This document shows positions 1 through 64,000 of a stretch of 64,000 nt of DNA, piece by piece. Origin of the DNA: Malacoraja senta. Lineage: Eukaryota. The position numbers were made by a program, and so were the translations under genes. Under the pieces are notes generated by a model. That model was not told the origin of the DNA. It did no database searches and saw nothing but the letters and a program-made list of their open reading frames with translations. The stretch lies in NCBI GenBank assembly GCA_038087875.1, contig CM075978.1, positions 177,320,001 to 177,384,000 on the forward strand. The letters run 5' to 3'. Within the stretch, counting starts at the first letter, position 1. Each line of letters opens with the position of its first letter.

Positions 1-1433
1 AGTCTACTTTCCTGTTTTTGCCACCAAAGTGGATAACCTCACATTTATCCACATTATACTGCATCTGCCATGCATTTGCCCACTCACCCATCCTATCCAA
101 GTCATCTTGCAGCCTCCTAGCATCCTCCTCACAGCTAACACTGCCCCCCCAGCTTTGTGTCATCCGCAAACTTGGAGATGTTGCATTCAATTCCCTCGTC
201 CAAATCATTAATATATATTGTAAATAGCTGGGGTCCCAGCACAGAGCCTTGCGGTACCCCACTAGTCACTGCCTGCCATTCTGAAAAGGACCCGTTTACT
301 CCTACTCTTTGCTTCCTGTTTGCCAGCCAGTTCTCTATCCACATCAATACTGAACCCCCAATACCGGGTGCTTTACGTTTGTATACTAATCTCTTATGTG
401 GGACCTTGTCGAAAGCCTTCTGAAAGTCCAGATATAACACATCCACTGGTTCTCCCTTATCCACTCTACTAGTTACATCCTCGAAAAATTCTATAAGATT
501 CGTCAGACATGATTTACCTTTCATAAATCCATGCTGACTTTGTCCAATGATTTCACCACTTTCCAAATGTGCTGCTAACCCATCTTTAATAACTGACTAG
601 CAGTTTCCCCACTACCGATGTTAGACTAACTGGTCTGTAATTCCCCGATTTCTCTCTCCCTCCCTTTTTAAAAAGTGGGGTTACATTAGCTACCCTCCAA
701 TCCTCAGGAACTACTCCAGAATCTAAAGAGTTTTGAAAAATTATCACTAATGCATCCACTATTTCTGGGGCTACTTCCTTAAGTATTCTGGGATGCAGCC
801 TATCTGGCCCTGGGGATTTATCGGCCTTTAATCCATTCAATTTACCTAACACCACTTCCCGGCTAACCTGGATTTCACTCAGTTCCTCCATCTCATTTGA
901 CCCCCGGTCCCCTGCTATTTCCGGCAGATTAATTAAGTCTTCCTTAGTGAAGACAGAACCAAAGTAGTTATTCAATTGGTCTGCCATGTCCTTGTTCCCC
1001 ATGATCAATTCACCTGTTTCTGACTGCAAGGGACCTACATTTGTTTTAACTAATCTTTTTCTCTTCACATATCTATAAAAACTTTTACAGTCAGTTTTTA
1101 TGTTCCCTGCCAGTTTTCTTTCATAATCTATTTCGCCTTTCCTAATTAAACCCTTTGTCCTCCTCTGCTGGACTCTGAATTTCTCCCAGTCCTCTGGTAG
1201 GCTGTTTTTTCTGGCTAATTTGTATGCTTCATCTTTTGTTTTGATACTATCCCTGATTTCCCTTGTTATCCACGGATGCACTACCTTCCCTGATTTATTC
1301 TTTTGCCAAACTGGGATGAACAATTGTTGTAGTTCATCCATGCAGCCTTTAAATGCCTACCATTGCATATCCACCGTCAACCCTTTAAGAATCAATTGCC
1401 AGTCTATCTTGGCCAATTCACGTCTCATACCCT
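1..1433 (-). mobile_element. CR1-clade LINE ORF2 fragment (5'-truncated, frameshifted), apparently inserted in the Gypsy gag
   Basis: ORFs 135..566 and 586..1341: [58 protein letters not shown]. Confidence 0.92.
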
Positions 1434-2482
1434 CATTAATTATCCTTTGTGGATTGCAGCAGCACTGGAAGCTGTTGAGGAACAATTTCACTGCATGAAA
1501 TTGAAAGATTCCAAGACTGGGCAAGTTAACCAGCTGTCCTACGGTAGATCAAGAAATATGCCTGAATGTGGGATCGAGTGTTACAGATGTGGCAACAAGG
1601 GTCACATAGGGAAAGATGCATGTTGTCCAGCAAAAGGTAGAACATGTAGGAAATGTGGAGATAAAGATCATTTTGCAAAGGATTGTAAAAGTAAGGCCAG
1701 GGATAAGACAAGTGATTACAACAAGAAAGGGAAGTCCAGTGGATAGAAAGACAGACCTTGGCAGAAAAAGAAGGGTCATGTCTGCCACATAGAAGGTGAT
1801 TTCGGAAGTGATGAAGACAGTGATGAAGCTGGTGAGCATGCTGTTAAAAGGAATTATCAGTTTGCATTGAATGAGAGCGATCACAAGAAAGTTGCAGTGA
1901 CCATCGGAGGTGTTACAGTGCCAGTGATTGTAGAATCTGGTAGCGACAGCAACGTAATTGACAGATCACTTTGGGAATGCTTGAAACAGCAGAAAATCAA
2001 GTGCACGTCAAGGAGGTGTAGTAGGAAGTTATATCCATACACCGCAACTAAACCATTGCAGACCATTGGATGTTTCACGGCTAAAGTAGAAGTTGGAGAT
2101 AGAGAAACTGAAGCAGAATTCGTGGTGATAGAGGAGAAGGGAGAACCTCTGCTGAGTAGAAATGCAGCTCGAGAGCTGGGAGTGCTTCACATCGGAGTGC
2201 ATGTCAATTCAGTGCAGTCATATGATGACATGAGGCAGGAATTTCACTAAGTATTCCAAGGGGTTGGAAAATTGAAAGGCCGGTAAGTGAAGTTAGCCAT
2301 TGATGAAAATGTCAAGCCGACAGCTCAACCGGTTCGGAGAACGGCATTTGGACTTCGTGGAAAAGTAGAAGCTAAAATCAAGGAGTTGATTGATCAGGAC
2401 TATTGAACCAGTTGAACGTTCGACACCTTGGGTGAGTCAGGTTGTGAATGTGCCGAAACCCAATGATGACATTAGACTGTGC

Positions 2483-3313
2483 CAAGCACGGAAATCGCTA
2501 TCAAAATATGAGGCGGACCGGGGGACACAATATCTTGGCGGGCGCGCGCGCATGCGCACACTCACACACACACGCGAGGCTTCGGAGGACCTGTGAACGG
2601 TAATTTCAGCTCAATCCAGCACTAAATGCAGCTCAACTCTGCCTGTCTTGCCGGGTTAACCTTCAGCCCTGCGTGGACTGATGACATATTTCCCGTAAAT
2701 CCAGGCAGGGCTGTAGGTTAACCTGGCGGGACAGGCAGAGTTGAGCTGGATTAAGCGCTGCTTCTCTGCGCTGGCTGTGGGCCTGGAGGCACTGCTCCCG
2801 TCTGACTCCCGACGTCTCTGGCCACCCCCGGGTGTGGGGGGCTCTCGGGTGGGGATGGGGATGGTCCAGTGGTGGTTCAGCAGCAATTGCAGCGCCGGAG
2901 ACCCGGGATCGATCCTGGCTGTGGATGAGGCACAGGTCTGTGTCCAGGGCAGCCAAGAGTGTTTTTCGCGTGTGACTATGACCTGGGCACGTCTCCCTCC
3001 TCCCTCCTTCGCTCTATCCTCAGTCCCACCCCCCTACTTCCGCCTCTGACCGACACCTCCCTCCTCCAATCATCGCGCTGAATCATCATGGTCCCGCCCC
3101 ATTGCCTGCTGACCGACGTCTCTCTCATCCAATCGGCGCCCTTGATCAGCAGTCCCACACCCACAGTCGCGGAAAGCGGAGATTTCACTGGGTTTTAAAA
3201 TCTGGATTACAAAAAATGGGGGGGATTGTCCCCCACCTCTCAAAACAGGCGGGACATGTCCCCCCTGGCTGCCCCCCCCCTCCCCCACCCGCCCCCCCGG
3301 ATTTCCGGACCTG
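2483..3313. mobile_element. Non-autonomous hAT-type DNA transposon inserted in the Gypsy RT
   Basis: 8-bp TSD GACTGTGC (2475-2482 and 3314-3321); imperfect 14-bp TIRs CAAGCACGGAAATC / GATTTCCGGACCTG; removing it restores DDIRLC-VDMRRAN. Confidence 0.88.
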
Positions 3314-5469
3314 GACTGTGCGTTGACATGAGGAGAGCTAACGAGGCAATAATCAGAGAAAGACACCCAATTCCTACGATTGATGAGGTGCTACAAGTAT
3401 TATCAACCAGTAATGTGTTTCCAAAATTGATCTCAAGTGGGATTATCATCAGTTGGAATTACAACCAGAGTCAAGAGAGGTGACAACATTTGTCACTCAC
3501 TGCGGATTTAACCGATACAAAAGACTGATGTTTCGAATCAATGCTGCTCCCGAGATCTATCAATACGAAATCCACAGAGTGATTGAAGGTGTACCTGGAG
3601 TAGCAAACATATCAGATGACATCATCGTCCATGCATCAATTCGTGAAGAGCATGACAGGAGGTTGAAGCTAGTGTTGACTAAACTTCAAGAAGCAGGTCT
3701 CACTGTGAATGAAGACAAGTGCAAGTTTGGCATCTCTGAGATGGATTTCATGGGACACAGACTCACAAGTGAAGGGCTGAACCCAGCCAAAGCTAAAGTG
3801 AAAGCTGTTGCAGATGCACATGAACCTCAGAATGCAATCGAATGAGGAGTTTTCTAAGACTGGTCAATTATTGTGCAAAATTTATTCCAAATTTTGCTAC
3901 AATGGCAGATCCGCTGAGAAAGTTGACCAGGAAAGACGTACCGTTCCAGTTTGGTAGTGAACAGAGACAGGCATTCAAATCACTGAAACAGAGTCTAATG
4001 AGTGCAGAAACCCTTAGATATTATGATCCAGCTGCATCAATAAAAGCCATAGCAGATGCTAGTCCGGTCAGCTTAGGAGCAGTGCTGGTACGGACACATG
4101 CAGATGGACCCAGAATCATAGCATATGCCAGTCGATCGTTAACCAGCGTGGAGAGAAGGTATTCTCAAAGAGAAAGAAGCACTGGGACTAGTGTGGGCCT
4201 GTGAAAGGTTCCATGCATACTTGTACGGCATTCAATTTGAACTTGTTACAGATCACAAGCCGCTGGAAGTGATCTATTCGACAAGGTCTAAGCCACGTGC
4301 CAGAATAGAACGTTGGGTGCTGAGACTCCAACAGTACAAGTACAAAGTAGTCCACATTGGGAAAGCAAACATCACGGACCCGCTGTCGAGACGGTTGAAG
4401 GATGAACAGCTGGAAGCAACATCCACGCTAGAGATGGAAGCGGAGAACTTTGTGCGCTTTGTCGCAATTCAGTCAACGCCAGGAGCCGTGACAACGAAGG
4501 AAGTTGAAAGGGAATCAGAACATCATCCTGAACTCAAAGATATCAGTGAGCGTATACACAGTGGGCAATGGGATCAATGCCCTTACAAAGCATATGTTCC
4601 CATAAAAGATTAATTTTGTGTAATTGGTCAGTGTGTGCTGAGAGGTAGCAGATTGGTGATCCCGCAGGCACTACGTCCAAGGATCGTGTCATTAGCGCAT
4701 GAAGGACATTTAGGCATCGTCGGTTGTAACAGAATTTGCGGAGCAAAGTGTGGTGGCCAGGTTGTGCGAAAGATGTCGGAAAATTTGTCAAGACATGTCA
4801 CGGATGCCAAATCGCAAGCAGGAGCAACCCACCAGAACCAATTAGAAGTTCAAAGTTGCAACAGGACCATGGGTTGACATAGCTGTCGACTTTCTTGGAT
4901 CACTTCCAACAGGTGAATCAATTATGGTAGTGGTAGACTACTATAGTAGGTACTATGAGTATGCAGTGATCAAGTCAACTACAGCAGAAAAGACTGTACA
5001 GGCATTAGCAGAGATCTTCGCCAGACATGGGTTGCCTGTTACATTACAATGGGCCACAGTTTGTTTCTGAGACATTTGCTGAATACATGAGAATCACAGG
5101 TATCCATCATCACAAGGTAACTCCGAAATGGCCACAAGCTAACGGAGAAGTAGAGAGACAAAACCAGTCCATAGAGAAGAGGATACGAATCACCCATGCC
5201 GAAGGGAAATACTGTTAGCATACGTAGCTGTATATCGGGCGATCACTCACTCAACGACAGGGAAAAATCCAGCAGAAGCTCTGTTTGGAAGGAAAATTCG
5301 CACTAAAATACCAGAAGTGCAAGAGATCATGGAAGACAAGGAGCTGAGAGACTGTGATGCTGAAAAGAAAGGTGCGGCAAAATGGTACGCTGACTTGAAA
5401 CGAGGAGCCAGGTACTCTGAAATAATGCCTGGGGATGATGTGCTTGTGAGGCGAGATGATGGCGGTAAG

Positions 5470-5811
5470 ATAATAATAATAATAATGGATGGGATTTATA
5501 TAGCGCCTTTCTAATACTCAAGGCGCTTTACATCACATTATTCATTCACTCCTCAGTCACACTCGGTGGTGGTGAGCTACTTCTGTAGCCACAGCTTCCC
5601 TGGGGCAGACTGACGGAAGCGTGGCTGCTAATCTGCGCCTACGGCCCCTCCGACCACCACCAATCACTCACACACATTCACACACATTCACACGCAGGCA
5701 AAGGTGGGTGAAGTGTCTTGCCCAAGGACACAACGACAGTATGCACTCCAAGCGGGATTCAAACCGGCTACCTTCCGGTTGCCAGCCGAACACTTAGCCC
5801 ATTGCGCCATC
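5470..5811 (-). mobile_element. tRNA-derived CORE-SINE (AFC-like) with L2-type tail, inserted in the Gypsy pol C-terminus
   Basis: A box TGGCGCAATGG, B box GGTTTGAATCC, CORE GTGTCCTTGGGCAAGACACTTCACCC, tail AAAGGCGCTATATAAAT...(ATT)n. Confidence 0.82.
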
Positions 5812-6180
5812 ACTCCTTACCATGGCCAGCCATACAATGTTGTATCGAGGAGCGGCAGCATGGTGACAGTCAAGTCTCCAGATAGTGTTATCTACAAGAG
5901 AAATGTATCGACCGTCAAAAAGTACATGTCCAGGGACACACAAAATTAGGTGGCCAAAAATTCACCAAGAGCTACTGATTCAGAGGGGCCTGATGACATT
6001 TCCGAGGTGGTGACTAGAGTTCCAGTGGCAGCACGCTGCAACGCAGGTGGTGAGCAGAGAAGGTGTCTGGGTGACAACACTTTGGCAGATTCAACAGGCT
6101 CTAATGCTTCTGTGCCAACTGGTAGACCAAACCGTGAAAGGAGAGTCCCCAAGCGATACGACGATTTTGTGTGATAGATT

Positions 6181-6240
6181 ATGATACTGTTTAGTATGAT
6201 ACTGTTTATTATAATATTGTTTATTATAATACTGTTTATT
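6181..6240. repeat. 15-bp tandem repeat x4 (ATRATAYTGTTTAKT)
   Basis: Visible directly; lies in the Gypsy 3' untranslated region. Confidence 0.85.
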
Positions 6241-6426
6241 ATGAGCAAGGAGTTTATTAAGGTTACAAGAGTGTAAAAAGTTGCATTTGTTTTGTAGTTG
6301 TAATGCATCTGTTTCGTGAGTTATTGGAACACAAATGAAAACACATATGTTTTGTAAGAATTTAATTGGAAAGTATATTCGAAAGAACACAAATTAATTT
6401 AAAGTTTAGTTCTGGTAAAGGAGGGA

Positions 6427-6632
6427 TGTCATGACGATGAGTCATGATGATGATATGCAAATATCTTGACCTTTGTATCAGATGACTTGGAGGTCAGATC
6501 GCATGTGCGCTGTGGAAGCCTAGGCAGGAGGCCATGGCCGAGTGAGATAATAAACACGGAGACCAAGGAATATGACCTATAAATATTGTGTTAGTATTAT
6601 TATTATTCCACATGTGAGGCCAGGATGTGACG
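6427..6632 (+). repeat. Probable 3' LTR of the Gypsy element
   Basis: Polypurine tract AAAGGAGGGA directly before TGTCA; internal AATAAA at about 6549; ends ...TGTGAC(G). Confidence 0.6.
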
Positions 6633-6775
6633 GGGTAAACTCACTATCCGCAATAACTCACCACCCAGAGTAACACCCCGGCCGGGGGTAAACCCGCCCT
6701 CTAGAGTAACTGTCCATTTAGGGTGACACTCTGTCCGAGGTAGCGCACAGTCAGGGGTAACTCAGTGAGTCGCTC
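6632..6775. repeat. Degenerate ~18-bp minisatellite (GGTAAC core)
   Basis: About 8 diverged units beginning GGGGTAA(A)C. Confidence 0.5.
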
Positions 6776-8929
6776 TGGGTGGTCAGTTACCCTGCAATGG
6801 AGCTGCCTGCTGCAGCACCAGTCTTTGTACGAACCGCCACATCCTCACACTATGCTCGTCCTTGTGAATGCCCAGACAGCAACAAAATACCTGCCTGCTT
6901 TAGGGTTAACTGCTGGCTTGGCAGTCATATTATTCATGCTTGGCAGTCAGGTTATGCAATGTTTGTACTTATGTTTTACCATAGCGTGCTAGTTGAATTC
7001 CGAAATTGCAAGCGGCCACGTCAAGCAGACTGTAGTATGTCATTTGCTGCCAACAGTTTAATGTACATTACAAATTAAAACAAGACTTTGTACAGAGACA
7101 TGATTCCCTGTAGTTTACTCAGAATGTTGAAAATGGTTGATCAGTGGGAAAGACATGATTTAAAGTTGTTCCTTCACTTTGCACCAGTACAGAGCATCAT
7201 TGGGAATGGAAGAGACTATTTCACCCCTTGAGCCTATTGTGGCATTCAGTTAGATCCTCAATGGTCTGTATCCTCCTCGGATTCATTTATCAGTCTCATG
7301 AAAACCCCACCAAACAAAGAACTACTCATTTTATTCTTGGAGGCAAGAACAGTCCTTTGGGGGGAGAGAATTCCAGTTTTCCACAACTGTGTGGAAAAAT
7401 CCATCCCATTTTTACTGTTGAACAGCCAGCTCTAACGTTAAGATTAATCCACATAATTTTTCATTTTTTTAACAAAGGAAAAATGTTCCTACAACCACCG
7501 TTTAAAACATTTTACACACACTGATCAAATCACTCCTCATTCTCTGTAACTGAAGGAATACAAGCCAGGGTGTAGCAGTGAGAGGCAAGAGAAAATAAGA
7601 TACTTTACTGGGGATGTGGACAGGATGTTTCCTCTTCTGGAGAGAATTGAGAACTGGGGAGGGAGTTGGGGGGGGGGGGGGGTCAATGTTTCAACAACAA
7701 CAGGTTGCCATTTAATACAGAGATTAAAGCTGAAGCTTTCCTCTCAGAGAGTCAAGAGGCTTTAAAACTTCATTCTTCAAATCCCGGTGGAAGAAGAACA
7801 TTTGAATATTTTGATAAAAGAGGTAGACAGATTCATAACAAATAAATGGGTGAAAGGTTACTGGAGGTTGCTGGGATTTGAGGTTACAATTAGATCAGCC
7901 GATTCTTGCTCCTGGTTTATGCAACCTGTTCTGATATTATTCGGGTGATTTGGTTCAAGGTTGGGACTGAAGCTGAGGTCCGGAAGTCCTCTGCACTTGT
8001 GAAGCATCACTTTGCACAACTACACCATTGTGTGTGGGAAGTTCAACACTTGGTATAGTCAGAGATATTAACGGCAACTGTTCTTCCTAATGATGCCGAA
8101 CATTTACCTCCCTGGACATCTGAAGTCTGCATAAATTCTACAAGACAGTGAAAAGAAAAAGACTGCATGAAAGCAATACACATGCTTAAAAGCCCATTTC
8201 CTAAGCTAGCTGCCAACTTAGCTTCACAAAGTCAGAATGTAAGAAGGTGTTCTTGCGCTGAAAATTCCCTCTAGAGCCACCTTGACTCACTTTCCCCATA
8301 TCCCTCAGTTCCCATAATGTACAGACGTCTATCAACCTCTGCTTTGACTGCACTCAGTGAGTGAGTACCCTTCCATGTAGAGAATTGCATGGGATCCCCC
8401 TCTGAGTAAAGATATCTCGTATCATCTCAGCACTGATTAGCCGGTCCTTATTCTGAAAATAAGCCCTCCATTTCTAGATGCCTCATCCAGGGAAACATCC
8501 TCTTGCATCAAATCAGTCAAGCCCTTTAGGAAGTTTCAATGGGATGTCCTCTTAAACTGGAAAGAAAACAGTTCCAGTCTGCTCTTTATATAATAAACCC
8601 ACCATCACTGGAACCAGTACAGTTATTCTTCACTACATTCTCTCGCTGAGAGCATCCTTCCTTAGAGAGAGAGCCATAGAGTTATACAGCCTTTGGCCCA
8701 GCCATGTTGACCAAGATGTCTATTTGAGCTAGTCCTATTTCCCTCTAAGTTATCTATCCATATACCTGTCTAAATGTCTTTTAAACATTGTATTTGTACC
8801 TCCCCCACAGCTTCCTCTGGCAATTGATAAGGAGCTGAAAGCCATATAATACTCCAGATCTTATCTATATAATTACAACGAGAATTCCTTACTGTTGTAT
8901 TGAATCCTCGATGACCATCACTACAGGAG

Positions 8930-10550
8930 CACCTAAATGCTGTGTGTTCAGTCCCCTGCTTTACTCTCTCTACACCCATGACTGTGTAGCCAGACGCAGC
9001 TCCGATGCCATTTTAAATTCACCAATTATACCACTGTCGTTGGGGTGAATAACCGGTACAATGAATCAGGATACGGAGGGAGGATGATAATCTGATTAAA
9101 GGGTGCCAGAATCTTGTTCCCAATGTTCACACGATCAACGAGTTGATGTAGACTTCAATCAAGGGAAAGCTGAGATCCATAAACTTCTTTTCATCAACAA
9201 GACTGCGGTGGAGAGCGTCAACAGCTTCAAGTTCAAATCTTTAATGTCAGAGGGCGGCCCTAATCTACATTCTCTCGCTAACGATATCTCAAAGATGCTT
9301 CCTTGACTGTGGTTTAATAACTGCGAAGAAACTTATACTTAAATTCTGGAAAAAGATAACAGTCCCCATAGTGAAGATGTGGATCACAGAAATGACCGAG
9401 ACACTACATCTAGAAAAAATAAGGCTTGTCTTGACTGACAAACCAGATCAATTTTCCAAAATATGGTCTCCTTTTATTGAATTTCTTCAACAACATAATG
9501 GTTGAACACAAACTCAAACCGACGCTTGGGTCGGGTGAGCGGGCGTATGGAAGGGCAGTGGGATATATCTCCGCTTCTCTCACTCCTTCGTTAGTTCTGG
9601 GGTTTTCCTTTTTTCTTTTTCGTGGTTTTGTTGAAATTCTTTCTTTTCTTTTTCTTTTCTTCTTTCTTTCCCATTTTTCCTTTTCCTTTTTTTATCCGAT
9701 CTAGTTATTAGTTTATAAAATGTTAAAACGGAAGCAGTACGAAAATTGTATAACTGTTATGTCGATTATTTTCTCTTTGTACAATTGCTTCTAATAAAAA
9801 AAGTTCAAATCTTTGAAGATCTGTTTCTGGTTCCAGCATACTGATGCAATCAGAAAAAAGGTTCATCAACACTTCTACCTCCTTAGAAGCTTGAGGAGAT
9901 CGGTATGTTGCTGAATACGGATACTTGGATTCTATGGATGCTTGGTAGCGCAAACCCCCAGGAATGAGGGGGCTGCACAAAGTGGTAGATATCGCCCAGT
10001 CCATCACAGTCATTGACATCCCCTCCATTGAATGGATCTACAGGAGGCGCTGCCTCAAAATGGCAGCTAACATCATCAAAGATTCACTCCACCCTGACCA
10101 TGCTCTAAACTCACTACTACCATCAGAAGAAGAAACAGGACACTGAAAAACATGACCCCTCCCCCGGGTCAAAAGCAGCTTCTTCCCAGCAATCATCAGA
10201 CCCTGAACAGTACACACCCACCACAATTCGACAGCAACCAGGATCTAGTATTCCCTGGGAAACGTCTTTTCATTTTGCACTGTACAACTGTTGCTTGCAA
10301 GATGACAATAAAGGTTGATTGATTGATTGATTGATTGATTGAACTTTATATTTGTCACACCACATTCTTGGGTCTTGCACTATTATAGCTGGTTACCTTG
10401 TACTATTGATTATTCATTTATTGTATCGTTGATTATTATTGTTGTTTATTTATTTGTTGTGGTGCTGCAATACTGTGCCTGTAAAACTGCAGCAAGTAAA
10501 CATGTCATTGCTCTGTCCCGGTACATCTGACAATTAAACACCCTTGACTC
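8930..10550 (+). mobile_element. Decayed Rex1/Babar-like LINE 3' fragment, interrupted by L1 and a (GATT)n-tailed piece
   Basis: Similar to the 55485-56500 copy (SLYTHDCVA, AVESVNSFK, IYRRRCLKMAANIIKD). Confidence 0.7.
9243..9800 (+). mobile_element. 5'-truncated L1-clade LINE 3' end
   Basis: 14-bp TSD AAGTTCAAATCTTT (9229-9242 and 9801-9814); ORF2 C-terminus-like GLITAKKLILKFWKK..P...W...EKIR...FSKIWSPF; AATAAA followed by an A tail. Confidence 0.8.
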
Positions 10551-11649
10551 ATTGCCAACATCCAAGGAAGCATCAGTGTCTATAGATTCAGCTCAGTAAA
10601 ACTCAATATCAGTGGCCATGAGTAGAGCCCAGGAACAGCAATGCCAGTGCTTATAATCAGTGAACATTATCAATTTAAGCAAAATTGACAAATAATACTT
10701 ATATCTGAAAACAACAAAATTCTCATGACAGAAAATAACGTGGATTTCATCAAATAGATCTTACAGAAAGGTGACTGGTGTAGAAACGATGGAAAATGAT
10801 GAATTATTTTGGGCTGAGACATGAAGGGTGTAGATTGGCGTCTTGGCAAAGAATGAGCTAGTCCTGAGGATTTGTCACTCTTTGGTCACTTACATTGTAT
10901 TGACCTGAGTTACATGGAGAGCTGGTCTTTCTGATTCAATATTAGCTTCCCTGAACGTGGGCAACACTTCCTCCACTCTAATTACTTGCACTAGACATGC
11001 ATTCAACATGCCCACCACTTCCTTATATTCATTTACAATGGCAATACCACTCAATTTTCTGACCACTCAATTTTCTCGAATATGTTTCTGCGGCCTTTGC
11101 CATCTCTAACGATTCTTTGCATGCTTCTTTTTAGTAACTCTGATGTTCTTTGTAACTCTCCCAGTCATCTTATTTCTTGTCATGTTTTGGATTTACAAAC
11201 ATTTTTCATTGTCACACATGTTATCCATAGTTGGGGATTTGTTGCTTGGAATAGAAAATTCTTGTCTCTTGTGAACACAAACTGGTTTTGAAAAGCACAA
11301 AGATCCCTTTTGTCATGGCATCAGGGCCCAAGCCGACCGCCTTCTCCTTTTCCGGGGTTATGTCCATGAAAAAAAACACACATTGTCCATGGGCACCATT
11401 GAGTGGTTCTGGGACTGCCGGGCACTGCGAGGGATTGACTGTATCCTGGGTCAAGACTGTACTATAGTAAGTCGATGTTCAGCCATAAGAATACTTGCCA
11501 TTTTTGTATTATGGTGGTGGGCGCTTTGTCATTGTTCGTTGTATAAATTTTATTGTAAATAATCGAATAAATATAATTTTTTTAATGAAGATCACTTTTG
11601 AAAATTTCCAACTGCTCGTCTGTTCATTTTGCCATTTACAATGTAGTTT

Positions 11650-11998
11650 CCTAAAAGGATGGATAAGATAGAAAGTCAGAACCTTTTTCACCAGGATGAA
11701 AAAATCAAATACTAGAGGGCATAGCTTTAAGATGCCAGGCGCAAAGTTTAAAGGAGATGTGCAGGGCAAGGCTTTTTTTATGGAGGGTGGTGAGTGCCTG
11801 GAATGTGCTGCTGGGGGTGGTGGTGGAAGCAGGTAAAATAGTGGGTTTTAAGAGACTTTTAGATAGGCATATGGATATGCAGGGTTGGAGGGATATGGAT
11901 TATGTGCAGGTAGATAACAGATGGTCTTGGCTTCATGTTTGGCACAGACATAGTGGGCTGAAGGACCTGTTCCTGTACTGTCCTGTTCCAGGTTCTAT
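11650..11998 (+). mobile_element. CR1 LINE 3' end fragment
   Basis: TRGHSFK / RVVSAWN-like sequence and typical CR1 3' tail. Confidence 0.75.
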
Positions 11999-12034
11999 TA
12001 CGTTGAAGTCAGGCATACCTATATCTAGGAACTT

Positions 12035-12177
12035 CTTCTTCCTCTTGTTGCGTATGGCGTGCACAGCCTAAAGTTGTAGGACAACTTGTTCTATTTGATC
12101 TTATTTGATTGTGCACGCCAGGTTGATTGCATTCGTCGAAACAGGGCGGACCACGTGAAGGTTGCAATCTCCCGCCC
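12035..12177 (-). mobile_element. 143-bp non-autonomous retroposon with ribozyme head and (GAA)n-like tail (RTE-type SINE-like element)
   Basis: 12-bp TSD ATCTAGGAACTT (12023-12034 and 12178-12189); 3' end ...CAAGAGGAAGAAG; no tRNA A/B boxes; 11-bp and 7-bp stems in the 3' half. Confidence 0.8.
12125..12177 (-). ncRNA. Minimal HDV-like (CPEB3-type) self-cleaving ribozyme motif
   Basis: P1 GGGCGG/CCGCCC(U), P2 GAUUGCA/UGCAAUC, P3 ACC/GGU, L3 UUCACGU, P1.1' GU, 5-nt P4 remnant UUCGA, J4/2 CGAA. Confidence 0.8.
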
Positions 12178-12789
12178 ATCTAGGAACTTATAAACTCCTT
12201 CACATTTATCCCTTTTAAACGCAACATTTAACTTTAATTGAATTTGGGCAAATTACTACAGGAAAATAGAAACAGGAATTGCTGGAAATACTCATTAGGA
12301 CAGGTCACATTTGTGGGAAGAGAAACTGAGTTAATGTTTCAGGTAGAAGATCCTTTGTCAGAATTGGGAAAAAGACATTAAAAAAATATAAAAAGAGAAA
12401 GGAAAAGCTGACATGGTATTTTTTTCTCTTTTCCTGCACATTTTTTTTCTTTTCTCTCTCTGAGAGTGGGAGACGTATCCAGCCTGACCTGCCAGGCATA
12501 TCTTTCTGCTTCGCATTTCACAACTACCACATTCTTTTGTCTGTGTTCTCACTCTCTAACTGTTCCGATCACATCATTGACCAGATAACTTTGTTTACAG
12601 TTTATTCCTGTGATCACTGGTATTACCCTGACAGGGACCCCCCCTCCCCCTCCCTGCAGTTTAACAAGATTATTTTGTCTCTTTCCCAGATTTGACAAAG
12701 GTTCTTCGACATTAAATGTTAACTTTGTTTCTCTTCCCTCAGATGCAGCCTGGTTGCTGAGTATTTCCAGCATCTGTAGTTTGCTTTTG

Positions 12790-13045
12790 ACAATAGACAA
12801 TAGACAATAGGTGCAGGAGTAGGCCATTTGGCCCTTCGAGCCATTCAATGTGATCATGGCTGATCATCCCCAATCAGTACCCCGTTCCTGCCTTCTCCCC
12901 ATACCCCCTGACTCCGCTATTTTTAAGAGCCGTATCTAGCTCTCTCTTGAAAGCATCCAGAGAACCTGCCTCCACCGCCCTCTGAGGCAGAGAATTCCAC
13001 AGACTCACCACTCTCTGTGAGAAAAAGTGTTTCCTCGTCTCCATT
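12790..13045 (-). mobile_element. CR1 LINE 3' end with (CTATTGT)n tail
   Basis: Reverse complement of FFSQRVVSLWNSLP coding sequence plus tandem tail. Confidence 0.75.
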
Positions 13046-14399
13046 CTAACTTACCACAGTTAAAGTTAGAAATCGAATGTAAAAACAAAATACTAAGCTG
13101 GTTGGATAGGATCTGTGGAGAAGCATTTTATGTTTCAATTTGAAGACTCTTCATCAGAGGAGTGAAACGTTAGTCTAAGTAGAAGAGAACGTGGGGAAGT
13201 GTCTTTATTTCAGATTTCCATGATCTGCAGTTCTCTTGATTTTCAATCTTCTCAATTAAATCAAATCCGTTTTAAATGTAAGCAGAGTGAGGGGGGGGGG
13301 GGGGGACAAAGAGAATGCCTGTGATGGTAAAAACTAAATGAGAAAGGTATTGACCATAACATTTCCATGGTATTTATTCTCTCTTGGCCACCATTCTATC
13401 AGATAGTCCCTCCCTCTTTTCTTTTCACCCCAAACATCTTCCCTGCAACATAAAAAGTTTCCAATATTTTCTGGTTCTGATGAAATGTCATTGGCCTGAA
13501 ACGTGATCTGTTTCTACCACCACAAGCAGTGACTGACCCACAGTATTTCCAGCAGTTTTACCCATTTTGATGATAATTCACAAGTTATCCTTGTCCTAGA
13601 ATATAACTTCAACTACTTACAAACCATTGTGGGGGAACTTAAAATACTTTGCCTTGCAAATGAATTCCAATTAAAGTTTCAAATTGTCTTCATTACATTC
13701 TCTTTCATCCTGTAATTTTTATTTTCCAATTTTAGAGATTGCTTTGTTTTTATCTGAATATTAATGTGTATATCTATATTAATTACTCTCTGCATTGTGT
13801 TAATTAAAGGTGAAGAATTTTACTTCCTGTTTTTTTGGCCATCAGAATTCTTCATTTGGATTGGTAGCTGTGCCAGTTTGTTGACATTATTGTTACTGGA
13901 TGTCACATAGTCCAAAAAAAGTGTTCTACAACTCCTGATGTAGCGGGAAACCTACTTCACTGACAATGCACATTCTCTGTGGGCAAGATCTTCCACGTTT
14001 TGGAAGATCACTTCCTTGCCTTGACCAGAAATTCTTGCCTAATGTTGTAGAGATTATGCTGAGCACACAGGATGTTCAATATATTTCTGATGTATATGGG
14101 GTTACCCCAAACATTGTGATCATTTAAAACCATCATCAACTTTTACTGCCTTTGTTCCATTACACAGCACCTTCCCAAATACCACACCTGGCCTTCACTA
14201 CAATGTTACATCCTTTTCAGTGCTGGTGTGCACAAATCTCCTCAGAAACAGTTACTGCTGATGTCTCTCTACTCACAAGCAGTACCTTTATCCATGAACC
14301 TAAACCAGTAAAACAGTCCATGCAAATGGGACTGACGTGCCTCCACCTACCTCTCAATTTCATAGCTAGTGGATGGGCCCCGAGAATGGGCCATGTTTA

Positions 14400-14690
14400 A
14401 TGGTCAGCATGGTCTCCATGGGCCAATCAAACACGCATTTACACACTAAACCTACACTGATCTAATTTTATTCTGCCACTTTTCTTTAACCAACCACCCC
14501 ACCCCCCATACAACCGGGGCAATTTACAGCAGCCAATTAACCCTCCCACACGAAGAAACTGGAGCATTTGGAGGAATCCCACACGGTGGCAGTGTGAGCG
14601 AGCAAACTCCACATAGGCGGCACGCACCACAGGTCTGGTGCCTCGGTTGTTGCAGCGAGTCTACCAGCTGCACCACTGTGCCGCCCCTCT
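14400..14690 (-). mobile_element. V-domain (HE1-like) tRNA SINE
   Basis: GGGGCGGCACAGTGGTGCAGC head and TGGAGTTTGC...CCAGTTTC V-domain-like block. Confidence 0.65.
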
Positions 14691-15223
14691 GTGAATGTAC
14701 CTGCAATAGTACCAGCGATGGTGTCCAGGGAACAATCTCATGAGATCAGTGTCCATGCAATCGTTCTAGTTTCCTTCAAATCACTGGAGTTTCCACACCA
14801 ATGACATTCTACAGAAGATAAACACCAAATGCTGGAGTAACTCAGCGGGTCAGGCAGCATCTCTGGAGAGAAGGAATAGGTGAGGTTTCGGATCAAGACC
14901 TGTCTTCAGACTCCAATGCTGGCTGTTGGCGGTGCCGAGGGAAACCTCTCTCTGCAAACACTACTACTCCATCCCACCCAGACCCATCATTCAGATTGAT
15001 TCAGCTTGCCGGGTGTAGATCTATCCAACTGCTCAGGAACATTCATGCATGCCACTGCTTTGGGAGCTGCGGAAAGTCAGTCGGGATCTTCTGGTTAATA
15101 GACTGGGGCGCCTGTGCTCCACTGGACGGGAAGGTGGATGGGGAGAGAATGAATCGGGAGGCTGTGTCAGGCCGGGGAGGGGGTGGAGAAGAAACGTAGG
15201 CTGGCAGCTTTCTACAGTACAGC

Positions 15224-15229
15224 TTTATT
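15224..15229 (-). terminator. Putative distal poly(A) signal of MTSS2 (AATAAA)
   Basis: Minus strand ...TATT-AATAAA-GCTGTA with upstream TGTA/U-rich tracts and a downstream GTTTCTTCT element; a proximal AATAAA at 23178-23183 is an alternative. Confidence 0.4.
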
Positions 15230-17559
15230 AATACTGGAAACATCACAGTGCGATTGAGGCTTCAGCCGGTGAGAGTAAACAAATTCACATGATTATAATA
15301 TTACAAAAGAGGGTGGAAAAGACGGTTACCAACAGCACCGGGAACATCACTTCAGTGTTTCTTTTTACTTTTTGTCTGTACAAAAAAAAAATGGTGACGA
15401 GTGCTGCGACCGCAGAGGTCATCTGCTCCTCGAAAATGTCCAGGGAATGGCCGTGGGGCAGAGGAGCGGGGAGAAGCAGCGGCCGTTGCCCTGCTGGGCT
15501 GTGGGGCAGGAGGTTGGCGAAGCTCTGGCAATGTGCCCACTTGCCGACCATTCCTCAGCCGGGCCGAGCCCTTTGCCAGTGCCCCACGCTGGTTTTCCCT
15601 GTTGCCCCCACCCCACATGCTGGAGCTGATTCCTATTCAACGTGTCTCTTGAAGTTGTCCACACCACCGCCTCGTCTTCCAATCCCACAGCCCCCGTCGC
15701 TCCATCTCCATCCCTCCACCCGAGAAATACTTCTGGCAAGTCGTAATCTTAAAACAAAAAGGCTGTTTAATGTGCCATTGCAGAGAGAACGTCTGCGCCC
15801 TGTGGATGAAACAAAATAAATGCAAGGCCGACTTAATCAGGATAAAGCCGAGACAATCTGAGACATCGACTAATTTGAGAAGCACCTTGGTGATTTGCCA
15901 CTCCCGGTCAGTTTGTCCAATCTATAGGTTACCATCAGAAAGATCATTTATTTTGCAAGTTTGTATTTCTATAGCACCAAGTCGCTTAACAAAGACTTTA
16001 TACCCTCAGATAAATAAATACCAGCGCCAAGCCACACACAAGAGACACTGCGACGGACTTGGCAGAGAAGTAGGCGATAAGGAGCATCAGAAAGCAGGAA
16101 TGCACTTAACTGGGATCAGCGATGTTTGGGGAAGGGAGCGCCGCAGATGGGATTTCAGGCAGCCTTTTTTGTAACTCTTTCTTCGTTTTTAGATCATGTT
16201 AACAGATCTTTAAACGCTCAGATTCAGTAGCCCCAATTGTCCTGTCACACTCGAATCAATAGGTCTGCCCACCTGGAAGCATTTATTGTGAAATGATCCT
16301 TCACATGAAAGCACGGCAGTTGTTGGCGTTGTGTTTCTACGGGGTCCGGAGACCTTGTCCGGTACTTCACGTTCGTTCTGGTTCTGAGTAACAGTGGGCA
16401 CCAGACCACGGCCATTTCGCAGCTAATGACAGCTGGTGTCTGACAAGCCCCTGTTCGCGTGTATCTGAGGAGCGGTGTCTCAGCAGACTGGAACTTTGGC
16501 TGAGCATATAACGCACGCGTTTGACCCATTTCCCTTCAAACTTTCCCTATCATGTAGTCTGAATTGAACCCGAACTCCCTTGTACAACTCGTCTGGGACA
16601 TGGAGACGTGGCAGTTAGTGGTGAGGCCAGTCATTTCAGGTGAAAAGAACAAACACAAGAGGGGGCTTCTGTCTGCAGATTGAGCCATGACTCCTAACCC
16701 TAATTTCACCCCCGGCTGATTCACTCTGTCACAGTTTTCCTTGTTTTTGCATCTTCACTGAAGGAAGGTTGAACGAGTACGTTTAAAGCCTTACTTGCCC
16801 TCGAAGGAGAGCTGCTCTCCGTTGCCAACTTCTGGCACGGTACGGAACTGTTTGAGTAACTGTTTAGTTTTGCTTGGCCTCAGCACAATATTTGCAGACG
16901 CAGAAATCTATCCGTCAAATAAAAACGCCGGCTTAACTTGGTCACCAATAAAGTAGCAAGCCAAAATATAACAGTCAATTCACAACACAGCCAACAATCC
17001 CAGTATAACACATTGTGACACAAAACTGGCTTATTCAGCAACAAAAAAAGAATGCTTGCCTTCTTTATAGGGGCCCCACTAAACTCAAGTTGTAGGCATT
17101 AAATTATCATTGTCACTTTGTTTAGTGGTCTTAAACATTTTTGATTGAATGATGACATTCCTCCTGTCCTTCCCATCTCCTATAGTAAGCAGCAGTTTCC
17201 TTTCCCAGCCCGGTCTGTTCCTTCCATCCAAGTACAGGTACCATCCTACACTCCTCACTCACTCTGCCAACTCGCCCTCCAATCCCCACACTCTTCTCCT
17301 AACGAGTTGGCTTCTGTCACAGTTAGATGTTCACATGACGCAGAAAAAAACCGTTATACAGATGTTTACAATTATACATGAATCATTTGGAAAACTTCAT
17401 AAAAATATATCTATCTGCTCTACAATGAATCTCATTGCCTTCCCCTCAGTTCCCTCAGTATCTGCAACAATGGGGCATTCTCCAAATTCTCCCAAATGAA
17501 TACCATCAGCATAATGAACCTTGGACGGTGTCATAACCGAGTCAATTCCTTGGCATCCA

Positions 17560-17820
17560 TTCCAAACTCTCCCTCTCCTGTGCCTCTGTACCTCTCCATC
17601 CTAAAGTCTGCCCTCCAAGTACCCATACACCTCTCCATCCCAAACTCCCCCTCTCCAGTGCTTGTATTCCTCTCCATCCCAACCCTGCCCTCCCAGTGCC
17701 CCTATAGCTCTCCATCCCAACTCTGCCTTTCCAGTGTCCTCTCCCTACATCTCTTCCATCTCAACTTCCCTTTCCTGTCCCAGCTGATGTACCTCACCAT
17801 TCCAAACCCTCTCTCCCCTG
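17560..17820. repeat. C-rich degenerate minisatellite (about 38-bp unit, CCTCTCCATCCCAA core)
   Basis: About 7 diverged units visible. Confidence 0.65.
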
Positions 17821-20800
17821 TGGCCTGCATTGGGGAGCTCAAATATTGTAGGAAGACTGAGGAGAAATTCCATTCGAGAAAAATCCTTCACACCCTATAC
17901 CACTACTGCAACTCTATAACATTTCTTTCAGCAGCTGCTCGTTTCAAACTAAAACTCACAATTAATTTGCATCCTGATGTATTTATTAAATTATTGCACA
18001 ACTGTAACAATATAAAATGTTGCTTAAAGTGAGCATATTAGATCTGAAGCCATGAGGCAAGTTTTAATTCAGGGTCTGGCATTATACAACTCTGAACCAT
18101 CTTAACAATCCTCGTTTCACAAAAGGTTAGCCAACTCAGTCATGGCATCAATACATGCCTCCATTCAAGTTCATTACTCTTACTATTCATTATTTTCTTA
18201 CCCTGCTAAATTAAAAATAAATGATCATTGGTGAAGATTGTGCTGGTCACTTAAATGGATACAAATGTAAGACTGGAGTTGGCAGTTACATCTAAGCAGG
18301 GTCTATTGCAATTATAAAGTCTTAGGCTGGGCTTTTGCTGAGGGAACAACTCACCCTGGGGGTGGCGGGGGGGGGGGAGGGGGGGAGGAAAGGTCAGCAA
18401 GAGATCTCCAGACTTCCAGCCTTTTGGTCCCTGGGTGCGGGTCTAGATGCCACTCAAATTAATTGAGACACTTCTAAGCTTAGAAACAGTTACAGTGCTC
18501 AATACTGGTTGACACTGCCCAACATTGCTGACACAAGCAATAACAAAACAACTGAAGCAACCCAACCAGTTGAGCAGTATCTGTGAAAGCAAAGGGACGG
18601 TTGATATTTAGAGTCGACAACCTGCATCAGTACTGCAGGGTCTCGCTCGAAATGTTGACTATCCCTCTGCCTCCACAGATACTGCCTCACCTGCCGAGTT
18701 CCTCCAGCATTTGTTTTTCCTTTGTTATAGATTGCAGCATCTGCAGTTTCTTGTATCTCCATTTTACTGTTGACACCAGGATTGGAGCTGGCATCTTGCA
18801 CACTCACTCCATTTTCAGTGCTGTTTCTACCAAACCTTGAAACTTTGCACAAAAAATACAAACAAATGTCTTTCAGACAGATGTCAAAATATTCAATTTG
18901 TAGATTTGAAAAAAAAATCTAAAAAGCTATTAAAAATCACAATTTGTATTCATTTTCTGGAAACCTATATAATATTAAAAACCTTTTTTTTCCCTGCAAG
19001 TGATAAAGGATTATACAATGACTAATGAATCATACAATTTCTCATACACATTATTTCACAAATATCTAGCTAATAAATACAAACCATTTCCCATTAAGCA
19101 ATCATTTAAGGGTGATATAGAATATAAGCCTTATTCTAACTGTGTTGCACATCACAACATGTTTTGAGGGTGTTTGCCCACTGTTCAACAATGGCATCAA
19201 GTACATGCCTCATCCCCTGCATTCTAACTGTTCACTGGGGTAAATCTTGGCTTTAAGAGCTGTTCTTATGCTTTTGAGTCATAAAGAGTTAAGTTCAATT
19301 CCTTTCCAAGGATCCAAGCACATGATCCAGACTGGTGTTTCAAAGAAATATAAAGTGCTACAAGTTGCCGTCTTAGACCAATGCCCCAATCTGACACATG
19401 CTATAATTCAAAACAGTATTGGCAACCTCTTGCAGTACAGTAGCCACTCCTTATATCTTGCCCTGTATCACTGATACAGATTACTGGGTCATCCTTCTCA
19501 TTTGTCTTTGTAAGACTTGGGTATGCATTGTGTTTTTGTTATACAACACATGACGCAATGCATTTTATTGCAAATCATCATTTTCTACCCTTTGTTCGAG
19601 TTACTGAAGTAATTATGGCTAAAACTATAGGTCCAAATGAAAACCAGGAATGATGGAATTCTAAAACAAGCTGAAAATTAGAGACAGTGCTTAAAAGGTT
19701 AAAAGATGGAATTGTCATTGCTCGGAAGATCCCTCAACCACACTTCACTTGTCTCTTAGGTCATTTCAAGGTGAAGGACTGACACTGAACATCGCTTCAT
19801 GTCCGATAGAGTAATGTGGTATAACTAAACTCTTACCGATCCACTAGGTTATTTGGCGCTCCTGAACATCCTGGAGCTAGAGTAGCCATGTAAAGAACTG
19901 GACTAATAATCCAAAGAAAGCCTGTCCAAATTCCAAGTTAGCTTCTCTTGGTTTTGAATCCTTTTTTAAAAAGACAGCATTATTTGTGGATTAGACCAAT
20001 ATTCCAATTAACTAACTAATATGGTTTAGTGAAGGAGAACTTTCTAACTATCCTCTTCCTTTTTATTTGTAACCATAACACCTCAAGCAATACAGCCATC
20101 CATTCTCTGAAGTATCCAAGTGAGACACTTAATTATACTGAAAGCCGTACAAAGAGAATGAAATTCTAAATCAATAGCATCACCATCACTGGCTCTATGT
20201 CACCTTTCCAACAATGAGGGAAGGGGAATAAATGCTGGTCTTGTCACACCTTCTGATAGATGCAAGGGTGATGTGGAGGGAGATTTAATTCACCTCACAG
20301 TCCAGAAGCCACAGGGGTGGACAAAGAGCACAACGTTTACCCGTGTCCTACTTGGATCAAGTGTGTAATATTAACTAATGTCAGCAGTTCTTTCCCACAG
20401 CTGGGAATTCCAATTATTCCAAGAGTAAAGAGAATGCAAGATATATCCACACAGGAGAAGCTCTCCAGAACATATCTAGACAAACATAAACTGGGGAGTC
20501 CTCAGAGGTCTGCTGTGACGAGTAAACACTAAGTTGAAAAATATAAAATGCTCAAAACACTGCAGGTCAGGCAGTATTTGTGTGTGTGAAAGTTGCAGGT
20601 CATTGATCTTCTGAATCTTCCCAGCATCTTCTGCTTTTATTTCAGATTTCCAGCAGCTGCAATTTTTTGATTTTCAAACACTGAGAAGTGTTTGGTGCCC
20701 AAAATCAAAAAGCACATCTTACATCTGCAGCCTCACTTTATTCCAATAAAATCTAAGAATGTGCTGGTTACTGCCCATAAGACCTCGGAACAAGGGCATC

Positions 20801-21619
20801 AGTTGTAGCTGAACCCTTAGTCCTCTTCTCACTCCATCAGCACATTAACCCAAGAGAGACTCTTCTATTGTATTTGAGAATGAGAATATTGGAAGTGGGA
20901 TCACAGGGTTCTGGTCACAGTGGGTACATGGAGCTATGGAATTACACTGCGGATTCTATCCTTCCAGAAGTCAGTGAGGGACAGAGAGGGTGAGGGAGAG
21001 AGAGAGAGAGAGAGAGAAAGAAAGAGAGAAAGAGACCTTGTATCTATTCCATCACTATGAAAAACTATTTCCACATCCTTGACATTGTCTGCCTCTGCCC
21101 TGCCTCAGCCCACCTGCAGCTGGCATCTCCGCTTGTGGGAGGAGTCAGTCAGGTAGATCATCTCACACATTGTGGACAACTAAAGCATCTGTTACATTCC
21201 CAATTTCCCACTGATCACCCTTCTGGCAATGTGAGCCAATCCAAAACTGCTTGTGCCCTAACTTGCATTGAGTTCCGTTCACGGATTGGTCACTGACCTT
21301 CTCTAAATACTGGTTAAGTAATGCCCTAATGTTACAATTCCCATCCGTGTTTCCAATTCCTTCCGAGATCCCTCTGTAATCCTCATCGGCACTTCGCCAA
21401 TTTTAACCTCCAGCACGTCCATATGTAACCATTCCATCACTGGCTCCAAGGCAATAAACTCTGGAATTCCTTCCCAAAACAACCCTCTCACACCTCCTCC
21501 TTTAAGATGCTCCTTAAAAACTGCCTCTTTGACTAAAGATTTCATCTTCCACCCTGAAATCTCCAAATGTGGCTTGGCATAAGTATTTTTTGCTTTCTAA
21601 AGCTCCTGGAAATCACCCT

Positions 21620-22382
21620 GGATAGAGTGGTGAAGAAGGCCAATTGCATGCTTGCCTTCACAGGTCGGGGCATAGAATATAAGAGTTGACACATTATGTA
21701 ACAACTGCACAAAACACTAGTTGAGCTGCACTTAGAGTACTGTGTGCAGTTTTGGTCACCATACAATAAAAAAGATGTGGTTGCACTGTGCAGAGGATGT
21801 CGCTTGGATTAGAGGACGTTAGTTATGGGGAGAAACAGGATAGGCTGGGCTTGTGTTCCCTGGAGTGAATGAGGCTGAGCGGTACCTTACAGCAGTATGT
21901 AAGATTACGACAAGCATGGCCAGGGTAGATAGTCAAAATCTTTTGTCTGTGATAGGGGTATCAAAAACAGAAGAGCATGGATTAAGTTGAAAGGATCTGA
22001 GGGCAAAGTATTTTACACAGAGGTAGACAAAAATGCTGGAGAAACCCGAAACGTTGCCTATTTCCTTCGCTCCATAGATGCTGCCTCACCCGCTGAGTTT
22101 CTCCAGCATTTTTGTCTACCTTCGATTTTCCAGCATCTGCAGTTCCTTCTTAAATATTTTACACAGAGAGTGGTTGATATCTAGAACTGGCTGGCAGAGG
22201 AGGTGGTGGAATTAAATACAATTCCTATGTTTAAGAGGCAAGTAGACAGACTCTTAAATAACCAAAGCATAGGAGGATATGGACCGAAAGCTGGCAAATG
22301 GGGTTAGTGTAGATGGGTATCAAGGTCAACATGGATGTGGTGGGCTGATGGGACCCTTTCTGTGCTGTACGACTCTATGACT
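21620..22382 (+). mobile_element. CR1 LINE 3' fragment
   Basis: LEYCVQFWSP-like sequence and CR1 tail GACTCTATGACT. Confidence 0.8.
22023..22154. mobile_element. Short Penelope-derived insertion with partial terminal inversion
   Basis: 14-bp TSD TATTTTACACAGAG (22009-22022 and 22155-22168); GTAGACAAAAATGCTGGAGAAAC and its inverted copy. Confidence 0.65.
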
Positions 22383-23942
22383 AAGAAATCACCCTGTGGC
22401 ATTTCTTGCTGCGTTAAGGGGAATGTAGAAATATAAGTAATTTTTGGTCGAAGTAGATGGTAATATGCCTGGAGCAAGCAGCAGGGATGGGGTTACAATT
22501 TCAGGTGAGGAACTGAGTCTTTCATGCAGGAAGTGGCTTGCACAGTGATAAATCCTACTGGTTTAACGGACTTGTTCTCCTATGCACTAATAAACCTGCG
22601 TCAACAATCGACAAGGCAGGTTTTCAAGAGGAGAATATGCATAATTCCTAAAAGAAAAAAATAACAGCACATGGTGATAAAAGGGAGATTACACAGGAAC
22701 AGAACAATTCTTCTGAGAAATGTTGTCAGGTGTCTGGGTTAATACAACACCAAACAACTTCATTACATTTTCACTGACTCCTGTTCTCCATCAACACTCC
22801 CCAGTGTGTAAGTATAGTTGTGCAACAAATCTCTATCTTTGTTCTGGGATCGATTCACGGGAGACGGCCCAGTTTCATTGATCAATTCCATATTAAAGGT
22901 GGCCAATGATAGGTGTAGCCCGCAGCTATCATGCCGAATGCTTACCCAAAATGAAATGAAAGTCTGTTACAAATAAAGATACTAGGCAGGGCCAATACTG
23001 ACTTACAATTTGAGGTGCATTGAACCAATCTGACCAGCACAGGTACCTTTTCAAATGAAAACTACTAAGTTAGTACTCTTACATTAAAAATGTCACGTTA
23101 GCCACCAAGCATCCAAATCCATCAAAGAAAAGACCAACATCCATTTGCACCATTTATCACAGGTGCAAAGGTTGGCTTTTATTTGCCATAAAGCTTGGCT
23201 CTTGGATTGGAAAGTTGGATGTGGACAAATCCAATTGCATAAGTTTAGACAAGAATGCAGGGACTTAGTAAGTGTTCCCCACAAGACAGAGAACTTCAAG
23301 CTTAAAGTTGGCAATTCAATAGTCATTCACAAATTATCTTGAAGCAGCCCCTACAATGTGAAGAAATGCGAGAAGGATGCGATGCACCAAAAATACTTCC
23401 ACCCTGCACCCCTTCCTCTGAACCAGCAGAACGCTTCTCCCCTTGTAACCTTCGCTCCCTCCCTGCTCTCTTTTTTGTTACTGTGGCAGAGCAAGGCGGT
23501 GGGTCTGGGGCACACATTGAGGACTGACGTACATAGAGGATGATTGCAAATCACCACAGTGTTTGAAGCTACACAGAGCACGTATAGAACATTTTTGTTT
23601 TGCACCAAATACCGCAAAAGCTGAAAAAGAAAGTCACACAGTGAGTCAGTTAAATGGCCAATAGAATATCTGTAAAGAACAAAATGTTAAATTCCTCTTT
23701 TAACGAACATTTAAAACCTGCCACGTCTTAAATTAAAATATGCTGTTCCACCACACCAGTAGGATGTTCTTGCTTGGTTTAAGGAAGTTCATGGCACTGT
23801 ATTGGAAACCAGCCTTGTGAAGTCAGTGTCTTTTAGTCCAATCTTCTGGTCGTATCTCACAGAGTCCATCTAATGATGCACTTGGCCTGCCTTGGCCTTC
23901 CTTCCTGCCAGTACGAGTCAGTTCTGAGCGCTGGTTTTGTTG

Positions 23943-24691
23943 TCACAAGATCCTTGGTGCAGACCTGTCGTTGGTGACGGTCCTCCTGAGCTTAACTCCT
24001 CGGCGGATGGCAGTGAGCATGTCTTCGGGAGACTCGCTAGGAGACAACGGGGGTGGGGGGAGGCCCAGGTCTTCGTCGGAAGCGGGGAGCACCGAGGGAA
24101 ATGGGAACTGTCCTTCACCCAGGGCCTGGGCGCTGGCGACCAGCTCGCCGATCTTCTCCACCAGGCTGTGGCGGTTGGCAGCCAGCTGTTGCTGCTCCTC
24201 ACTCGACAGGTGGCCGCCCGGGTAGACGGAGATCTCCACCGTCCCCCCGCCCCCCCAGGCCGTGTTGGGCAGGCTCAGCCTCTTGGGCGAGGCCTTGGCA
24301 AGATCCAAGGCATTTGGCGAGGTGTCATCGCTGAAGAAGACGCTCTCCTCACTGCCCACCCGCACTGGGACCTGGCCGTCTGGCACGGTGGGCGTCTTCA
24401 CTGGCACGATAGGGGGGCGGATAGGGATGGGGCCCGCGCTGGACAGGGCTCGACGCACTGAGGGCTTGGTGGATGGAGTGCGCCTGATGGTGGCCACTCC
24501 CGGGGTGACCAAGGCGCTCTGCGCAGACCCCGTGGGCAGTCCAGCTGTCGAGGCGGGGCGCTTGGTCTGGAACATTCTCCGGTAGCTCTGTGTGATATCA
24601 CTGTTCCGTGGGATGGTCGAAGATCTGTCAAACTCGCTTTGGTGATCTCCCTCCGCATCGCCATTGACAGAGTAGCAATCGTAATCTGAAA
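23943..24691 (-). CDS. MTSS2: MTSS2 last coding exon (Pro-rich region and C-terminal WH2 domain)
   Basis: Acceptor tcccag|TTTCA; ORF 23943..24737 ending in WH2 motif DMLTAIRRGVKLRRT and TGA stop. Confidence 0.95.
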
Positions 24692-27600
24692 CTGGGAGTA
24701 AAAAGGCACGATTAATGCTTATTAATGCCAATGGCATCAGAGAAAATATTCAATGCAGAAGCTTTCTTTGGAATGCAATGGATAAAACAGAGACCAGAGA
24801 TACAGATTCCTAGGTTGGTCACTTGTTGTAAATGGAATACATGCCAGGCAAGGCTATGCTCATCAAATGCATCAATGAAACATTTGGATAGCTCCCTAAC
24901 ATTGCCATGGTGGTCGCACATCCAAGACACTCTATACAAATATAGCTCTGGAGAGATACTGTATGAAAACAGGCCCTTAGGCCCAATGTGTCTGTGACAA
25001 CCATCAGCCACTCATTTACCCAATCACTACACTGATTGCATTGTTTTTATTCTCCCCACATTCCCGTCAACTCTCCCCAGATTCTACTCCTCATCTACAC
25101 ATAAAGGGCAATTTACAGTAGCCAATTAACTAAACTACCAGTCTGCATGTTCTTGGAATGTGGGAGGAAATCCTTGTGACTTTGAAGTCACACGTGCAAA
25201 CTCCATATTGACAGCACCAGAGGATCAAACTCAAGTTGTTGGTGCTGTGAGGCAGTAGCTCTATTACCTGTGCTGAGTGCCGCACTATAAACAGCCAGAT
25301 CAACAACTCTGCACTATGAGCACAGACCAGAACAAAAACAACTCAATGGATAAGATGTATTTGCCAAGCCAATTTCCTGACATTGAAGTGAAAGTGGCAA
25401 CACAGGGTGGATAGGATGATAAAGGCAACTCAGTGTGTGGTTGCAATTCTCTTGACATTTTATTTACCTGATGAGTGTAGGCTGAGACGCCCTTGTATGC
25501 AATGATGCTCATATCTTACGTAAGCTGGAGTAACCACTAATATATACAGTAACACCACCAGGAACCACTGTGATGATTAGAGCCGCCAGCACCCTTGCTT
25601 AGTTTTGACTGCTGGAACCATTAAAACACTATATCATTGCATCTTCTGAAATCAATTGTTTTATTCGGGGAAATTCACTGATCCTCTTCCTACTGCTCCA
25701 CAGTTAAAGGTTCAATCCCACCAGCTTGCAATTTATGGAAATTTATCTCAAATCCCTCAAGAAGATTTTGTTTTGAAAGTGCTTTCGTTCATTTCTCACA
25801 CTGCACTGGGAACCGTCTACCACACAATCAAAAATGCATCACTGCATCCATTAAATCAACAACAAAATATTGCGGTCACTTACATGACACACTATTAGTG
25901 CATTCATTCCTGCAGCAACACATTAGTTTGCTAACTAAAGCAACATGTGCTCAACAAAGCAATGCACTGATGCGCAAGAGATAATTTCTATTGAGCATAT
26001 TAATGCCGTCAGTTTATTAGCACATTTGTAAATTTACTTGAACAATCATGAATCTGTTAACATCAATGTGATGATAAATTACAATATCCTTGGCATAGTC
26101 ATTACAGTCATTGAGCATTGGGAAAGTTATTAAGCCCACAATGTAATTTGTAATGTAGAGGAGATACTCCAATTCATATTTGGCAAGCTTCAATTTATCT
26201 CCCATAAGCAATGGTAGAAAACGGTAATTTGTCTGAGTCATGTCACATGGAAAGTGAGCAATTAGGTCTCTGTATCTATGGTCTGCAATTGATGCGTAGC
26301 GTGATACTTGTGCAGAAGGTAAACACCTGGAAAGGGAGCACAGAGAGATCTCCTGACGGAAGTACCTTGGGAAGGAATAGTGTCTTCGGAGCAGGAGGGT
26401 GTGGTGGTTTGGGTACTGTAACCACTGGAGTACTGCAGAGAGTCACGGCTGCTCTTCTGGTGTTCCAAGCTCAGGCCCCGGGTCAGCACCATAGCCAGGT
26501 CACTGGCTGCTGTGGATATCTCCTCCCCATGCTGTTAAGGAAATGAGGCACAACAAATAGTCCTTCACTGTTCAATGCAGCAAATTGTACTGTAATATAT
26601 GTTACTTTGCACTGTGACACATTGCTCCTTGTACCATAATATACTGTCCCTTGTACAGTTGGACTATGATATAGTTCACACTATATCGTAATATAATATA
26701 CCTTGTGGTGAAATACTGATTATTGTATTGTGATACATCCCCTGATACAGTAATACATTTACCTTACAGTTTAATATATTGTACCTTAGACTGTTACTTG
26801 TACCATATTATTTGTGCTCTAGTGATATACGGTACTCTGGACTATGACATAGTGCACTTGGTACTGTTACAATTGTATTTTGTACTGTATTGTACTGTAC
26901 CCTGTATAGTAACATACTGTTCCCCATATACCAATAAACTGTACCTTGCGCAGTAATAAACTGCACTGTGTATTGTAATACACCATACCTTGTATGTAAT
27001 ATACTGTACCTTAGCAGCCAACGATGCTGCTGTTACTCGAGACCTCTGCCCATCCTCGACGCTGATCCCCGGATAGACCATTGTTGCCGAGACGGCCTCT
27101 ACTTCGCGGTAGCGTTCAGCTGCCTCCTTGCGTCTCTGTAAAGTGTTCACTACCGGCTGGTCATAGGGACCAGGCTTCGACCAGTCCTAGAAAGTTGAGG
27201 CAAGCGGGCGGTGAATAGAAACATTAGTGTGGGGACTGGGAGTTCAAAGCCCACGGAGAGGAGGGGAATTTCATCTGATTGAGACATTACAGCAAGGCAG
27301 CCAATTAAATACTAAAGTAATTCTGGGTTTGCTTTAAGGTGGCTTATGAAAATAGCTCCAATTAATAGCACCCAATTTTGCACCCATGTCTGCCACCTGT
27401 TCACTCCTTAGTCACTTATCTGCACATTGCCCAGTAAACTGCTTTCTGTAACTAAAACCACTTCAATCCACAAACAGACATCTCTCATTTAGTCCTGTTG
27501 CACAAGGCAGCCCTTTTCCTCCTGCTCTATGCCAACTGCTGGCACTCGTAATCTGACCTACTGCCTGGGATTTAGGACACCTCCCGAACCTTTAGTCACT

Positions 27601-30600
27601 TCATCCACAAGCCTGGACAATGTGGAGTGAGAGTGGCTGAACAAGCACTGGTCATTGTTTCCTTATCAACGGGAACTGGGACTAGATCATCCAAATTAAT
27701 TTCATGCAGTGCACAAAATGAATGGAAAATCCAGCAGCATGTATAATAAGTAGCCAATAAACTACTGCATTGTTTGTGCCCAAAGCAGATATTCTCCAAA
27801 AGAAAACCTAATTTCTTCTATCCCTGCATCACGGACAATTTTCTTCTTTGATCGATGATCATTCATCTTATTGCATAATCTTCTGTTTTAAGTTTTAAGC
27901 TGTTATCTATTCACAGCTTCTTCCATTCTTTTATCTTAAGCTGTTTCTTCTCCCCCGTGCGGTCCCACCACATTTCAAGTTATTTCTTCCTCCCCCCCCC
28001 TCCCCCCCCCAGCGGTCCCCACCACATCTCCTCCCTAAGGAGTCCTTGCCTCTGATTTTTCACCACCATAGATCATGATCGAATGGGCAACATTCCAACC
28101 TCCAGATTTCAGACTGCTTTGGAATTACAGCGGAACAATTAAACAAAAGCAGTCGCAGGAAAGGTGTTAATGTGTAGTTGATTCTGAGGTTATGCATGCA
28201 TGTGATTGGGAATCAACAGCACATCCATGAAGAGAATGTAGTGAGAGATGAGGCAAAATTAAATGCAATTTAAAATAAAACTAAAAGTGAAGAAACAAAC
28301 CTTCCAGCTAGGAATCGTTGATGAGCGTGCAGTGCCACCTCCAAGTGAGTGGTTAGAGGGAGGGTTATCAGGGAAAACAGCAGGGGAAGGCCTAGTGTAG
28401 GCCCCTGTGTCAGGGATAGTGGGGGGAGAGCCAAACAACACGGGTGAAGTGCACTCACTAGGCAGATGGTAATACACATAACCAGGCATGAACTGCAGAT
28501 GGAAGAACATGATGTCAGCATGGGCAATAAGTGGACAGCCATCAGACGGTTTTCAAGAGAATGGTTCGGGAAAACACAACTTAACCATATATTTTCCAAA
28601 GGAACGCACAAGTTGCATGGCCAATAGTTCAGTTTGCACTGCTCAAAATCCAAAAATTGAATACCGAGGGATTCAAAGATGCAACCTGGTAATTTGCTAA
28701 CCGTGGTAATAGATTTCTCCCCCCAAAAATTCATGCATAAGTTTCCGATTTGAGTTGGACTGAAGGAGTGTGACTAATTGATCCAACTGCAGAAAAATGG
28801 TTGCCAATATTGAATCCACTGAAACCACAAACATTATTATTATTAGACAAGGGTTGCAAATTGAAGATGCTTCCCTTGCTGCAAACGCAACATCTCCAGT
28901 GAGGTTGTCCGTGCCGAGAAGCAACTTCCCTGTGTTAATGGGCAACAGGTCCCATCGCATTGATGTACCAAAGTTTCAAAATCTTAAAGCAATGTGCAGT
29001 CTTCTTCAATCAGGGCAGGCAAGCTAAAGCCAATCAACAGATTAAGTGCTTGCTTGACAAGTTGTGTTTTCGAACAAATTCCCTTGAAACACAGGTACAA
29101 CCCATTGGGTCTCCAAAACCAGAGAAACGCTTTCCCAGCCCCCAACAAATCTCTCTCTAACTCCAAGTGATTACTCTTTAACCTCACATCCTCTTGGATG
29201 CAGATAAATACTGTAAGTTTTCAAAGTATTCACAGACCAGTTCTTGAACTCAACAGTTTCCTTTTGAATCCTTCTGCAACTCTTTCCTAAACTTGTATAA
29301 CTCACATCATCTCAATTTTGTAATAGGTATGCAGGTATTTTAAGTCAACAGGATATATACACACTCAATCCAATTATCATTACCAAAAGTGCAGTAGTAC
29401 GACATCTCTAATCACGTTTATCATGGAAAAGTTAATTTTTTTGTACTGAAAGTGTTTTTTCTGTGCGTCCTCCATTTTTATTGCTTTCCTCTGGGGTTGG
29501 CAGTTTGAAATTGCTTTGTATATTTTGTGATGTCTGAGAGTCTCAGCCAAATGAAGACACTTTGAACTTTAAACTTAGGATGGTCCCTTTGGCCCTGTGA
29601 ATGCTACCTTATAGAATTGTATAGATGTTTTACAAAATGAAGGAATGTTAACCTGAATGGTATGGTCTTAACATTTTAGAGGTGATCTAATCAAGGGGGT
29701 TTACATGAAAAGTGCTTTGATATGGTGCACAAGGTGGAATTATTTCTTTGGGGAGAGAGATAGGATCATAAATTAGAACCAAATTCGCACTGCTATCATC
29801 ATACCTGAACATAATTCAGGAGTAAGGTTAGGGGATACTAAGGTGAGTGAGAAGCTGGAATTATTTCAGCAAAAGGCTGTGGATGTAGGGATAACAGGGG
29901 TGTTCTGAGCTGAAATCAATAGAATTTAAGTAGCTATCTATCTGTGTAGAGAAAAGATTAAATACAGCCAACTTCAAACTCAATGGTAGAAGGAACCTGA
30001 GAGAAGGGACACTTCCTGTTTGTGAGTGTCATGATTAATGATAGGACATGCGGTTTGGCTTGCTTCCCACAACTCTTAACGATATGGTTCAGTTTCACTT
30101 CCTCAAGAGTTGTTTCATCTTCCATATAAATTGAGATGCGCCTTCCCTGAGGGAGACTGCCAAGGAATAATTAGTCAGCTTTTTTCAATGGAAACCAAAG
30201 TGTGTTTGACCTGTAACGTTAAAACTGTATCTCTCTTTGCAGATGCTGCCTGACATGCTGAATGTTTTCGGCATTCTCTGTTTAAATTTCAGATTTCCAG
30301 CAACTGTAGAAAGTATCCTGACTGGTTGTGTCATGGCCTGCTAGGCCAATTGCAAAGAGGCTGCAAAGACTGGTGGACTTTGTCAAGTCTGTCACGGTCA
30401 CAGGTCACCTCACCATCAAAAACATCTACCTAGCCACCACCTCAAGAAGGCAGCATCTATCATTAAGGAACTCCACCATCTGGGCCAAGTCCTCTTCTTG
30501 CTGCTACCATCAGGTGGAGATACAGAAGCCTGCACTCCCACACCACCAGGTTCAGGAACATTTACTTTCATGCAACAATTAGGCTCATGAACTGACCTAA

Positions 30601-33600
30601 CCCTACCTCGGTGACAGAACACTGCAGATACCTCTTGCACCACCATGGACTTGCTTCAAATTTTGTTTTGTACTAACGTCTTGTTTTCTTTTCTTTGCAT
30701 TCCTTTTCTGTTCAACGCCATGCAAAATTATTATGTAATTTATGTCTAAATTAGGTATAACTGAATTTTTTGTATGTTGTCTGTGCCTGTGATGCTGCTA
30801 CAAGCAAGATTTTCATTGCGCCTGCACCTCACTGTACTTGTGCATCTGACTATACATTTGGCTTGACTTGATCTGCTGTTTTTAGATTCACTTATAATTT
30901 TCTGTTTTAAAAATATCTCACAAACTCCTCCCTGGCCTCTCGCCCCCAGGACCAACCACAGCAATTCAGCAGATATACCTTAAGTATTCTTATTGAGATA
31001 TGATGATAAAAGTGTTAACTTAATGTGTTTTCACAGAAACAAGATAGATGGAGCAATAACAAACTTCTCAAGGAACTCAGTGGGTCAGCTACCTCATTTG
31101 AACTATCTTTAATTGGACTTTATCGGGCTTCAATGTTGTATCCTGCACTAAATGTTGTACCCTTTATTCCTTAGCAGTGTACTGTAGAAGGCTTAATTGT
31201 ATTCATGTATAGTCTTTTCTTTGACTGGATAGCATGCAAACAAAAGCTTTTCACTGTACCTCAGTACACTTGACATTAAACTAGAGTACAGTTGCACAAG
31301 TGTCAATAGAAGCGATTTTAGTCCATTTCAATGGCCACCCATAGTGAACTGTGTTCTTAAGAGACAATGGTGTCTGAATACTGTGGGAAGTAACATGGGA
31401 AGTTTTTATTCCCTAGACATTTTTCCAGACAGCTTTTTTTTGCTTGGCAAATTATTAAGTGGTTCTCTAGTTTCCGAAAGAAATTGCCTTACAACCAATT
31501 CAGTCTGCATTATAGAAATAATGCTTCCCACAGTTCATCACTTGCATTATTTCCGCTTTGCAAGACTACCTGTATATAAAGTCATGAGATGGCATGGATA
31601 GGGTGGATAGTTGGAAATCTTTCCCCGAGGCAGTTGTGTCGGAACGCAAGTTAACTTTGGCGTAGAACTGGTCACCTAGGCATCTCCCCATTTGACCCTG
31701 TGACCTGTTGTCACGGTGGTGGTTTGCGGTAAGGCATAGCAGCTTTAGAGGTGATCTGAGGTCGAGTTTTTTTCAACAAGAGGGTGGTTGAATCTAAAAT
31801 GTAATGAAGAGATGATGGAGGCAGTTACTAATATTTAAGAAGTACCTTGATGAGTACTTAAAATGGTAAGACACAGACGGCTACAGGCCAACTGTGGGTC
31901 AATGGCTACTAGATTGTTGGCCAAATTCGAGCCAAAGCTCATATTTCTCTGTAGTATACATATCTTAGCCCTCATGGAACTGTTCAGTGAAAACCTTAAT
32001 AGAAATGTCATGGCTCTGTTTCTCTGAAATAAGGACTCTGAATAATGATTGTTGGATTGGGAATGCAAATATATCCTATCGACTTTGCTTAAACTAAGCT
32101 GAACAAGATATTGATAGAAATGTAGTTACTTATGGAGTACATCTAAAGAAGCAAACACTTTAAAACTTACAGTATCACAAAGAGGGGTGGAAATTGGCCC
32201 CAAGCACATGGATTGTGGATTAACCCTAATGTGCTGTACGGCATTTACTTGTTGGTTCCGCAGGCCCGGATGGGAGAGAATTAGCGATGAGTATGGATGA
32301 TTCACCTTTTCACCACCTGACCACGCTCCGGCTGTGGAGCTAGAACTAACCGAAGTGGGTGAGCTACACTCGCTGACTGACTGACACGTCTCCGATGCCT
32401 CAGAGGAAGCCGAGCTCGATGACTTCTGCATTGGATCCGGCGTCAAAGGAGACGAGGTGGAGCAATGAAAGAGAAAGAGACAAAAGCTGGTTAGAACTTC
32501 ATTATTCAGAGACAGCCCGTTTTTCATGCGATCTCATCGGTTGCCAGTGGGTGTTCTGGTTTCCTCTCATTTCCCAAAGATCAGTGGGAGGGTTAATTGG
32601 CCACTGTAGATGAACCCTATTGTAGGCAGATGATGGGAGAGTTGGGGAAGAGTGGAGAGAGCAGATGTGACAGAGAATAAGCTGCAGAAGTGAGAGGTTG
32701 AGGGAATGGGATTGCACTGAGAGCAGTCATAAACCCAGTGGGCCAAATGGCCTACTTTTAAATCCTTCTGTAATCTTTAAATCGTACTGCAAAGAATGAG
32801 TCTGGAGGAGCAGGTTTTGAAGGCAATTTAGCTGAATGGGTGGAGGCAACTTTGGATGAATGCTTCAAAACCACAGAGTTACCAGTAATTTCAGAGCTGC
32901 TGAGCTGGTTCAGCAAACTTTGCCGGTTTTCAGATGTGTGAAACTAAAAAGCAGACATTTAAATAAAACTGATAAACAATTCTAACTTCATTCCAATTTT
33001 TTATTCTACTCAAATATTGCTTTCAAGGGTCCAATTGCTTAGAATCTGAGTAACGCTTCAGTTCTGAATTGTGTGTTGATTCCACAAACATCTCGTTATA
33101 GCATCATGTCAAGTTCTTGGATGTATTGGGTACATTTATAGATAGTGTCATATAGCATGGAAGCAGGCCCTTCGGCTTAACTTGCCCACGTCGACCAACA
33201 TGTCCCATCGACACTACTTCCACCTGCCTGCTCTTGGCCCATATCCCTTTAAACATGAGTCACTTGTTTAGAATGCACTGGGAAAATTCACAGATTTTAT
33301 TCTGTGATTTGAAAAAAGAACATTTGTCGAGTGCAATAGTCTGCTGTGTGCTGTGGTTTCTCGAAAGACCTTTACGTCTTCAGACTGCTGCAAAGTTTGT
33401 GTTCTTTGTCTAACATGTGCTGCCTCTTTAAGGGCCTGTCCCACTTGGCGATTTTTTTCAGCGACTGTCGGCATCATTGACTGAATTATCAGGGTCGGCG
33501 AAAGATTTTGAACATTTCAAAATCCAGGGGCAACAAAAAAAAAATGTTGCGACACTTGAGGAAACATCGCGTATCAATACGTCATCATGCCACGTCACCG

Positions 33601-36600
33601 CCGCGACTTTTTCGGTGACCTGATACGTCAGTCAATGATGCCGGCAGTCGCCGAAAAAAATCGCCAAGTGGGACAGGCCCTTTAGGATGTTTGTGCTGAC
33701 AATGTTCTCAGTCTATTGTGCATTGTGGATTTAGAATGCTTGCACTGAGAACTGTGACTAACAACATCAAGTCTGCTTTGTATGAGCAATAAGTATAGAA
33801 TCACATCAGAATTAATAGAGAGATAGAGCTGGAAAATAGGCCATTCACTGAATCTGTACCATCTCCCATTTTCCCTAAACATACATTAATCCCATGTCTT
33901 ATTCTCCGCACCTTCTCACGATCTTCCCCAGATTCTACCACTCTATAATTTAATATGCCACCGGAATAATTTACTGTGGCCAATTACAGAAGCCAATTAA
34001 CCTACAAACATGCAACTCTTTGCAATACGGAGGGAAACTGGATCACCCGGAGAAAACCCATGAGGTCACAGGGAGAATGTGTAAACTCTGTACAGAGAGC
34101 ACGTGTAGTCAGGATCAAACCTGTGTCTCTGGCACTGTAAGGCAGCAACTCTGCCGCTGCACCACTGTGATGCCCAACAAATGGGTTGGTGTGGATTTAG
34201 TGCTTCTGTGCTGTGTGACTCCATGATCAATTGTGCTTTTACTGAATGGAGGAGCCTGTGCGAGGAACCTATTCTCGCTCCTGGGTGTAGGCTCGTAACC
34301 TTCATTTCATCTACAGGTCCCCACTCGTCCATCTATTGCTAAACGGTGCAGTAACATTGGTCGTTGTCAAAGCTAAGAAGCGCTTACCTGACTGGTTATA
34401 TCGGACGGCATCGGTGAGGGAGGCTTGGAGTACATGGCGTCCTGGGATATGAAGCCGGAATCGTGTGACGACACGCTGGACAGCCGGTTGCTGGAACTGG
34501 CAGGCTGGGCCAAACTACGGTACCGATAGTTTGAGCTTGGCGAATGAGTCTGGGAACCACTGGAGCGGGAAGTGCTACTGTTTGTGCTATTTACACTGCT
34601 GGGGAAGGGTGCAGAGGGTAGAAAGGGGTGAGGGAGGGAAGGAAGGAAGACAGTTTAAGTGATCAGACTTACCAATAGCAAAATTACAGCAAAACAGGAG
34701 GCTACAGTCAAAGGGCGGCACAAATTTATTTCCTTCATTTCTCTTATAGAAACATCGAAAATTCTTAAGGGGTTGGGCAGACTAGATGCAGGAAAATTAT
34801 TCTCCATGTTGGGGGAGTCCAGAACCAGGGGTCACAGTTTAAGAATAAGGGGGTAGGCCATTTAGGACTGAGATGAGGAACATTTTTTTTCACCCAGAGA
34901 GTTGTGAATCTGTGGAATTCTCTGCCGTAGAAGGCAATGGAGGCCAATTTACGGGATGTTTTCAAGAGAGAATTAGATTTAGCTCTCAGGGCTAACGGAA
35001 TCAAGGGGTATGGGAAAAAAGCAGGAATGGGGTACTGATTTTGGATGATCAGCCATGATCATATTGAATGTCGGTGCTGGCTCGATGGGCCGAATGGCCT
35101 ACTCCTGCATCTTTTTTCTATGCTTCTGGGATCTGTTTTCCCAACTATTTCAGAGGGCATTAAACCAGCATGCTGATGTGACTGGTGAAGGAGGGCAGAT
35201 TTCCCACCCCTGAATGGGTTTTTGTGACAATCCACTTGTTTGGGAGTCTAGCTGTTCTTAATTTTCTTTTTCTGAATATTGCATATTATTGAATTTATTG
35301 AATATTGAATTGAAAAGAATTGAATTTAAACTTCACAGCTACCATGTGAGATTTGAACTCTGGTCTCTGGATGGTTAGTGCAGACCTTGGGGGGTTATAA
35401 AGCTGGTAGCTTAATTACTGCATTATCACCACACCCCTTTGATAGGACAATCATGGTATTAATATTAGGTGCTTGGCACGTTTTCCTTGTCAGCTATCTT
35501 CCTCCTATCTTCTCTCCTCGTTTAGATCACAACTTATAACAAGGCCATATCAACGTTCCTACCTCTGTGCAGTAGTTAAACCTATTGCAGGATATAAAGC
35601 CCCAGTATTGAGAGCCTTGGTAGACGCAAAGATCCACCAGCTTTTCCAGGGACAATGAAAAGATGCCCTTGTCATTAATAACAGAGGTATTAGTCAGATA
35701 AGGAATGATATCATGCTTGGACTCACTATTGAATTCCAGATACTTATGAAGGACATTGATTCCTTGACAGGGGTGCAGGAAGGATTTACTGAAACAGTAC
35801 TTCTGTGAAAAGACTGAATCTATGTTGCGGGAGACATGAGCAAAATACAAACTGCTTGAATTACTCAGTGGGTCGAGTTATGTAGAGGAAATGGACAGTC
35901 AACATTTTAGGTGTGGACCCTTCTTCAGACAGCTGCTTCCCTCCACATTCCCCACTGAACCCGTACTACATAACTCCTGCTAGTTATACGCCAGAGTCAG
36001 GATTGGAAACGTTAACAGCTAAACATATGCCGTTGATCTGTCAGGCATACACACCTACACATGCTGGACTTTCGGGAGCCAGAGCTGCTGGGGGAAGATG
36101 GTGGAGTCTGGTAAGACCAACTATAGTCAGAGCCCTTCAGGTCCTTAATCACCTGCAGGAGAAACAGAGGCTGGTTATTCTGGGAATATTGGACAAGGAA
36201 GGCTTTATGGGAAACAGAGTCCAGGGGTTCAACCAGTAATCTGCAAACAAATCTTTTAAGATTTTCTTTTATCAAAAGTTTTCTCACCTTTCTTTCTCCA
36301 CAAAATGTAGCGTATCATAGAAAATATCTGCAGATGCTGGTGGTTGGAGAACATCAAGTAAAGGGAGGTCCCAAGAGACTGCAGGAGTAGGTGCTGGGTC
36401 CACTGATGTTTGTTATATACAGTGGCTTGCAAAAGTTTTCATACCCCTTGAACTTTTCCACATTTTGTCACGTTACAACCACAAACGTAAATGTATTTTA
36501 TTGGGATTTTATGTGATAGACCAACACAAAGTGGTGCATAATTGTGAAGTGGAAGGAAAATGATACATGGTTTTCAAATTTTTTTATAAATAAAAAACTG

Positions 36601-39600
36601 AAAAGTGTGGCGTGCAAAAGTATTCAGCCCCCCTGAGTCAATACTTTGTAGAACCACCTTTCGCTGCAATTACAGCTGCAAGTCTTTTGGGGTATGTCTC
36701 TACCAGCTTTGCACATCTAGAGACGGAAATTTTTGCCCATTCTTCTTTGCAAAATAGCTCAAGCTCAGTCAGATTGGATGGAGAGCGTCTGTGAAGAGCA
36801 ATTTTCAAGTCTTGCCAGAGATTCTCAATTGGATTTAGGTCTGGACTTTGACTGGGCCATTCTAACACATGAATATGCTTTGATCTAAACCATTCCATTG
36901 TAGCTTTGGCTGTATGTTTAGGGTCGTTGTCCTGCTGGAAGGTGAACCTCCGCCCCAGTCTCAAGTCTTTAGCAGACTCTAACAGGTTTTCTTCCAAGAT
37001 TGCCCTGTATTTGGCTCCATCCATCTTCCCATCAACTCTGACCAGCTTCCCTGTCCCTGCTGAAGAAAAGCATCCCCACAGCATGATGCTGCCACCACCA
37101 TTTTTCACAGTGGGGATGGTGTGTTCAGGGTGATGTGCAGTGTTAGGTTTCCGCCACACATAGCGTTTTGCATTTAGGCCAAAAACTTCAATTTTGGTCT
37201 CATCTGACCAGAGCACCTTCCTCACATGTTTGCTGTGTCCCCCACATGGCTTGTGGCAAACTGCAAACGGGACTTCTTATGGCTTTTTTTCTACAATGGC
37301 TTTCTTCTTGCCACTCTTCCATAAAGGCCCGATTTGTGGAGTGCACGACTAATAGTTGTCCTGTGGACAGATTCTCCCACCTGAGCTGTGGATCTCTGCA
37401 GCTCCTCCAGAGTTACCATGGGCCTCTTGGCTGCTTCTCTGATCAATGCTCTCCTTGCCCGGCCTGTCAGTTTAGGGGGACGGCCATGTCTTGGTAGGTT
37501 TGCAGTTGTGCCATACTCTTTCCATTTTCGGATGATGGATTGAACAGTGCTCCGTGAGATGTTCAAAGCTTGGGATATTTGTTTATAACCTAACCCTGCT
37601 TTAAACTTCTCCACAACTTTATCCCTGACCTGTCTGGTGTGTTCCTTGGGCTTCATGATGCTGTTTGTTCACTAATGTTCTCTAACAAACCTCTGAGGCC
37701 TTCACAGAACAGCTGTATTTATACTGAGATTAGATTACACACAAGTGGACTCTATTTATTAATTAGGTGACTTCTGAAGGCAATTGGTTGCACTGGATTT
37801 TATTTAGGGGTATCGGAGTAAAGGGGGCTGAATACAAATTTAATTCTTGACAACTGTGAGATGTTGCACTTCGAGATGTCAAACCAGGGTGGGACCTACA
37901 CGGTAAATGGCAGAGCCCTGGATAGTGCTGGAAAATAAGAGATCTGGGAACACCGATGCATGGTTCCATAAAAGAGGCGAGTCAGATAGACAGTGTGGTG
38001 AAGATGGTGCTGGGCACACTTGCTTCATTAGGAAGGATATCTGGTACAAAAGTTGGGACATCATGATGCAGCTGTCCAATTCAGTGGTGGGACCACACTT
38101 AGAGTACTGTGTGCAGTTCCGGTCTCCCTGCTGTTGAAACGATGTCATCAAGTTGGAAAGTGTGCAGAAAAAAATCACCAGAATATTACCTGGGCTTGCA
38201 GGCTTGAGTTATAGGGAGAGGTTGAGATGGCGGGGACTTTTTTCGTTGGAGTGTATGAGGCTGAGGGACGACCTTATTGAGGGTGCAAGATTATGAGGGG
38301 AATAGATAAAATGATTGTTCAGTCTTTTTCTCAGGGTAGAGATTTTCTAAACTGGAGAGCAAAGGCTTAAGGTGACAGGAGAGAGATTTAAGAGGGACTT
38401 AGAAGTGGATTCAATTATGCTTTTAAAAGGCATTTGGAAAGATATATGGACAGGAAGGGTTTAGAGGTCAATAGGTCAAATGCAGACAATCAGAACTAGC
38501 CCAATATGCCAACTTGGTCGGCCTGGACAAGGTGGGTCACAGGGCTTGTTACCTTGCTGTATGGTTCTATGACTAAAAATACCCTGAAGACAATTTGTAG
38601 CATCATACAGACTCAGATCCCTACTAGATCTCTTCCCCTTATCTTACATAATGCTCTCCAGTTCTATCTACCTCAAATTGTCATGTCTACTACTACTAAA
38701 ACATGGCATACTGGAAAATCACAGCCCAGACTGCAGGTACAATATACCACTATTCCTGGCAGGGGATGAGCAGAACAAAATGGTCAGACATTCAGAGCCA
38801 AAAGGCAGGTATAGTGACTGGACAAGCTTTCTGTTCAGGCAACTGCAGCCATGATCAGACATTCTGATGCAGTGTAATACCATGCACCATGCAGAGACGC
38901 AGCAGTGTCAAACAGAACCCGAACCAGGTATCAATCACATGGACTAAGCACTGAGCAAAACTCCCTTTGCACTGTTCAAAAGCTTCTTTGAATGCTATCC
39001 GGGGGTTAAAAAACTGGACCATGATTTGAACGGGATTGAGGTTGTGATTGCTGATCAAGCGGTAAAAGGGCCACATGGTGTGGGGCAGATAAACATCGAG
39101 TACCATCTTGTTCTCTATAACCATTGGTTATTGTTAAATCTACACCAACTAATAGTTCACAGCGTGAATCAGGAGCTGAGCCAGAGGCAATCACATGCTC
39201 GACGTGGAATCACGTTGTGTGGTGATGCCGCATGTACTTGAGATCTGAGCTGTGCCTGAAGCCTAATTTCACCTACTAGTGCATCCTAAATGCATACTCT
39301 CCCCGCACATGCACCTACCCACCCATGCATGCCAGTCAATCATACACCCACGCTGCCATGTGGCCTTTTCCCACCCATGCATGTTTGCATCCACTCACCC
39401 ACCGATGCACCAGTCACCATCCACACATCTATTCACCTGTACATTTAAGCACACACCCACTCATCCTTGGAGGCACACAGCCACACGCACATGCAAGCAC
39501 ACGGCTGCCATACATGCAAGCACACAGCCACCCATCCACTCACCCACCCACCCACGTCACCAGCGGAAGTGTAAGAGAATGTGTATCACTGCCTCTCCTT

Positions 39601-42600
39601 ACCTGTTCACTGGCCGGAGGCAGCTTGTGTGGCTCTGCTGTCTGAACGACGAGGTCATCAACAATGGCCTGGAGGTGTGTGATCTCCCCCAGCATCGCGA
39701 TCTCCCCATCCTGGAGAAAGAGAACTGTTTCAACCTGGCACATCTGGCGAAGCCAGCAAATGGCTGCCCTCTTCCTCCTGCCCCAAAGGTGAGCTTGCGA
39801 GGAAGTAAAGACACAATTTCCCACCATGCAGATCCAGAAAAAAACACAAAGTAGGGCATCACAGTCAAAACCAAACTTGCTCGCAACTGCAGCTCACTCA
39901 CAGGTACAAGATTCCAACGAAGCAACAGATTGGTTTTAATCCCTCCCCTGCTTAGGGAATGCAGTAAATGTACTGGGGTTCCACTTTCATTGGGGGATTG
40001 GGATGTAAGTACGATTATTGAACCTCCAGTGAGCATTGTGTGAGTCCTCCAATCTACCAAGTGCTTTATATTCAGAATAATGGATTCCTAAAATTAAGTC
40101 ACAGGGCGCAATCTATTTGAAGGGTGGTTTTCAGATAGCATGGTAGACATTGAGGTTGATGGTAGGCTTTATGAGCAGTTGATGACCCACTTTACATTCT
40201 TACCATCAAAGTATTTACCAGCACGCTGCTTCCTATCCAAACCATCAATTTAAGCCGCCATTAACCCCCAGGTGTCCAATTTCTGCCAATGGATTCTACT
40301 TACTAATGTCTGGTCAGGATTATGCTCACTCCTGACTGGATATTGGCAAGTGTGATCACTGCATAATCCAGAAGGTGTTAGTGCAGGCCAGATTATAAAA
40401 CACCACACACTGGCTCTCCCTAAAGGGGTTAAGAGGTACCAGAGTATGCTGGTGGTTTTTTTTTTATGGGGATGTCACAGTTAGAGTTAAACTGTTTTGC
40501 ATTTCATCCAGTTACAGCAATCCTGGACCAGACGGGGTCAAATTGAAGCAGCTGCCTCTCTGACAGGAAGAGAGCTTTTAAAGACAGAATTGGGGAATCT
40601 ATTCTACCTGCGGAGAACTTCCTGCATCTTTCTCATGATGTAATTGGTCAAGGGGCAACAGATTGGCACCTAGGCAGGTTGCCCACTTGAAAACAAATTG
40701 ATTTTCAACATGTTGAAAACTGCTGGATCATGAACTCCACACCGATTTAGAACAATGTTCTGTTTGAACCCTTTTCTTTAACACCGAGGCAAGCTCCTTA
40801 CCACCACAGGTTGTAAAAAGGTGATGAACGTGCAAAAGCGGCCTCTCTCCTCGATCAGAGCCTTGCGCACGGCCTGCTTCTCCGTCTCCTCCAGCAGCAG
40901 GTACATGTCATTCACATCCTGCACGGCATTCTCCACCTGGGGCCTCAGGTCTCCCTTACCTGGAGCAGGAAAGACAACACTAGGGTTTCACTGCAGAAAC
41001 ACTTGGGGATCAGCGTGCCAGAGAACGCCAGAGACGGCCAGGTTAGCTTAGATCAGACCTTGGAAAAAAATGTGACACTGACCAAAAATACAGGAAAAGA
41101 TGGTTTGCACAGAGAATAGTGCACTAAAACCTGAGCTGAAACCCATCAGTAAATGTGCAGGGAGATGCTGTGTGCAAAGCACTGACACCATCATGCAGAG
41201 CTACGCAATGACCTGCTGTGAGCAATGTGCTCCTCCTCCTTCAGTGAGGGATCAAAGAAGGTCAGTGACTGCACCCGAGGTTCGCAGGATAGAAATGTGG
41301 CTGTTTGCGTGATGCTGGGTCAGTACATTAGGTTAAGTGCACACATATGTCCTCAGACCAATTCCACCCAGACACGATCACCAGTGCAATTTAGCCTGGG
41401 AGAAGACTGCGCAATTTACACAGGGTCAACCAGACCCAATGGATCAATTTTCCAGAAAGCGCAAGTGTGCCACCTGCAGACCAGTACTGGTACTGTTCCC
41501 AACTTTGAATGACGCCCTGCTTTTGTCCAGAGTTTGCAGTAAGCCAATAAGGGATGGTGGGGAAATGTCTGGTCAACTGTTTGCCATGTCACCTTGTCAG
41601 TAAATTGCAAATGCCCTGGTTTCAGCTCTGCTTTTCAATTCATTTTTCATTATCTGGGCATCAATAGGCAAGGCAGTTACTGCCCGTCCCTCATGGGCCT
41701 TGAGAAGGTGGTGGTAAGACATCTTCTTAAACTGCTTGTGAAAGATTGCAGCAGGATCTGGATCGATTGGCCAGGCAGGCGGAGGAATGGTTGATGGAAT
41801 TTAAAACAGAGAAGTGTGAGGTGTTGCATTTTGGGACGTCGAACAAGGGCAGGACCTACACAATAAATGGTAGGACTCTGGGTGGTGTTGTACACCAGAG
41901 GGATCAAGGAGTACAGGTGTATGGTTCCTTGAAGGTCGAGTCGCAGGTGGATAAGGTGGTCAAAAAAGCTTATGGCACTTTGGCCTTCATCAGTCAGAGT
42001 ATTGAGTATATAAGTTGAGTGGCAGTTGTATAAGACTTTGGTGAGACCGCATTTAGAATATTGTGTTCAGTTCTGGGCACCATGTTATAGGAAAGATATT
42101 GTCAAGCTTGAAAGGGTTCAGAAAATATTCATGAGGATGTTGCCAGGACTAGAGGGTGTGAGCTATAGGGAGACATTGAGTAGGCTGGGTCTCAATTCAA
42201 TGGAGCGCTGGAGGATGAGTGATGATCTTATAGAAGTATACAAAATCATGAGAGGAATAGATCGGGTAGATGCACACAGTCTTTTGCCCAGAGTAGGGGA
42301 AGCGAGGACCAGAGGACATAGGTCAAGTCAAGTCAAGTCAAGTCAAGTGAGTTTATTGTCATGTGTCCCTGGTAGGACAATGAAATTCTTGCTTTGCTTG
42401 AGCACAACAGAACATAGTAGGCATTTACTACAAGGCATTCTATAAATATATACACAATGGTCAATATACTGATAAAGTGCATAGGTTCAAGGTGAAGGGG
42501 AAAAGATTTAATACGAATCCGAGGGGTAACCTTTTCACATAAAGGGTGATGGGTGTATGGAACAAGCTTCCAGAGGAGGTAGTTGAGGCTGGGACTATCC

Positions 42601-45600
42601 CACCATTTAAGAAAGAGTTAGACAGGTACATGGATAGGACAGGTTTGGAGGGATATGGATCAAGCACAGGCAAGTGGGACTAGTGTAGCTGGGACATTGT
42701 GGGCCGGTATGGGCAAGTTGGGCCGAAGGGCCTGTTTCCACACTGGATCACTCTGTGACTGTATGCTGCAGTCCATCTGGTGAGGATGCTGTTGGGGAAG
42801 GAATTCCAGGTTTAGAAGAGTGAAAGACCTGGTAATACAAGGATACAAGGACATTTATTATCAGTTTATTATTTATTTATAATATGTTTCCCAGTCAGGA
42901 TTGTGACTCAGCGGGGAACCTGCAGGAGGTGGTGTTCCCCTGGCCCTGCTGCCCTTTTCCCTCCTGGCGTCGAGGTCGGGGATTGGGAGTGCAGCTGAGA
43001 AAGGCCGAGGTTATATAATTTATATAGTTTGGGAATGTGCAAAACACACGGCAGTTAAAATGCATGCTGGAAGAGGTTGACTCTTCCGCCCCAGAAACTG
43101 CTGCTTTGCCCCTTTGCCAGAGGATGGGGTTGGGGAGAAGTAGTCAACGCAGGCAGGAATTGCAACAGAAGGCAATTAATTCTCTCCTCCATCAGTGCTG
43201 GCAGTCCCATGCCTTCCTGCAAAGGGCAGCAGAAGCAAGGGTCCCGATAAGAGCAGGACTGCAGTAATTCAAGCCACCGGCTGTCTGCCACTCCTTGAGC
43301 GTAAATAAAGATGGATGAGCAATAAATGCTGGCCCTGAGAAATGGATTAAAAAAATGAAATCCTGGCCGTTCCCTTATCCACCTGTCGTCACACTAAATG
43401 CTGTACTGATTAGCAAACACAACACAGGTTGGGAGCAGATAGACCATAATAAATGCTGCCGTTTCAGTCAGATCATATCAAAAACTGGGACAGTTCAGCC
43501 CTCAACATGCTGATAAGAATTCAGGAAGTCATGTTATAGCTGTATAGGACTTTGGTTAGACCACATTTGGAGTATTGTGTGCAGTTCTGGTTGCCCAATT
43601 GCAGGAAGGATGTGGAGGCTTTAGAAAAGTTGCAGATGAAGTTGATCAGAATGTTTCCTAGATTAGAGGATACTAGGTATAAAGTGAGAGTGGATTAACT
43701 TGAATTATTTTCTCTTGAGCATCGGAGGCTTTGGGGAGACCTGATAGAAGTATATAAATATATAAGAGGCATAAATAGAATGGACAGTCAGAACTTGTTC
43801 TCTGGGGTGGCAATGTCAAAGACGAGGGGGCAAAGCTTTAACATCAGAGGGGCAGGTTTAAATGAGATGTGCGGGACAAATTATTTTACACAGAGAGTGG
43901 TGGTGGCCTAGAAGACCCTGCTAGAGGTGGTGGTGGAGGCAGACACTGTGGTGGCATTTAAGAGGCTTACAGATAGCCACATGGATATCCATGGTTGTGG
44001 ATCAAATGCACAGATTTAACTTGGCATCATGTTCGGCACAGACATATTGGGACGAAGGGCCTGCAGATGCTGGTTTAAATCGAAGGTAGACACAAAAAGC
44101 TGGAGTAACTCAGCAGGACAGGCAGCATCTCTGGAGAGAAGGAATGGGTGACGTTTCGGGTCAAGACCCCTTCTTCTGTACCGTTCTATGTTCCATGTGT
44201 ACATAGATACACCAAACCGCAATTACAACATTAGACACAGATACACACCATAATAATAAGCATTATATATAGATAAGCCACATGGTAAAAACAAGCAAAT
44301 TACATAGATTCACCTCACTGCAATAAACAAAAACTGCACAAATAGACGACACCATATTAACAGGCAAATTACACATGCAGTAATATTGAACACTGTAAAC
44401 GGCGACACAGTCCAGAACAGTCATGCACAGCCAGAGGAAACACAGCAAGCAGGCAGCCCGTCCAGGTGCAGTATGCCACATCCAAATGAAATGACGGTTG
44501 AACAGTCAGTGTGGAGAGCAAGTGCTAGGTCAAGGCCTGTTGAAGCAAAATTCACGGCTACACTCTCACATCTCCGCAAGTACCATCATCATTCTCCCAC
44601 TCATCATCCTCCTCAGCCCACAGCCTCGACTGGGGATAGACGCAGAAGGAAGATCCCTCCACCCTGTCTCATCACACACTCCCAGGGCACGGGTTGGACT
44701 CCCGTGTAAAGCCCCCTCTACAGCGTCCCATCACACCTTCAGGGTCGGACATCGAGAAGAGCTCAATCGGTGAGCTGTAAGAAAACGCTAGGATTTGGTG
44801 AGACTTTGGAAGTCAGCTATGACAATGGACTACAATGGACTTCCATATTGTGTTTTTGATTTTTGTTTTTGGATTGAATTCTCTCTTTAATTTGTGTACT
44901 CGTGATGTCTTTACTATTTATTTCATTCCGCTTACATGTTTCTACTATTTGTTAAACTTTGTAAGGTGTCCTTGAGACTTTTGAAAGGCGCCCATAAATA
45001 AAATTTATTATTATTCTTATTATTAAAAGGTTTTCATTTCAGGAGATTACTGCTTTGCAAGGTTTTTGTCTGTTTTCGAGTATTGTGGGAGGGGCATGGC
45101 TGACAGATTGTCAAAATGAACTTGTAAGCTCTGGTGGGAACTGAGAAGGACTTAATTTTGATTGTTCACATCAGCTGTACTCCGTCACTCCAATTGTCCA
45201 GCCCAGTTTGCTGGGTGATGACGATTTTCAGCGATACCTTGGGCTTTCGTGAGGTCTGAGGAAGTAGACTTCTTCTGAAGCTGAAGAATCGGCACAGAAA
45301 ATCAACAGGCAGCTGCAAGGTTAATGAGTAAGTCATATGGGGCGATTTTTATTTTACGCAATATAGACTGAGACTGTAATAGTGCCAAGAGCTTGGATGA
45401 GGTGGAATTTGTAAATAGTGTTCAGGAAGTTTCCTTTGACAATATGTAGAGAAGGCATGGCTGGGTCTACTCTTAGAAAAATTGGGAAGGACAAGTGACT
45501 GAAGTGTTGGTGGGTGAACCTTTTGGAATCAGCAATCACTGTTCTATTAGCTTTAAGATACGGATAGAGCCAGGGCGGGCTATAAGGAGAGATAGAGCAG

Positions 45601-48600
45601 GGTAGGACTTTATTCCTTGGAGAGCAGGTGATTAGTGGTGATCTTGTAGAGGTGCATAATATCATGAGGGGATTAGATAGGGTAAATGCACAGTCTTTTA
45701 CTCAGAGTAGGGGAATCAAGGACATGGGTATGAGATGAGGTCGAGAAGATTTAATTGGAACCTAAAGGGCAGCTATTTTTATACAAATGGTGGTGGGTGT
45801 ATGGAACAAGTTGCCAGAGGAGGTAGTGGAGGCAAGTACTATCACAACATTTAAAGGACATTTGGACAAGTACATAGTTAGGATAGGTTTACAAGTATAT
45901 GGGACAAACGCAGGAAGGTGAGATTAGTGTAGATGGGGCATGTTGGTTGGCATGTGCAGGTTGGGCTGAAGGGCCTGTTTCTACACTGCATGGCTATGAA
46001 TATGGGAAGTGGGGGGGGGGGATATGAGGGAATGAATATGGGAGGGGGGGGGGCAGGAGAAAGAGCCTTGGAGTCTATGTGTCCTGGGGTTCAGCAGGGG
46101 CCTGAGACGTCGGGCAGCAGGACAAAGTTATGGAGGCAAAGGATTCCCCCGTAATGGAGGTTTCTGAGACTGCAGTTGGTCAAAAAGGAGACACACATTC
46201 TCTAAGTCGTGGATGACCTTGAGGTACAGGGGCCTCAGAAGGGGTGATTATTCCCACCAAGACCACATGCTCAGGTATCACAGCCACTGGGTTAGAGGAT
46301 GCAGTTCAGAAACCACCTGAGGGGGCAGATTTGGTTATGGGAATGGGTCCCCAGCCTATGCCCCTGTTGAGATTGTGTGCCCAGTTGACTGGTTCCCCTT
46401 TCCTCTCTGCCTGTGTTCGTACAGGTGGTGGTTCTTTGCCTGCACAGATACCTGTACAATGAGCACCCTCCTACATGGGTAGGAAAGAACTGCAGATGCT
46501 GGCTTAAATCGAAGGTAGACACAAAATGCTGGAGTAACTCTGCGGGACAGGCAGCATCTCTGGAGAGAAAGAATGGGTGACGTTTCGGGTCTGAAGAAGG
46601 GTCTCGACCCGAAACATCACCCATTCCTTCTCTCCAGATATGCTGCCTGTCCCGCTGAGTTACTCCAGCATCTTGTGTCTACCCTCCTACACGGCATGTG
46701 TTGGTGATGTATGTTCTCCACCAGGGTCATTGCTTTCTGGTCAATCAGCTCCTGGTCGTGGACATCTGTTGTACTGATAATTGTGATTATAGAATAAAAA
46801 CTAATTTGAAAAAGGTAAAATAAGGCAGGCATAGACAATATTCTTATTTATATGTTTTTGTGGTGATATTTCAATTAAGGTATTATAAAATGAAACAGGG
46901 CTGTGAAGGTTAAAAAAAGAGCAGGGGAAAAAAGCAGGTTAGACTCCACATAGAGTATAGCTCCACATAGGCAGTCCTGATACACCCCAAACACTGGGAC
47001 AGCATGGATGACATACAGAGTAAAGCATCCCAAAACTATCCCATCAAACAAGGCTGGGGCAGCATGGATAAGATACAGAGTAAAGCACCCTGACACTGTC
47101 CCATCAAATAGGGTTGGGAAAGCAGGCTTTAGACAGATTAAACCTCCGTCTACCATATTTCACCCACACTAGGCTGACATTCATACTTACTGCCCAACTA
47201 TAACCTTTCCATGTGAGACACGGACTCAGTTCACCGTCACAGGACAATCTTATCGTAGCACTTGCGCAGACTCTGACTGTACAACGTAACAAGGTGAAGT
47301 CACACATGTAAAAGAGAGAACGCGAGCTGCATCCGTGAGAGAAGAGACTTACCGAGAAGTTCTACAGGGAGGGGAGGAAAGGAGGAAAGGAAGATGGTCA
47401 GTGGAGGTAGTGGGAGAAGCAGTATTAGTGACCGAGGACAATTTATTACGGAAGAGGGCGTGTGCAGACAAAGTGGCACAACTGACTGAGTATCGGCACC
47501 TGTAAACACCTCACTTCTAACGCCACAGCTGAGGGTAATCTTGTTGGAGTTATTTCACCATCGTTGGTCATCTGTCCATCTGATATCCAGACCCCGGCAA
47601 ACAAGTCAAGGACGTCACCCGAATAGAGAGCAGCCCCCAGCACTCAGGGAGGTGCAGTGCCCTAGGTACTGCCTAGTGTCTAGAGAGGGGCAGTGCTCCG
47701 GGTAATGCCCTGTGTCCAGAGATGGGTAGTGGTCTGCATAATGCCCATGGCCGTGAGAGGGGCAGTGGTCTGGGTTATACCCACGATCCAGAAAGGGGTA
47801 CTGGGTAATGTCCCAGTGTCGAAAAAGGGGCCGTGTCCTTAATGCCCAGTGTCCAGAGAGGGGCAGGGCCTGCTACTGACCAGCAGTGAGAACAGCAGTG
47901 TCCTGGATAATGTTCAGTGCCCAGAGTAGGGCAGTGGTCTGGGTTCTGACCAGTTCAGGGAAGAATGATACCCTGGGTAATGACCAAAGGGCTGAGAATT
48001 TGTTGTTTGAAGTCTCACAGGAACATCGGTAGGTCCAGATTTATGAGGTTTATACACTGATAAACTCTCATGCACTTACAGCACTGTTGAGGCAGGTCAG
48101 TGCAAACTCAAACCCATAAACAGATCCACTCACCTTTCCGTGCTTTCTTCTGAAGTTTGAGAGTGTCAGATGATTTCTTCTTAATCTCATGTCGAGCTCT
48201 CTTATACTCTGAAGTTAAAAAGCAATGTTTAAATGTGGGTTGGGAAATCAGTGCTATTTAAGTAATGACAGTTCCAGCAAGTGTTGCATGCAGCAATGTC
48301 GGAAATCTTTCCCTTCTAACCGCCATCCCAAACTACTGGGACTCCAAACACTGGAAATGGGGGAGGTTTCAATCCATTGGGATTCCATAAACTGGGAATG
48401 GGGTAAGATTTCAGTTCATTGGTATTCGATAGATTGGAATGTGATAGGTTTAAGTCCATTGGGATTCAACAGACCGGGAATAGAGGCGATTCAATCCATT
48501 GTAATTCAATAGAGAAAGGAAGAGGAGAGATTAAAATCCAATGGGATTCTATAAACCAGGAACAGGGGTGGTTTCAATCCATTGAGTCCTTTTACACTGG

Positions 48601-51600
48601 GAATGTGGAAGGCGTCAATCCATTGGGATTTTATAACTGGCAATGGAAGGATTTGTTCTATTGGGATTCAACAGTGAGAATGAATGGGAAAAGTCTGATT
48701 CTCTGAAATTCTACATATGGAATTAATTGGATAGGGTTTGATTCTGAAATACTACATACAGAATGAGGTTTGGAGAGATATGGACCAAACTTGGGCAAAG
48801 GAGTGTAGTTTAGATTGGGCATCTTGGTTGGCATTGGCGAGGGGTAGACTGGTGCAGTCCTGTATAACTTATAATTCTATGAATGGACAGGGTTTGACGC
48901 TCTCCACATTAGAAATAATTTTCTAGTGTTTGAGACGCCATGTGTTCAGGGTGAATGAGGCAAGGTCAGGTACAATGAGATTCCACATGTTGGGAGTGAC
49001 CAGGATGGAGTTTAACCTTTTAATGCATGTGCTAGAAAAAAAACATGGTGTGTATGATTGGTGATGTATTAAATTAACTCCCAAGACTTGGTTGAACAGG
49101 ACCCAACTGTCTATTATACAATATCAGTGACAGTGGCACAGTGGGCATACGGTGGTGAACCAGGTAGAGTCACCTCTTCATAGCTCCAATGACTCGGGTT
49201 CAATCCTGACTACAGCTGCTGTTTGTACGTTATCCCTGTGACCATGTGCTTTTCCACTAGGTGCTAGAGGTGTCCTCTCACATACCAAATACATTAACTG
49301 GTCCCTGTAAATTATCCCTCAGCAGAGATACTTGGCTAAAGAATCAACAGGGATTTGTTTGTGAGTGAGAATAAGTTGTAGGGTTACAGAGAAATAAGAA
49401 TGGGGAAATGAGACTGATGGGACTGCTCTGCCTGGAGACAGCATGGACCCGATGGATGAATGGCCTTCCATTGTGATATCATAAGAAACACACCATGAAC
49501 TTAGGATTTCAATTAATAAATTAAAATTCAAACAAAAATAAGACCTACATGGAAACATAGTGTAACCCTAAATGATTGCAGACTCTCCTGGACTGCCTGG
49601 TTTTAATGGATTAATGTTAATTTGTGGGAATTGAAAAGAATAAAATGAAGCATCTTCAGCACTGACTAAGCGGTCAGCCCTGCGGGTCAGAATGTTGTGA
49701 CAAATTTATCCCCAAACCTTTTACTGCACTTAGTCAGACACAACACTGTAAACTGGTGCTTGAGAGAGGAGTTGATGGCAACTGAACCCCAGGGGGCGAT
49801 GTAGGACAGAGATCTGGATCTGGGAGTCCATCAGAGGTTGGATCGTGGACAGAAGGCACAGAGAAGGAGGGGGACAAAGAGCTCTGCTTGTACCTTTGGC
49901 ATGGTCCTTGTCCAGCTGGTTGGCAGATTTTTTCCAGTCCTCAATCCTCTCTTGTAACGGATTTATCAGGCTCTCCATCAGAGCACTAGGGAGAGAAACA
50001 GGAACATACTAACCACCTGAGAGAAAGGGGGAGAGAGATAAAGCATGGGGAAGGGGGGGGGGAGAGTTGTGAAAAGAGAGGAGGGGAGAGAAAAGGGAGA
50101 GAGTAAGGGAAGAAAGGGAGAGAGGGAGCAGGAGGGGGAGAGGGAAAGAAAATAGAGCAAGAGTGGGAGTTAGTGAGAGAGGAAGGGTGTAAGGGAAGGA
50201 CAAGAGGAAGGGAGGGCGAGAGAGAGGGGGAGGGAGAATGAGGGGGGTAGAGAAAATGGAGAGGAGATAGAAAGATGAGGTAAAGAGAGGAAGTGGAGGA
50301 GAGGGAATGGGAGAGAGAAAGAGGAGGAAGCAAGTGGGAGGGAGCGAGAGGAGTGCGTGACAGAGTATAAGAGAGCGAAAGAAGGTGCAAGAGAGTGAAG
50401 GGTTAAGAGAGAGGATGATAAGAGAGCAAGAGAGAGGGAAACGTGGAAAGAGAAAAAAATGGAGGGGGGGGAAGGGGAAGGATCAAGAGAGGGATGGAAC
50501 AAGTGGGATGGTGCAAGTGGGATGAAGCAAGAGTGGAAAGGGAGGTAGCAACAGAGAAAGGGAGGAAGGTTGGAAGGGAGCAATATGGAGAGGGGAGAGT
50601 GAGAGGGAGGGGGAGGAGAAAGTGAGGGCGAGGGAGGCAAGGGAGTGAGAGGCAGAAATGGGGGGAAGGAGAAAAAGAGGGAGGGAGGAGAAAGAGGTGG
50701 AGGAAGAAGAGAAAGAAAGAGAAAAACGGGAGAGGGGATGGGAGGAGAGAAAGGGAAGGAGATGGGAGGAAGGGAGGAGGGGAAGAGAGAGGGTTAGGGC
50801 AGGGAGGGGGTGAGAGAGAAAGAAAAAAAAGGGAGAGACAGGAAAGAGAGGGAGGGAGGAGCAAGAGTACTGCCAAAGGTTTTGCGTAGTAAGGAGGCCT
50901 CATTCATGAACATGGAAACTGTTTTGAGATAAGCTTGCTGACTCTTCACATGGTTTGATAGGAATCCCAGTCTGGTGTACTCGCACCTGAAGCCTGCCGC
51001 GTCTGCAGTAGTTCACAGGGATTCTCCCCTCACTGCTCATCTCCCAGCTCACTCCTCAGTCGGCTGCTGCATCACTGGTCATTCTTAGGGATTAGTGGGA
51101 AGTGGCAGACAAATACAACACAACCTGTTCCCATGATGGGGATGTCTACCTAATTTCCTTCCCCCTTGCCCCAGAGAAGCACTGTAGAAGCCCTTACATT
51201 CTTTAGATCCTCAGTCAGACATCCATTGTAGAACCCTCGACTCACTCCCCCACCCCAATGTGCCACCTCCACCCCAGGCCCGAATGAATTCCATGCATTG
51301 GCCAGTCCGAGATCAGGCAACTGATCTTCTTGAACGGATCACACACCATACTTGGGACTGGAAATATCTTGCTCACTCTCTGTTGTCCCTGAGTTGTATC
51401 TTGATTCATCTAACCAACCCACACTCCGGAAGCTCCTTCATCTGAGGGGGTGAGGAAGCGGTCACTCTTGCTTCCCAAGGCGAGTGGGGATGTGCGATAA
51501 ACGCTGGCCTCACCAGTGAACCCCTAAACCCTTCGCCCACCAAACCCCAGAGATCAGTTCATCGCCGCTGAATAACAAGGCACTGACTTGGTGAAATGGC

Positions 51601-51672
51601 GGAGCTTGGCTTCGATGCTTCGATGTCTCATACACATCCGGGTCAACGCCGAGCCGATGTCCCGTGTGGCAC
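23943..51672 (-). CDS. MTSS2: MTSS2 (MTSS1L/ABBA) I-BAR and WH2 domain protein, 5'-partial multi-exon CDS
   Basis: Spliced translation GATRDIGSALTRMCMRHRSIEAKLRHFT-NALMESLINPLQERIEDWKK...EDMLTAIRRGVKLRRTVTNDRSAPRIL*. It has MTSS2-type motifs (ELLGKGD, SDYDCYSVNGD, LAANRHSLVEK, terminal APRIL). All exons have GT-AG boundaries in compatible phase. Confidence 0.95.
24960..25285 (-). mobile_element. V-domain (HE1-like) SINE, degenerate
   Basis: tRNA-like head and V-domain GGAGTTTGCAC...TTCCTCCCACATTCC. Confidence 0.6.
26366..26531 (-). CDS. MTSS2: MTSS2 coding exon (166 nt; HGEEISTAASDLAMVLTRGLSLEHQKSSRDSLQYSSGYSTQTTTPSCSEDTIPSQ)
   Basis: Acceptor taacag|CAT, donor CAAG|gtactt. Confidence 0.93.
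27010..27186 (-). CDS. MTSS2: MTSS2 coding exon (177 nt; DWSKPGPYDQPVVNTLQRRKE...AASLAAK)
   Basis: Acceptor ttctag|GAC, donor AAG|gtacag. Confidence 0.92.
28301..28492 (-). CDS. MTSS2: Probable alternative MTSS2 exon (192 nt; FMPGYVYYHLPSE...SSTIPSWK), homologous to the MTSS1 LSNG...SSQIPSWK exon
   Basis: Acceptor tctgcag|TTC, donor AAG|gtttgt, phase 0-0, 64 open codons, ends IPSWK just upstream of the DWSK exon. Confidence 0.8.
30310..30870 (+). mobile_element. Rex1-like LINE 3' fragment
   Basis: KRLQRLVD..., RFRN-like sequence and (GACTT)n tail. Confidence 0.65.
32306..32425 (-). CDS. MTSS2: MTSS2 coding exon KSSSSASSEASETCQSVSECSSPTS(VSSSSTAGAWSGGEK); 75 or 120 nt depending on donor
   Basis: Acceptor atgcag|AAG; donors TCG|gttagt (exon end 32351) and AAG|gtgaat (exon end 32306), both phase 0. 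Confidence 0.88.
33431..33681. mobile_element. PIF/Harbinger-type MITE
   Basis: 3-bp TSD TTA; long TIRs AGGGCCTGTCCCACTTGGCGATTTTTTTC... of about 75 bp. Confidence 0.88.
33890..34175 (-). mobile_element. V-domain (HE1-like) SINE
   Basis: GGCATCACAGTGGTGCAGCGGCAGAGTTGCTGCC head and V domain. Confidence 0.65.
34388..34598 (-). CDS. MTSS2: MTSS2 coding exon (211 nt; Ser-rich, ...RYRSLAQP...RLSSVSSHDSGFISQDAMYSKPPSPMPSDITSQ)
   Basis: Acceptor ccccag|CAG (NAGNAG), donor CAG|gtaagc. Confidence 0.92.
34745..35125 (+). mobile_element. CR1 LINE 3' end
   Basis: LIETSKILKGLGRLDAGKLF...SRTRGHSLRIRG. Confidence 0.8.
36055..36152 (-). CDS. MTSS2: MTSS2 coding exon (98 nt; VIKDLKGSDYSWSYQTPPSSPSSSGSRKSSMC)
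   Basis: Acceptor cctgcag|GTG, donor TGTAG|gtgtgt. Confidence 0.92.
36420..37836 (-). mobile_element. Tc1/mariner (DD34E) DNA transposon, one end deleted
   Basis: TA|CAGTGGCTTGCAAAAG terminus with IR/DR structure; transposase HTH (37291..37656) and DDE domain (36638..37225): WSDETK, QQDNDPKH, SPDLNPIE with 34-aa D-E spacing. Confidence 0.93.
36638..37656 (-). pseudogene. Tc1 transposase pseudogene (one stop and one 1-bp deletion)
   Basis: TAG after RKPL (37291-37293) and a frameshift at NM/W (about 37224); otherwise open. Confidence 0.88.
37840..38575 (+). mobile_element. CR1 LINE 3' fragment (continuation of the CR1 piece at about 36360-36419)
   Basis: CEMLHF, PHLEYCVQF motifs and CR1 tail. 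Confidence 0.78.
39603..39710 (-). CDS. MTSS2: MTSS2 coding exon (108 nt; DGEIAMLGEITHLQAIVDDLVVQTAEPHKLPPASEQ)
   Basis: Acceptor tctccag|GAT, donor CAG|gtaagg; overlaps ORF 39540..39827. Confidence 0.93.
40802..40959 (-). CDS. MTSS2: MTSS2 coding exon (158 nt; GKGDLRPQVENAVQDVNDMYLLLEETEKQAVRKALIEERGRFCTFITFLQPVV)
   Basis: Acceptor ctccag|GTAAGG, donor GTG|gtaagg. Confidence 0.93.
41740..42762 (+). mobile_element. CR1 LINE 3' fragment with a nested Rex1-like tail insertion (about 42324-42479)
   Basis: ORFs 41746..42018 and 42026..42445; nested piece has a (CAAGT)n tail and CATAGGT duplication. Confidence 0.82.
43520..44062 (+). mobile_element. CR1 LINE 3' fragment
   Basis: LYRTLVRPHLEYCVQFW motif. 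Confidence 0.78.
45575..45995 (+). mobile_element. CR1 LINE 3' fragment
   Basis: GDLVEV..IMRG, WNKLPEEVVEA-like sequence. Confidence 0.72.
46514..46683. mobile_element. Penelope-derived palindromic element containing a hammerhead ribozyme motif
   Basis: 78-bp inverted arms (46514-46591 and 46606-46683); plus strand gggt-CTGAAGA-a-GGGTCtcGACCC-GAAA-CATC-accc. Confidence 0.72.
47353..47361 (-). CDS. MTSS2: MTSS2 9-nt microexon (AACTTCTCG, encodes ELL)
   Basis: Long polypyrimidine tract then ctgtag|AACTTCTCG|gtaagt; phase 1-1; restores KKARK-ELL-GKGD as in human MTSS2. Confidence 0.88.
47650..47990. repeat. Degenerate minisatellite (about 33-bp unit, GGGCAGTG...GGGTAATGCCC...GTCCAGAG)
   Basis: About 9-10 diverged units. 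Confidence 0.65.
48134..48208 (-). CDS. MTSS2: MTSS2 coding exon (75 nt; EYKRARHEIKKKSSDTLKLQKKARK)
   Basis: Acceptor cttcag|AGTAT, donor AAAG|gtgagt; basic tip of the I-BAR domain. Confidence 0.93.
48330..48740. repeat. Degenerate minisatellite (about 35-bp unit, AATCCATTGGGATTC core)
   Basis: About 10 diverged units. Confidence 0.65.
49894..49985 (-). CDS. MTSS2: MTSS2 coding exon (92 nt; NALMESLINPLQERIEDWKKSANQLDKDHAK)
   Basis: Acceptor ccctag|TGCT, donor AAAG|gtacaa; overlaps ORF 49730..49978. Confidence 0.93.
50020..50860 (+). repeat. About 840-bp GA-rich polypurine low-complexity tract
   Basis: Almost exclusively G/A on the plus strand. Confidence 0.9.
51588..51672 (-). CDS. MTSS2: MTSS2 coding exon (85 nt; I-BAR: GATRDIGSALTRMCMRHRSIEAKLRHFT)
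   Basis: Acceptor ttccccag|GTGCC, donor ACCAA|gtcagt; translation matches the IMD/I-BAR domain. Confidence 0.93.
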
Positions 51673-51789
51673 CTGGGGAAAGAAAACACTTTGGGTCAGG
51701 CAATTCCAACCGTGGCCAGCAGTGGTCAAGCCTTGGCTTCCCATCACAGCTCCTGGAAGGGGAATAAATCAGACAAGAAAACCCCCACA

Positions 51790-52440
51790 AAGTGTGGAGT
51801 AACTCAGCAGGTCAGGCAGCATCTCTGGAGGACAGGAACAGGTGACATTTTAGGCCAGGAACCTTCTTCAGACTGAATGTATTAGGGGGTCAGGGGGAGA
51901 AAGCTGGAAAAGAGGTGGGGATGGTACAAAGCCTGGTGAGTGATAGGTGGATACAGGTGAGGGGGGGGGCAGGGGGTTGATTAGCAATTGGATGGACAAA
52001 GGCGAAAAATGAAAAGATGTAAAATAAGAAGGGAAGAGGGTAAAATGTAAAACCAGACGAATGGATAAACATGAAAGTGGAAGGGGAAGTAATGGTGGGG
52101 GGGGGGGCAGGGTAGTGGGAGAAGTGGGCTCACACCAAGGTGGGGCACAGGGGAGAGGGGGAATTCAATGTTCATACTGTTTGATTGAAAGCTACTCAAG
52201 TGGAATATGAGATGCTGTTCCTCCAGAATGCGTGTAGTGGCCTCACTGCCATTGGAAGAGCCCCAGGGCAGAAAGGTCAGAAGTCAGTGGGGGAATGGGA
52301 GGATGTTAAAATGGTTGACAACCTTGAGACAATGCAGTCTAGAGGACAAAGCTCAAATGTCCGGCAAAATGGTTATCTACGCGTGGTCTTGTCAATGTAA
52401 AGGAGGCCACATTGGGAGGAACAAATATAGTAGATGCTAG
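51790..52440 (-). mobile_element. Penelope-like retroelement 3' fragment (GIY-YIG endonuclease C-terminus and terminal repeat)
   Basis: Decayed IYYIC..QCGLLYI..T, HFN, LEEQHLIFHLSSFQSNSMNIEF followed by a terminal repeat with degenerate hammerhead CTGAAGAAGG. Confidence 0.72.
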
Positions 52441-52679
52441 TCGAGATGTGATTTAATTCAGCTGGCGCATCGCTTTGTGCCCGAGTGCTGATTTGCTCAG
52501 ACAGACCACACTCAAGGGGCATCACTGTCTATCTACCAATCTTGTCCCGAGAACAGAGGTTGGCATCGATGACATTAAACAACATGGCAACTGTTGCCAA
52601 TGCGGGTGGTTTCAGGAGTGGGGGATCTGCCACGATCCTTGCTCCCGAGAGCGGTCCCTATGGGCTTGGGATGTCAGGC

Positions 52680-52760
52680 AGGTTAAAAGCTCATCCCAGT
52701 GACGGCACCTCCGACACTGCGGCACTCTCTCACAGCTGCAGCATTGACCTTGAGGTAGCC
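52680..52760. mobile_element. Possible ancient Deu/AmnSINE-like relic
   Basis: GACGGCACCTCCGACACTGCGGCACTCTCTCA resembles a recalled DeuSINE-family conserved block. Confidence 0.35.
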
Positions 52761-55484
52761 GGTGTAATGGTTTGATGAATACTTTAGTATGTCTCGAAGC
52801 TGCTGCTGTGAAAGTCTTGCAGTTACACGGGGATTTCTACAGCCCAGACTAATGATATGCCTAAAACAAGATCCAGATCTCCAGCGATACACAATTCTAT
52901 CACTGCGACTCCATTGCTGTATTGCCTAAACCTCTCTCTGTAATTCGCTTACACATGCACTTCCCAGCAATTCTGTGGATGGAAATGTACTGAGGTGTAC
53001 ATTTACTTTAGGCACATGTTCCTGTGTCCAGACACATGTCCCTGTTTATCGACACATGTTCCTGCGTTTAGACCCACTCAGGTGGTAGATTTTCAATCAC
53101 CTCCACAGTTCAGTGGTAGTTAAATATTGATATTGCCAGTGATGTCCATATCCAGAGAATGAATAAATAAAAGAAAACGCATAGCTCAGTACATTGCTAT
53201 CCTTCGCTACATTATCTCCACATCAGAGGGAGGTCATTCCAACATATTGGGTCCATGCAAGTTCCCAGGAGATTAACTCATCAGTCTTATTCTTGCTCTC
53301 TTATTTCTCTGTCTACGATTTATTCTCCCTCACACATGCCTATCAACTCCTCTTTAATTTTTTTTACCATCAATCTACGGTGAGTAGTAATTAACAGTGA
53401 CCAATAACCCACCACACAGAGTGGATTTCTATGTGTGCAATTCTCTCTATCACTCTTATCTGCATGGCTCCCTCTCCAAAAAGTGCGTCCGAGCAAACTC
53501 TCAAGCCATTGGGAACCTTCCTTGATGATACAGTACAGTAGCACTGTTTGACAGTGCTGGAGACTTGGGTTCAATCCGAACCTCAGGCTCTGTCTGTGTG
53601 AAGTTTGCTCGTTATCCCTATGACCACATGGGTTTCCCCTGGGTGCTCCGGTTTCCAAAAGATATGCAAGTTGGTTGGTTAATTGATCACTGTAAATTGT
53701 CCCTAGTGTTTAGGTAGGTGGTAGAATCGGGGAGGGAGTTGGAATGCAAGGAGAATAAAAATGAAAGCAGTATAAAAGGGTGGTTGATGTGAAGGGTGGG
53801 CTGAAGGGCCTGTTTCTGTTCTGGGCGTCTCCAAGATACCTGATATCTCTTATCCACTCCCCCAACACACCTCTTCATCCTACCACTCCTCGGCCATGGA
53901 GCAGTCATTGAGCATGTATGTAATAAGAGCAAAAGGTTTATGCTAAAATGATGGCTGGAATCGTAATGAACAATTCCCTTTCCCTTGAAATCGGAGTTAG
54001 TATGTTTCAAGGCAATAGGAAGTGTACTTTCCATGATGTAAATGGAATATTCTAATTTGGAGCAAAGGAGGCCCCCTGTCTCCAAAACAGTCGCCGATTT
54101 AGCACTTGGCAACCTCACAGCCTTCTCTGGGAAAAGCCTCCAAATTGGTGGGGAAGTGGTTGATGAAAAATTCTGGAATTTTCTTCATGCTATAAATAAC
54201 CAACTTGATCCGAACTGCTCCAGAGGAAATCGGAAACAGCTGTTCCTCCACGGATATTTTGACACAGGATATATTGGGAGGAGACGAAATGAGTTAGACC
54301 TCGGGGCTGTTATACTATCTCAGCAAAGTCTCTGAGAGGTTTTTGTGCGAAAAACAGCAATGATGCTATTGACATAGTTTAATACAACTAGAGGCAAAAT
54401 TACTGCAGTTCCTTTCTTTATAGACATCTATTATAAGAGTTCCCATCCAGTAGATCTCACCTACAGAGTTTCAAGTGAAGTTTAAATCTATACCTCTAGT
54501 AACATTAGATAATTTGTTGTTAAATCTGTGTCACCCTATCTGTACGTAATCTGTGGTATACATTCCCTGGAAATGTTTGACGGGATACTGTAGAGCAAAA
54601 CAGATACACAGTCTTCCCACCTGGTGAATGTTTCAAGTACTCTGTCAAGAAGAGATTTACTCTGAACTTCAACCTAATCCTGGGACTGTGACACAATGAC
54701 TGGACAGTGTAGAGGGTGCGGTATCAGTTTCCTTCCTGCCTCTGAACACAAACTAGTTCACATTTGTGTTTAAAATCCCACAAACTATTTACATTAACTT
54801 TATAAATGGATGATAACTGATGATATGTTAACGCTGAGTAATGAATAACATTACGCAAAAAACTAAGTGCAGGAGACTGAGGAAGGGTCCCGACCAGAAA
54901 CGTCATCTGTCCATTTTCCCCCACAGATATTGCCTGACTCATTGAGGCAGAGGGACGGTTGACATTTTGAGTCCTGATGCATGGTCTTGACCCGAAAAAC
55001 GTACCACCCCTCTGTCTCCACAGATATTGTCTGACCTGCAGTTTGTTTTTGCTCAAGATTCCAACATCTGCAGTCTGTGTTTCCAATGAAAGACATTACT
55101 TGTCATGAACATTTTTACAAGAACGTCCTGTGTTTATTTATTCCAATACTTTTTTTAACAAGTTAAGTATGTTTTGAAATAGAAATAAATGTCTCCCTTC
55201 TTGGTGAAAGTTTGATGTACAGTGCAGGGGGAGCTGCACACACAGTCTCCCTGCTTGGTGATTGTTTGAGATACATAGTGCGAGAGGATTTACTCTGTAT
55301 CTAACTTATCTTGTCTGATGCAATAACTGAATAGTGTAGACGGAACTTTACTGCACCTTTCTTAGCAGATCACTTTATGCATGACAAAATAAAATTGCTG
55401 GAGCAATGCAGCAGGAATACAACATTTATGGGGGCAGAGGGACATTTGACATTTAGAGTTGATGCATGGTATTGACCCGACACA

Positions 55485-56500
55485 TTGACTGTCCGTATTG
55501 GGGTAAATGTGTCATCCTCGATAACAATAAGCACGGGAGCACCTCAAGGCTGCTTGCTCAGCCCCCTGCTATACTCACTCTATACTCATGACTGCGTAGC
55601 CGGACATAGTGCGAACTCCATCATCAAGTTCGCCGACAACACCACTGTTGTGGGATGTATCAGAGTCAGAGTATAGAAGCGAGATCGACCGATTGACCAA
55701 ATGGTGCCAGCACAATAACCTGGCACTCAACACCAGCAAAACCAACGAACTGATTGTGGACTTCGGAAGGGGTAGGATGGGGACCCACAGTCCCGTTCAT
55801 ATCAACGGGTCGATGGTGGAAAGGGACAAGAACTTCAAATTCCTGGGTGTGCATATTTCTGAAGATCTCTCCTGGTCCCAGAACACTGATGCAATCATAA
55901 GGAAAGCACATCAGTGCCTCTACTTCCTGAGAAGATTACGGAGAGTCGGTATGTCAAGGAGGACTCTCTCGAACTTCTACAGGTGCTCAGTAGAGAGCAT
56001 GGTGACCGGTTGCATCGTGGCTTGGTACGGCAACCTGAGCGTCCAGGAGCGGAAAAGGCTGCAAAAAGTTGTAAACACTGCCCAGTCCATCAACGGCTCT
56101 GACCTCCCTACCATCGCGGGGATCTATCGCAGTCGCTGCCTCAAAAAGGCTGCCAGCATCATCAAGGACCCACACCATCCTGGCCACACACTCATTTCTC
56201 CGCTGCCATCAGGTAGAAGGTACAGGAGCCTGAAATCTGCAACATCCAGGTTCAGGAACAGCTACTTCTCCACAGCCATCAGACTATTAAACACAACTTC
56301 AAACAAACTCTGAACTATAACAGCCTATTGCACTTTATCTGTTTATTTATGTGTGTATATATATATTCTATGGTATATGGACACACTGATCTGATCTGTA
56401 TTTATGCCTACAATATTCTGTCGTGCTGCAGAAAGCAAGAATTTCATTGTCCTATCTGGGACACATGACAATAAACTCTCTGGACTTGATTTGACTTGAC
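55485..56500 (+). mobile_element. Rex1/Babar-like LINE RT 3' fragment
   Basis: GAPQGCLLSPLLYSLYTHDC, IKFADNTTVVG, WCQHNNLALN.SKT.EL.VDF, FKFLGVHISEDLSW; (GACTT)n tail. Confidence 0.88.
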
Positions 56501-57603
56501 TCCTCTGCCTCCACGCTGACCATCCTTGCCTGAATTGTCTCAGCAGTTGTTTTCTTTTTGCACCATGTTACAGCATCTACGGCCTCTTGTGTTATCATGT
56601 TATGTGTGAATTTGATCATAGACCCTCTGGAACTTTGTGGCATTTTATTTTGTTATAACTTCCAAAGTATTCCTCCGTTCCCAGCAGAGGTTACGAAGTA
56701 TGTGAGAAATTCCTTGTAGATGTATGAGATTTTTTACTGCAAGAGAAAAGTAAAGTTTCTCCACTCAGAAGCCAAAGAGAATTTGTCCAGATATTTGACC
56801 TCCTGTATTCTCATTCCCTTGTGCTCACACACATGGAAGTAAAGATGCCCAGAGGCACACTACATACACAAACCAAGTGTCCACAAGGAATGACCAGTTC
56901 CCAATAGTGCAGGCCCTATTGCAGTCTCACAGCAGATATGTTAGCAGACTATAGCAGTCTATAGGAGTATAACCCCACATAGCAGCTACGAGCCAGTTAG
57001 CCTCGACTAGTCTGACTCAACCCCAAGCACTGTCTGTGGCCCTTCAGCAGTACAGGAAAGAGGATGACGAACCTGTGGCATTGGGCCTGGCACATCTCTG
57101 ACTGTTGACTGACCTTGACCTAGGGAACCTCCCTTTGCCATGACCTGTCTTCCCACTTTGAATCTTTGTTTATCCCTCTCACCCATCATGCCTGTCCTCA
57201 CACAGATGCAGAGTTGTACGTCATTATTAGTATGTCAGGAAGGGGGAAAGTGGAAGCAGATTGTCACCAAAGGATTTTTATAGATGGATGAGTGGGCACG
57301 AAATGCAAGCCATCTACAAACAAGCAATCAAAATATTTTCTATTTGGCAAGAACAAAGCTTGGAGGTCCAAGTGAAAAATCCAGAGAATTTAGTGGACAA
57401 TGGACAATTTGCCAAACAGAATTAAAAGGGCTAATGGAACATTGCTTTTTTTCTCATGGAGACTGGAATACAAAGACCTGAACACATTACTATTATAACA
57501 CTGATTGGACAATAGTTTAAGGATTGGAATTCAGCTCTAATTAGTCTCAGTGAGGACGTAACGGCTTTAGACTGATTTGTGGAAGACTTTGACCAGCATT
57601 AAG

Positions 57604-58634
57604 TAGGTATGTTACAAAACTTACCTTCAGTCGCGCTGTAATTCTGCCACTGGCCGTGTGCGCGATTTTGGCGCCTTTAAGGGGGGGCGGGGTTAAAACG
57701 CGGGTTTCTCCTCCCTTGTCCTGGTTAATATTTTGTTGGAGTACAAGCGTTGGCTGAAGAATCGTTCCTAGTGGCGTTTTGTGTATTTTTTATTTTTATT
57801 AAATCGTCAATGTCAGCGCTAGAGTAATTTTAAAGCAGCTCCTGAAGCGTCAACGCCGATAACGGGGACGGATTTCACACACGGGACAGGTAAACGAAAG
57901 TGGTTTCTTTAAATGTATAAAAGTGCTTCTTAAGAAGCCTTTAATTCACATTTTTTCATGCGACACGGTGATTTTATTCCACGAACTAACGGCAGTATTT
58001 TTCATGCCAATACGGGGTTAAATTCACCGCAAATGAACGTTCAAAAGATCGCGTTCCAGAAATCCTCACTCACAAGATGATTAAATGCCCATTAATTTAC
58101 AGGTATTAAACATTCACCATTTGGCCTGTAAATTCATGAAAATGAGATTTAAAAATTATGTTATATTGTGAATTATTGTGTGAATGTTATTTGGACACTT
58201 AGGCTATTTAAAAATGTTAATCTATTCTTAAGAAATTGATAGATGTTTAGATCTAGTAATTGAATTTTGTAATTAGCTACAATTAGGTAACTAACTAATT
58301 ATATGCTTTACTTTCATGTCTTCTAAGTAAGATTGTTTCATATTTGTTTCAGAATGCTTCAATCTATAATAACTGAAAAATTATTTCAGTTATCTTAATT
58401 TTTAAGAAAGTTATGGGCTTTTGGCTGTCCTCGATCACAGCTTTTGTGTTAAGTCAATGGAAAAGCAATAGGGAACAAGATGCTAATTTCCGAGTATGAA
58501 AATGGCAATAACTTCTTTAATACTGAAGATATGAAAGTGAATTAGGTGTCAAATTAAACTTCTTTTTATGCTTTATCTGATGGGATAAATTGCAGACTTT
58601 ATTTTTAAAATCTCAAAATTTTGTAACATTGCTA
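57604..58634. mobile_element. 1031-bp non-autonomous DNA transposon with 7-bp TSD
   Basis: TSD CATTAAG (57597-57603 and 58635-58641); TIR TAGGTATGTTACAAAA / TTTTGTAACATTGCTA (14 of 16 match). Confidence 0.82.
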
Positions 58635-59499
58635 CATTAAGCCACGGTTAAAAGGGCATCTCTTGAGCAACTTTTCCAAAACAATTTAAAAAAAATTGTG
58701 ATCTGGGCATCGATGCCTTTATTGACCATCTCTAATTGCCTTTAAATTGAGTGCCCATTTCAGAGGGCATTAAAAGTGGATATGGAGATATACAGGAGCA
58801 GATTGTGAATTTCAGATTTCTTTCCAAAGGGCATTAGTGCACCCGACACGTTTTAAGACAAACCAGTTGGTTTGCGGTCATTCTTGTTGCTGGAATGTTT
58901 CATTCCAGAATTTTAACACGAAAGCAGCTGTGGTGGGATCTATGGATCGTTAGTCCAGGCATTCGGATTACCATTGCCATTCCGAGCCTTTCCCCATTTT
59001 TATTTCAGCATTTTAGGAATTAAAGACTGAAAATACTGAGCCATGGTGGCGGCATAGTGAAGAAACAAGTGGTGTCTCTGCCTCACAGCTCCAACCTGGA
59101 TTCAACCTCGATAGTGTAGCTTGGAGCTTGCGTGTTATCTCTAGGACTGCGCGGATTTCCCTCAGGGGATCCAGTTTCCTCCGACATGCCAAAGATGTGC
59201 TGGCAGGCTAATTAAATGCTGTAAATTGGTAAATTGCCCCTGGAGTAGATAAGGAGCAAAAGACTCAAAGTTGATGGACATGAGAAAGGGAGAAAATAAG
59301 TTGCTGGGCTAGAGGGAATTGGACAGATGGAATACCTTTATAGTTAGACGGCACATACCCATTGGGCTGAATGGTCTCTTTCTGTATCATCGGAAAAATA
59401 GAAATAAGCGGGTGTGTAGATCTGCACCAAACCGTGAAAGCTCAGACAATGGAGATTTTCTCCTTGTGCTTGCTATTAGTTTTTAGTTTTGGTTATGCT

Positions 59500-59770
59500 G
59501 GGCGGAAACAGGCCCTTTGGCCCATCGAGTTCGCGTCGACCAGCAATCCCCGCACACTAACGCTATCCTACATACACTAGGGTAAATTTACAAACATATC
59601 AAGCCAATTAATCTACAAACCTATACGTCTTTGGAGTGTGGGAGGAAACCGGAGATCCCTGAAAAACCCCACGCAGGTACAAACTCTGTACAGCCAAGCA
59701 CCTGTAGTCAGTATTGAACCCAGGTCTCTGGTGCTTTAGGGCAGTAACTCTACCGCTGCGCCACCGTGCC
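59500..59770 (-). mobile_element. V-domain (HE1-like) SINE
   Basis: GGCACGGTGGCGCAGCGGTAGAG A box, GGGTTCAATAC B box, V domain. Confidence 0.72.
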
Positions 59771-61665
59771 ACTGTTGCTGCCGGAAATTCCCAAAGCACT
59801 GGCTGCTCTTTTGATTTCTTTCTTCCTCCGTCTGTTTGGCTCCCGTCTCATCTCCCAATAAACAGGAAGTGTCGGTGTTTACTGCACATGCCAGGCCAAA
59901 TGGTATTATTCTGGTATGCATGCCTATCAGTTCAGAGTCTGTTCAGTGAACCAGGAGAAAGAATGAAATGCCAACATTAGCAGAAGCGCATGCTGTTACA
60001 GGGTCACCAGTTACTCGATTCCATGGCATTGCAAAGGAGAGCTGATCAAACAAGAGAGAACACGGGCAAAATGGGGTGGGGCAGTGCAAGGGTCAACAAA
60101 GTCACTTTCCACATTTGATCCTTTAATATCCAGAAGTCCAGGATTAACTCAGTGGCCAAGCCTCCTCAGCCCCTGTGGGAAGAGCATTCCCAAGATTCAC
60201 TTACTCTGAGTGTAGATATTTCTTCATCATAGTCGTAAATCGTTAAGGGCTGCACAGTGGCGTAGTGATAGAGTTTGATCCTGAGTTTGATCCTGACTAC
60301 TGGTGCTATCTGTATGGAGTTTGTACGTTCTCCCTCTGACCGTGTGGGTTTTCGCTGGGTGCTCTGGTTTCCTCCCACATCTTAAAGACGTACAGGTTTG
60401 CAAGTTAATTAGCTTTGGTAAGATTGTAAATTGTCCGCAGTGTGTGATACGGGTGATCGCTCGTTGGCGCGGACTCGGTGGGCCGATGGGCCTGTTTCCC
60501 CACTCTTAAGTATCTCTTAAAGTCAAAAGTAAATTGTCTATTCTCTATCCTGCGACCGTGGCCCCTGCTTCTGGACTCCAAAGCCAGGGGGTTAACCCCA
60601 GCATCTACCAAAGAGAACCATGTAAGAAATGTTGTCTGGTTCATTGAGATCTCTCTTCTAAACTCTAGAGAATACTGTCCCAGTCCACTCAACCACTCCT
60701 CATAGGGAAAACTCATTATCCTGGGCATCAGGCTGGTGAATCTTCACCGCGTTCCATCTATGGCACGTACATCCTTGTGCAGTAGGATTTCCTTCTATAC
60801 TGCTATACTCAGGTCTAATCATAAGGTTAACATGCTATTTGACTTTCTAATCAGTTGTTGCACCTGCATGTTAGCAAAGAACTAATTCCGAACTTCAGAA
60901 GGGGGAAATCAGGAGACCATGTGCCAATTTCAATGGGTGGGTCAGCAGGGCAGCGAGTTAGCAACTTCAAATACCTGGTTGTTAATATCCTCAGACCGAT
61001 CTTGGGCATAGCACATCGATGTAATCATGAAGACCACTTCTTATTAGCACCTCCACTGTGTCAGTAGTTTAACAAAATGAAGCATATCACCCTGACACTC
61101 TAACAAACATATACAGCTGTCCTAACTGCTTGTATCATTGCTTGGTACAGCACATTAAAAGCACTGGAATGCAAGAGGCTGCAGAGTGAGGTGGATTCAG
61201 CCCGGTCCATCACGGTCATAGCTCTTCCCACCATTGAAAGCATCTACCACACCACCTCTTGAACTATTTGTTTTCTAGTGTATTTGCATTAATGTTTTGT
61301 TTTTTGCTTGTCACTGTCGTATAGAATTTCTGTGTAATTAATTACTGTCCCTTCAGTCAAACAGATATAGACTGAGAGTAGCTGGGGTCTAAGCACTGAT
61401 CCTGGGTGGCCCCACCAGTCACAGCCCAACAACCTGACACCAATCTGTTTAGGACCCAAAGTGTTGGAGTAACTCAGTGGGTCAGGTAGCATCTCTGGAT
61501 AACATATATAGGTGACACTTCGGGTCAGGGCCCTTCTTCAGACTGAGTGGGTCTGAATCAGTCCGTGTCAGTCCATCATCCCATCTTCACATGCTCTAAC
61601 CTTGCTAACCAAATTCCAATGTGGGACTTTATCGAAAGTTTTCCAAAAGCCTAAGTACAACCTAT

Positions 61666-61950
61666 GGGGCGGCACAGTGGTGCAGCGGTAGAGTTGCTGC
61701 TTTACAGCGCCAGAGACCCGGGTTCAATTTTGTCTACGGATGCTGTCTGTATGGAGTTTGTACGGCCTCGTTGTGACTGTGTGGCTTTTCTCCAGGTGCT
61801 ACGGTTTCCTCCCACATTCGCAAGACGTGCAGGTTTGTAGGTTAATTAGCTCTGTAAATCATCCCTAGTGTGGAGGATAGAACTAGTGTACATGGATTGC
61901 TGGTCGGCGTGGACTTGGTGGGCCGTAGGGCCCGTTTCCAAGCTTATCTC
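61666..61950 (+). mobile_element. V-domain (HE1-like) SINE; similar copies near 49130, 53530, 59045 and 60248
   Basis: GGGGCGGCACAGTGGTGCAGCGGTAGAG head, GGGTTCAAT B box, V domain, CR1-like tail. Confidence 0.75.
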
Positions 61951-64000
61951 CAAAACTAAAATTAAAACTATCCCTTATTTCATTGTACATATCGTCAGAG
62001 TCTCAAAGTCATTTCGGAAACCGATTAATAAAACAAATGCCAGTTCACATAATGAGACATCTGAGAAGATGACCTTACTCTCAGTCAAAGAGATAATAAA
62101 GACACACAGCAATTAACTTGCAAAGGAGTTTGACAAATACATTGCAAACAAAGAGAAAGAATGCAAAAAATGAGTGTGACATTAGAGAGGGTGCATATAC
62201 ACATTTTGGGAAAGAGAACCAAGGTAGGTGGAGTTGAAAACAAGGCATAATGAAGACCCTACACTTATATTTCTGAAGAAGAGTCCCGATCCGAGACATC
62301 GTCTATCCAAGTCCACCAGAGATGTTGCCTGACCCGATGAGTTACTCCAATACTTTGTTATTTTCTGATAAAGTTTCTGTGTGTTTTCCTTAAATTTATA
62401 AAATGGCTTTCCTGACTTTATGATCTCCCTAAGGTTTAACAGCCACTGAATACTGCAGCGGTATAGTTGCTGCTGCTATGTATAGATTTGGATATTTATG
62501 CAACTCAAATCCATCCATGTAAAGCTGGAGAGAGAAGGGAATGTGGATGATTGTGAACAGAATTCCCTTTGTTCCCAGTACACAGCCTGCAATTTCCTAC
62601 CATTAACATTAACAGACAGGATACCAAGGGTTGACAGACTATTTTTTACAGCAAGCTCCTCAGGAGGGCCCTGTATGAGGTTCCAATGGAAATTGCATCT
62701 CAGACTCACATAATTTGCTGATGATTTGTAGTCACATTGCCCAATAAATGTATCGGAGAGTTGGGCACAATTAGGACTTTGTAAAGTCCCTGTAATGTAA
62801 GTTGAATGTCTGGCACTACTTAGCCATACTCTGAGAGAGGGGCAAAGTCAGTCACCATGCAAACCACTTTGATTCTTCCTACATCAGCCTCCCTTAAAGA
62901 CCTCCCGCCACTTACAGCACATTGTGCCTGCTTTAAGTGGACAATGATGGAAAACGTTGGGACTGTTTTAATTACACCCTAGCACTTAATACATTCTGAA
63001 CAAAAATACAGAACTAGAAAGTGACGTAAGAAATTCTTTATCATAAAGCAATATGAATATTAGTAGCTGCTGCCCATGGAATTGGTTTCCTCTGGAAATC
63101 AGCATAAGCATATGTAAAAGGATCTGGCAGATAACTGACTGAGCTGGTCAGTGCCAGATCTACTTGCTCCACAAAGCACTACCCAAGCTAAAGAGGCCAT
63201 TCAGTTCACAGGGAGTTACAGTTGGCCAATTAATGCTGGTCTTTGCAACAACAGTCACCCCATAAAACGTACAAAAAAATGTCTAGCTTAATATTACAGA
63301 ACATGTCCTCATCCATGTCTTTGTTAGCTCTGGACTACACCAATATAATCTTGGGGGGTGAAGGGAGGGGGGGAGAGGGGAGAGGGGAGAGGGGAGGAGG
63401 GGGTGGGGTAATTAGGGAAAGGGGAGCTTATTTGGATGACGAGTTTAGAGATGGAAGAATGAGGTACAGGTTGGACAGGATTCCTTTACAGGAGTGTGGG
63501 GCTCACAAAGATGTGTGGGAGGGAGGGCTGGGACTCCACTGATGCTTCTGTAATGAGTTGAGGCAAGGGAAGGATGTGAAAGGGAAGAAAAAAATCGGAA
63601 TCAGTCTGGTATCGGGAAAATCCAGGGAACAGCTGGATGGGTGAATGGGTTTGGGGAGGGGGATCTGATTGAGGGATGTGGACATGGTCGGTTATGGTGT
63701 GGGATGATTGGTTTGGTTGGGGTGTAACAGCAGGGGCAGGTGGTCAAAGGGCTTTGTTAGAGTCGTGGGTATGGGACAAGGTGGTGGAGTGGGGACTTGT
63801 TTGGGTGGCTGATGAGAGTGGGGTGATTGGTATGGCAAGGCGGTTGTGCTGTGATGGGATGGGGCTGGGAGTTGGTTTGACAATGATGGAGGTGGGTGGG
63901 TTTGTTGATATGGATGAGAGGTGTGGTTGGTTGGAGGGGTAAGTGTAGTTGATGGGATAGGTGGAGAATTGATCTGTAAAGATTTAGAGAGTATAGAGAT

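What the first reader, a model, noticed from the sequence alone, without database searches (positions are those of the whole stretch)
12023..12189. Ribozyme-headed mini-retroposon: a minimal CPEB3-like HDV ribozyme replaces the tRNA head of a 143-bp SINE-like element
Seen in sequence: a 143-bp insert between perfect 12-bp TSDs (ATCTAGGAACTT). On the minus strand it begins GGGCGG-GA-GAUUGCA-ACC-UUCACGU-GGU-CCGCCCU-GU-UUCGA-CGAA-UGCAAUC. This fits the nested double pseudoknot of HDV-family ribozymes: P1 6 bp, P2 7 of 7 bp, P3 3 of 3 bp, one C-G pair in P1.1, catalytic-position C at 12135, and P4 shrunk to 5 nt. The 3' half has an 11-bp perfect stem (12055-12065 with 12110-12120) enclosing a 7-bp hairpin (12071-12087), then a GAA-rich tail. 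There are no Pol III A/B boxes. Established knowledge, from recall: L3 UUCACGU, CCCU-GU and J4/2 CGAA match the mammalian CPEB3 ribozyme core; HDV-like ribozymes process the 5' ends of R2 and RTE retrotransposons; (GAA)n-type tails occur in RTE elements. Inference: a promoter-less non-autonomous family that cuts itself out of host read-through transcripts and is copied by an RTE-type reverse transcriptase. The insert begins at the predicted cleavage site, as that mechanism predicts. Caveat: the G1 position is U here (last TSD base), so this copy may be slow or inactive while the family consensus is active.
Basis: partly seen in the sequence, partly recalled or inferred. Interest (0 to 1): 0.92.

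Follow-up and report, generated by a model that had tools for sequence, protein, structure and literature searches.

The report
Retroposon headed by minimal HDV-type ribozyme
This 143-base insert is one copy of a very abundant short retroposon of a cartilaginous fish; its first 54 bases fit a stripped-down hepatitis-delta-type self-cleaving RNA, the kind phages use to trim tRNAs, so the element probably cuts its own 5' end out of host transcripts, though cutting was not tested and this copy lacks the first G.

Summary
A 143-bp insert (12035-12177, minus strand) lies between perfect 12-bp duplications. It starts with a 54-nt P4-less HDV-type double pseudoknot and ends in an 11-bp stem, a 7-bp hairpin and a short AAG-type tail. 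There is no tRNA or B box.

It is one copy of a family found in thousands of contigs per run, in at least 13 coded organisms. The family boundary is sharp at 12177. In every boundary class listed, for all five runs laid, the other copies carry one more G there, the G1 of a G1·U cleavage-site pair. This copy lacks G1.

The unpaired core equals the Rfam CPEB3 consensus at 14 of 14 positions. Module for module, the head equals phage "theta" minimal HDV-like ribozymes. I found 19 minimal examples in phage and prokaryote contigs with the same L3 and J1/4, and 16 of them start at a tRNA or tmRNA 3' end.

Ribozyme-headed non-autonomous LINE derivatives are already known (NARTc, R2 SIDEs, RTE and Vingi derivatives). 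I rate this a new variant of a known kind.

Self-cleavage was not tested. The LINE partner was not found here, so the RTE attribution is unsupported. Earlier notes of this scan describe the same family on other DNA of this genome.

The parts
12023..12034 (.). Target-site duplication next to the element's 3' tail (ATCTAGGAACTT on the + strand). In RNA sense it starts with AAG, the same unit as the tail.
12178..12189 (.). Target-site duplication next to the element's 5' end. 12178 (U in RNA sense) occupies the place where the family has G1.
12035..12177 (-). The whole 143-bp retroposon copy.
12125..12177 (-). Minimal (P4-less) HDV-type ribozyme fold, 53 nt here and 54 nt with the family's G1.
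12172..12177 (-). P1 5' strand GGGCGG. The family has GGGGCGG.
12163..12169 (-). P2 5' strand GAUUGCA, preceded by J1/2 GA at 12170-12171.
12150..12162 (-). P3 ACC (12160-12162), L3 UUCACGU (12153-12159) and P3' GGU (12150-12152).
12143..12149 (-). P1 3' strand CCGCCCU. The final U is the wobble partner of G1.
12136..12142 (-). J1/4 GU (P1.1 partner, 12141-12142) and the 5-nt linker UUCGA that stands in for P4 (12136-12140).
12132..12135 (-). J4/2 CGAA. The candidate catalytic C is 12135. 12134 is the free N position; the change G to U, which gives CUAA, takes about 28-45% of depth among other copies.
12125..12131 (-). P2 3' strand UGCAAUC, which closes the outer pseudoknot.
12055..12120 (-). 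3' domain: an 11-bp stem (12110-12120 with 12055-12065) enclosing a 7-bp hairpin (12071-12087, loop 12078-12080). It is the presumed recognition module for the partner's reverse transcriptase.
   Evidence: loop position 12078 is the most variable site among copies
12035..12043 (-). Short AAG-type tail (AGGAAGAAG). Its length and sequence vary among copies.
   Evidence: loose ends at 12035-12043

Best explanation
The insert is a young copy of a very abundant non-autonomous non-LTR retroposon of a cartilaginous fish and its relatives. The family RNA has three parts: a 54-nt minimal (P4-less) HDV-type ribozyme at its extreme 5' end, a stem-and-hairpin 3' domain, and a short AAG-type tail. The most likely mechanism has three steps. 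(1) The element has no promoter of its own and is transcribed as part of longer host transcripts (inferred). (2) The ribozyme cleaves just 5' of G1, so the RNA starts at its own first base and carries the compact double pseudoknot as its 5' end (inferred from the fold, from the coincidence of the family boundary with G1, and from the published in-vitro activity of theta ribozymes of the same architecture). (3) A LINE reverse transcriptase recognises the 3' domain and tail and copies the RNA into a nicked target whose AAG can pair with the tail, leaving a 12-bp duplication. The duplication and tail are shown; the partner is not identified here. The element is best described as a bipartite LINE derivative (LINE 5' end plus LINE 3' end) rather than a classical SINE. 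This copy lacks G1, so its cleavage-site pair is U-U instead of G-U. It is probably a poor ribozyme or a dead one.
For: - Anatomy and duplications.
- Fold beyond chance.
- Family size and spread: 4,756, 22,395 and 1,280 contigs of three runs lie on 12035-12177 only. At least 13 coded organisms hold 0.6-0.93 of its sampled words, in DNA and RNA runs.
- Sharp 5' boundary: 450, 110, 68 and 33 contigs leave the reference at 12177. Every boundary class listed reads CCCC on the + strand, which is G1 plus GGG, before going into unrelated flank.
- Core identity: L3, U37, J1/4 and J4/2 equal the Rfam CPEB3 consensus. The module layout equals published theta ribozymes.
- Same core elsewhere: 49 of 118 phage matches to the core complete the fold, against 0.05 expected. 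Of the 52 complete folds in phage and prokaryote contigs, 19 are P4-less like this one.
- P1 and P2 covary freely across 22 minimal examples, and the cleavage-site pair is G-U in 19 of them.
- Two eukaryotic metagenome contigs carry the same minimal fold with compensated P1 and P2 changes.
- Within the family, the frequent variants fall on the free J4/2 position (12134) and a hairpin loop base (12078), and include the two members of the P1 pair 12174/12147. The other frequent site, 12120, closes the outer 3' stem.
- No Pol III head.
Against: - No cleavage assay was done, and no raw RNA reads were available to look for 5' ends at G1.
- RNA contigs that read through the boundary are not visibly depleted (49 of 1,280, against about 2% in DNA runs). 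Contigs are a poor measure of this.
- Rfam models score the head far below threshold (14.5 against 44 bits for RF02682).
- P1.1 has only one Watson-Crick pair.
- Linkage of the paired P1 variants was inferred from matching frequencies, not seen in single sequences.
- The partner LINE was not found in this window or in any collection I could scan.
- The catalytic C decays among copies about as fast as other CpG sites. That is expected for dead copies but is no sign of selection.
Confidence: 0.75

Rival explanations
1. The head keeps the HDV-type fold but its main job is not cleavage. It could be an internal promoter, a 5' protective or translation-initiating structure, or a recognition module, with the 5' end set by transcription initiation, as the Pr77 region of L1Tc/NARTc is both promoter and ribozyme.
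For: A sharp common 5' end would also follow from a fixed transcription start. L1Tc's first 77 nt are both promoter and ribozyme (PMC3383444). An AUG lies in J4/2-P2' (CGAAUGCAAUC). RNA contigs reading through the boundary exist.
Against: The boundary coincides to the base with the predicted cleavage site of a fold whose every catalytic-core position is intact. No Pol III boxes are present. The same architecture cleaves in vitro in phages (PMC10879173). A promoter role would not explain the kept C-N-R-A junction and the G1-U pair.
Confidence: 0.13
2. This is an ordinary SINE or LINE fragment, and the ribozyme-like fold is a chance resemblance.
For: Rfam gives only a sub-threshold hit. A loose descriptor finds about 3.6 hits per shuffled window. 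A second descriptor hit in this window (46631, minus strand) is merely part of a long hairpin repeat.
Against: The compact form with a 7-bp P2 is expected 0.025 times per window. The unpaired core is identical to CPEB3 at 14 of 14 positions. Chance completion of the fold given the core is about 0.04%. The fold is kept across a family of thousands of copies with G1 in the consensus.
Confidence: 0.02
3. The ribozyme is active, but the element spreads as a passenger of longer composite units such as tandem-head dimers, or through circular RNA intermediates as retrozymes do, rather than as a simple LINE-dependent monomer.
For: An RNA run holds a high-depth joint in which a ribozyme plus 14 nt is followed directly by G1 and a full element (table 5c). 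The same core occurs in about 1.2-1.4-kb contigs that look circular or tandem and carry ribozymes on both strands.
Against: This copy and the bulk of contigs are monomers with unrelated flanks on both sides. It has a 12-bp duplication and a microsatellite-type tail, the marks of target-primed reverse transcription. HDV-type ribozymes are not known to ligate.
Confidence: 0.05

Closest known systems
Theta ribozymes and minimal HDV-like ribozymes (drz) of Caudoviricetes phages (Kienbeck et al. 2024, PMC10879173; minimal drz first found in metagenomes)
   Same: The modules match one for one: P1 7, J1/2 1-2, P2 7, P3 ACC/GGU, 7-nt L3 U-yC-ACGU, 2-nt J1/4, a 5-6-nt linker instead of P4, J4/2 C-N-A-A, P2' 7; 54-57 nt in all. 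I found phage examples with exactly UUCACGU and GU, and 16 of 19 start at a tRNA or tmRNA 3' end.
   Different: The host and job differ: a vertebrate retroposon 5' end rather than phage tRNA 3' processing, with no tRNA upstream. P1.1 is UC/GU (one Watson-Crick pair), whereas the published theta lists held here show CC/GG. The paper reported about 99% of such ribozymes in phages, and the eukaryotic genomes it searched were human, mouse and protists.
Mammalian CPEB3 ribozyme (Rfam RF00622)
   Same: All unpaired core positions are identical to the Rfam consensus: L3 UUCACGU, the U closing P1, J1/4 GU and J4/2 CGAA. Both have a single-pair P1.1.
   Different: CPEB3 has a real P4 helix and GCG/CGC in P3. 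It is a single-copy intronic sequence, not a mobile element head. The RF00622 model does not report the skate head at E of 10 or less.
NARTc and RIME, non-autonomous partners of L1Tc and ingi in trypanosomes (PMC3185411, PMC3383444, PMC4035085)
   Same: They are short non-coding derivatives that keep the LINE's first ~77 nt, which is an HDV-like ribozyme, plus its 3' end. They are mobilised in trans. Ingi is the sister clade of Vingi, the partner suggested by earlier notes of this scan.
   Different: Their ribozyme is larger and doubles as a promoter (Pr77). They occur in protists, not vertebrates. No sequence relation was tested.
R2 SIDEs and other bipartite non-autonomous LINE derivatives of RTE, Vingi and R2 (PMC3414825; Kojima 2018, PMC5786205)
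   Same: They share the design of 5' end plus 3' end of a LINE with the coding part deleted. In R2 SIDEs the 5' ribozyme makes the exact 5' end from a co-transcript.
   Different: R2 SIDEs are rDNA-specific and carry full-size ribozymes. For Vingi no 5' ribozyme is listed in that review. This family is dispersed, far more abundant and only ~140 nt long.

Membership tests
HDV-like self-cleaving ribozymes (minimal, P4-less subclass) | Nested double pseudoknot: P1 and P3 nested, P2 crossing, P1.1 between L3 and J1/4 | tested here: met
   P1 has 6 Watson-Crick pairs here (7 with the family's G1), P2 7/7, P3 3/3 and P1.1 one C-G pair. P1 plus P3 is the RNAfold minimum-energy fold.
HDV-like self-cleaving ribozymes (minimal, P4-less subclass) | G1-U wobble pair at the cleavage site, in this copy | tested here: not met
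   12178 is U, so the pair is U-U. It is the only one of 22 minimal examples without G-U or A-U there.
HDV-like self-cleaving ribozymes (minimal, P4-less subclass) | G1-U wobble pair at the cleavage site, in the family consensus | tested here: met
   Every boundary class listed, for all five runs laid, reads CCCC on the + strand, that is GGGG CGG in RNA sense.
HDV-like self-cleaving ribozymes (minimal, P4-less subclass) | Catalytic C as the first base of J4/2 (C-N-R-A), directly before P2' | tested here: met
   CGAA at 12135-12132. The N position varies among copies (G, U or A) as the motif allows.
HDV-like self-cleaving ribozymes (minimal, P4-less subclass) | Conserved L3 and P3 core shared with validated members | tested here: met
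   UUCACGU equals the Rfam CPEB3 consensus. ACC-U-yC-ACGU-GGU equals the theta lists. 49 phage folds share the exact core.
HDV-like self-cleaving ribozymes (minimal, P4-less subclass) | Score at or above the gathering threshold of an Rfam HDV-type model | tested here: not met
   The best hit is RF02682 at 14.5 bits against 44, E = 3.5 on 421 bases, and nothing at gathering score. The models cannot hold the pseudoknot and they penalise the missing P4.
HDV-like self-cleaving ribozymes (minimal, P4-less subclass) | Site-specific self-cleavage that depends on the catalytic C | not testable with these tools
   This needs in-vitro transcription and cleavage. No raw RNA reads were served.
Theta ribozymes in the strict sense | Cleavage site within 5 nt of the 3' end of a phage tRNA; CC/GG P1.1 | tested here: not met
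   No tRNA is upstream. P1.1 is UC/GU. The host is a vertebrate genome.
Non-autonomous non-LTR retroposon (bipartite LINE derivative) | Target-site duplication, 3' microsatellite-type tail, dispersed multi-copy family | tested here: met
   Perfect 12-bp TSD; a variable AAG-type tail; thousands of contigs with unrelated flanks.
Non-autonomous non-LTR retroposon (bipartite LINE derivative) | 5' and 3' ends shared with an autonomous LINE of the same genome | not testable with these tools
   No similar tail occurs in this window or in the viral or prokaryotic collections. The host genome could not be searched. The Vingi-like partner is an unchecked lead from earlier notes.
Classical SINE (Pol III) | tRNA-, 5S- or 7SL-derived head with internal A and B boxes | tested here: not met
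   ARAGORN finds nothing, no B box at one mismatch or fewer lies in the element, and no Rfam hit.
CPEB3 ribozyme (RF00622) | P4 helix, model score, single-copy intronic location in CPEB3 | tested here: not met
   There is no P4, RF00622 gives no hit at E of 10 or less, and the sequence is a multi-copy mobile element.

The most novel reading that the evidence does not exclude
Theta-type minimal HDV ribozymes are not a phage speciality. They would be the standard 5'-end-making module of a large vertebrate retroposon and LINE lineage, and the mammalian CPEB3 ribozyme, whose unpaired core is identical at 14 of 14 positions, would be a domesticated head of such an element that later grew a P4 helix. 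The same core in phage tRNA clusters, in circular viroid-like RNAs and in fish retroposons would then point to repeated horizontal spread, or to very deep ancestry, of one ribozyme lineage.
Probability: 0.2. Interest if true: 0.85.

Novelty: new variant of a known kind. Interest (0 to 1): 0.68.

Why it matters
- It would place the smallest natural HDV-type ribozymes in a vertebrate genome, in tens of thousands of copies. These ribozymes were reported almost only from gut phages, with their origin left open.
- It would give them a second natural job: making the 5' end of a promoter-less retroposon.
- It offers a large natural mutational data set for the minimal fold.
- It gives a concrete candidate source for the CPEB3 ribozyme core.
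- It provides a very compact processing module next to a LINE recognition module, which is of practical interest for retrotransposon-based RNA templates.

Tried and rejected
- Rfam at gathering score on the whole window gave nothing. The evalue mode gave only a weak RF02682 hit.
- blastn of the element against the window found no second copy and no LINE sharing the tail.
- A spurious 56-aa ORF through the element was used as bait to fetch other copies from the protein collection; it found no candidate.
- An exact-protein look-up of the window's LINE ORF, meant to sample more of this genome, found nothing on record.
- The tail pattern was not found in the viral or prokaryotic collections.
- No raw-read RNA runs were offered, so reads starting at G1 could not be counted.
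- MAFFT alignments of the ribozymes put P1 and P2 in shifted columns. I counted pairs from my own structural parse instead and did not use the count of structure pairs or a covariance model. A model built from sequences fetched with the skate core would also have been circular.
- The second descriptor hit at 46631 (minus strand) was first suspected to be another ribozyme or a hammerhead. It is part of a long hairpin repeat, and Rfam sees only miRNA-like hairpins.
- The metagenome hits L001 and L003 are chance matches in GC-rich bacterial DNA without P1 or P2.
- Full-text searches found no paper holding the core motif, and none describing such an element in cartilaginous fish. The library is incomplete.

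Full report
**1. What is in the sequence**

The + strand carries ATCTAGGAACTT at 12023-12034 and again at 12178-12189, enclosing 143 bp. Read on the minus strand, the insert has these parts:
- P1 GGGCGG (12177-12172)
- J1/2 GA
- P2 GAUUGCA (12169-12163)
- P3 ACC
- L3 UUCACGU (12159-12153)
- P3' GGU
- P1' CCGCCCU (12149-12143)
- J1/4 GU
- a 5-nt linker UUCGA
- J4/2 CGAA, with the candidate catalytic C at 12135
- P2' UGCAAUC (12131-12125)

RNAfold returns P1 plus P3 as the nested minimum-energy fold of the head. The pseudoknotted P2 cannot be scored there, which explains the flat z-score.

They are followed by AGGAAGAAG.

The duplication starts with AAG in RNA sense, the same unit as the tail. 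That fits priming of reverse transcription by a nicked target annealed to the tail (inference from established TPRT knowledge).

ARAGORN finds no tRNA. No B box lies in the element. Rfam reports nothing at gathering score.

**2. Is the fold more than chance?**

A generic HDV descriptor of my own asked for P1 of 6 of 7 pairs, P3 of 3 bp, L3 of 6-8 nt, C-N-R-A and P2 of at least 5 bp.
- It finds 2 sites in the window, against 3.6 per dinucleotide shuffle. The loose form therefore means nothing.
- The compact form with a 7-bp P2 is expected only 0.025 times per window.
- The other hit (46631, minus strand) is a by-product of a long hairpin repeat.

The sequence content is stronger evidence.
- The Rfam CPEB3 consensus printed reads GGGGGCC-A-caGCAGAA-GCG-UUCACGU-CGC-GGCCCC-U-GU-(P4)-CGAA-UUCUGCU.
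- All 14 unpaired core positions are identical to the skate head: L3, the closing U, J1/4 and J4/2.
- The only Rfam hit to the head itself is RF02682 (HDV-F-prausnitzii) at 14.5 bits. It covers the full model and is in the correct register, but it is far below the 44-bit threshold.

**3. It is one copy of a very large family, and the family has G1**

The 143 bp are held almost word for word by DNA and RNA runs of at least 13 coded organisms.

When contigs were laid on the locus, 4,756, 22,395 and 1,280 contigs of three runs fell on 12035-12177. A fourth, small RNA run gave only 4. Almost nothing fell on the unique flanks.

The 5' boundary is sharp.
- 450, 110, 68 and 33 contigs of four species leave the reference at 12177 and run on into unrelated, AT-rich sequence (agreement 0.35-0.46).
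- The refutation criterion "copies extend into a tRNA or 5S head" is therefore not met.
- In every boundary class listed, the + strand reads CCCC before the flank, including the classes clipped a few bases earlier because of a nearby mismatch. In RNA sense that is GGGG-CGG.
- The family thus starts with a G that this copy lacks, and that G pairs with the U that closes P1' to give the G1·U wobble of HDV-type ribozymes.
- This copy has U·U there. It is the only one of 22 minimal examples I compared without G·U or A·U at that position.
- It is either a one-base 5' truncation or a later loss in the G run.

The 3' boundary is ragged between 12035 and 12043, as expected of a variable microsatellite-type tail.

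**4. Variation among copies**

- The frequent variants sit at 12134, the free N of C-N-R-A. There G changes to U in about 28-45% of depth, giving CUAA as in phage ribozymes.
- They also sit at 12078 (a hairpin loop base) and 12120 (the closing pair of the outer stem).
- Among CpG sites, the RNA-sense change C to U at 12174 (P1) appears in roughly 28-32% of the boundary contigs.
- Its pairing partner 12147 changes G to A in 15-21% of depth.
- The other + strand G>A changes at CpG sites stay at 2-6.5%.
- The neighbouring pair 12173/12148 shows matched lower shares.
- This is what a C-G, U·G, U-A pathway would give. However, linkage in single copies was not observed, contig counts and depth shares are not strictly comparable, and + strand C>T at 12137 is also high.
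- The catalytic C (12135) is changed in 1.7-4.2% of depth, like other CpG sites. That is expected for neutrally decaying copies and says nothing about the source genes.

**5. Relatives of the ribozyme**

A metagenome scan with the 21-nt core returned six loci holding seven matches.
- Two AT-rich eukaryotic contigs (L004, L006) carry the same P4-less layout. Their P1 is GGGGUGG/CCACCCU and their P2 is GAUGACA/UGUCAUC, which are compensated changes in one P1 pair and two P2 pairs relative to the skate.
- Two contigs that look circular or tandem (L002, L005) carry the same core with P1 GGGGUAG/CUACCCU, unrelated but paired P2 strands and a real P4.
- Two GC-rich bacterial contigs (L001, L003) are chance matches.

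The supplement of the theta-ribozyme paper parses its ribozymes as |P1 7|J 2|P2 7|ACC|U|CC|ACGU|GGU|P1' 7|GG|6 nt|CUAA|P2' 7|. The skate head has the same modules, with UC/GU in place of CC/GG.

I then scanned the collections with ACCTTCACGTGGT-N6-TGT.
- It gave 118 matches in viral contigs, of which 49 complete the whole fold (0.05 expected from shuffled flanks).
- It gave 120 matches in prokaryotic genomes, of which 3 complete the fold.
- Nineteen of the complete folds are P4-less and 54-60 nt long.
- 16 of those 19 begin at the 3' end of a phage tRNA, or in one case a tmRNA. That is the defining context of theta ribozymes.
- Across the 22 minimal sequences, P1 positions 2-7 and P2 show three to five pair types each. 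The sets were selected for pairing, so this illustrates covariation rather than proving it.

The paper showed in-vitro cleavage of theta ribozymes (PMC10879173). An RNA of this architecture is therefore a working ribozyme.

**6. What it most likely does**

- Shown: a TSD-flanked, tailed, multi-copy retroposon whose family 5' end coincides to the base with the cleavage site of an intact minimal HDV-type fold, and which has no Pol III head.
- Inferred: transcription as part of longer host RNAs, self-cleavage before G1, and copying by a LINE reverse transcriptase that recognises the 3' stem-loop and tail.
- The element lies on the same strand as the MTSS2 WH2-encoding exon at 23943-24737, about 12 kb downstream of it. 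Read-through would be sense, but no RNA contig covers the unique flanks.

The partner was not identified. No LINE in this window shares the tail (the LINE-type fragments at 135-1341 and 55609-56313 are unrelated). The host genome could not be searched with these tools. Earlier, unchecked notes of this scan name a Vingi/Ingi-like LINE with the same tail and a CPEB3-type ribozyme at its 5' end.

**7. Comparison with what is known**

Kojima (2018, PMC5786205) lists bipartite, ORF-less non-autonomous LINE derivatives from RTE, Ingi, Vingi and R2. He notes that they keep the LINE 5' end, possibly because of a 5' ribozyme. [quoted passage not shown]

NARTc/L1Tc (PMC3185411, PMC3383444) and R2 SIDEs (PMC3414825) are worked examples of the design. 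The design is therefore known.

Two things differ here. The ribozyme is the minimal, phage-like P4-less form, for which the theta paper reported about 99% of cases in Caudoviricetes while searching only human, mouse and protist eukaryotic genomes. And the setting is a vertebrate family of thousands to tens of thousands of copies, only ~140 nt long.

Full-text searches found no paper with this core motif or such an element in cartilaginous fish. The library is incomplete, and Repbase could not be consulted.

**8. Verdict**

The ribozyme head and retroposon nature hold. The RTE partner is unsupported. Cleavage is untested. This copy starts one base inside the product.
- It is a new variant of a known kind.
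- The same family has already been noted and followed up several times by this scan on other DNA of this genome. I independently confirmed the theta resemblance and the G1 boundary.

Noticed in passing
L002:1-1387 (metagenome contig Ga0316031_100790): The contig starts and ends with the same 15 bases, so it is probably a ~1.37-kb circle or tandem unit. It carries CPEB3-like HDV-type ribozyme matches on both strands (252-337 on the + strand, 726-804 on the - strand; 15 bits each, sub-threshold). It looks like a delta- or viroid-like circular RNA.
   Followed up: partly
L005:41-119 and 1228-1306 (+), 680-737 (-): An 1187-nt repeat unit has a full-size HDV-type ribozyme on one strand and a type III hammerhead on the other (RF00008, 40.1 bits, E = 2.5e-6, just under the gathering score). 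It is a viroid-like element with different ribozymes in the two polarities.
   Followed up: partly
L004:854-908 (-), L006:598-652 (+) (JACSEG01 contigs): An AT-rich eukaryotic genome of unknown identity holds the same P4-less ribozyme. There it sits inside a longer repeated unit whose upstream sequence is also conserved, so it is not at a retroposon 5' end.
   Followed up: partly
L067:5516-6018: In a phage contig a minimal HDV-type ribozyme (5962-6018) starts directly after a predicted tmRNA gene (5516-5961). This suggests ribozyme trimming of a tmRNA 3' end, not only of tRNAs.
   Followed up: no
L101, L111, L096, L108, L182, L070, L072, L024, L032, L060, L073, L205, L106, L097, L047 (phage and prokaryote contigs): These tRNA-adjacent minimal ribozymes have L3 UUCACGU and J1/4 GU (single-pair P1.1). 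The published theta lists held here contain no TTCACGT, so this variant seems to fall outside the published final motif.
   Followed up: partly
window 46530-46690: This is a long, nearly perfect hairpin repeat. It triggers a false HDV-descriptor hit at 46631 (minus strand), and Rfam sees only weak miRNA-like hairpin matches.
   Followed up: partly
window 11930-11990 and 12260-12320: Two other high-copy repeats flank the insertion site. Thousands of contigs lie on 11930-11990, with consistent differences from this copy at 11932 and 11952.
   Followed up: no
window 12111-12177 (seen in RNA run X16): A high-depth RNA contig joins a ribozyme plus 14 nt of linker directly to G1 and a full element. 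It is a tandem-head variant of the family.
   Followed up: no
window 12178 and family flanks: The base 5' of G1 (RNA sense) is U in the consensus of every boundary class, in all runs. This could be target preference or an untemplated A added to the cDNA end; it is unresolved.
   Followed up: no
window 135-1341 (-), 4191-4613 (+), 36638-37225 (-), 55609-56313 (+): Other mobile-element remains occur in the window: a LINE reverse transcriptase fragment (RVT_1), an LTR-type RT-RNase H piece, a Tc1-like DDE_3 transposase and a LINE-type ORF that hits PF09004. None shares sequence with the element.
   Followed up: partly
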